Below, one piece after another: positions 1-31,333 of a stretch of DNA of 31,333 nucleotides. The notes below the pieces were generated by a model that was not told the DNA's origin, made no database searches, and saw nothing but the letters and a program-made list of their open reading frames with translations. This DNA is from Candidatus Micrarchaeota archaeon (GTDB lineage: Archaea; Micrarchaeota; Micrarchaeia; Anstonellales; J096), in the NCBI GenBank assembly GCA_026396375.1, contig JAPLWW010000045.1, positions 1-31,333 on the forward strand. Direction: 5' to 3'. The first letter of the stretch is position 1. Every line of letters begins with the position of its first letter. The position numbers and the translations under genes are program-made.

Positions 1-140
1 AGATCTGCAGGCTCCTGATATCCAAGGGCATCGATATCGATGCAAAGGACAACGCAGGCCGGACCGCGCTGTTCTGGGCAAAATAAAACTGCAAAAATGA
101 GATATGGGAGCTTCTGAAGGCAGCAGGCGCAAGGGAATAA
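1..140 (+). pseudogene. 3' end of an ankyrin-repeat gene with an in-frame TAA at 84-86 (5' part lies outside the window)
   Basis: The frame from nt 3 reads ICRLLISKGIDIDAKDNAGRTALFWAK*NCKNEIWELLKAAGARE*. The ankyrin consensus continues past the TAA to a natural end (LLKAAGARE*, TAA 138-140), like LKQAGAKE* of the ankyrin gene ending at 17102. Confidence 0.75.
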
Positions 141-179
141 ACAATTCTTTTTTAAATTATTTTATGCACAATAAGGGCA

Positions 180-596
180 ATGACCCAAAAACTCGAGAGT
201 TCAAAAATTGCAAAGCACGTGAACAAGATCACCCATCTGTTACACAAGCTGAAAACTGAGAGGATAAGGCTCAGCCCAAAAAAGCAGGATGAGCTCAATG
301 GCAGGCTATTGGAAGCTGCCAAGCAAGGCAGGATCGCAAGGATCGAAAGGCTTCTGAAGGTAGGGGCAAACGTCAACGCAAAGGACAAGGAGGACAGGAC
401 TGCCCTCATGTGGGCCGCGTCGGAAGGAAGGACAAAGTCCTGCAGAATCCTCATAGACAATGGCGCAGACAAGGACCTAAGGGACAAGAACAAGTGGAAC
501 GCGGTAATGCATGCCAAGGCAAACCGCAAATACACTACGGCAGAACACCTGATCAAGGCAGGGGCCAGGGACTTCTCAAGCGCCCACAAATTCTGA
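180..596 (+). CDS. Ankyrin-repeat protein
   Basis: Contains LLEAAKQG..IERLLKVGANVNAKDKEDRTALMWAASEG..CRILIDNGADKD, about 3 ankyrin repeats, after a basic N-terminal extension. Confidence 0.9.
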   Translation: MTQKLESSKIAKHVNKITHLLHKLKTERIRLSPKKQDELNGRLLEAAKQGRIARIERLLKVGANVNAKDKEDRTALMWAASEGRTKSCRILIDNGADKDLRDKNKWNAVMHAKANRKYTTAEHLIKAGARDFSSAHKF

Positions 597-606
597 ATTA
601 TCAATC

Positions 607-1083
607 ATGCTCATCAAAGCTGAGGGGATGAGGCATTTCGGAAGGCATGAGGAAGCAGACAAGGTTTACGCGGAGATGGGGGAAATCTACCTATCCAGGA
701 AATTATTCCATCTTGCAGGCACCTATTTCAGGAAGGCCAAAAAGTTCATTGACGCGGCCGGCGCGTTCATGCAGTGCAAGGAGTATTCTTCCGCAGGCCG
801 ATGCTTTGAGATGGCAAAGGACAGGAGAAGGGCAAGGAAGGCATATTCAATGGCAGGCACAAGGGCGGAAAAATCCAACAGCCTCTGGCTTGCGCACCAT
901 GCCTATGAAAAGGCGGGCTGCCCCGAAAAGGCTCAGCTTGTGGAAAAAAAGATCAGGGCAAGGAGATCCACATCGGAGAAAAGGAGGATATCAGCGGAGA
1001 AAGCCAGGCAGCTGAAGCTGGACCAGATATACAAAAATGACGCCTTGCTGCAGCTTCTTGGGTCCAAAAGGCATCTGGATTAG
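607..1083 (+). CDS. TPR-like helical repeat protein
   Basis: Short Ala-rich helical repeats (AGTYFRKAK, AAGAFMQCK, AGRCFEMAK, AHHAYEKAG). Paralogous to the C-terminal part of 1099-1998. Confidence 0.6.
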   Translation: MLIKAEGMRHFGRHEEADKVYAEMGEIYLSRKLFHLAGTYFRKAKKFIDAAGAFMQCKEYSSAGRCFEMAKDRRRARKAYSMAGTRAEKSNSLWLAHHAYEKAGCPEKAQLVEKKIRARRSTSEKRRISAEKARQLKLDQIYKNDALLQLLGSKRHLD

Positions 1084-1098
1084 TTCGGTGGGCATCAA

Positions 1099-1998
1099 AT
1101 GGAAACAGCACCCAGGGAAAAAAACAATAATCATTCTTTCAAGTGGAAAGGCAAGCCAGGGTACAGCGGAAAGGGCAGGCCGACGTTCGCGCTTTTGGGA
1201 AAGGAAAGGAAACAGCCAAGGGTGAACAAGTGGAAGGACATAATACCCGAATATAAGGGCAAAGGCAGGCCTTCCCATGACCTACTTGTGGGACACGGCT
1301 TCGCAAAGCCCAAGCCAAAAATAATGGTAAGGGACGGGATCAGGATCAAGCCGGAAGGAGTCAAATGGTCTGAAGTCATTCCTGAGCATTACGGCCGCAG
1401 GGGGTGTCCAAGCCATGATCTTCTTGTGAGATACGGCTTCGCAAAGCCCAAGGATTATCTGGCAGGCCAGCAGGAAATAAGGGATGATATTACTCCCGAG
1501 TTCATCATAGACAAGGATCATGCCGTCATTGAAGAAACAGCTGCTTCGCTGCATTGCAAGCCGATGGGAAACAACAGGAAAAGCATTGACCCCTCTTCCC
1601 CCTTGCAGATGGATCTGAGAATCCTTGAAAAGATGGAAACCTCTGCGCAGAAGCTGACTGATGAAAATAGAAGGATCAGGGCAAATGCCATGTGGCTGGA
1701 GATAGCGATGAAATTCGAGTCAATGGGCCTGTTTTCCTCAGCCGCGCTTAGGTTCAAGAATGCAGGCGCATGGGAAAATGCAGGCCATGCCTTCATGAGG
1801 ATCAAAGAGTACAAGCAGGCGGCCGAGGCGTTCGGGAAGGCAGGGAATCAGGATGCGGCGGAGAAGAACGCATACATGCTGGCGGGAAAGGCAGCGGAGA
1901 AGGAAGGCAATTATAGGCTCGCCGGGCTCATGTTCAGCAGGGGCGGGCATGACTATCTGGCAAGCAGGATGGCCAAGAAGGAAAAAGGGCCTTGCTGA
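1099..1998 (+). CDS. Hypothetical protein: N-terminal KW..Y.G.G.P..LL..GF repeats plus C-terminal TPR-like repeats
   Basis: Long ORF with host-like codon usage. The C-terminal segment (AALRFKNAG, AGHAFMRIKEY, AAEAFGKAG, AGLMFSRGG) aligns with 607-1083. Confidence 0.7.
   Translation: METAPREKNNNHSFKWKGKPGYSGKGRPTFALLGKERKQPRVNKWKDIIPEYKGKGRPSHDLLVGHGFAKPKPKIMVRDGIRIKPEGVKWSEVIPEHYGRRGCPSHDLLVRYGFAKPKDYLAGQQEIRDDITPEFIIDKDHAVIEETAASLHCKPMGNNRKSIDPSSPLQMDLRILEKMETSAQKLTDENRRIRANAMWLEIAMKFESMGLFSSAALRFKNAGAWENAGHAFMRIKEYKQAAEAFGKAGNQDAAEKNAYMLAGKAAEKEGNYRLAGLMFSRGGHDYLASRMAKKEKGPC
1141..1454 (+). repeat. Three intragenic peptide repeats (units start at 1141, 1228, 1363)
   Basis: KWKGKPGYSGKGRPTFALL / KWKDIIPEYKGKGRPSHDLLVGHGFAKPK / KWSEVIPEHYGRRGCPSHDLLVRYGFAKPK. 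Units 2 and 3 share the identical 19-mer CGGCTTCGCAAAGCCCAAG. Confidence 0.85.
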
Positions 1999-2111
1999 AA
2001 ATCCTCCTTCCCAGGCCAATAGGATTCCAGACTTTTTCCATATTTATCCCATTTCAGTTTCAGCGTCATAATCAAATGTTTTAAAAAATGTTGGTACGAG
2101 TATATTATCAT

Positions 2112-4265
2112 ATGATGCCAGAAAGGAATTCACACAATCTCCTCAGCTATGCCCAGAAAAAGGAGAAGCTTCATGGCATAAGGAAGGTGCTTTTTGCGGC
2201 AAGGCATCCCATCCTCGAGGCCGCGATCAAATTGGGGAATAGGGAGCATGAGGAAGCCCTTAGCGAAAGCGAAGCGAAATACAGGAGCATTTTCCAGAAC
2301 AATCACACAATCATGCTTCTTGTGGATCTTGAGAAATGGTCCATAGCAGACGCCAATCCGGCGGCATGCGCATTCTACGGATACAGCAAGGAGGATCTGG
2401 TTGGCAAAAGCATATCAGAGATAAATCCTCTTAACAGGAAGGAGCTTTCCGAAAACCTGGAGGAGGCGATGCGGAAGCCAAGAAGCAAATTCTATTTCTC
2501 GCACCGCATTTCAGACGGAAGGATGAGGGATGTGGAAGTCCATACCGGGCCAATTGTCATAGGAGGCAAGCAGCTGCTCTATTCGATAATCCACGATGTC
2601 ACCGAGCAGAAAAGGATAGAGGGCATGATAAAGAGGCAAAGCGACTCCAGCGCATTGAGGGCGGAGATATGGAGCGCAGTCTGGTCGGACAGGAACCTGT
2701 CGGAGAATGAGCTGATAAAGAATGTCCTTAACCGCCTTGGGAATTTTACCAATGCGGATACCATAGTCTTCTTCAGGATCGAAAGGAAAACCGGAAATGC
2801 GGTCGCCGAGTTGGAATGGGGCAGGAACGGCATTGAGGAATCGAAAGCAGGCAAAATACTTCCCGGATTCGTCATTGAGGGCCAACATGGCAAAAAAGCC
2901 ATCGATATATCATCTAACGATATATTTGAGAAAGATGGCTCGAAGGACCTGGACAAAATAATGAAATCTTACCTTCTCATACCATATGGGGATCCGGAGA
3001 ATCCTGAAGGGTATTTCGCATTCGGGGAAAGGCTGGGAAAAAGGCTGTGGGAGAGGAATGACAGGAACCTCCTCAATGAGATGGCCAGGATACTTTTCGC
3101 AAGGATAGAGCAGATAGGCCTTGAGGAAAGCCTGCACCAGCACGAGAAGCTTGAGTCGCTTGGAAGGCTGGCAGGGGGGATAGCCCATGACTTCAACAAT
3201 ATGCTGACCGGCATCATCGGGTATGCGGATCTCCTGAAAGTCAAGGAGAACCAGAATCCCGAAGTCTGCGAATATGCAGGATTCATATCAACCGCCGCAA
3301 AGCGCATGGCAAGCCTTACGCAGAAGCTGCTGGCGTTCGCAAGGAAAGGCAAGTACAATATCCAGACAATAGACGCAAGCGGCATCATCGATGAGGTCGT
3401 TTCCGTGCTTGAAAAGGGAATAGCGAACAAGAACATCAGGATCATCAAGAGATTCGCCGCTGCCGATTCCCATATAGAAGGGGATGACAGCCTGGTATAC
3501 AATGCATTGCTCAATCTGGGGCTGAATGCAAGGGATGCGATGCCACAGGGAGGGGAAATCACCTATGAGACAATGAACATGAATCTGAAGGATGCAGACA
3601 ATGCCTTCGGGCTGGCAGCAGGCGATTATTTGGTGATAACGGTAAGGGACAACGGGACAGGCATGGACGAGGAGACGAGGAAAAAGGCATTCGAGCCTTT
3701 CTTTACAACCAAGGCTCTTGGCAAGGGAATCGGCCTCGGGCTGGCAAGCGTCTATGGAACCGTGAAATCCCATCATGGCCACGTCGAGATCATCAGCAGA
3801 GTCGGGAAAGGGACAGCAGTTGAAATCTGCTTCCCCCTTTCAGGCAATGTCTCCCTGCAAAAGCAGGAAGCATCATCTGCCCCTATCCAGGGCCATGGGA
3901 CAGTGATGGTCGTGGATGACGAGCCTCTTGTCAGGGACACTGTCGCCGATCTGCTTGAAGCAAGCGGGTACAATCCCCATAAGTTCGGGAATGGCACAGA
4001 AGCTATAATGTTCTATGAGGAGAATTGGAAAAGCATAGATTTTGTAATACTGGACATGCAGATGCCTGGCCTCAACGGAAGGGCCTGCTTCAGGGAACTG
4101 AAGGAGATAAACCCCGCTGTCAAGGCGATGCTGATTACAGGATACAGCCAGGATGATGAAGCCGCAGCGGCAATGAAGGATGGCATGATAGGATACCTGG
4201 CCAAGCCGTTCAATGTGGAAATCCTCATAGATACAATAAGGAAGAGCATCGGGGATGGAAAATGA
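2112..4265 (+). CDS. Cytoplasmic hybrid sensor histidine kinase (PAS - GAF-like - HisKA - HATPase - receiver)
   Basis: PAS ([19 protein letters not shown]...HDVTEQK), H-box [14 protein letters not shown]-box [11 protein letters not shown] boxes ([23 protein letters not shown]), receiver ([19 protein letters not shown]). Start placed at ATG 2112, about 25 nt after a TTTTAAAA box. No TM segment seen. Confidence 0.93.
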
Positions 4266-4299
4266 TCATTGCGGCTGCAATCGGACAAAGCAGGGCACA

Positions 4300-4340
4300 G
4301 CATCTGTTTTTAAACCTTTTTGGACATAAATTATAACATG
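4300..4340 (+). promoter_or_regulatory. 41-bp promoter/start cassette, copy A (TATA TTTTTAAA at 4307-4314, ends at ATG 4338)
   Basis: GCATCTGTTTTTAAACCTTTTTGGACATAAATTATAACATG matches 7144-7185 at 39 of 42 aligned positions. Confidence 0.75.
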
Positions 4341-6287
4341 CAGCAAAGACAGTCAATTTTCAATCTAGCTAATTCCAAATCAAGAAAAAGGAGAAGGATG
4401 GCACCAAGAAAGCCTGCCGAGCTGGCAGACCCACTAGCGGAAAAGCGTCCCCTTCTCATGCCGCCTGGCATCGAGCATTTTCTCAGCGTTATTGAAGGCA
4501 AGGTTCCTTTGGACAGCATTTACCATGATTCGCCCATATGCAGGGTTCTCCTGGACAAGGGATCAGCGGAATCCCTGGGCAGGACAATAAGGAATTTCAA
4601 TAGCAGGAAGAACAACACCCCCCTGGACACGCTTGAAAATATAATCGAAAGCGATTCATTTTCCCCGGATCTGCTCCCCATGCTCGAGAGGGTTTCGGAG
4701 ATAAAGCAGGAGCACAGATACACTGATGAAGAGGGCAAGAGCCACACAATCGACAACGGCTATATCATACAGAAGGACTGCCTTGGGCACATGCTCAGCA
4801 TAATGGGCAACGGGAAGATGGGGGATTTGAGGATTGACATGCTTAAGGAGATAAACGGGAATACGAGCAGGGCCTTTGTAATGTCCGGCAATGGCGCGGA
4901 AAAAACCGACCAAAGCAAAAGCGAATACATGCTCCACTATGTTTTGAAGAAAACTGATTCATTGGCAAGCAAGGACAATTTTTCGAAGGAGATGGCCCCT
5001 TTTGTTTTTGAGATCATATCGTCAAGAAAGGACATGTGCCTTTTGCTTGAGCTATCATTGGCCAACTGCATCATCGGAAACAAGAACCTTTCCGCAGTGT
5101 CCAAGGACATCAACCTGCTCAGGGGATTTTTCTATGACATATCGGAAAAGATGATGAAGGTAACGAGCGCCATTGAAACAGACTCTGAAAAGATGAGGAT
5201 ATACCTTTCAGCTGTTGGCCTGATAATGGATGAATCATTCAACGAGGAAAGGCTAAGGATATTCAAGTTCCTCATTTCCAGGATAGAGACCATTGCAACA
5301 ACCAGTGAGGAGTCAGTGAAAATGCTCCATGACATTGAGAGATACATATCCAGCCCATGGATGAGGGAGCCTTTCCATAAGTCTCCGTTGTTTATGCTGC
5401 TCAAGAAGCCGTTGACTCCCCAAAACCATGAGACCATCGAGGCCCTTAACAGGATCGCGGCCAGCGAGCGCTTCGACAAAGACAGGATGTACTGCATCAT
5501 AGACGCGATATCAAAGAAGGATGATGAGGCCAACCTCTGCAATTCATACAGGAGGTTCCTCAAGCTCATGGAAGGCAGGAAATTCAACCCGAAGATATGC
5601 CCCATGGCAAGCGCGCTTTTCATGAAGGGATACAGGGAAGATTTCGACGCAATCTTCACTTTCCTGGAATCTTTCACTGGAAACGAGGCTGCGGGCAAGA
5701 TCTTTTACAATAGAAAAATCATCAATGCGTTTGAAAGGGTGAGCAACGGATTCCTGAACGTCAGGTCTGCGCTGAAATCCCTGGACCTGTGCATGACAAT
5801 CCTGGGGAGCAAGAGCTTCGCTACAGAACCGGCGCAGGACTCTTTTTCAGAAATCCCCGAAAGGACAGAGGGGCAGGACCTTTACAATGCCCTGATATCC
5901 TTCAATTCGATGCTGATGAGCTATGGGAGCAACAGCAGGATATGGGAAAAAGCCCTGTTCATCATCAGAAAGTCGAAGGGCGATTCCCTCTCAATATCAC
6001 TGGACCTTTTTTCAACAATGGTAGACAAGGGCAGGAGATATGCCGGCAGGATTAATGAAAAGGAGCTGTTGAAGATAATATCCATCTCAAATGCGGCTTC
6101 AAGCCTCGGGGCGGACAATGGGCAGATCGCTTCAATCATCCTATATGACATTTTCGAAAGCAAGAGCTTTGGAATGAAGGAGATGGATCTGCTTTACAGC
6201 AGGCTTTCCAAATCCCCAAGGAGGGACATCATGAGCCTCCTCGACGGCAAGCCCCAAATCCGGTCGCCAACAGCAGACAAAAGCTAA
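4338..6287 (+). CDS. Large hypothetical helical-repeat (alpha-solenoid-like) protein
   Basis: About 650-aa ORF with recurring L..I..S..F motifs (IIESDSFSPDL, IMDESFNEER, IAASERFDKDR, LMEGRKFNPKI, IFESKSFGMKE). Start placed at ATG 4338, 24 nt after the TATA box. Confidence 0.75.
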   Translation: MQQRQSIFNLANSKSRKRRRMAPRKPAELADPLAEKRPLLMPPGIEHFLSVIEGKVPLDSIYHDSPICRVLLDKGSAESLGRTIRNFNSRKNNTPLDTLENIIESDSFSPDLLPMLERVSEIKQEHRYTDEEGKSHTIDNGYIIQKDCLGHMLSIMGNGKMGDLRIDMLKEINGNTSRAFVMSGNGAEKTDQSKSEYMLHYVLKKTDSLASKDNFSKEMAPFVFEIISSRKDMCLLLELSLANCIIGNKNLSAVSKDINLLRGFFYDISEKMMKVTSAIETDSEKMRIYLSAVGLIMDESFNEERLRIFKFLISRIETIATTSEESVKMLHDIERYISSPWMREPFHKSPLFMLLKKPLTPQNHETIEALNRIAASERFDKDRMYCIIDAISKKDDEANLCNSYRRFLKLMEGRKFNPKICPMASALFMKGYREDFDAIFTFLESFTGNEAAGKIFYNRKIINAFERVSNGFLNVRSALKSLDLCMTILGSKSFATEPAQDSFSEIPERTEGQDLYNALISFNSMLMSYGSNSRIWEKALFIIRKSKGDSLSISLDLFSTMVDKGRRYAGRINEKELLKIISISNAASSLGADNGQIASIILYDIFESKSFGMKEMDLLYSRLSKSPRRDIMSLLDGKPQIRSPTADKS

Positions 6288-6318
6288 ACTTATTTAAACC
6301 TAGCTTCACATATTTAAT

Positions 6319-7167
6319 GTGGACAAAATTCTTTTGAAAAAGGCATCAGGGGAGCGCAAACCAGCCAACTTCAGCGCAAAGGAGCCTTTATTGGAAGACC
6401 ATTACCAGGCCGCTTCCAAGATATGCATTAATCATAAGATAAGGCAGGAGGCGATCCCCATAATTTCCGCAATCCTGAATTCAAACGGCAAATCCGACCT
6501 TGATTTTGAGCTCAGCCTATTGATTGGATGCATGGAAAGCGAGAATTTCCCTCTTTTCCTTTCTGATCCCGGAGGGACTGGGAAATGCATCGCGAACATC
6601 AGCAGCCTTATCGAAGACAGCATGAAGATAGACACAGCCAGGAACTGGTCACAGAGGGCATGCGCTTCGCTGTTCTGCCATGACAAATTTTCCCCGGAGG
6701 TCCTTGATGCAATATTATCGTTCCCCTCCAAATTGGATCCATACCATCTGAACCATGCCTTTAATTTAATTAAGAATATGCTTGAAAAGGACCTGATAAA
6801 CGAAAAGACCCTTTCCTATATCGGCATGGCCTCGTTTGCGGAAAAAGTCCCTAACAGATATCCTGCAATGTACGCAGTTTACAGCCTGATTGGCAATAGG
6901 AATGCCGACATAGGCTGGTTCAATGAGGATTCATGCCATGACCTGGTTGATCTATCCTGTGCGGTGAACAGGGAAGCGCCTTCGGACTTCATTCCCTCAA
7001 GGTTCAGTTCATTTACCTGGTTCCTGTCCAGCAAGGGCCTTTCAAAGGAGAACCTGGGGCTTGCAGTTTCAAAAGTCCCTTCAATGGAAGACCGGGAGAT
7101 GATCTCTTTCTTCAAGGGTCTTTCAGGGCTCAACAATGAGCCTGCATCTGTTTTTAAACCTTTTTGA
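6319..7167 (+). CDS. Hypothetical helical-repeat protein
   Basis: 282-aa ORF with GTG start. Motif LFCHDKFSPEVLDAI resembles the repeats of its neighbours. TATTTAAA at 6291-6298. Confidence 0.65.
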   Translation: MDKILLKKASGERKPANFSAKEPLLEDHYQAASKICINHKIRQEAIPIISAILNSNGKSDLDFELSLLIGCMESENFPLFLSDPGGTGKCIANISSLIEDSMKIDTARNWSQRACASLFCHDKFSPEVLDAILSFPSKLDPYHLNHAFNLIKNMLEKDLINEKTLSYIGMASFAEKVPNRYPAMYAVYSLIGNRNADIGWFNEDSCHDLVDLSCAVNREAPSDFIPSRFSSFTWFLSSKGLSKENLGLAVSKVPSMEDREMISFFKGLSGLNNEPASVFKPF

Positions 7168-7185
7168 ACATAATTTATAACCATG
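7144..7185 (+). promoter_or_regulatory. Promoter/start cassette, copy B (overlaps the stop of 6319-7167, ends at ATG 7183)
   Basis: GCATCTGTTTTTAAACCTTTTTGAACATAATTTATAACCATG; the first 23 nt are identical to copy A. Confidence 0.75.
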
Positions 7186-8046
7186 AATGCCCAATCCAGC
7201 GAGCAGCCGACATTCGGAAGCAAGGCAAAATTGCTGAAATCGGCCTTTGCCTCGTTTTTCAGGCAGGAAAAGAGGGAAACCGCATTGGACAGGATGAAAC
7301 AGCTGGACCCTGTTTCCCTTGCCAAGTTCGAGCCTCTCATATCAGCCATAAAAAGGAAAACCAAAAAAAAGGACATGCTAAGGTCCATTGCCGCAGTCAA
7401 CCTGATCATAAATGACATCAACAGCGACCTTGCGCTTCCGATAGCCCTGAAGCTTGCCGAAATGAAGAAAGGGAGCGACCTGGCTGACGGGATTTGCCAC
7501 CTAAGGATGATAAGCAACCACAATTTCAGCCAAAATGCGGTTTCCTTCATAGATTACATAGTGGATTCCGTACCCGGCGAAAAGCTTTGCCCTGTGCTGC
7601 AGAAAATGGGCGACATAACGCTGAACATGAACTTCAAGAGATGGATGTACGTGAACCTAAGCCTGGGATTCGCAAGAGGCATCCTTGCCTTCAAGAAATT
7701 CAGCAGTTCCGACCATAACAGGCTTATGGAGCATCCCCTTAATTCAATCAACAGCTTCCTGTCAAACCCCTCCTTTGCCAATGAGTGGTTCATTTGCGAG
7801 AACATCGCAAGGATAACCAGCATCTCCATGGCAGTAAAGGCAAACTCCAATGAAAAGAGCGCAGGTGCTTCGCTGAGCCTTTTCAACAGGATCCTAATGA
7901 ACGAGCATCTTAAGATGAGCTACCTGGAGCTGATGGACAGATACCTGGCTGAGAAGAGGTATATAGGCGTAAAGGAATTCCTTGAAAAATTCCATGGATG
8001 CTCGGATGAGCTATTCAGCATAAGGATAAGGGGAAGCGTTTTCTAG
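7183..8046 (+). CDS. Hypothetical helical-repeat protein
   Basis: 287-aa ORF with the same periodic motif (MISNHNFSQN, ITLNMNFKRW, FLSNPSFANEW, ILMNEHLKMS). Confidence 0.7.
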   Translation: MNAQSSEQPTFGSKAKLLKSAFASFFRQEKRETALDRMKQLDPVSLAKFEPLISAIKRKTKKKDMLRSIAAVNLIINDINSDLALPIALKLAEMKKGSDLADGICHLRMISNHNFSQNAVSFIDYIVDSVPGEKLCPVLQKMGDITLNMNFKRWMYVNLSLGFARGILAFKKFSSSDHNRLMEHPLNSINSFLSNPSFANEWFICENIARITSISMAVKANSNEKSAGASLSLFNRILMNEHLKMSYLELMDRYLAEKRYIGVKEFLEKFHGCSDELFSIRIRGSVF

Positions 8047-8122
8047 CCAGAATTGAATTCATTTGGGGTTGCGCGCAAGATGCAACAAAACCTTTTTATC
8101 TGTTTCCTACATAAAAAATAAC

Positions 8123-8926
8123 ATGAACAAATTCCTGTCTGCTAAAACCAGCGCCCAATCCCAGAAAAAAACGGATTTTTCGAAGCATAAGGAAATAACT
8201 GAGCATGGATGCATGCAACAGCACCATTTTGCAAAAGATGACGCCATGATATGGATTGACTGGGTCTTCAGCTTCTCGGACAATGGAAAAAAACTGTCCT
8301 TGCCAAAAAAAGACAGGGAAAATATCAGCAGCTTCGCGGCATTCCTTGCCCATGGGGAAAATATGGAAAAGGAATTCTACCTTTTTGTGGATTCTGTCAA
8401 AATATTCGGAACCTTCTATGGAAAAAGCGAAGAAAGATTGGAAGACATGAAAACGCTGGCAAGGGTAATCGGAATGGACAGTTTCATCGGATTATGCCCA
8501 TCTTCAGTATCATTGCTGCATGCCGTAATTTCAAGTTCCCGCAACCACAAGGACATTTCAGAAGGCCTTTCCTCATTGGAGAAATTCATGGGCATGGGAA
8601 TTTCCGGCAGGCAGTTTGAGGATTTGATAGAAAACATTGTGAAAAATGGGGAGAGGAACAGCATAATCCATTCAATAGATATCCTTTCATCAATCCAGCC
8701 AGGCAAATATACCGCGGAAATGATGAAATTGATGGAAACCATAACAAGAAACACATGGGGATGCGCAACATCATCATGCCTGGGCAAGGCTGTTAACAGG
8801 ATAGGCAAGGGCGGAATTAATGAATCATGGATCAAAAGCCTCAATTTGCAGGTTGAAGGCAAATACGGCTCCAATCTTGAGATGATGCTAAATGAGAATG
8901 AAACGGCAGGCAAGGCGCAGCAATGA
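8123..8926 (+). CDS. Hypothetical helical protein
   Basis: Long ORF. Start placed at ATG 8123 (ACATAAAAAATAACATG context, TTTTTAT box at 8093-8099) rather than at the TTG at 8063. Confidence 0.6.
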   Translation: MNKFLSAKTSAQSQKKTDFSKHKEITEHGCMQQHHFAKDDAMIWIDWVFSFSDNGKKLSLPKKDRENISSFAAFLAHGENMEKEFYLFVDSVKIFGTFYGKSEERLEDMKTLARVIGMDSFIGLCPSSVSLLHAVISSSRNHKDISEGLSSLEKFMGMGISGRQFEDLIENIVKNGERNSIIHSIDILSSIQPGKYTAEMMKLMETITRNTWGCATSSCLGKAVNRIGKGGINESWIKSLNLQVEGKYGSNLEMMLNENETAGKAQQ

Positions 8927-8991
8927 TCATCTTTTTAAACGTTTCATTAGATAGGATAAGAAAACATAATATCAACCAAAGGTGTTTATCG

Positions 8992-9276
8992 ATGAAAGTT
9001 CCATATGAAGTAAGGAAATACTGCCCTCACTGCAATGCCCCGACAACCCAGAAGGTCAAGGTGGCTTCAAAGGGAAAGGCAAGCAGCTTTTCCTTCGGCA
9101 ACAGGAAGCACGCCAGGAAGCTGAGGGGTTTCGGAGGAAAAAGGGCAGGGCAGAAGGAAGTGAAGAAGCAGGGAAAGAAGCAGAAGCTCATCCTGACATG
9201 CACAGTGTGCAGCAAGAAGCAGGAGTGGGTATGCCACAAGAGGACCAAGAAGAAAACTGAGGTAGTGAAGGGCTGA
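8992..9276 (+). CDS. rpl44e: 50S ribosomal protein L44e
   Basis: MKVPYEVRKYCPHCNAPT...RKHARKLRGFGG...LILTCTVCSKK, with two CxxC pairs. RBS-like AGGTG upstream; standard first gene of this cluster. Confidence 0.92.
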   Translation: MKVPYEVRKYCPHCNAPTTQKVKVASKGKASSFSFGNRKHARKLRGFGGKRAGQKEVKKQGKKQKLILTCTVCSKKQEWVCHKRTKKKTEVVKG

Positions 9277-9280
9277 TATT

Positions 9281-9454
9281 ATGGCAACTAAATTCATAAA
9301 AATCAAATGCATGAAATGCGGAAACTCGCAGGTCGCGTTTTCCCATACAAACAAGGACATAAGGTGCCAGAAGTGCGATGCACTGCTCTTGCAGCCGAAA
9401 GGGGGCAAGGCGCATCTTGTGGACGCTGAAATAGAAGAGGAATATAATGACTAA
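9281..9454 (+). CDS. rps27e: 30S ribosomal protein S27e (57 aa, absent from the ORF track)
   Basis: Hand translation MATKFIKIKCMKCGNSQVAFSHTNKDIRCQKCDALLLQPKGGKAHLVDAEIEEEYND* matches the S27e zinc ribbon and P.GGKA motif, in the canonical position. Confidence 0.93.
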   Translation: MATKFIKIKCMKCGNSQVAFSHTNKDIRCQKCDALLLQPKGGKAHLVDAEIEEEYND

Positions 9455-10217
9455 TGAGATCAGGCTTCCTGAGCCAGGGGAGCTTGTTGTAGGGGAGGTA
9501 AAGAAAGTCCTTAATTACGGCGCGTTCTGCTCACTTCTGGAATATCCGGGAGTCGACGGCTTCCTCCATGTCAGCGAGGTTGCAAGCAAATGGATAAGGA
9601 ACATAGGGGACTACATCAAGGAAAACCAGAAGGTAGTCATCAAGGTAACCAATGTTGAGCAGGGAAAGAACGTGGTTGATGTTTCCCTAAGGAGGGTAAA
9701 CGAGAACGAGAGAAAGCAGGTAATGGAATTCTTCGACAGCAACATAAAGGCTGAGAAGCTGCTGGACGCTGCCATAAAGAAGTCAAAGGTCAAGGCAGAG
9801 CTCAAGGAAACGATAGCAGGGATACTCAAAAGCTACAGCTCAGTCTACGATTTCGCCTACGAAGTCTATGAGAAGGGGGAAACCATAGCTGAAAAGGTCG
9901 GGATGCCGAAAAAGCTGGCAACAACATATTCCGAGCTTGTCAAGATTTCATTGAAGCCCTCAAAGGTCAATGTAAGGGCTGAGATGACAATATCCTCGTT
10001 TGATCCCAACGGCGTTGAAAGGATAAAGGAGATCCTTTCCGAGGCAGACGGGGCGGCGATAAAGTATTTGGGAGCGCCAAGATACATGATAATACTGGAA
10101 AGCGAGAATTTCAAGAGCGCCAACAAGAAGATAACCTCCATACTGACAAACATAGCGAAGAAGGCAAAGCAGTCAGGCGTCTCATTTGAATACGAGCTGA
10201 TGAAGAACGAAGGTTGA
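9447..10217 (+). CDS. eif2a: Translation initiation factor 2 subunit alpha
   Basis: LPEPGELVVGEVKKVLNYGAFCSLLEY...GFLHVSEVASKWIRNI (S1 domain) and YLGAPRY near the C-terminus. Confidence 0.96.
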   Translation: MTNEIRLPEPGELVVGEVKKVLNYGAFCSLLEYPGVDGFLHVSEVASKWIRNIGDYIKENQKVVIKVTNVEQGKNVVDVSLRRVNENERKQVMEFFDSNIKAEKLLDAAIKKSKVKAELKETIAGILKSYSSVYDFAYEVYEKGETIAEKVGMPKKLATTYSELVKISLKPSKVNVRAEMTISSFDPNGVERIKEILSEADGAAIKYLGAPRYMIILESENFKSANKKITSILTNIAKKAKQSGVSFEYELMKNEG

Positions 10218-10218
10218 C

Positions 10219-10389
10219 ATGTCCGATATCCTAAGAAGGCTGAGAAGGTGCGTCAAGTGCGGATCCTTTACATTGGGGATTTACCACTGCAATGAGCTTG
10301 CGACAAACGCACACAGCCCGGTTTTTAAGCCTTTTGAAAGATACTCTATTTATAGGCTGAAAGAGAAGATCAATAATGAAAGGAACTGA
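10219..10389 (+). CDS. nop10: H/ACA RNP protein Nop10 (56 aa, absent from the ORF track)
   Basis: Hand translation MSDILRRLRRCVKCGSFTLGIYHCNELATNAHSPVFKPFERYSIYRLKEKINNERN* fits the Nop10 pattern CxxCGxxTL...AHxPxF.P...Y..YR. Canonical position between eIF2a and PAC2. Confidence 0.85.
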   Translation: MSDILRRLRRCVKCGSFTLGIYHCNELATNAHSPVFKPFERYSIYRLKEKINNERN

Positions 10390-11128
10390 AATAGTGCTAA
10401 GAAAGAAGCTGGGCAAGCTCAGAAACCCCCTATTGATAGTGGGCCTTCCGGGCGTGGGCTTCATAGGAAGGGTTGTGGCAAAATACATGATAGACAAGCT
10501 AAAGGGAGAAAGGTTCGCAGACATCTATTCCTCGCATTTCCCGCCCCACGCGATAATGACAAGGAAGGGAATCCTAAGGCTGATCAAGAATTCACTCTAT
10601 CTGATAAAGGGAAAGAAAAGGGACGTTATCATTCTTTACGGGGAAACCCAGTCAGTGACAACAGAGGGAAGCTATGAGTTCTCGGCAAGGGTGCTTGAGC
10701 TTTGCAGGCATCTGAAGGTCACTGAGATAATGACAATAGGAGGCTATGCAACTGGCAAGCTCATAAAGGAGCCCAGGATATTCGGGGCAGCAAACTCAAA
10801 GAAATACCTGAACATGCTGAAGCAGAAAAAGGTAGTTTTCGGGAAATCATTCGGCGCAATAGCAGGCATGGCAGGGCTCCTTCCTGCAATGGCAAAGGCC
10901 GAGAAGATAAGGTCTGTCTGCCTCATGGGGGAAACGCACGGAGGCTTTGTCGACGCTGTTGCCTCAAGCAGGATACTGGAGTTCCTTGAGCTTTATCTAG
11001 ATGTAAAGATAGACATGGCCGAGATAGACAAGGCAGTGAAGATCAACGAGGCAGTCATCAAGAAAGTGGAGGAAGAGATAAAGAAGCAGGTTTCCGAGAC
11101 TGTTTCAAAGCCAAGCTACATAAGGTGA
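10376..11128 (+). CDS. Proteasome assembly chaperone, PAC2 family
   Basis: LIVGLPGVGFIGRVVAKY, TIGGY.TG, GAIAGMAGLL, CLMGETHG..VD and C-terminal YIR. Canonical synteny. Confidence 0.9.
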   Translation: MKGTEIVLRKKLGKLRNPLLIVGLPGVGFIGRVVAKYMIDKLKGERFADIYSSHFPPHAIMTRKGILRLIKNSLYLIKGKKRDVIILYGETQSVTTEGSYEFSARVLELCRHLKVTEIMTIGGYATGKLIKEPRIFGAANSKKYLNMLKQKKVVFGKSFGAIAGMAGLLPAMAKAEKIRSVCLMGETHGGFVDAVASSRILEFLELYLDVKIDMAEIDKAVKINEAVIKKVEEEIKKQVSETVSKPSYIR

Positions 11129-11141
11129 TTTTATAGTTTCA

Positions 11142-11828
11142 ATGGACAAGGCCATCATAGGCAGGATAGTTAAGAACGGGGAGAAGTTCGAGGTTTTCCT
11201 TGACCCTGACAACGCATACGCATATATCGAGAAAAAGAAGCCTGACTTAAGGAACATCCTGATTTCAGACGAAATCTTCAAGGATGCCAAAAAAGGAGAT
11301 CGCCAGGGACCGATGGCAGTCAAGAAGGCCTTTGGCACAGACGACATTTATGTAATATTAAAGGAGATCTTCGACAAGGGGGAAGTCCAATTGACAACAG
11401 AGCAGAAGAAGAACATGGCAGAGGAGAAGAAAAAGAAGATTTTAGGATTCATAACAAGAGAGGCAATAGACGCAAGGACAAATGCCCCGATACCGGAGAA
11501 GAGGATAGAGCTGGCAATGGAGGAAATAAGGTTCCATGTGGATCCCTTCAAGCCTGCGGAGCAGCAGGTGAACGACCTGATAAAGGAATTAAGGCTCAAG
11601 ATACCCATAAAGTTCGAGAAAGTGAGGCTTGAAGTCAGGATTTTGGCAGAATACTCATCAAGAGCATATGGGGTTTTAAAATATTACGGGCTAAAGAATG
11701 AGAATTGGACCTCTTCAGGAGAGCTTGTTGGCATATTAGAGATCCCTGCAGGAATTCAGGGCGAAGTTCTTGATAAACTCAACAAAGCGACCCAAGGCAC
11801 GGTCCAAGTGAAGATAACGCAACAATGA
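11142..11828 (+). CDS. sdo1: Ribosome maturation protein SBDS/Sdo1
   Basis: GEKFEVFLDP, IFKDAKKGD, AFGTDD, GEVQLTTEQ, IDARTNAPIPEKRIELAMEE...DPFK. Confidence 0.95.
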   Translation: MDKAIIGRIVKNGEKFEVFLDPDNAYAYIEKKKPDLRNILISDEIFKDAKKGDRQGPMAVKKAFGTDDIYVILKEIFDKGEVQLTTEQKKNMAEEKKKKILGFITREAIDARTNAPIPEKRIELAMEEIRFHVDPFKPAEQQVNDLIKELRLKIPIKFEKVRLEVRILAEYSSRAYGVLKYYGLKNENWTSSGELVGILEIPAGIQGEVLDKLNKATQGTVQVKITQQ

Positions 11829-11857
11829 AAAAATAATGCTAAAACGAGGTGCAAATT

Positions 11858-12457
11858 ATGAAAGAAATATATATACCCGGAGACAAGCTGCCCACATCGG
11901 TGCGGGTCTCCAGGCTTAACCAGAATGCTGTGAGGAAGACGGGCAACGTGCTCTACGCCACAGTGGTAGGATCGGTCGACGAGGACATGTTCATGCCCTT
12001 TGAGATGGTCTACATCCCCAAGGAAGGGGATTCAATAGTGGGCATAGTGACAGACAAGAGGAACATAGGCTATTTCATAGACACGGGAACTGCCTATGAG
12101 GGGCTGATCCTTTCAAGGGAGACAAGGGCAGATTTCCACGTAGGGGACATAATATTCGCAAAAGGCGAAAGGATTGAGGAGCCGGACACGGTCATACTCT
12201 CAAATCCCAAGCTTCTTGACGTAGGAAGGATCCTTGACGTTCCATCCTCCAAGATCCCAAGGCTTATAGGGAAGGAGGCAAGCATGATAAACATGATAAA
12301 GGAAAAGACAGGCGCAAGCATCCTTGTAGGCGCAAACGGATATGTCTGGATAAGCTCGAAAGGAAAGGTGAACAAGGCAATCCAGGCCATAAACAAGATA
12401 ATCAGCAAGGCGCACCTGACCGGTCTTACAGACGAGATAACAAAGTTTTTAGGGTGA
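11858..12457 (+). CDS. rrp4: Exosome RNA-binding cap protein Rrp4
   Basis: YIPKEGDSIVGIV (S1) and VPSSKIPRLIGKEASMINMIK...VGANGYVWI (KH). GAGGTG RBS before ATG 11858. Confidence 0.92.
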   Translation: MKEIYIPGDKLPTSVRVSRLNQNAVRKTGNVLYATVVGSVDEDMFMPFEMVYIPKEGDSIVGIVTDKRNIGYFIDTGTAYEGLILSRETRADFHVGDIIFAKGERIEEPDTVILSNPKLLDVGRILDVPSSKIPRLIGKEASMINMIKEKTGASILVGANGYVWISSKGKVNKAIQAINKIISKAHLTGLTDEITKFLG

Positions 12458-12462
12458 AAAAC

Positions 12463-13209
12463 ATGGGAAGTCACAATCCAAACATAAAATTGATAGTTGA
12501 TGGCAAAAGGCTTGACGGAAGGGCCTTTGACCAGCTAAGGAACATAAGCATAAACGTTGGCGTGCTTGAAAACGCGGTTGGCTCAGCCCAGGTGATCTGG
12601 GGGGACAACAAGGTTGTCGCAGGAGTCTACGGGCCAAGGGACGTTTTCCCGAAATACCAGCAGAAGCCAGACAAGGCGTTCATAAGGACGATCTATTCGA
12701 TGGCAACATTCGCCTCGATAGAGGAACATAGCAGGTCCGGGCCAAACAAAAGGAGCCAGGAGATATCATTTGTCCTTTCAGAGGCATTCGAAAACGTGCT
12801 CATGGTGGAGAAATTCCCCGGGAAGATGATAGACCTTCACATAACTGTGCTGCAGGCGGCTGCGGGGACAAGGCTGGCGGCATTCCTGGCAGGGATGGCA
12901 GCGCTCATAGACGGAGGGTTTCCGCTCAATGAGATAGCTGCAGGAGTCTCGGCAGGAAAGGCGGACGGGGCGCTTGTCCTTGACCTTGACAAGGCAGAGG
13001 ACAACTTCGGCCAGTCTGACCTTCCAATAGTGTACAACTCCTCAGGGGAGATAATCCTCCTCCAGATGGACGGGAAGATGACAAGGGATGAGCTAACGGA
13101 AAGCATAGAGCTTACTTCAGCAAAGTCAAAGGACATAATGGATCTCATAAGGAAAGCGGTTGAGAGGAAATATGCCGGCGAAGTGAAGACAGAGCTCAAC
13201 TTCAGGTGA
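12463..13209 (+). CDS. rrp41: Exosome complex exonuclease Rrp41
   Basis: RLDGRAFDQLR, GSA, VYGPRDVFP, AGTR, LDLDKAEDNFGQSDLP, LLQMDG. GGTGA RBS before ATG 12463. Confidence 0.94.
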   Translation: MGSHNPNIKLIVDGKRLDGRAFDQLRNISINVGVLENAVGSAQVIWGDNKVVAGVYGPRDVFPKYQQKPDKAFIRTIYSMATFASIEEHSRSGPNKRSQEISFVLSEAFENVLMVEKFPGKMIDLHITVLQAAAGTRLAAFLAGMAALIDGGFPLNEIAAGVSAGKADGALVLDLDKAEDNFGQSDLPIVYNSSGEIILLQMDGKMTRDELTESIELTSAKSKDIMDLIRKAVERKYAGEVKTELNFR

Positions 13210-13214
13210 TCACA

Positions 13215-13951
13215 ATGGTAAAAGAAAGCATATTGAAAAGGATAAGGAAGGATTTCCTGATGGAAGTCCTTGAAAGCGGGGAACTCCCAATGTCATAGAC
13301 AGCGCGGAAGGGTCTGCATTGGCCCAGATAGGCAACACAAAGGTCCTTGCGGGTGTAAAATTATCCATGATGGAGCCTTTTGCGGATGAGCCAAACAAGG
13401 GAGTCCTAATCATGGGGGCAGAGCTTCTGCCGATGGCATCCCCAACCTTCGAGCCAGGGCCTCCTGACGAAAGGAGCATCGAGTTCAGCAGGGTAGTGGA
13501 CAGGGGGATAAGGAGCTCGGAGATAATCAACATGGAAAGCCTATTCGTAGAGGAGGGCAAGGTCCTCGGCCTGTTCATAGACTTGTATGTGCTTGACTAC
13601 GGCGGAAACTTGTTTGACACTGGAACATTGGCAGCAATGTCTGCATTGAAGAACACAAGGATGCCGAAGATAGAGAGCGGGGAGCTCATAAGGGGGGAAT
13701 ACACCGGGAACCTGCCCCTTGGCGGATACCCATTGTCCAGCACATTTGTGAAGATAGGAAACTTCACGATGCTTGACCCTGAAATCCATGAGGAAAGCGC
13801 AGCAGACGCGAGGCTGACCATATGTACTTGCGAAGAGAACATCGTTGCGATGCAGAAGGGAGGCGTCGGCGCATTCAAGAAGGAGGAAGTGCTTAACTTA
13901 ATAAATGTTTCATTTGAGAAAAGGGACATACTAATGAAGCATATCAGGTGA
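13215..13951 (+). pseudogene. rrp42: Exosome complex component Rrp42, disrupted by a frameshifting deletion near 13280-13283
   Basis: Frame A (ATG 13215) reads MVKESILKRIRKDFLMEVLESG, then runs into TAG 13296-13298. Frame B reads TPNVIDSAEGSALAQIGNTKVLAGVK...PFADEPNKG...PGPPDERSIEFSRVVDRGIRSS...LDYGGNLFD through to 13951. The RxDGR segment is missing. Confidence 0.85.
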
Positions 13952-13955
13952 TTTC

Positions 13956-14195
13956 ATGCTCAGGACAGTAAAATTCGGAAGGAAGATAAGGAACCTCTAC
14001 AACGAGGCAGTGAAGAGCACAAAGGCAGGCTATGAGTGCCCAAAATGCGGGAAGGTGGGCAAGATGAAGAGGGAATCCTATTCAATCTGGCTCTGCAAGT
14101 CCTGCGGCGCGATAATGGCAGGAGGGGCATACTCCCTGAATACAGAGGCAGGGGAGACCATCAAGAGGATCATCTCTACATTGCACAAGAAGTGA
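13956..14195 (+). CDS. rpl37ae: 50S ribosomal protein L37Ae
   Basis: KFGRKIR...YECPKCGK...KRESYSIWLCKSCGAIMAGGAY, in the canonical position after rrp42. Confidence 0.93.
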   Translation: MLRTVKFGRKIRNLYNEAVKSTKAGYECPKCGKVGKMKRESYSIWLCKSCGAIMAGGAYSLNTEAGETIKRIISTLHKK

Positions 14196-14199
14196 AAAC

Positions 14200-14337
14200 T
14201 TGGTAAACGACAAGGTTTGGCTCACAGGGGAGAAAATAGAGATAAAGGACATCAAGACATATGCGCTTGCGCTTTCAGGGGCAAAGATCCTTATCAAGGA
14301 AAGGCCCCCTGTTGCAAAAGAGGTAAGCACAGATTGA
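14200..14337 (+). CDS. rpoP: RNA polymerase subunit P (Rpo12), cysteine-free variant, 45 aa (absent from the ORF track)
   Basis: TTG start: MVNDKVWLTGEKIEIKDIKTYALALSGAKILIKERPPVAKEVSTD*. The C-terminus matches the Rpo12 G.KILIKERP.V.K.V signature. It sits in the canonical slot between rpl37ae and Brix, and its stop overlaps the Brix TTG. Confidence 0.8.
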   Translation: MVNDKVWLTGEKIEIKDIKTYALALSGAKILIKERPPVAKEVSTD

Positions 14338-14786
14338 TTTTTTTCACAACCTCGCTTAATCCTAATCCCAAAACAAGGGAACTTGCGCGGTCCCTTTCCA
14401 ATCTATTCTTCGGCATCTATTTCAACAGGGGAAGCAGGAGCTTTTCCGATATAATCAAAAGGGCGGAATCATCAGGATGCTCAAGGGTATGCTTCATAAC
14501 CCTGGAGCTTGGAAAGCCTTTATTGAAAATGGCCTCCGTATCTAATAACAATTGGGAATGGATCGATTCTATGAAGGTTGGAAAATATTCCAACAAAAAG
14601 ATAAAACAGGAAAAGGCATTGGGAAGCTCAGTGTTTTCCAAATCCAGGAAGATAAACAGCATCTTTGGATTGGAGAAAAACCCTTTTGGGAATACCGTTG
14701 ATCTGTCCTATTCAAAGAAAAAGCTTTTGTTCAAAAAAGATGGAAAGGAGGTGTTTTGGCTTGAAGGAACTATCGTTAAGCGCTGA
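14334..14786 (+). CDS. Brix-domain rRNA maturation protein
   Basis: MIFFTTSLNPNPKTRELARSL...YFNRGSRSFSDI resembles Brix ITTSRxPSxRTRxFAxxL...xxRGKxS. GAGGT RBS before TTG 14334. Confidence 0.75.
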   Translation: MIFFTTSLNPNPKTRELARSLSNLFFGIYFNRGSRSFSDIIKRAESSGCSRVCFITLELGKPLLKMASVSNNNWEWIDSMKVGKYSNKKIKQEKALGSSVFSKSRKINSIFGLEKNPFGNTVDLSYSKKKLLFKKDGKEVFWLEGTIVKR

Positions 14787-14997
14787 GATAAGGGTCAAGG
14801 GGAAAAAGAAAAACCTTTTGGCAATAAAGGATTCCATCCTTGAGACAAGGACAGACAGGATGAAAAGCTTGGTTGTTATTTCCAAAGACGGAAAGGAGCT
14901 GACAATACGGGTAGATGCGGATGACGCAACCGCGCTCCGTGCTGGTTTAAATACTTTTCTTAGGATATTGCAATCAATCTACGATCTAGAGGTATAG
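14761..14997 (+). CDS. pcc1: KEOPS complex subunit Pcc1
   Basis: LTIRVDADDATALRAGLNTFLRIL is the Pcc1 signature. GGAGGTG RBS at 14746-14752 before TTG 14761. Confidence 0.85.
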   Translation: MKELSLSAEIRVKGKKKNLLAIKDSILETRTDRMKSLVVISKDGKELTIRVDADDATALRAGLNTFLRILQSIYDLEV

Positions 14998-14999
14998 TT

Positions 15000-15347
15000 A
15001 TGGCAGTTGAAAAATCGAACATTGAAGACAGGATAATAGAGTTCCAGAAGATGGAGAAGCAGCTTGAGATGTACATGGGCCAGAGATACCAGTTTGAGAT
15101 GCAATTGGCTGAAACATCGATCGCCTTGGAGGAGATCGGAATCCTTGAGGAGAATTCAGAGCTTTACAAGTCAACAGGGGGCTTTTTCATAAAGACAAAG
15201 AAAAGCATAGCCTTGGACGAGCTGAACGGAAGGAAGTCCCTTCTTGAAAGCAGGATAAAGATGTTCAAGGACCAGGAGGACAAGCTCAAGTCCAACCTTA
15301 CAAGGCTTGGAAAAAGCCTTGAGGAAGAGATGAAGAACTCAAAGTGA
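15000..15347 (+). CDS. pfdB: Prefoldin subunit beta
   Basis: Coiled coil - ALEEI...LYKSTGGFFIK - coiled coil. Canonical position after pcc1. Confidence 0.9.
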   Translation: MAVEKSNIEDRIIEFQKMEKQLEMYMGQRYQFEMQLAETSIALEEIGILEENSELYKSTGGFFIKTKKSIALDELNGRKSLLESRIKMFKDQEDKLKSNLTRLGKSLEEEMKNSK

Positions 15348-15354
15348 AATCCAG

Positions 15355-16326
15355 ATGGATGACTTTGGCTCCTTTTTCAAGAAATACGGGAAAAGCAAGC
15401 TTATTTTCGCCTGCCATTCAAGGGCAGACATAGACAGCTTGGCTTCTGCCCATGTTCTGGCAAAAAGGTTTGAGAACAGCATTCTGCTTATTTCAAAGGG
15501 AATGAACTACGCAACCGGAAAGCTGATTGAGGAGTTTAACGTAAAATATGAGACTCCTGAAACAGTGCTCTTTGCCGATTTTGACGGCGTTGTTTCCGTC
15601 GATGCAAGCAACTACGGGCTTTATGAGCTGGACAAGGCATTTCCAATCATTGCCGTTTTTGACCATCACCAGAAATCCTTCAACGGGTTTGAAGGGGAGT
15701 TCAATTTCATTGATTCCAATGCTAAGGCGACTGCGGAAGTTGTTTTCAGGATCTTTGAAAAAACACTGGATAAGGAGGATTCTGGCCTTCTTGGAACCGC
15801 GCTCATTTCAGACACTTCGAGGTTCAAGTCGGCAACAGCAGAGACGTTTGAGATATTGGGAAAATTGATAAAGAAATCCGGGAAAACCTACGAGGAGCTT
15901 CTGAACCTTGCCTACCCTCCTTTGCCTAATGACGAGAAGATCGCGATGCTCAAGGCAATGCAGAGGGTGGAATTCTTCGAGCACCAGGGATTCATGATCG
16001 CAGTTTCCCAGACAGGGACAAAGATAGCGGAATCATCATCATTGATTTCGGAAGGAGCCGATGTTGTGTTTGTGGGGAGGTATGACAAGTTCGAGCAAAG
16101 GTCAATGGTCTCCGCAAGGGCAAGCTCAACATTCCCATTGCCGCTAAACAAGATAATGGAGGAAGTCGGAAAGAACTTCAAGAGCTCGGGAGGCGGGCAT
16201 CCAAAGGCATCAGGGGCATTCGCCTTCGCGCCATTGGACGAGGTATTGGAATACTGCGTAGAGACAGTCAGGAAGGAAATAGACAGGAACAACCTCAATT
16301 ATGAACAGATAGTCCCGAGGAAATGA
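15355..16326 (+). CDS. DHH/DHHA1 family phosphoesterase (NrnA-like)
   Basis: HSRADIDS, VDAS, DHH, ISDTSRF and GGGHPKASG motifs. Confidence 0.9.
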   Translation: MDDFGSFFKKYGKSKLIFACHSRADIDSLASAHVLAKRFENSILLISKGMNYATGKLIEEFNVKYETPETVLFADFDGVVSVDASNYGLYELDKAFPIIAVFDHHQKSFNGFEGEFNFIDSNAKATAEVVFRIFEKTLDKEDSGLLGTALISDTSRFKSATAETFEILGKLIKKSGKTYEELLNLAYPPLPNDEKIAMLKAMQRVEFFEHQGFMIAVSQTGTKIAESSSLISEGADVVFVGRYDKFEQRSMVSARASSTFPLPLNKIMEEVGKNFKSSGGGHPKASGAFAFAPLDEVLEYCVETVRKEIDRNNLNYEQIVPRK

Positions 16327-16457
16327 ATATGGAAATCACAATTGACCTCCTTGCAGTCGCGAAAATGCAGAGAATGGACAATGAACTAAGAGAAGGCAAG
16401 CGCAAGCTGATAAGCAAGGAAAAAGCCCTTGGCAAATATGCAAAATTGCTGAAGTAA
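16323..16457 (+). CDS. Small hypothetical protein (44 aa)
   Basis: ATG overlaps the DHH stop (ATGA), with GAGGA upstream: MNMEITIDLLAVAKMQRMDNELREGKRKLISKEKALGKYAKLLK*. Confidence 0.4.
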   Translation: MNMEITIDLLAVAKMQRMDNELREGKRKLISKEKALGKYAKLLK

Positions 16458-16523
16458 GGCCCCGAGGAAATGAATTTCGCCAATCAATCACTAGATATAT
16501 ATATTTCGATTTCAAATTATACC

Positions 16524-17102
16524 ATGAGAATCGCAATATTGGTAATAGCTCTTGGATTAGTGCTTCTTTTCGGATGCGTTGGGCAGACAGAAACTCAAAA
16601 AAGAGGATATGCTACAGTTGATTTGTTGGAGGCTATTTATAATAATGATACTGCTCTTGCACAAAGCAGTATACAAAAAGGGGCAGATGTAAATGATAGA
16701 GATAACAGGGGTTATACCATGCTCATGACTGCGGCAGCTTGGGGACGACCTTATATAGCCGGGCTCTTGATTCAAAATGGCGCGGACGTGAATGCAATAA
16801 ATCCATACGGCGATACTGCACTTCTTCAGTTACATTCTGGTCAGGATACTAATTATAATGCAGATGTAGTTAGGATCCTAATTGACAATGGGGCAAATAT
16901 AGATGCAATGAGTAATGGTGGTTTTACTCCGCTCATGTATTCCGCAAATCGTGGAAAGACCGATGCTGTCAAATTGCTAATTGAAAAAGGTGCGAATGTC
17001 AATGTGAAAAATAGTTATAATTATACAGCGCTCTATTATGCCAAACAAGGTGGATACACCGAAATCATCAACATTCTGAAGCAGGCAGGCGCGAAGGAAT
17101 AA
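16524..17102 (+). CDS. Secreted/lipid-anchored ankyrin-repeat protein
   Basis: Signal peptide MRIAILVIALGLVLLFGC (lipobox-like), then about 4 ankyrin repeats (GADVNDRDNRGYTMLMTAA, GADVNAINPYGDTALL, GANIDAMSNGGFTPLMYSA, GANVNVKNSYNYTALYYA). Confidence 0.9.
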   Translation: MRIAILVIALGLVLLFGCVGQTETQKRGYATVDLLEAIYNNDTALAQSSIQKGADVNDRDNRGYTMLMTAAAWGRPYIAGLLIQNGADVNAINPYGDTALLQLHSGQDTNYNADVVRILIDNGANIDAMSNGGFTPLMYSANRGKTDAVKLLIEKGANVNVKNSYNYTALYYAKQGGYTEIINILKQAGAKE

Positions 17103-17235
17103 TTCTTTATTTTTCCTTTTGAATTTGGCAACTATCAGCGCTAGGTTGTAAAAAAAGACAGCTGATGTTTATCTTTCCATTATCTGAATTCATCCTTTTA
17201 AACTCTTTCCATGAATATTTTTTCTAGTTGATCAA

Positions 17236-18798
17236 ATGACAAACGGAATGGGAAGGGATTCAAGGAAAGAGCTTGAAATCTACAAAAAGAAAAAATACAT
17301 CACCCAGGCAAAGATGATTGACATAAGCACTGGGAACAAAATAGTGGTTTTGAATGACAAGGAGGCGCTTGTCAACGACATTTTCGAGGGAGAAAGAGTG
17401 GAGATAGACATAAAGGGCAAAATCCACATCGTGCTTGTCAACCTTTCGCACAGCCTTGTCAAGGAGGGGGAGATAGGGATCTATGCAGACATTTCAAAGG
17501 ACTTTGGGATAGCAGAAGGGGACATAATAGAGGTCAGTCACATCCAGACCCCGCAAAGCCTTGAGACAATAATCAAGAAGATAAACGGCCAGCCGACTAA
17601 CAAGGACGAGATCCAGTCAGTCATCAGCGATCTCATGGCAAACAGGCTTTCTGAATCTGAGATATCGGCATGGATGACATCATCTTTCATAAGGGGCCTT
17701 AACGATGAGGAGATAGTTTCGCTTACTGAGGCAATGGTCGGCTCAGGCCAATTGCTGAACCTTGGGAAATCCCCTATCGTGGACAAGCACTGCGTTGGAG
17801 GAGTCTCTGGAAACAGGACAACCATGGTATTGGTTCCAATAATCGCCTCAGCAGGGATTTACATACCCAAATCATCCTCAAGGGCAATAACATCCCCTTC
17901 AGGGACAGCTGATACCATGGAGATACTTGCCCCTGTCAACATTGAGATGGACGAGCTCAGGGAACTTGTGAAAAAGACCTTTGGCGCAATTGTCTGGGGA
18001 GGCGGAATCAACATCGCGCCTGCTGATGACAAGATGATAAAATTAAGGAGGCCATTAAGATTGGATCCAAAAGGGATACTCCTGGCAAGCATCCTTGCAA
18101 AGAAGAAGGCAGTTGGCTCCCAATATGTCCTTATTGATATTCCTATTGGCATGAGCGCCAAGATAGGCGACATGGCTACTGCCCAGGACCTTGCAAAGGA
18201 CTTCAAGACAATCGGCCAAAAATTGGGAATGAACATCGGCTGTGTTGTTACAAACGGCTCTGAGCCGATAGGGAACGGAATGGGCCCTGTGCTGGAGGCA
18301 AAGGATGTCCTAAGCGTGCTTCATGGAGAAGGCCCAACCGACCTTAAGGAAAAGAGCTTATTGCTGGCCGGAAAGATCTTCGAGCTTTGCGGAAAAGTCG
18401 GGAAAGACGAGGGATATGACGTTGCCAAGCATTTCCTTGAGTCTGGAAAGGCGCTTGACAAGATGAAGGAGATAATCGCGGCCCAGGGCGGGAACCCCAA
18501 TGTAAAGATAGACGACCTTCCGACCGCAAAATACAGGTATTCCGTCAAGGCTATTGCAGACGGAAAAATAGAGCACATAGACAACAAGAGCATATCAAGG
18601 ATAGCAAGGGCGACAGGGGCTCCTATAGACAAGGCTGCGGGGGTTTACCTCTTCAAGTCCAAAGGAGACCTGGTGAAGGCAGGAGATATCATCTTTGACT
18701 TACATGCCGAATCGGAGGCAAACATCGATTTCGCGCTTAAGATGGCTGAGGAATTCAACCCCATAAACATGGGCAAGATGCTGATAGACGAGTTCTGA
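17236..18798 (+). CDS. deoA: AMP phosphorylase (archaeal thymidine phosphorylase family)
   Basis: N-terminal beta-barrel extension, then DKHCVGGVSGNRTT, IPKSSSRAITSPSGTADTME, VWGGG.N.APADD, ASILAKKKAVG, IGNGMGPVLEAKD, GAPIDKAAGVY. Confidence 0.93.
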   Translation: MTNGMGRDSRKELEIYKKKKYITQAKMIDISTGNKIVVLNDKEALVNDIFEGERVEIDIKGKIHIVLVNLSHSLVKEGEIGIYADISKDFGIAEGDIIEVSHIQTPQSLETIIKKINGQPTNKDEIQSVISDLMANRLSESEISAWMTSSFIRGLNDEEIVSLTEAMVGSGQLLNLGKSPIVDKHCVGGVSGNRTTMVLVPIIASAGIYIPKSSSRAITSPSGTADTMEILAPVNIEMDELRELVKKTFGAIVWGGGINIAPADDKMIKLRRPLRLDPKGILLASILAKKKAVGSQYVLIDIPIGMSAKIGDMATAQDLAKDFKTIGQKLGMNIGCVVTNGSEPIGNGMGPVLEAKDVLSVLHGEGPTDLKEKSLLLAGKIFELCGKVGKDEGYDVAKHFLESGKALDKMKEIIAAQGGNPNVKIDDLPTAKYRYSVKAIADGKIEHIDNKSISRIARATGAPIDKAAGVYLFKSKGDLVKAGDIIFDLHAESEANIDFALKMAEEFNPINMGKMLIDEF

Positions 18799-18886
18799 AT
18801 TTTCTTTTTTACATTTCAAAAACCACAACAATACAGTCATGTATAAAAACAGCTTATTTCCAATTGTTTACATGGCCGTAATTTCC

Positions 18887-19879
18887 ATGTTTGGAAAGTC
18901 TTCCTGGAAACAGTGCAGGATACTTCTTCCAGAGCCTGAAGACGAAAGGATCCTTCTGGCTTCAAGGATGGCAAAGGACAGGGGCTTCGCAGTTCCTATT
19001 CTTGTAGGAAATAAAAAATCAATAGAGAAAAGCGCAAAAAGTCTAAAGATAGATCTTTCAGACATTGAAATAATAGACACATCAAAAGGCATTGGCAAAA
19101 GATATGCCGATGAGTATTCTAAGATAAGGAAGGTTCCAAAGCAACTTGCAGAAAGGATGCTTGAAAACCCATTGTTTTTGTCTGCGCTTATCTTAAGGAT
19201 AGAGGAGGCAGATGCCATGATCGCAGGCGCGGTCTTCACCTCTGCCGATGTCATAACCGCTTCGGAAGGGATAATAGGGCTGAGGAAAGGTGTTTCAGTT
19301 CCATCCAGCTTTTTCATAATGGAAATACCGGGCTATCAAGGAGGCGAGAAATCCGGCAACAATGGCTTGCTGCTTTTTGCAGACTCCTCTGTAAACATTG
19401 ATCCAACTGCAGAACAACTTGCAGATGTTGCAATAACAACGGCAAACACCGCAAAGGAGCTGATGGGATGGATTCCAAGAGTAGCCTTGCTTTCATTTTC
19501 CACAAAAGGCAGCGCAATCCATCCAAAGGCAGACAAAATAATCAATGCTACAAAAATAGCAAACAAAAAGGCCCCCAACCTTTTCATAGATGGAGAATTA
19601 CAGGGGGATTCTGCGCTTGTTGAAAAGACCGCTATCAAGAAAATGAAAGGGAAGATTGGCAATGTCGCAGGCAGGGCCAATGTGCTGATATTCCCGGATC
19701 TGGATTCAGGCAACATCTCCTATAAATTAGTTCAAACACTGGCAGGCGCGAACGCATATGGTCCAATATTACAAGGATTCAACAAGCCAGTGAGCGACCT
19801 TTCAAGGGGCGCGAAGCCTGAAGACATAGTCGGGACAATTGCCATACTCAGCACATGGGCAAAGAGGATGAAAAGATGA
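18887..19879 (+). CDS. pta: Phosphate acetyltransferase (short Pta type); start uncertain (18839, 18872 or 18887)
   Basis: ILLPEPEDERIL, SSFFIM, FADSSVNIDPTAEQLA, PRVALLSFSTKGSA, DGELQGDSAL, ANVLIFPDLDSGNISYKL, YGPILQGFNKPVSDLSRG. Confidence 0.92.
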   Translation: MFGKSSWKQCRILLPEPEDERILLASRMAKDRGFAVPILVGNKKSIEKSAKSLKIDLSDIEIIDTSKGIGKRYADEYSKIRKVPKQLAERMLENPLFLSALILRIEEADAMIAGAVFTSADVITASEGIIGLRKGVSVPSSFFIMEIPGYQGGEKSGNNGLLLFADSSVNIDPTAEQLADVAITTANTAKELMGWIPRVALLSFSTKGSAIHPKADKIINATKIANKKAPNLFIDGELQGDSALVEKTAIKKMKGKIGNVAGRANVLIFPDLDSGNISYKLVQTLAGANAYGPILQGFNKPVSDLSRGAKPEDIVGTIAILSTWAKRMKR

Positions 19880-21063
19880 AAAAAATACTTATGCTCAACT
19901 GCGGAAGCTCATCAATAAAATACAGGCTTTTCGACTCTGCATTCAGGGAGATCCTCAGCGGAAAGGTTGAAAGGATAGGCGAAAAGGAGTCTGAGATTGT
20001 TCACAGCAAAGGCAGTAGGGTTTACAGGGCAAAGGTGAAATCCAATAACCACAAGGAGGCAATAGCATTGATGATAAGGATGCTCCATGACAAAGAATGG
20101 GGCGGCATACGCAATGTTGCAGAGATATCTGTAATAGGGCACCGCGCGGTCCATGGAGGGCAGATGGCAAAGACATCGCTTGTCTCAGGTGCGGCGCTGG
20201 ATTATTTGAAATCATTTGAGATGCTCGCGCCTCTCCATAATCCCCATAATATAGAGGGCATGAAGGAGATGAAGAAGGCAATGCCGAATGTGCCCCAGGT
20301 CATGATTTTTGACACAGCGTTCCACCAGACAATGCCAAGAAAGGCATACATGTACGGCTTGCCGTACAGTTTCTTTGACAAGTACGCAGTAAGGAGGTAC
20401 GGCTTCCATGGCACCTCGCATAAGTACGTTTCGCTGAGGGCCGCTGAAATGCTGAGAATGAAAAAGCCAAATCTCATAACATGCCATCTTGGCGCAGGCT
20501 CAAGCATAACCGCAATTAAGGACGGAAAATCAATTGACACAAGCATGGGCATGACTCCATTGGAGGGAGTGATGATGGGAACAAGGACAGGGGACATTGA
20601 CCCGTCCATAGTGCAATACTTGGTGAATAAATACGGCTTTGGCTATGATGATCTGTTTGACATCATGAACAACAAAAGCGGCTTGCTTGGCATATCAGGG
20701 ACAAGCAAGGACATCAGGATAATAGAGGGAAAGGCGAAAAAGGGCAACGAGAGGTGCGAGCTTGCGCTTGAGATGTTTTCTTATAGAGTATCAAAATACA
20801 TCGGCGCATATGCCGTTGCCTTAGGCAGGGTTGACGCGATAGTGTTCACTGCAGGAATAGGGGAGAATTCCCCAAGCATGAGGAAAAGGATATGCTCAAA
20901 CCTTGGCATAATCGGCGCAAGGCTTGATCCAAGGAAGAATACAAAAGCCATTGGCAAGGAAGCTGATGTAAGCGCAAAAGGATCAAAGATAAGGATCCTT
21001 GTTATACCTACGGATGAGGAGCTGATGATGGCAAAGGAGGCTGCTGCGGCAATAGGAAAATAG
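19876..21063 (+). CDS. ackA: Acetate kinase
   Basis: LNCGSSSIKY, GHRAVHGG, APLHNP, FDTAFHQT, RRYGFHGTSH, DTSMGMTPLEG, FTAGIGENS, IPTDEE. ATG overlaps the pta stop. Confidence 0.96.
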   Translation: MKKILMLNCGSSSIKYRLFDSAFREILSGKVERIGEKESEIVHSKGSRVYRAKVKSNNHKEAIALMIRMLHDKEWGGIRNVAEISVIGHRAVHGGQMAKTSLVSGAALDYLKSFEMLAPLHNPHNIEGMKEMKKAMPNVPQVMIFDTAFHQTMPRKAYMYGLPYSFFDKYAVRRYGFHGTSHKYVSLRAAEMLRMKKPNLITCHLGAGSSITAIKDGKSIDTSMGMTPLEGVMMGTRTGDIDPSIVQYLVNKYGFGYDDLFDIMNNKSGLLGISGTSKDIRIIEGKAKKGNERCELALEMFSYRVSKYIGAYAVALGRVDAIVFTAGIGENSPSMRKRICSNLGIIGARLDPRKNTKAIGKEADVSAKGSKIRILVIPTDEELMMAKEAAAAIGK

Positions 21064-21071
21064 TGATCAAA

Positions 21072-21446
21072 ATGGATGTGAAAGGCATAGGCATAGACAT
21101 TGTTGACATCAAAAAGCTGGAGAAGATACTGAAGGGAAAAGCAGGCAAGGCCTTTATCAAGAATACTTTCACAAATCATGAGATCGCATGCGCGAAAGGC
21201 GGGATAAATATCTACAAGCTTGCAACGTCCTTTGCTGCAAAGGAGGCAGTTTACAAGGCCTTTGGCACAGGATGGATCGAGGGAAAAGATGTTGAAGTAT
21301 TAAGGACAAAGGAAGAAGGCACTCCCAGCATAAGGCTTCATGGAGAAATAGAAAAGATGGCGAAAAAAAGGAAGATAAGAAAAGTGCTTGTAAGCTTATC
21401 ATTTACGGAAAGCAATGCAATCGCGATGGCGGTGCTTGTCTCATGA
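21072..21446 (+). CDS. acpS: Holo-[acyl-carrier-protein] synthase (AcpS-type 4'-phosphopantetheinyl transferase)
   Basis: KGIGIDIVDI...FT..E...FAAKEAVYKAFGTG...EV...GTP.I.L.G...VSLS.T...AIAMAVL. Alternative start is GTG 21063. Confidence 0.9.
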   Translation: MDVKGIGIDIVDIKKLEKILKGKAGKAFIKNTFTNHEIACAKGGINIYKLATSFAAKEAVYKAFGTGWIEGKDVEVLRTKEEGTPSIRLHGEIEKMAKKRKIRKVLVSLSFTESNAIAMAVLVS

Positions 21447-21475
21447 AATAAATACAAGACAAATAAAAAAGTAAA
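21447..21475 (-). terminator. T-rich tract between the convergent acpS and ACP genes
   Basis: The minus strand reads TTTACTTTTTTATTTGTCTTGTATTTATT right after the ACP stop, resembling archaeal oligo-T terminators. Confidence 0.35.
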
Positions 21476-21736
21476 TTAATTTTTTAATTTCCTGGCTTTC
21501 TTGTACATGTAGTTAATGGCTTCATTTATCGTTTTGTTCTGCCTTACGTCCCTCTGCGGAACCCTCAAGCCGAATTCCATCTCCAGGGCAGCCAAAAGCT
21601 CGACTATGTTCATGGACTTGGCATGGAGGTCGTCGACGAAACTCGTGCTTTCCTTGAGCTTCGTCTCCTTGACATTGAAGACATCTGCAACGACCTTCAT
21701 TACCTTTTTTGCCACTTCCTTGCGGTCTATCCTCAT
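21476..21736 (-). CDS. Acyl carrier protein (atypical: DDLHAKSMNIVEL)
   Basis: 86 aa with ACP layout: KV..VVADVF.V....L...TSFVDDL-x3-S41-M.IVELL.ALE.EFGL.VP......KTI.EAI.Y. Its ATG abuts the DUF35 stop. Confidence 0.88.
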   Translation of the reverse strand: MRIDRKEVAKKVMKVVADVFNVKETKLKESTSFVDDLHAKSMNIVELLAALEMEFGLRVPQRDVRQNKTINEAINYMYKKARKLKN

Positions 21737-22135
21737 TTACTTCTCCACCTTGAATATCACTATGTCCAAGTCTGCCATCCTCTTTATCTTGGCCTTTACT
21801 TTCATAGGCATCTTGGCATTCTGAGCCTCAAGCGCCTCGACATTGGAAACGTCAAGCCCCTCTATACAGGTGAAGAAGCACGGCCCCTCTTTGAGCTCCA
21901 CCGCCCCATAGGCATAGGGATGATATTTTGCGAACTTCATGGGCGGAAGGTTTCCGCTTGAGAAGAATTGCAGTTTTCCTTCCCCGCTTATCAGCTTCCA
22001 TTCCATATCGTGCGCTCCGCACTTCATGCACCCTGCCTTAGGGGGAAATGTGAAATGCCCGCACTTCCTGCATTTTACGCCATATATCTTTCCATTCGAA
22101 ACAGCTTTGTAGAATCTTGTCACCATGCTTTCCAT
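21737..22135 (-). CDS. Zn-ribbon + OB-fold protein (DUF35/ChsH2/PhlB family)
   Basis: GKIYGVKCRKCGHFTFPPKAGCMKCG...WKLISGEGKL...PYAYGAVELKEG. ATG 22135 follows a GGTGA RBS overlapping the thiolase stop. Confidence 0.92.
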   Translation of the reverse strand: MESMVTRFYKAVSNGKIYGVKCRKCGHFTFPPKAGCMKCGAHDMEWKLISGEGKLQFFSSGNLPPMKFAKYHPYAYGAVELKEGPCFFTCIEGLDVSNVEALEAQNAKMPMKVKAKIKRMADLDIVIFKVEK

Positions 22136-22140
22136 GTTTT

Positions 22141-23421
22141 TCACCTCTTCAATACTGTCACTGCGGAATGCATTCCGTATCCGTGGTTGTGTACAACCGA
22201 CACTTCAGGGGCATCCTTAATCTGCCTTCCCTTGGCTTCCCCCCTCATCTGCTTGACCGCTTCATAGAAGTCAGCGCCCGCAGATGCGGAAAATGCGTGC
22301 CCCTTTCCATGCTTCCCCCCTGATGTGTTCATCGGCTTGTCGCCGTCATACCTTGTCCTTCCCTCCATGACCGCCTTCCATGCCTCGCCTTTCTTGAAGT
22401 ATCCGCATATCTCGGATTCTATCAAGTGGTATATCTGCATGCAGTCATGCACGCTAAGGTAATCTATGTCCTTTGCGGTTATGCCTGCCATCTTCATTGC
22501 GGTTTCAAAGGTAGTATTGTCTATCGCCCAGTCAGTAGGATCTTTTCCATACCACGGGTAGTTGCTTGCGCTCCAGTGGAATCCCTCTATGCTTATGGGC
22601 TCCTTGTCGCAGAACTGCTTTGCTTGGCTTTCGGAGCTGATTATGTAGGCAGATGCCCCATCAACAGTATTAAGCACGCTCCTTGCCCTTGCCGGCCATG
22701 CCAGGAAGGGGTTCTTCCTGCTTGTCCAGAATTCCGCATCATCCTTGAATCCAGCCTTTTTCGCGTCCTGCTCAAAGGTGGTCTGCACGTATGCCTTCTT
22801 GTTCCTTGAGGCATGCAATTTCACTGTCCTATGTATCTCTCGCATTGCCTCATCCATCTTGCTCATCTTGATATGGTGCTTTTTCGCATATCCAAGCGTG
22901 GGCAATCCCCCATATGCAGTTGCCACATCATATGCATGATGATATCCATAGGCCTGGTCAACGCCGAAGTCAGTCCAGTACCACAGCGTGGTCGGGTCAG
23001 TCGGCTTCCTTATCGTGGGATTGTCAGTCGCTGCTGAGGACAGTATATCGCATCCTATGACCAGCACATTCCTGAATTTCCCTGATGCGATGCTCATTGC
23101 TGCAAGCCCTGCCCCAGTATTTGTAGTTGAGCAAGCTGTCGCAAAGTGAATGGCCGGCTTCAGGTGCAACCCAAGCCAGTCTGCCATCTGAGTATTGTGT
23201 GAATAAAGATGGGAGCTGTGGCTGAGCATGCTTCCAATGTAGAATGCGTCAATATCTTTAGGATCTATTCCCGAGTCATCCATCGCCTCAAAGGCGGCAG
23301 TGCAAACAAGCTCCTGGAAGCCAAGCCCCTTTATTTCAGGAGTAGTTAAAACGCTTCCGAATTTCGTACATCCAACTCCGGTTATCACCGGCTTTTCCTT
23401 CAGGTTTCCTACATATGCCAT
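22141..23421 (-). CDS. Thiolase-family protein (SCP2/archaeal/PhlC-like type)
   Basis: ITGVGCTKFG, catalytic ATAC97STT, DGASAYI, SVHDC, NTSGG..GKGH, VKQMRGEAKGRQI, HNHGYG. GGTGA RBS upstream. Confidence 0.92.
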   Translation of the reverse strand: MAYVGNLKEKPVITGVGCTKFGSVLTTPEIKGLGFQELVCTAAFEAMDDSGIDPKDIDAFYIGSMLSHSSHLYSHNTQMADWLGLHLKPAIHFATACSTTNTGAGLAAMSIASGKFRNVLVIGCDILSSAATDNPTIRKPTDPTTLWYWTDFGVDQAYGYHHAYDVATAYGGLPTLGYAKKHHIKMSKMDEAMREIHRTVKLHASRNKKAYVQTTFEQDAKKAGFKDDAEFWTSRKNPFLAWPARARSVLNTVDGASAYIISSESQAKQFCDKEPISIEGFHWSASNYPWYGKDPTDWAIDNTTFETAMKMAGITAKDIDYLSVHDCMQIYHLIESEICGYFKKGEAWKAVMEGRTRYDGDKPMNTSGGKHGKGHAFSASAGADFYEAVKQMRGEAKGRQIKDAPEVSVVHNHGYGMHSAVTVLKR

Positions 23422-23748
23422 TTCATCACCTTATTTCAATATTATGTTTTATTTGATATGATTAAATGATGATATCTAATATTCTTAGCTTTCTATTGTT
23501 TATATCTGTTTGCAATTTCTGCCAATAATCTGCATCATTTGCGACACAATAAAGCAATGAAAAACAGACAATGAAAGCATCTCTGGCAGCAGGGTCTAGT
23601 CTTGTTTTTATACCTGCTTTTTGGACTTTATTCATGGCTTATATTGACCTTCCATTGCATCCCGGCAAGGCTCCTCGCTGGCTTTTCCTGAGGATGGTTA
23701 AAAAATGAATTTCTAGAACGAGGCGCAAAAAATTCCGAGGCTGGCGCT

Positions 23749-24819
23749 TCATTGGGAATCCTTATGGGTATGCCTGGGGTTGCGCATGTAAGGCTCATCC
23801 CTTTTGGTAACCAAACCAGCTTCAAGAAGGGCCAGATATGAGCTGTTTCTGTAATGGTGCGAGATAAGGCCGCTGAGACTGTTGGAATAGAAATCCCTCT
23901 TTATCACGTCTCTAGGATTTTTCTTCAGCTTTTCAACGAGCCGTTTGATTGCCTCAATTCGGTTTTCCCTTGATTCAAAGAATCCATTAGGGGTTTTATG
24001 CATCTTCCAGGGCCTGAGCCTATATCCCGCTTCCTTCAATGCGAGGACCGCTTCTTTGCGGATATCGGCTCCCTGGCTCCATTTTGCATAGGTAAGCTTC
24101 GCCTTTCCCTCTTCAATCGGGATGTACCAGCCGTGCCGGATCCAGAAATCCGCCATTGAGGCTTGGCTGCCATTGCTGGAGGCATTGACAGGAACGATGC
24201 ATTTGAAATTATCACGGATGCGTGCGCGGTGGCGCAGGTAAGGCCTGCCCGCGCTTGCCACAAAACCGGCTTCAAGAAGGGCTTCGTAGGGACTGCTGCG
24301 GTAGTGCTGAAGCAAGCCGCTGAGGCGGTTTGAAATGAAATCTTTTTTTTCTATGTCCTGGGGATCTTTCTTCAGTCTTTCAACTAGCCAGCGGATCGCT
24401 GAAACGCGGTTGTCCTTTGATTCGTAGAAACCGCGGGGGGCCCAGGACATCTCCCATGGCTTGTGGTCATATCCTGCTTCCTTCAATGCGCCGTATGGGC
24501 TGTCTTCATAATGCCTCCCAAGAAGGCCGCCGAGGCGGTTCAAATGGAAATCGTACTTGTCGATATCCCTGGGATCCTTCCTGAGGACTTCCTCAACAAG
24601 GAAGCGGACCGCCGCAATGCGCGCTTCAGGATCTCCTTTCCATTTTCCAGTCCTGAGTTTCTTGCTACCGTCCTTCATCTTCCTGTACCAGCCCTGCCCT
24701 ATCCAGAAATCATCCATCGTGGCTTTTTTTGTTTTAGGTGAGGATTCAACCAATGGTTCCCTTGCCTTGGCATTCTGCTTCATTAGGGTTTGGCCAGGCC
24801 TGGACGCAAGGAGATTCAT
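23749..24819 (-). CDS. Repeat protein with ~70-aa units (DUF4046-like), two modules
   Basis: Two M(D/A)DFWIxxGWY headers, each followed by NR..A(I/V)R.LVE..KKDP.D....DF..NRL.GLL..HY..SPY.AL.EAG units. The ATG overlaps the upstream paralog's stop. Confidence 0.75.
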   Translation of the reverse strand: MNLLASRPGQTLMKQNAKAREPLVESSPKTKKATMDDFWIGQGWYRKMKDGSKKLRTGKWKGDPEARIAAVRFLVEEVLRKDPRDIDKYDFHLNRLGGLLGRHYEDSPYGALKEAGYDHKPWEMSWAPRGFYESKDNRVSAIRWLVERLKKDPQDIEKKDFISNRLSGLLQHYRSSPYEALLEAGFVASAGRPYLRHRARIRDNFKCIVPVNASSNGSQASMADFWIRHGWYIPIEEGKAKLTYAKWSQGADIRKEAVLALKEAGYRLRPWKMHKTPNGFFESRENRIEAIKRLVEKLKKNPRDVIKRDFYSNSLSGLISHHYRNSSYLALLEAGLVTKRDEPYMRNPRHTHKDSQ

Positions 24820-25649
24820 TGGCCATCACCGCGCGTGCGGGCCCTGCTGCGCATGCGCTTTTCGTCTGCAGCAGCCACAAGCCCCGATTCCCTCAGCGCT
24901 TCATATGGGCTGTCATTGTAGTAATTGGTGAGCAAGCCGCAGAGGCGGTTTGAATAGAAATCATTCTTGGTCATGTCGGAAGCCTTTTTCCTGAGCTTCT
25001 TGACGAGACAGGTTATCGCTTCTATGCGGTTTTTCTTTGAATGATACAAACCATTGGGAGCCTTGAGCATCTCCCAGGGATGCATCCTGTAGCCCGCTTC
25101 CCTGAGGGCATCATACGAGCTGCCGTTATAATAATTCAAAAGGAGGCCAAATAGGCGGTTTGAACGGAAATCACCATAGGTAATGTCGCGGGGATCTTTG
25201 CCGATTTTCCGGACAAGCCATCTTACTGCCTCTATGCGGTTTTTCTTTTTTTCGTAGAAACTCTTCGGGGTGCCAGACATTTCCCACGGATGGAAATCAT
25301 AGCCTGCTTCCCTGAGGGCATCGTATGGGCTGTCATTGTAATACCTGCTCATCAGGCCAGAGAGGCGGTTTGAGTAGAAATCACCGTAGATCATGTCGCG
25401 GGGATCCTTTTTCAGCACTTCTTCCGCAAGGAAGCGTATTGCATCCCTGCGCACATTTGGGCTGTCTTCCCATTTGCCTTTGGTTAGGATGAATCCCCCA
25501 TTCCCTGTTCTCCTATACCAGCCGTGCTGTATCCAGAAATCATCCATCGTGCATTTGAGCCTGGATTCAGGATCCTGCTTGAACTTTCCAAACTGCCTGT
25601 CCTTCGGATGAACAAGCATAGGAGATTTCCTTTTCAGTTGGAGGTTCAT
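24816..25649 (-). CDS. Repeat protein with three ~70-aa units (DUF4046-like)
   Basis: MDDFWIQHGWY header plus three units ending YYNDSPYDALREAGY..HPWEM. TTTTTAAA box about 25 nt upstream on the minus strand. Confidence 0.75.
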   Translation of the reverse strand: MNLQLKRKSPMLVHPKDRQFGKFKQDPESRLKCTMDDFWIQHGWYRRTGNGGFILTKGKWEDSPNVRRDAIRFLAEEVLKKDPRDMIYGDFYSNRLSGLMSRYYNDSPYDALREAGYDFHPWEMSGTPKSFYEKKKNRIEAVRWLVRKIGKDPRDITYGDFRSNRLFGLLLNYYNGSSYDALREAGYRMHPWEMLKAPNGLYHSKKNRIEAITCLVKKLRKKASDMTKNDFYSNRLCGLLTNYYNDSPYEALRESGLVAAADEKRMRSRARTRGDGQ

Positions 25650-25731
25650 ATGTTCTATTTGTGTATAGAACTGTTTAAAAATGAATATTCATTCATTTCC
25701 CCTTTTTGCATAAATTCAATGAAAAACAAGG

Positions 25732-26385
25732 TCATCCTATCTGGCTTTTTATGTCCTGCTCGCTCATGAATTGCCCATTTACCCTGTCATTGACTATTAT
25801 CGTTGGGTAATTCGTGTAATAATAGGCCTGCTTGAGCATGCCAACTATCGTTGAATCGTTGGATGATGAGCCGTCGAAAGAGTAGATCCTTATCTTGTCC
25901 GAGCTGTTTTGATAGGCAGTCCTGAGGTACCAAAGCTCCTTTCCCTCTTCCGCGCACTTCGGGCACTCATTGTCCTTGTTTGAATAGATGTAGATTATGT
26001 TCTCTATACTTTCGTTGCAGATTTCAACCGCCTTCTTTGCCATCAGCATGTCCCTGTATTCCAATTGGTAGTACTTGAACTTGATATTGGGATCAAACGC
26101 CTTCTTTCCCTGCTCCAGGTACTCAAGCTGCTCCCCTATGGCCCATGTCTCGTTGTCGAATTTCGGGTAAAGGCTGTTGTACATGCTGCAGAACAGTTCC
26201 GGCTTTGACTCTGAATTAAGGAGCAACTGCATGTTCATCATGTTGTCGTTTGCATTGTCTATCTGGGAAATGATCGGATTGCTGACTGTGCTTGAGACAT
26301 AGTAGCCTATGGCGGCCCCTGAAAAGAATATCAGCGCTGTTGCGATGAACGTTATTATATATATCTCCCATGTCCACATCCTCAT
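25732..26385 (-). CDS. Membrane-anchored protein with C-terminal thioredoxin-like CxxC domain
   Basis: N-terminal TM helix (IYIITFIATALIFFSGAAIGYYV), then IIYIYS...ECPKCAEEG...IRIYSFD...YPTIIVN. Confidence 0.6.
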   Translation of the reverse strand: MRMWTWEIYIITFIATALIFFSGAAIGYYVSSTVSNPIISQIDNANDNMMNMQLLLNSESKPELFCSMYNSLYPKFDNETWAIGEQLEYLEQGKKAFDPNIKFKYYQLEYRDMLMAKKAVEICNESIENIIYIYSNKDNECPKCAEEGKELWYLRTAYQNSSDKIRIYSFDGSSSNDSTIVGMLKQAYYYTNYPTIIVNDRVNGQFMSEQDIKSQIG

Positions 26386-26389
26386 AACA

Positions 26390-27634
26390 TCACCTTGTGC
26401 TCCATTTCCTTTCGCTTCCCATTATCTCCTTGATCAAGCTTGAGACCCAAATGTACGGCCAAAGGTAGCCGAAAAGGAACAAATATGAAAATACTTCCGG
26501 GAATTCCTTTATAACATTGAGTTTTTTCTCGTTTGCGCGCTCCCTTATGCTGTTGACCATGTAGACAAGCCAAAGGAAAGTCACGCTGACCATCGATGCG
26601 GTTATTATCAGCAAGGGGTCTGAAAGGAACCCAAGCGCGAAATTCCCGAAGCCTATCCTGTCCATCCACATCATCTGGGGCTTGAAAAAGCTGTAGATTA
26701 TCGAGGAAATCATTATGATGGATGGTATGAACACCATGATATCCGTCATCATCCCGAAATAAAGGAAATCCCCGTAGTCTGTGCTGAAAAGGTCCTTGTG
26801 CTTTATCCTGTTCCAGATCCCTCCCCTCACCCATCTTATCCTTTGCTTGATAAGCATGTTCAGGTTTGGCATTGCCGAGGTGTACACAAAAGCGTCAAGC
26901 GCGCACCTTATCTTGTGCCCTGCCTTCTGGAGCTTTAGGGCTACTTCCTGGTCTTCTGTAAGGCTGTTGATGTCAAAGCCCCCTATCTTCTTCATATCCT
27001 CTGTCTTGAACATGCTCAGGCCTCCGGGAGTGACATAGATGGAATCAACCGCCATCATCAGCCTTCTCAGGAAAAGTATCGAGTCATACTCTATTGCCTG
27101 GACCTTCTCGACAACGATCTAAGGATCCCTCACCCTAATGTCTGCGGTGACTGCAGAGACATTCTCCTCCTCAAAATAATAGCTGAGCTTCCTGAAGGCA
27201 TCCCTATCAACGACAGAATCTGAGTCCAGGGTTGCGACCAGCTCTCCATTTGCCACGAATATCCCCGTGTTCTTGGTATCCGAGGTTCCTGAGTTCTTCT
27301 CCTTTTTTATGGCCTTGAAGCCGTATTTCCCGTATTCCTTCGCTATCTCATGGCTGTTGTCCTTTGATCCGTCATCAACAATCAGCACTTCTAGCTTTTC
27401 CTTCGGATAGCTGCAGTTGCGTATTGAATCAAGGGTTTTCCTCAATGCCTCCCCTTCGTTGTAAACTGGGATGACTATAGATAATGTAGGAAGGTCCTTG
27501 TCCTCAAGCTCCTTTGGCTTGAAATGGATTATGCTGTGCTTCAATGCAAAAAGGACAACAAATGTAATTGTAAGATATAGCAGTATGAATGCCGATATGT
27601 ATAATACGATTGTTATTATCTCCATCTTCTCCAA
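26390..27634 (-). pseudogene. Processive GT2 glycosyltransferase (cellulose synthase/PgaC/IcaA-like) split by one in-frame TAG at 27119-27121
   Basis: VIPVYNE, VDDGSKD and LDSDS lie before the stop; TPG, TED and QRIRW plus TM helices lie after it. The frame is unchanged across RVRDP*IVVEKVQAIEY. Confidence 0.85.
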
Positions 27635-27734
27635 TATCTTCTCCTTATATTTTTAAAGCCTTTGAAATTGCATGGTAAAAAATGTCCATTGATATCCATA
27701 GTACCTTTTTAAACTTTTTCAAGGATATGGAGCT

Positions 27735-28262
27735 ATGGATTCTGCCAATATTGTGGAGATGATAAACAGCGGAAAGCTTGATTCAGCGGAGTCCATAATA
27801 GAGGAAACGATAAAGATCAACAGGTCAAATGCAGATGCATGGTTCCTGAAAGGCCTTGTTTCCCTTTCAAGGCAGAACTATGACGGCGCTATAGAGTGCC
27901 TCATGCAGTCAAAGGGATTCGGCAAGGACGATGATTACGTCAAAAGGTCCCTAGGTTACTCTTATTTCTCTTTGTTCAAGATGGACGAATCAATACCTTA
28001 TTTTGCCAAAATAAAGAAAAAATCCATAGACGATTTTTTCATGCTCGGCATCGCATACCTTCTCATAAACGATCCCATGTCATCCAAGGAATACATAAGG
28101 TCAGCTTACAACATTGACGCTTCAAGGACAAAGGAGCTGATGAAGCTTTTCTACATATCCTTCATCCATCCTTCTGAACTCGTGAGCGACAAGGAAAAGA
28201 GGGACATAGTCTCGAAGATAAACGCCCTTGCCAACGAGTCGATAGGAAAAGGGAAGAGATGA
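27735..28262 (+). CDS. TPR-containing protein
   Basis: ADAWFLKGLVSLSRQNYDGAIECL, SLGYSYFSL...SI.YF and FMLGIAYL are TPR consensus segments. Confidence 0.75.
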   Translation: MDSANIVEMINSGKLDSAESIIEETIKINRSNADAWFLKGLVSLSRQNYDGAIECLMQSKGFGKDDDYVKRSLGYSYFSLFKMDESIPYFAKIKKKSIDDFFMLGIAYLLINDPMSSKEYIRSAYNIDASRTKELMKLFYISFIHPSELVSDKEKRDIVSKINALANESIGKGKR

Positions 28263-28290
28263 TTTAGGAAACAAGATCGCGAGCCGTCAC

Positions 28291-28626
28291 CTACGCCAAT
28301 TTTAATCCATTCCTGACCTTTCTTTCAGGAATGGCCAGAACAACGTCCCCATTGTCCAAGACAAACCCTGTTGTAAGCACCTCGGAAATGAAATTGCCGA
28401 TCTGTTTTGGAGGAAAATTAATGACGCAAAGAACTTGCTTATTCAACAAATCCTCCTTCCTGTAAAGCTTTGTGATTTGGGCGCTTGACTTTTTGGTTCC
28501 ATATTCGCCGAAATCTATCAACAATTTATAAGCGGGCTTTTTGGCTTCAGGGTAATCCTCTGCCTTGATTATTGTGCCTATTCTAAGCTCCACTTTTTCA
28601 AAATCATCCCAGGTTATCATGATCAT
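28291..28626 (-). CDS. csaA: CsaA / Trbp111-type tRNA-binding OB-fold protein
   Basis: [44 protein letters not shown]...[25 protein letters not shown]. Confidence 0.9.
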
Positions 28627-28645
28627 AATCTAAGATAAGCGATTT

Positions 28646-29161
28646 TTATCCTTTTCTCCTGTAGTGCTTCCTGACATCCCCCTCGGACCATGGCTTCGAG
28701 TCCTCCATGGACAATCCCAAAAGGTCAACTGCATGCCTTATCTTCTCTATGCTGGGGGCCTCAATTTCCAGATAGCAGGGTAGATCTACTATCTTGTCTA
28801 TCTCAAAATGGATATCCCCCAACACATACGTCATCCGGTATTTTCTTCTTCTCACGATTTCCCTGTAGCCCAGGTTATGGAGAATGTTCCTAATCTCCTG
28901 GAAATCGCCAACTTGGCTTTCCTTTTCCTCCATCACTTTTGCATTGAGCACGCTTATCCATTTCTTCAATGTCAGCTCTGAGACATCCCCCTTTTTCCTT
29001 AGCCTCAGTATGATTCCTTTTTTCTTCAGCTCCTTTTTTCCAGTGTCAAAATAAAGGGCCTCAATGTTTCCCTCAAATGATTTTTTCGCTCCAAGAGATT
29101 TGAGCTTTTCAATGATCTTTTCCTTGTCTATTTCCAGGAACTTTACTTCAATTTCCCTCAT
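28646..29161 (-). CDS. cyaB: CYTH-domain protein (class IV adenylate cyclase / triphosphate tunnel metalloenzyme)
   Basis: MREIEVK (ExExK), YFD, LRLR, LTLK, EKE, KYR...FEID...YLEIE. Confidence 0.85.
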   Translation of the reverse strand: MREIEVKFLEIDKEKIIEKLKSLGAKKSFEGNIEALYFDTGKKELKKKGIILRLRKKGDVSELTLKKWISVLNAKVMEEKESQVGDFQEIRNILHNLGYREIVRRRKYRMTYVLGDIHFEIDKIVDLPCYLEIEAPSIEKIRHAVDLLGLSMEDSKPWSEGDVRKHYRRKG

Positions 29162-29206
29162 GGATCCATTGGGTGTGAAGTGCTTAAAAACTCTTGCGGT
29201 GCGCCC

Positions 29207-30631
29207 TCACAAAACATTCGCCGGTATTGTCAGCCCCCTGCGAAGCTTGGACAGGTCCTTTGGCGCGGGTATCGCTCTCCTGAATCTTTCAGCATCCCTT
29301 ATTCCGATGCGGTTTCCTTTTCCCTTTTCCCTGAACCAGCTCACGCACGGCTTGCATGTGTTTCCCATTCCCCTTTTTCCTGCAATGATCATGCCTTTCG
29401 CGTCCTCCTTCATCTGCTTTGTTATTTCGCCGATGTTTTCATCTGTCGCATTCCTGATGGATCCGAGCCTTAGGAAATTCGAGGCAAATGTGCAACAGCT
29501 TGGGATTACTGCGCCATCTGGCATAAGGCCGAATTCCCCATCGCTGCAGTTTGAGACTCCCCTGTTGCAGTCCCAGGATGTCATCATGCAGTAGCTGTTG
29601 CCGTCTTCCTTCCTGCCTTTGAAATATTCATTCATCCTACTGCTGATGATTCCATGGTTTTTCACGGCGTTCCCCATGCACCAAAGCCCTCCCCTATAAT
29701 AGACATTGCTCGGGAATTTCATTGAATCTTCGCGCATTATGCCGAATTCCGCGAGAATGTCCGCAAGCATGACCTTCCTGTTCTGGATGCTCTTCCGCCA
29801 TTTGCCGTCCTTGCAGGGCATCAGGCTTATGCCTTCAAAGCGCGGAACTGCGCTTATGCCATTTTCAATGAAGAACCTGAGCGTCCTTCCTGCGATCTTT
29901 ATGTCATGCGTGAAGCTCCTGGCGCTTATGCTGATCCTGATCCTTGACTTGTCAAAATCGCCAAGCCCTGCGATTTTTTCGGCTGCAGACATTTCAGTTT
30001 GTGTTCTGATTCCGGACGTTATTATGTAAATCAGGGCATGGGGGAACCTTTCAAGAATAAGCTTTACAGCATCGCCAAGGTCTTTCCCATCGCTGTTGTA
30101 AACAAAAGGCTCGCCATAGGTTATTGAAAGGTGCTTGCGCACGGAAATAAGGCCCAGGTAGTGTTCCAGGTCCTTGAACGGCATTTGCCCCAATGACATG
30201 TCAGACAGCACTGCGCAGTGCAGGCAATGCCTGTTGCACCTTTCGGTTATTGCAATCGCCGATATAGGCAGCTTTTGAGTTCCTGCCGATATTTCCTCAT
30301 CAAGCGCCATTTTCCTGAGCTCCTCAAGCCTGGCATCAAAGTTTATGATTTTTTCCTTGCGCCTTTTCATTATCCTGTATATCTCAATCATCTTCCTTTT
30401 CTGCCATTCCTTAAGCATTGCGAATTGCTCTTTCATTTCCTTATGGTAAACGCCCTTGGCAAGCCCCATGAACATCTTATGCACAGGAGAGCCCCTTGGC
30501 TCGAACGCGATGCCATTCTCATAAAGGGAAACTGAGGTTTTTGTGGGCAAGCCGCTGTACACGAGCGGCATTTCCTTCCATATCGCGTTTTTCATTTTTT
30601 CACATCCAATCAAAGAGTTTCTTTTTGCCAT
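29207..30631 (-). CDS. Radical SAM protein with Cys-rich SPASM/Twitch-like C-terminus
   Basis: ITERCNRHCLHC (CxxxCxxC) and SITYGEPF. C-terminal C...C...CSDGEFGLMPDGAVIPSCC...LGSI...CKPC. Confidence 0.8.
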   Translation of the reverse strand: MAKRNSLIGCEKMKNAIWKEMPLVYSGLPTKTSVSLYENGIAFEPRGSPVHKMFMGLAKGVYHKEMKEQFAMLKEWQKRKMIEIYRIMKRRKEKIINFDARLEELRKMALDEEISAGTQKLPISAIAITERCNRHCLHCAVLSDMSLGQMPFKDLEHYLGLISVRKHLSITYGEPFVYNSDGKDLGDAVKLILERFPHALIYIITSGIRTQTEMSAAEKIAGLGDFDKSRIRISISARSFTHDIKIAGRTLRFFIENGISAVPRFEGISLMPCKDGKWRKSIQNRKVMLADILAEFGIMREDSMKFPSNVYYRGGLWCMGNAVKNHGIISSRMNEYFKGRKEDGNSYCMMTSWDCNRGVSNCSDGEFGLMPDGAVIPSCCTFASNFLRLGSIRNATDENIGEITKQMKEDAKGMIIAGKRGMGNTCKPCVSWFREKGKGNRIGIRDAERFRRAIPAPKDLSKLRRGLTIPANVL

Positions 30632-30723
30632 TGTTGGTCATTGTCTTATTGTGTTCATATATGTTTAAAAATGAAGGTTGCCAGGGCCAGCGGCTTTGCA
30701 CAAATATTAGACCTTTTCAGGTC

Positions 30724-31333
30724 TCAACCGTGAATTAATGTGCAGCGGGGCGAGAATTTCCTTTTTATCATGCTAAACGTGCTTTCCACATTACTGCGCT
30801 TATGATACCTTTCCATGAACTCTTGCTCATAGTACCGGAAGTACAAGTACATCTTGCGCCATGTATGATTGCCTTTCGCCCTTCCTGTAGCATTTGACTT
30901 GAACGGAATGTATGGGACAGCCCCTACTTCAAAGACCTTTTCCATGTTTTCCCTGCTGGAATAGGCTTTGTCTGCCGAAACCTCCTTTATATTGAAATGC
31001 TCTGCCGTCTTTCCGACCAGATCTGAGAACTGCGGGCTGTCCGCAGCATGCCCATCCGTAACAGTAATAGCCGTAATTATGTTGGTTTTGATACCACATA
31101 TCACATGTATCTTTATCCATTCATGAGTCTTATTTTCATTTCCTTCTGTTTTCCCGAACTTATAGTCAAACCATCTGGAATAGAAGGCTGAACTCAGTCC
31201 GCTTGCATCTACTGAGACGGATTACTCAAGGTCCCTCAACGGCATGGCGGATAGCCTGATTAAGTCTTTAAGTATAGAGACCATTGCAGGGCTGTTGAAA
31301 TAATTGAGGAGGGTGTTGAAGTGAGGGACCTTT
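30724..31333 (-). mobile_element. Decayed IS5/IS4-superfamily DDE transposase (5' part outside the window, in-frame TAA at 31222-31224, truncated C-terminus)
   Basis: KVPHFNTL...LSAMPLRDLE*SVSVDASG...WIKIH...AITVTDGHAADSPQF...VSADKAYSS...YHKRSNVESTFSMIKRKF. Homology appears to stop after KRKF (about 30754). Confidence 0.85.

Follow-up and report, generated by a model that had tools for sequence, protein, structure and literature searches.

The window, a stretch of 31,333 nucleotides from a Micrarchaeota-type (DPANN) genome of a tiny symbiotic archaeon, contains six tightly packed, convergently arranged genes, which were verified as real with gene calls and Pfam searches. The gene content of the contig is archaeal and includes aIF2-alpha, the exosome subunits Rrp4/41/42, SBDS, PAC2 and prefoldin. 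Three of the six genes are located on the plus strand, i.e., a pta-type phosphotransacylase gene (18839–19879, 346 aa; PTA_PTB PF01515, 321 bits) of an ACP-linked clade, the acetate kinase gene ackA (19876–21063, 395 aa from the ATGA start; Acetate_kinase PF00871, 457 bits), and the holo-ACP synthase gene acpS (21063–21446, about 124–127 aa; ACPS PF01648, 47 bits). The minus strand encodes a dedicated acyl carrier protein (ACP; 21476–21736) of 86 aa with a net charge of +7 and the motif DLHAK-S41 (PP-binding PF00550, 35 bits), a DUF35 protein (21737–22144) composed of a zinc ribbon and an OB fold (zf-ChsH2 PF12172 and OB_ChsH2_C PF01796), and a thiolase-like enzyme of the archaeal/SCP2 type (22141–23421, 426 aa; Thiolase_N PF00108 and Thiolase_C_1 PF22691).

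The pta stop codon TGA (19877–19879) shares the sequence ATGA with the ackA start codon at 19876. The longest ackA open reading frame begins at 19855, and the N-terminus that results from the ATG at 19876 agrees with those of solved acetate kinases. The ackA stop codon TAG (21061–21063) meets a GTG at 21063, and the next ATG follows at 21074. The stop codons of acpS and the ACP gene face each other across a spacer of 29 bases (21447–21475), which has oligo-T on both strands, as read from the sequence. The thiolase stop codon TGA sits within GAGGTGA, 7 bases upstream of the ATG at 22135, the likely start of the DUF35 gene, which gives a protein of 132 aa. The DUF35 stop codon TAA directly abuts the ATG of the ACP gene (TAAATG). 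All junctions of the tight, overlapping convergent operons were thus as the first-pass annotation had described them. It had also claimed that genes for fatty acid synthase (FAS) and HMG-CoA synthase are absent from the locus, and none was found in the whole window with gene calls and Pfam.

Features of the encoded proteins

The best solved relatives of the ACP are bacterial FAS ACPs (2EHS, E 5e-13). An AF2 model (pLDDT 86.9) has four helices, and Ser41 opens helix II (residues 41–55). Ser41, encoded at 21614–21616 on the minus strand, is the predicted phosphopantetheine attachment site; it lines up with the serine of the DSL motif in solved ACPs and is invariant in alignment A2. The acidic D-S-L of FAS-type ACPs is replaced by DLHAK-S-M, and 24 of 26 module ACPs carry the [K/R]-Ser hallmark. 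The ACP scored below the curated ACP cut-off (TIGR00517, 60.8 vs 70.45). AcpS, encoded 29 bases away from the ACP gene, and AckA scored above theirs (TIGR00556, 70 vs 45, and TIGR00016, 463 vs 293, respectively). An alignment to 1TUU revealed that Val93, Leu122, Phe179 and Pro232 of AckA are all conserved; these residues line the acetate-binding pocket, which would fit a C2 group.

The catalytic set of the thiolase is complete (Cys97, His325-Asp326-Cys327, Gly374-His375), and the motifs ACST, VHDCMQI, GHAF and HNHGYGM are kept across the module types A–C. The enzyme is far from every solved thiolase (best 7YVY, E 1e-35), and it shares 28% identity with the canonical thiolase of the same genome. 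The DUF35 protein contains the CxxC...CxxC motif, and its best solved relative is chain E of 6ESQ (E 6e-11).

Four of the closest known systems combine a thiolase or a thiolase-like protein with DUF35. The acetoacetyl-CoA thiolase/HMG-CoA synthase/DUF35 complex of Methanothermococcus thermolithotrophicus (6ESQ/6ET9) likewise joins an archaeal/SCP2-type thiolase to a DUF35 protein made of a zinc ribbon and an OB fold. For both module proteins 6ESQ ranks among the top solved matches, and the module thiolase keeps the Cys, HDC and GH motifs. In contrast to that complex, HMG-CoA synthase is encoded in no module locus, and the module adds ACP, AcpS, Pta and AckA where the complex relies on CoA alone. 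The Friedel-Crafts acetyltransferases PhlABC/PpATase and streptococcal MucABC (5M3K, 5MG5) also comprise thiolase-like and DUF35 subunits, and they hold acetyl on a cysteine without needing CoA. However, neither an ACP nor Pta/AckA accompanies PhlABC, while the module has no PhlA-like (HMG-CoA synthase-like) subunit. PhlC is a weaker match to the module thiolase (E 4e-22), which keeps the HDC motif, whereas PhlC-type proteins are without the HDxF motif (PMC12960953). The two-subunit benzoylsuccinyl-CoA thiolase BbsAB (7PXP), which works in the thiolytic, catabolic direction, matched the module thiolase with E 6e-25 and the module DUF35 with E 1.7e-4; unlike the module, it acts on CoA esters and has no ACP, Pta or AckA. 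Finally, the fatty acid synthase complex of S. acidocaldarius (ketothiolase, DUF35, SDR and MaoC) also has an archaeal thiolase on a DUF35 scaffold, but it is explicitly ACP-independent and requires a reductase and a dehydratase (bioRxiv 10.1101/2024.07.05.601840). The module includes an ACP, and five module genomes yielded no dehydratase.

Recurrence of the six genes in rearranged order

In a sample of 301 genomes of the phylum, 19 contained the ACP, and in all of them (18 besides the host) the other five genes adjoin the ACP gene where the contig permits. Within the Micrarchaeota the set is found in three different flanking contexts. In at least six arrangements, the set reappears across five phyla and two domains; its carriers include Woesearchaeota, Thermoproteota, Halodesulfurarchaeum and CPR bacteria. 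The Woesearchaeota have the same gene order as the window, while all six genes have one direction in genome G239. Thermoproteota have thl-DUF35-acpS-ACP-pta convergent with ackA, Halodesulfurarchaeum has a single operon ACP-pta-ackA-acpS facing thl-DUF35, and CPR Paceibacterota have thl-DUF35-ACP convergent with pta and ackA. The ACP gene directly precedes pta in Thermoproteota and at the loci L152 and L153, and co-transcription of acpS with ackA and of the ACP gene with pta is predicted in several orders. Two blind look-ups, which started from the ACP hallmark motif [K/R]-Ser alone, also recovered module genes, namely thl-DUF35-ACP-pta convergent with acpS, and an ACP/ackA/acpS locus disrupted by an IS element. 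A reductase or dehydratase gene was present in none of more than 25 module loci, and no conserved sink gene accompanied the module in any locus examined.

The arrangement of the six genes is far beyond chance. The earlier claim that they form one module is strongly supported by their joint recurrence in rearranged order. That the genes travel together in shuffled order suggests that acetyl groups ride on the small protein, not on CoA. A published description of this six-gene module was not found in the literature.

Gene histories

Per-gene trees had been proposed as a check of co-transfer. Those of the thiolase, DUF35 and ACP are mutually consistent, and the Pta tree tracks the type of these three proteins and not that of the overlapping ackA; within the non-A types it mirrors the ACP types inexactly. 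At the loci L046, L048 and L049, pta is of a non-A type, as are the ACP, thiolase and DUF35 genes, although ackA and acpS of these loci branch within the type-A clade. AU tests, with groups that were defined after inspection of a first tree, rejected the swapped topologies (p 8e-4 and 5e-6). The histories of ackA and acpS partly differ from those of the thiolase, DUF35 and ACP genes.

Fatty acid synthesis and CoA enzymes in the genome

Ketoacyl synthase and FabD were not found in the host genome, which is 78% complete, and the only PP-binding gene found in it is that of the module ACP. FabA/Z, MaoC and 3-hydroxyacyl-CoA dehydrogenase were not found in five module-bearing genomes, including a single-contig genome of 1.2 Mb; the completeness of the relatives searched was 84–93%. 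The host genome retains the CoA enzymes PFOR, the alpha subunit of ACD, a canonical thiolase and HMG-CoA synthase. The HMG-CoA synthase-like gene lies on another contig, and the canonical thiolase and a further DUF35 protein are also encoded away from the module. The suggestion that only catalytic amounts of CoA would be needed proved weak: CoaB was not found in four of five module genomes, which is in its favor, but the four CoA enzymes are kept. PFOR together with the ACD alpha subunit already offers a CoA-based route to acetate and ATP.

The phosphotransacylase

The catalytic DLSRG...D motif is intact in the window's Pta, with Ser322, Arg323 and Asp329 corresponding to Ser309, Arg310 and Asp316 of the M. 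thermophila enzyme (alignment to 1QZT), and it is invariant across all module Ptas. At the position of Arg133, which binds the beta-phosphate of CoA in M. thermophila Pta, the same alignment places Thr140 (codon at 19256–19258, plus strand), and this position is T, A or S in 21 of 21 module Ptas. The RKxKG loop after Arg87 is shortened by three residues, so the equivalent of Lys92 is also missing. Arg87 is retained only in the window's clade and is absent from the non-A types. Taken together, two of the three side chains for the CoA nucleotide phosphates (Arg87, the RKxKG lysine and Arg133) are missing from the window's Pta. The module Ptas form a separate clade, and the window protein scored below both NCBIfam pta cut-offs (TIGR00651, 296.7 vs 311.2; NF007233, 307.3 vs 310). 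In a precomputed domain list, several module-type Ptas had a cross-match to PF02504, the PlsX family. PlsX is an acyl-ACP:phosphate acyltransferase, a Pta homologue that makes acyl-phosphate from acyl-ACP; it acts on long chains in lipid synthesis and is not accompanied by a kinase. The window protein belongs to PTA_PTB and is not a PlsX. With the canonical Pta-AckA pairs (M. thermophila 1QZT/2AF3; P. gingivalis 6IOW/6IOX) the module shares both families, the catalytic residues and the overlapping gene pair, but its Pta belongs to the separate clade, has neither Arg133 nor the RKxKG loop, and invariably comes with a dedicated ACP.

The proposal that Pta works with ACP in place of CoA receives indirect support from the missing Arg133 and RKxKG loop and from a Pta tree that tracks the ACP type. 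The residue argument is blunted by two observations. The missing features are a clade trait that is also common to the "Q-type" Pta clade, and 26 of 80 control Ptas have no Arg133 either, so this is not a unique loss. In addition, the equivalent Arg/Lys/Arg residues of P. gingivalis Pta bind the 3'- and beta-phosphates of acetyl-CoA, but mutation of Arg89 costs only 58% and that of Arg135 only 21% of the activity (PMC6461089).

Discussion

The genes at this locus rather probably encode one functional module around a dedicated, AcpS-activated ACP that would carry an acetyl (short acyl) thioester. From the protein features and the gene linkage we infer that both the Pta and the thiolase use the ACP. 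The thiolase/DUF35 complex would load or unload the ACP by Claisen-type chemistry on Cys97. The Pta-type enzyme would interconvert acetyl-ACP plus phosphate and acetyl-phosphate plus holo-ACP, a step that would parallel the action of PlsX on long acyl-ACPs. AckA would interconvert acetyl-phosphate plus ADP and acetate plus ATP, and would link the ACP shuttle to ATP. The redundancy with the PFOR and ACD alpha subunit of the genome and with its separate canonical thiolase, HMG-CoA synthase and DUF35 speaks for this reading, as do the conserved AckA pocket residues and the independent linkages of Pta-AckA-ACP with LbH acyltransferases in other lineages.

Alternatively, the six genes could form one module in which Pta is an ordinary CoA enzyme that leads from acetate via acetyl-phosphate to acetyl-CoA, and thiolase/DUF35 would then use this acetyl-CoA with the ACP only as an acceptor, e.g., to form acetoacetyl-ACP for an anabolic product such as an entry into the mevalonate pathway or a small polyketide-like compound. 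This is rather unlikely. The HMG-CoA synthase in the genome could be a sink and the thiolase retains the full Claisen machinery, but no conserved sink gene lies beside the module in the loci examined, and thiolase condensation is endergonic unless coupled. An ordinary CoA enzyme is also compatible with the intact catalytic residues of Pta, with Arg87 in the window's clade and with the remaining activity of mutants in the CoA-phosphate arginines; however, it leaves unexplained that pta follows the ACP type instead of ackA, and that in Halodesulfurarchaeum the ACP gene shares an operon with pta, while in Thermoproteota and at L152/L153 it lies immediately upstream of pta.

It is very improbable, and already strongly disfavored, that two unrelated neighbors are present, an ordinary pta-ackA pair for acetate fermentation and a separate ACP/AcpS/thiolase/DUF35 unit. 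Six or seven further genomes of the phylum do encode a Pta-AckA pair but no ACP, yet all 19 ACP-bearing genomes have the six genes together where the contig permits, and the partly different histories of ackA/acpS and thl/DUF35/ACP stand against an association that persists through rearrangement in five phyla from both archaea and bacteria, with predicted co-transcription across the supposed border in several orders. That ACP and AcpS are a remnant or part of a fatty acid or polyketide synthase, be it FAS II of the bacterial kind or a form of the DUF35-scaffolded archaeal complex of S. acidocaldarius that employs an ACP, is very unlikely despite the similarity of the ACP to bacterial FAS ACPs, and the conclusion that a fatty acid synthase does not explain the ACP is supported by the missing ketoacyl synthase and FabD in the host genome, the missing dehydratases and 3-hydroxyacyl-CoA dehydrogenase in five module genomes, and the more than 25 loci without a reductase or dehydratase.

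For the ACP-centered module, the direction is the least certain step. We lean slightly towards ATP-yielding cleavage, in which a beta-keto compound would be cleaved thiolytically to acetyl-ACP and converted via acetyl-phosphate to ATP, because the module is complete in itself and lacks a conserved sink that would take up an acetoacetyl product. Against the catabolic direction speaks that the five module genomes searched show no internal source of beta-keto compounds (no 3-hydroxyacyl-CoA dehydrogenase, no MaoC). The reverse route is nearly as likely; acetate would be activated to acetyl-ACP for condensation, e.g., to feed HMG-CoA synthase. In other lineages Pta-AckA-ACP is linked with LbH acyltransferases, suggesting that these three are able to work in the direction of acetyl-ACP.

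It is quite possible, though somewhat less likely than not, that the gene set represents a CoA-independent pathway for energy conservation or acetyl activation. In such a pathway ACP would take the place of CoA as the thioester carrier that connects a thiolase-type enzyme acting on C-C bonds with an acetyl-ACP:phosphate acetyltransferase, and AckA would make or spend ATP. If true, it would be a mobile cassette common to ultra-small archaea (DPANN), CPR bacteria, Thermoproteota and anaerobic haloarchaea, and it would be the first physiological role in archaea for ACP/AcpS outside lipid synthesis.

A Six-Gene Cluster in an Archaeal Setting

Gene calls, Pfam searches and direct reading of the window revealed two convergent strings that together comprise six closely spaced genes. 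The plus-strand string starts with pta (18839-19879), continues with ackA (19876-21063), which overlaps pta by ATGA, and ends with acpS (21063-21446). The minus-strand string starts with a thiolase-like gene (thl, 23421-22141), followed by DUF35, for which two starts are possible (22144/22135-21737), and by the ACP gene (21736-21476). The two strings are parted by an oligo-T spacer of 29 bases between acpS and the ACP gene. The remainder of the window is archaeal (aIF2-alpha, exosome subunits, SBDS, PAC2, prefoldin), and close homologues of the ACP are labeled Micrarchaeota or Bilamarchaeaceae in the source records. The window was derived from a freshwater-sediment metagenome, and its own genome (0.97 Mb, 122 contigs) is 78% complete. 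A search for expression evidence returned a match only in the source freshwater-sediment DNA run, and no transcript match.

Several features of the surroundings were noted. An archaeal AMP phosphorylase gene (17236-18798, plus strand) lies directly upstream of pta in the window's genus only; the protein has a weak, sub-threshold CDC48_N-like match at its N-terminus. In sister genera this gene occurs in unrelated contexts, and a definition of the module as an insertion based on synteny was therefore dropped. Just past the thiolase gene are two adjacent repeat-rich ORFs of 356 and 277 aa (23749-25649, minus strand), which matched no significant Pfam family and are absent from the equivalent position in a same-genus relative (L006). 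An in-frame TAG at 27119-27121 (minus strand) cuts a family-2 glycosyltransferase into two same-frame ORFs (27634-27119 and 27058-26390), which could represent a pseudogene, a sequencing error or read-through; in L006 the gene is intact and encodes 411 aa.

The Six Genes Recur as One Unit

The first-pass annotation had proposed that the six genes form one module, and the neighborhood comparison bore this out across archaeal and bacterial genomes. Among 301 genomes drawn evenly from the phylum, 19 contained the ACP (window's genus, 2 of 2; rest of its family, 0 of 12; another family, 13 of 65; three singletons), and in all 18 other ACP genomes the remaining five genes lay beside it as far as the contig allowed. 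In a genome consisting of a single contig (G239) all six genes are co-directional, and within Micrarchaeota the flanks of the module are of at least three unrelated kinds. The same families recur elsewhere, in part reordered. The Woesearchaeota module has the gene order of the window, while Thermoproteota have thl-DUF35-acpS-ACP-pta facing ackA. Halodesulfurarchaeum has one overlapping operon, ACP-pta-ackA-acpS, facing thl-DUF35, and in CPR Paceibacterota thl-DUF35-ACP faces pta and ackA. In a metagenomic variant one ACP is flanked by two thiolase/DUF35 pairs. The six genes are thus one unit. Six or seven other phylum genomes have ackA, with or without pta, and no ACP; these copies are distant (42-55% identity).

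An ACP-profile search over 1.84 billion representatives discriminated poorly, because tandem and PKS ACPs dominated. Twelve clusters with Lys or Arg before the serine ([K/R]-Ser) were chosen from it for a blind test, and two ACP clusters were looked up with the motif as the sole criterion. The first belonged to a thl-DUF35-ACP-pta string facing acpS. The second (L154:216-2249) is a module remnant disrupted by a mobile element: besides the ACP it contains acpS, a transposase of the IS200 type (Y1_Tnp) and a fragment of acetate kinase (67 aa). A scar was seen in a genome of the same order (G064; L057:7489-7803), where ackA residues 157-211 (55 residues) abut thiolase residues 239-288 (50 residues) on opposite strands, everything between the two fragments having been deleted.

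Properties of the Module Proteins

The module proteins are all small and soluble. AcpS belongs to the standard short holo-ACP synthases. AckA is an ordinary member of its family, scoring above the curated threshold, and keeps Val93, Leu122, Phe179 and Pro232, the acetate-pocket residues of the Methanosarcina thermophila enzyme. No PP-binding gene other than that of the ACP was found in the own genome. The predicted fold of the ACP is that of a normal carrier with four helices, the second of which starts at Ser41 (pLDDT 86.9), and its closest solved relatives are bacterial FAS ACPs. Its motif reads DLHAK-S, as opposed to DLGAD-S. Lys or Arg precedes the serine in 24 of 26 module ACPs, including a very acidic haloarchaeal one, whereas ACPs adjoining canonical Ptas have Asp or Glu at this position. 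A net-basic charge was rejected as a family trait, since net charges range from -16 to +10 and only the [K/R]-Ser hallmark is general.

No curated family lies near the module thiolase (177 versus 420 bits), nor does any solved structure. The enzyme retains the nucleophilic Cys97, a His-Asp-Cys motif and Gly-His. The HDxF motif is no longer present in PhlC-type acetyltransferases (PMC12960953), whereas His-Asp-Cys is present here, so that the module thiolase looks like a true Claisen enzyme rather than a mere acyl carrier. DUF35 has four zinc cysteines and resembles the 6ESQ complex in that the scaffold protein of the latter is its best match.

Pta Residues and Gene Trees

It had been proposed that the ACP replaces CoA as the substrate of Pta. 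In the alignment the catalytic Ser/Arg/Asp of the module Pta are intact. In the complex of Porphyromonas gingivalis Pta with acetyl-CoA only three side chains touch the nucleotide, namely Arg89 and Lys92 at the 3'-phosphate and Arg135 at the beta-phosphate (PMC6461089); their M. thermophila counterparts are Arg87, the RKxKG loop and Arg133. Arg133 is absent from all 21 module Ptas (Thr140 in the window) and the loop is three residues shorter in all of them; Ptas of module types other than the window's type A lack Arg87 as well. As a control, 80 mostly canonical bacterial Ptas from a Pta-alignment search, not counted as module relatives, were inspected at the Arg133 position (Arg 54, Gln 10, Glu 9, Lys 3, Ala 2, Ser 1, Val 1). 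As 26 of 80 lack the arginine, and the family tree revealed that the short loop is common to the module clade and a Q/E-type clade, Arg133 loss was weakened as a unique mark of ACP use. In addition, mutants of the CoA-phosphate residues lowered activity of the P. gingivalis enzyme by only 58% and 21% (PMC6461089). The residue pattern is thus less decisive than had been hoped.

Pairwise distances separated thl, DUF35 and ACP (Spearman 0.80-0.90) from ackA and acpS (0.86) as two blocks. For Pta the correlation is 0.80 against ACP and 0.75 against ackA, and for ACP against ackA it is only 0.59. Four types (A to D) are recovered concordantly in the trees of thl, DUF35 and ACP. In three Micrarchaeota loci (L046, L048, L049) the ackA and acpS genes group within the type-A clade, but pta is non-A, as are ACP, thl and DUF35; ackA of L049 lies among type-A f6 genomes, beside a group holding its own genus-mate. 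In AU tests, with groups named only after a first tree, the topology of ackA was rejected for pta at p 8e-4, and that of pta was rejected for ackA at p 5e-6. Within non-A types the match of Pta to ACP types is inexact. Since pta is separated from the ACP operon by ackA-acpS, the simplest reading is selection for a Pta matching its ACP.

Fatty Acid Synthesis, CoA and Mevalonate Genes

Fatty acid synthesis was rejected as an explanation of the ACP, since KS and FabD were not found in the own genome (at 78% completeness), and FabA/Z, MaoC and 3-hydroxyacyl-CoA dehydrogenase were not found in five module genomes. Other contigs of the own genome encode a separate canonical thiolase, an HMG-CoA-synthase-like protein and a second DUF35, and the module is thus no replacement for the mevalonate entry complex. 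CoaB was not found in four of five module genomes searched, but four of the same five have the archaeal dephospho-CoA kinase, which suggests CoA salvage instead of de novo synthesis. The own genome also encodes PFOR and the ACD alpha subunit, so that CoA-based acetate/ATP chemistry is already covered.

Proposed Mechanism and Direction

On these sequence comparisons, we give a little better than an even chance to a model in which the ACP would be the shared acetyl carrier. Thiolase/DUF35 would load acetyl onto it or unload it, the Pta-type enzyme would swap acetyl-ACP and acetyl-phosphate, and AckA would couple the acetyl-phosphate step to ATP.

A second Pta-AckA-ACP linkage, devoid of thiolase/DUF35, was observed at five loci. 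Bathyarchaeota B24 (L071:7986-12251) has pta-ackA, a fused NTP_transf_4 and hexapeptide acyltransferase of about 420 aa, ACP and acpS. Partial sets with a transferase of about 430 aa (NTP_transf_4) contain pta and ACP (L064:447-3122) or pta, ackA and acpS (L119:7953-11131). Two loci have pta-ackA-ACP with DUF4954, a left-handed beta-helix (LbH) protein of about 660 aa, next to amino-sugar genes (L078:3-6001, L104:614-7160). Except for that of L071, these Ptas are of a "Q-type", in which Gln takes the place of Arg133 and the loop is short. All five loci may use acetyl-ACP as acetyl donor. In Clostridium spp. (L068, L072, L081, L084, L110) pta-ackA is followed at a distance of about 2 kb by an ACP of the canonical DSL type, perhaps reflecting a neighboring fatty-acid (plsX/fab) region; this arrangement could be an evolutionary source of the Pta-AckA-ACP adjacency.

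For the module, the ATP-yielding direction appears slightly the more probable. It is favored by the self-contained make-up of the module, which lacks a conserved sink, by the exergonic nature of thiolysis, by the fermentative metabolism of the hosts and by the ability of two thiolase pairs to supply a single ACP. The acetate-activating direction, towards acetyl-ACP, is nearly as probable. In its favor, no internal beta-keto source is evident in module genomes, HMGCS could serve as sink, and the linkage with LbH acyltransferases only makes sense if it runs towards the acetyl carrier.

Significance

Archaea are said to make only rare use of Pta-AckA. According to a published description, ACP and AcpS are also almost absent from archaea (bioRxiv 10.1101/2024.07.05.601840), and a DPANN survey listed Pta/AckA in Pacearchaeota and Woesearchaeota and did not mention a link to ACP (PMC8204110). 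Literature searches yielded no paper joining DUF35, acyl carrier protein and acetate kinase, and no relevant paper on acetyl-ACP and phosphotransacetylase. Here, ACP/AcpS and Pta-AckA are combined and firmly linked to a thiolase/DUF35 pair, and their hosts have minimal genomes. As the proteins are small and soluble and one host genus, Halodesulfurarchaeum, has cultured members, the question of whether Pta acts on acetyl-ACP is directly testable. If it does, the PTA family would gain a new class of substrate, with the enzyme as the short-chain counterpart to PlsX, and C-C bond chemistry would be coupled to ATP in a new way, without the free CoA pool. The module would also be a concrete example, open to testing, of a metabolic cassette that moves horizontally and is common to DPANN archaea and CPR bacteria.

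Follow-up and report, generated by a model that had tools for sequence, protein, structure and literature searches.

The ACP gene analysed here lies in the window (the whole 31,333-nt stretch of Candidatus Micrarchaeota DNA) and encodes a genuine acyl carrier protein of a very small symbiotic archaeon, which is very probably a dedicated carrier working outside fatty acid synthesis (FAS). This ACP probably carries acetyl where CoA normally would, because its family always sits in a thiolase/acetyl-phosphate gene set and not in a FAS pathway. On the basis of gene content and residue patterns, we estimate at about 60% the probability that it shuttles acetyl groups between acetyl-phosphate and a thiolase in place of CoA.

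Direct counting in the translated ORF gave the context FVDDLHAK-S-MNIVELL around Ser41 and a composition of 19 K/R versus 12 D/E (net charge +7, pI 9.8), confirming both the DDLHAK-S41-MNIVEL motif and the net basic character described in the earlier note. The protein matched PF00550 (PP-binding) with 35.2 bits, above the cut-off of 20.8, and its gene was the only PP-binding gene found in the window's genome (G000; 0.97 Mb, 78% complete). It aligned without gaps to solved FAS ACPs, Ser41 falling on their phosphopantetheine Ser (the GADS-LDVVEL segment of Aquifex 2EHS aligned with HAKS-MNIVEL), and the attachment Ser was invariant in every ACP alignment made. An AlphaFold2 model, built with 71 relatives in the alignment, reached a pLDDT of 91.9 and predicted four helices (residues 5-20, 41-55, 61-64 and 70-85) helix II beginning at Ser41. 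The best PDB match of this model in Foldseek was the Thermus thermophilus ACP 1X3O (TM 0.86/0.92, rmsd 1.0 Å). When compared to FAS-type AcpP equivalogs, the protein scored below all NCBIfam cut-offs (TIGR00517, 60.8 vs 70.45; NF002148, 68.6 vs 71; NF002149, 64.1 vs 106) and, instead of the D-S-L motif and strong acidity of a FAS AcpP, presented K-S-M and a positive charge.

The ACP gene belongs to a six-gene cassette that spans positions 18839-23421 of the window and consists of two convergent operons, within each of which the genes overlap or abut (Table 1). The ATG of the ACP gene directly abuts the stop codon of the DUF35 gene, which in turn overlaps the thiolase gene by 4 nt, while the AcpS gene overlaps the stop of AckA, and 29 nt separate the AcpS end from the stop of the ACP gene. 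The DUF35 protein is the partner or scaffold subunit of the cassette thiolase, itself a second, divergent thiolase in a genome that carries its housekeeping thiolase elsewhere. Other genes of the window encode ribosomal protein L44e, aIF2-alpha, PAC2, SBDS, exosome subunits and prefoldin. Several further features were recorded in passing. The adjacency of AMP phosphorylase and Pta was limited to the window's own genus (loci L021 and L022). The tandem paralogues share 40-55% identity with each other and contain internal repeats of about 70-115 aa, in which DFWIxxGWY and NRLSGLLxxYYxxSPYEALxEAG segments recur; they had no Pfam match above cut-off and no further copy in the genome.

Table 1. Coordinates of the cassette genes and of neighbouring features in the window
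Feature	Position (nt)	Strand	Characteristics
Hybrid PAS-HisKA-HATPase-receiver kinase	2088-4265	+	
Four ORFs of 655, 282, 287 and 287 aa	4320-8926	+	After the hybrid kinase; no Pfam match
Ankyrin-repeat protein, 210 aa	16470-17102	+	Present in a DPANN archaeon
AMP phosphorylase	17236-18798	+	TIGR03327, 590 bits; directly upstream of Pta
Phosphotransacetylase-family enzyme (Pta), 346 aa	18839-19879	+	Just below NCBIfam Pta cut-offs
Acetate kinase (AckA), 402 aa	19855-21063	+	PF00871, 457 bits; TIGR00016, 464 bits
AcpS-type 4'-phosphopantetheinyl transferase, 127 aa	21063-21446	+	Last gene of the Pta-AckA-AcpS operon
ACP, 86 aa	21476-21736	-	Attachment Ser41 in HAK-S motif; last gene of the thiolase-DUF35-ACP operon
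DUF35 protein	21737-22144	-	Zinc ribbon C-x2-C-x10-C-x2-C and OB fold; PF12172, 44 bits; PF01796, 33 bits
SCP2/archaeal-type thiolase, 426 aa	22141-23421	-	Invariant Cys97, HDC327 loop, GH375
Tandem paralogues, 356 and 277 aa	23749-25649	-	

The nearest relatives of both the ACP and the thiolase carry the names Candidatus Micrarchaeota or Micrarchaeia, and the ACP was present in 19 out of 301 sampled genomes of the phylum. All six genes were common to the 18 other ACP-positive Micrarchaeota genomes, 17 of which showed the same convergent layout, and the set persisted down to 38% ACP identity. AckA and AcpS-type phosphopantetheinyl transferases (PPTases) were found in 28 and 26 of the 301 genomes, respectively, both sets including all 19 with the ACP. 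Among the flanking genes of the Micrarchaeota cassette loci, which were checked for substrate clues, none was conserved beyond the six. Separately, six Micrarchaeota genomes (G164, G188, G295, G086, G189 and G243) encoded better-scoring AcpS-type PPTases (57-66 bits) with no ACP detectable by the window-ACP query; these genomes may hold other carrier systems.

Relatives of the cassette thiolase with 47-66% identity occurred in Woesearchaeota, Thermoproteota, Bathyarchaeia, Halodesulfurarchaeum, Paceibacterota and Polyangiaceae. A scan of 185,579 genomes, one per prokaryotic species, with the thiolase alignment returned 80 loci. DUF35 adjoined the thiolase in 78 of them and an ACP lay beside DUF35 in 35, at a distance of at most 400 nt in 30 cases. 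Within these 35 ACP-positive loci, Pta was found in 32, AcpS in 28 and AckA in 23, the three loci lacking Pta all ending at a contig edge, while the 45 ACP-negative thiolase-DUF35 loci contained a single Pta and neither AcpS nor AckA. The hosts of the cassette comprised archaea (Promethearchaeota of the Asgard group, Methanosarcinales and Hecatella), CPR bacteria (Minisyncoccia and Saccharibacteria) and other bacteria, namely Oleimmundimicrobium, Actinobacteria, Acidimicrobiales, Chloroflexi, Devosiaceae (Proteobacteria), Myxococcota and Clostridia, with Geosporobacter ferrireducens and Sinanaerobacter chloroacetimidivorans as cultured members. Two loci deserve a separate mention. A Myxococcota locus (L100) presented thiolase, DUF35 and Pta with no detectable ACP. 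Just upstream of the Geosporobacter ferrireducens cassette lay genes for a metallo-beta-lactamase-fold protein and a divergent AraC-family regulator (L069, positions 4611-6778), a possible hint of an inducible substrate. Our literature search for the thiolase-DUF35-ACP-Pta-AcpS cassette found no paper describing it.

The residues of the cassette enzymes were compared with those of characterised proteins. The window Pta keeps the catalytic Ser309/Arg310/Asp316 of Methanosarcina thermophila Pta (MtPta; 1QZT) as Ser322/Arg323/Asp329, as well as the equivalent of Arg87, and has Thr140 at the position of MtPta Arg133. The same catalytic residues were kept in the cassette Ptas as a group, in which Arg87 was mostly conserved. 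At the Arg133 position, none of the 31 cassette Ptas had a basic residue (all presented M, T, A, S, I or L), while the four solved Ptas in the alignment all had Arg. The loss was not exclusive to the cassette, as non-cassette Micrarchaeota Ptas showed one K and two I at this position. In the Porphyromonas gingivalis Pta structure, Arg87 and Arg133 contact acetyl-CoA and mainly affect the Km for acetyl-CoA (PMC6461089).

These data bear on an alternative in which the ACP would serve the thiolase-DUF35 pair only, in a ketosynthase-like manner, to build beta-keto, longer acyl or polyketide products, with Pta and AckA acting as ordinary CoA enzymes that supply acetyl-CoA. Such an arrangement would agree with the co-transcription of the ACP with thiolase-DUF35 and not with Pta, with the conservation of the Pta catalytic residues and, mostly, of Arg87, and with the finding that five bacterial hosts gave no strong Pta-family (TIGR00651) match other than the cassette Pta; in those hosts it might also serve as an ordinary Pta. 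We nevertheless regard this alternative as unlikely, given that AcpS is co-transcribed with Pta-AckA in Micrarchaeota, that the occurrence of Pta near thiolase-DUF35 tracks that of the ACP (32/35 vs 1/45), that Arg133 is gone from every cassette Pta, and that the module has no conserved reductase, dehydratase or thioesterase. Regarding the thiolase itself, five basic residues found conserved in relatives without an ACP were missing from the ACP-linked enzymes (window thiolase positions 128, 130, 219, 303 and 352); this comparison is between clades rather than independent samples and is confounded by phylogeny, and is only suggestive of a tie between thiolase and ACP.

A connection with the mevalonate pathway was also considered. 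In the window's genome and in each of four relatives, an archaeal HMG-CoA synthase (HMGCS) with a score above its equivalog cut-off was encoded, as was a canonical thiolase in addition to that of the cassette. The HMGCS of the window's genome lies outside the cassette, on another contig (G000:C108), and in the genomes G239 and G224 it adjoins the canonical thiolase. Because the canonical thiolase and HMGCS lie elsewhere, the cassette thiolase-DUF35 constitutes an extra pair and not the entry to mevalonate. If the module fed this pathway, acetoacetyl-ACP would be handed to the archaeal HMGCS for isoprenoid lipids. The possession of HMGCS by these Micrarchaeota and the fact that the thiolase of the 6ESQ complex is among the closest relatives of known structure lend this possibility some appeal, but we consider it quite improbable in view of the separate canonical thiolase in each genome, the constant absence of HMGCS from the cassette and the frequency of the cassette in Clostridia, Chloroflexi and CPR bacteria.

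The ADP-forming acetyl-CoA synthetase (ACD; ATP-grasp_5) was present in 278 out of 301 genomes of the phylum, nearly all cassette genomes among them; the tally takes in the unpublished genomes G198 and G029, on which no claim rests. The possibility that the cassette replaces ACD was rejected on these grounds and, therefore, the module represents an addition rather than the sole route from acetyl-thioester to ATP. As a side observation, three genomes (G007, G052 and G156; loci L125, L126 and L128) carried AckA and Pta without nearby ACP, thiolase or DUF35 and showed no ACD ATP-grasp_5 match; in these genomes an ordinary Pta-AckA pathway may have replaced ACD.

With respect to CoA supply, CoaB/DFP (PF04127) gave no match in four of five Micrarchaeota genomes (G000, G061, G224 and G074), with controls detected in 14 out of 14 cases, and these four organisms probably cannot make CoA de novo. 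The CoaB-less Micrarchaeota nonetheless encode a CoA-dependent thiolase/HMGCS and an AcpS that needs CoA. The missing CoaB suggests that CoA is scavenged, in which case a non-diffusible pantetheine carrier would spare CoA, a consideration that does not apply to the bacterial hosts.

We also analysed how the cassette AcpS might accommodate the atypical ACP motif. In 26 of the 29 cassette AcpS sequences, R or K occupied the position of AcpS Arg14, which we take to pair with ACP Asp35 in canonical complexes, as in the Bacillus subtilis AcpS-ACP structure. A charge swap, in which an acidic AcpS residue would offset ACP Lys40, was rejected because the cassette AcpS keeps a basic residue at this Asp35-pairing position. 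With its atypical residue before Ser, the ACP loses the contact that AcpS usually makes, and no change in AcpS compensates for this, as might be expected if the protein were an apo-ACP-like structural or regulatory subunit of thiolase-DUF35 with no covalent carrier role; ACPs are indeed found as moonlighting structural subunits in the PDB entries of complex I and Nfs1-ISD11. The invariance of Ser in every alignment and the presence of AcpS within the cassette flanks of 28 out of 35 loci, and of 19 out of 19 Micrarchaeota genomes, make a purely structural role very improbable and favour the carrier reading.

The Lys-Ser motif of the window ACP is not due to chance. Among about 80 cluster representatives with 64-88% identity to the window ACP, H-A-K-S was nearly invariant. 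In the 150 nearest 50%-identity representatives, taken from a set of 1.8 billion proteins, 140 domain matches were of the D-S type and only 10 presented K/R-S. In the cassette ACPs, K or R preceded Ser in 34 out of 35, the remaining one (L056, from Minisyncoccia) having S-S, and (N/P)-K-T was found in nearly all at the positions corresponding to N67-K68-T69. The window ACP carries both marks of this K/R-Ser family, K40-S41 and N67-K68-T69. The replacement of both acidic residues flanking Ser had been highlighted in the earlier note. The substitution before Ser held for nearly the whole family, while the D-to-N change at +2 did not and is not a family trait, because the residue at position 43 varies in close relatives (D, N, E, G or S).

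A maximum-likelihood tree was built from 110 ACPs (82 columns, with the motif column kept in and an arbitrary root). A branch with an SH-aLRT of 96 set apart all 43 rows that were cassette or K/R-S ACPs, including one with S-S, together with two further S-S variants. From sequence comparison, the K/R-S ACPs thus appear to be a distinct subfamily forming a single clade. An ACP-anchored search of 301 genomes of the class Clostridia identified two K/R-S ACPs, both within the cassette, and nine D-S ACPs, none of which lay beside DUF35, Pta or AcpS. When the neighbours of K-S ACPs were looked up, as the earlier note had suggested, 19 out of 19 in Micrarchaeota and two out of two in Clostridia were in the cassette and never in a fab context. 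Hence, K-S ACPs scattered among fab operons, which would have spoken against a dedicated subfamily, were not observed in the samples searched. A Nitrososphaerota-type alignment had no match in genome contigs and, in metagenomes, hit only one 1.4-kb contig (L042), which was left out of the analysis.

The charge of the protein required a separate evaluation. Single-domain D/E-S representatives had a median net charge of -12 (n=47), while K/R-S representatives spanned -4 to +9, the wider K/R-S family ranged from -6 to +11 and the Micrarchaeota branch had a median of +5, being positive in 77 out of 82 members. The proteome of the window's genome is basic as well: its median pI is 8.3 and 35% of the ORFs of at least 100 aa lie above pI 9, at a GC content of only 45-50%. 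The window Pta, AckA and AcpS have pI values of 9.5-9.8 and, when DUF35 is included, the range is 9.3-9.8. In five bacterial hosts, a separate AcpP with an ADS motif, a net charge of -11 to -18 and a score above the TIGR00517 cut-off was present in addition to the cassette ACP, which had a KS motif and a net charge of -4 to +1. The cassette ACPs of these bacteria scored 29-35 bits and their own AcpPs 79-102 bits, and four of the five hosts encoded a second PPTase beside that of the cassette. Because the bacterial hosts also keep a very acidic ADS AcpP, the family is characterised by its K/R-Ser motif and by a loss of acidity. A positive net charge, in turn, is a Micrarchaeota trait that largely tracks the basic proteome, and the idea that basic charge defines the subfamily was rejected, as the charge follows the proteome and the bacterial members are mildly acidic. 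The net basic composition that had been put forward as an argument for a separate subfamily is therefore sustained in one part only: acidity is lost across the family, while the positive charge is absent from the bacterial members.

Genome searches agreed with a function outside FAS II. FabD (PF00698) and FabA/FabZ (PF07977) were not found in the window's genome or in four relatives (84-93% complete), although all controls were detected. Similarly, no true ketosynthase (PF00109) was found in these five genomes, the sole signal being a weak hit inside the housekeeping thiolase. The FAS II partners FabD, FabH/F and FabZ were thus not found in G000. The explanation that the window ACP is an ordinary bacterial-type FAS ACP, gained by transfer and with a motif and charge that drifted in a basic proteome, would account for its top sequence and structure matches being FAS AcpPs, but it is hardly credible for a protein that scores below all NCBIfam AcpP cut-offs in a genome without FAS II partners, and whose K/R-S motif is kept across phyla, including acidic-proteome bacteria with a normal AcpP, in ACPs that form a single clade. 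Altogether, the single clade, the cassette-only context and the lack of FAS II genes support the earlier proposal of a dedicated subfamily that is separate from FAS II and does not serve ordinary fatty acid synthesis. The term orthogonal, which had also been used, does not suit the window's archaeon, which has no FAS to be orthogonal to. Gene content further suggests orthogonality to housekeeping AcpS and to FAS enzymes.

Taking the acetyl-shuttle reading as the most probable one, the cassette could operate as follows. The cassette AcpS would attach 4'-phosphopantetheine to Ser41, and the resulting holo-ACP would act as thiol partner of both Pta and thiolase-DUF35 in place of coenzyme A. AckA would interconvert acetate plus ATP and acetyl-phosphate, from which the specialised Pta would reversibly transfer the acetyl group to holo-ACP, yielding acetyl-ACP and Pi. 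Thiolase-DUF35 would then make or break a C-C bond on the ACP-bound acetyl, for example by converting two acetyl groups to acetoacetyl; alternatively, the reverse cleavage could feed ATP formation. Speaking against this scheme, the gene content of the module included no enzyme to load or consume acetoacetyl-ACP. Recognition might rely on a code consisting of Lys/Arg before Ser, the Asn-Lys-Thr patch at 67-69 and the lost acidic surface, which would prevent cross-talk of the carrier with FAS enzymes and housekeeping AcpS.

A broader proposal, to which we give somewhat less than even odds, is that these features reflect a widespread pathway that the literature searched does not describe. In it, a tethered phosphopantetheine would replace free CoA, AckA and an ACP-specific Pta would interconvert acetate/ATP and acetyl-ACP, thiolase-DUF35 would carry out the C-C chemistry, and the K/R-Ser code would isolate the carrier. 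Were this the case, the cassette would constitute a CoA-sparing acetyl/ATP module for DPANN archaea (apparently CoaB-less), CPR bacteria, Asgard archaea and many anaerobes, and the window ACP would join the small number of archaeal ACPs to which a role has been assigned. Nearly all Archaea are said to lack ACP and AcpS (bioRxiv 10.1101/2024.07.05.601840). A carrier that replaces CoA for both Pta and thiolase would add a new branch to acetyl metabolism and energy conservation, account for the seemingly stray annotations of ACP, AcpS and Pta in the genomes of DPANN archaea and CPR bacteria, and provide a naturally orthogonal ACP/PPTase pair for engineering. For genome annotation, the K/R-Ser and (N/P)KT motifs allow these carriers to be separated from FAS AcpP.

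The comparison with known systems locates the cassette among them. With FAS AcpPs (E. coli 1T8K/1L0H, 1X3O and 2EHS), the window ACP shares the four-helix fold, the Ser opening helix II (TM 0.86-0.92, 33-35% identity), the helix II acids E46/E52/E54 and the pairing with an AcpS-type PPTase. It differs from them in that K/R replaces D before Ser in the cassette ACPs and in Asn67, which stands where D-S ACPs have I, L or M (the position of E. coli Ile62, for which the PDB holds an I62M butyryl-ACP entry, 1L0I). In addition, the net charge of K/R-S ACPs is about 10 units less negative and, in the searches made, they were never next to fab genes. The Pta-AckA pathway (M. thermophila 1QZT/2AF3; P. 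gingivalis 6IOW) offers a Pta that is about 40% identical, with the same catalytic Ser/Arg/Asp, and the cassette AckA is canonical; unlike these solved Ptas, the cassette Pta lacks the CoA-contacting Arg133 and is co-operonic with AcpS. PhlABC (PpATase) and BbsAB (5M3K and 7PXP) resemble the cassette in their DUF35-associated thiolase-fold subunit and act on non-standard substrates, but they are distant (E values of 4e-22 and 6e-25) and have no carrier protein, PPTase or phosphotransacylase, while PhlA (KAS III-like) has no counterpart in the cassette. The thiolase/HMGCS/DUF35 complex of M. thermolithotrophicus (6ESQ/6ET9) has the same thiolase subfamily and a DUF35 zinc-ribbon/OB partner like that of the cassette, again in an archaeal host. 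The same thiolase subfamily together with a DUF35 protein is also found in the archaeal FAS complex of Sulfolobus acidocaldarius, another archaeon, whose fatty acid synthase complex is ACP-independent (bioRxiv 10.1101/2024.07.05.601840). Both of these archaeal systems use CoA thioesters independently of ACP, whereas the cassette thiolase shares an operon with an ACP and is linked to AcpS, Pta and AckA, without the HMGCS, reductase or dehydratase of those systems. Known thiolase-DUF35 systems use CoA; in the tiny-genome archaea and bacteria and the many anaerobes that carry the cassette, thiolase-DUF35 and acetyl-phosphate enzymes are instead linked to an ACP subfamily that bears a sequence code of its own.
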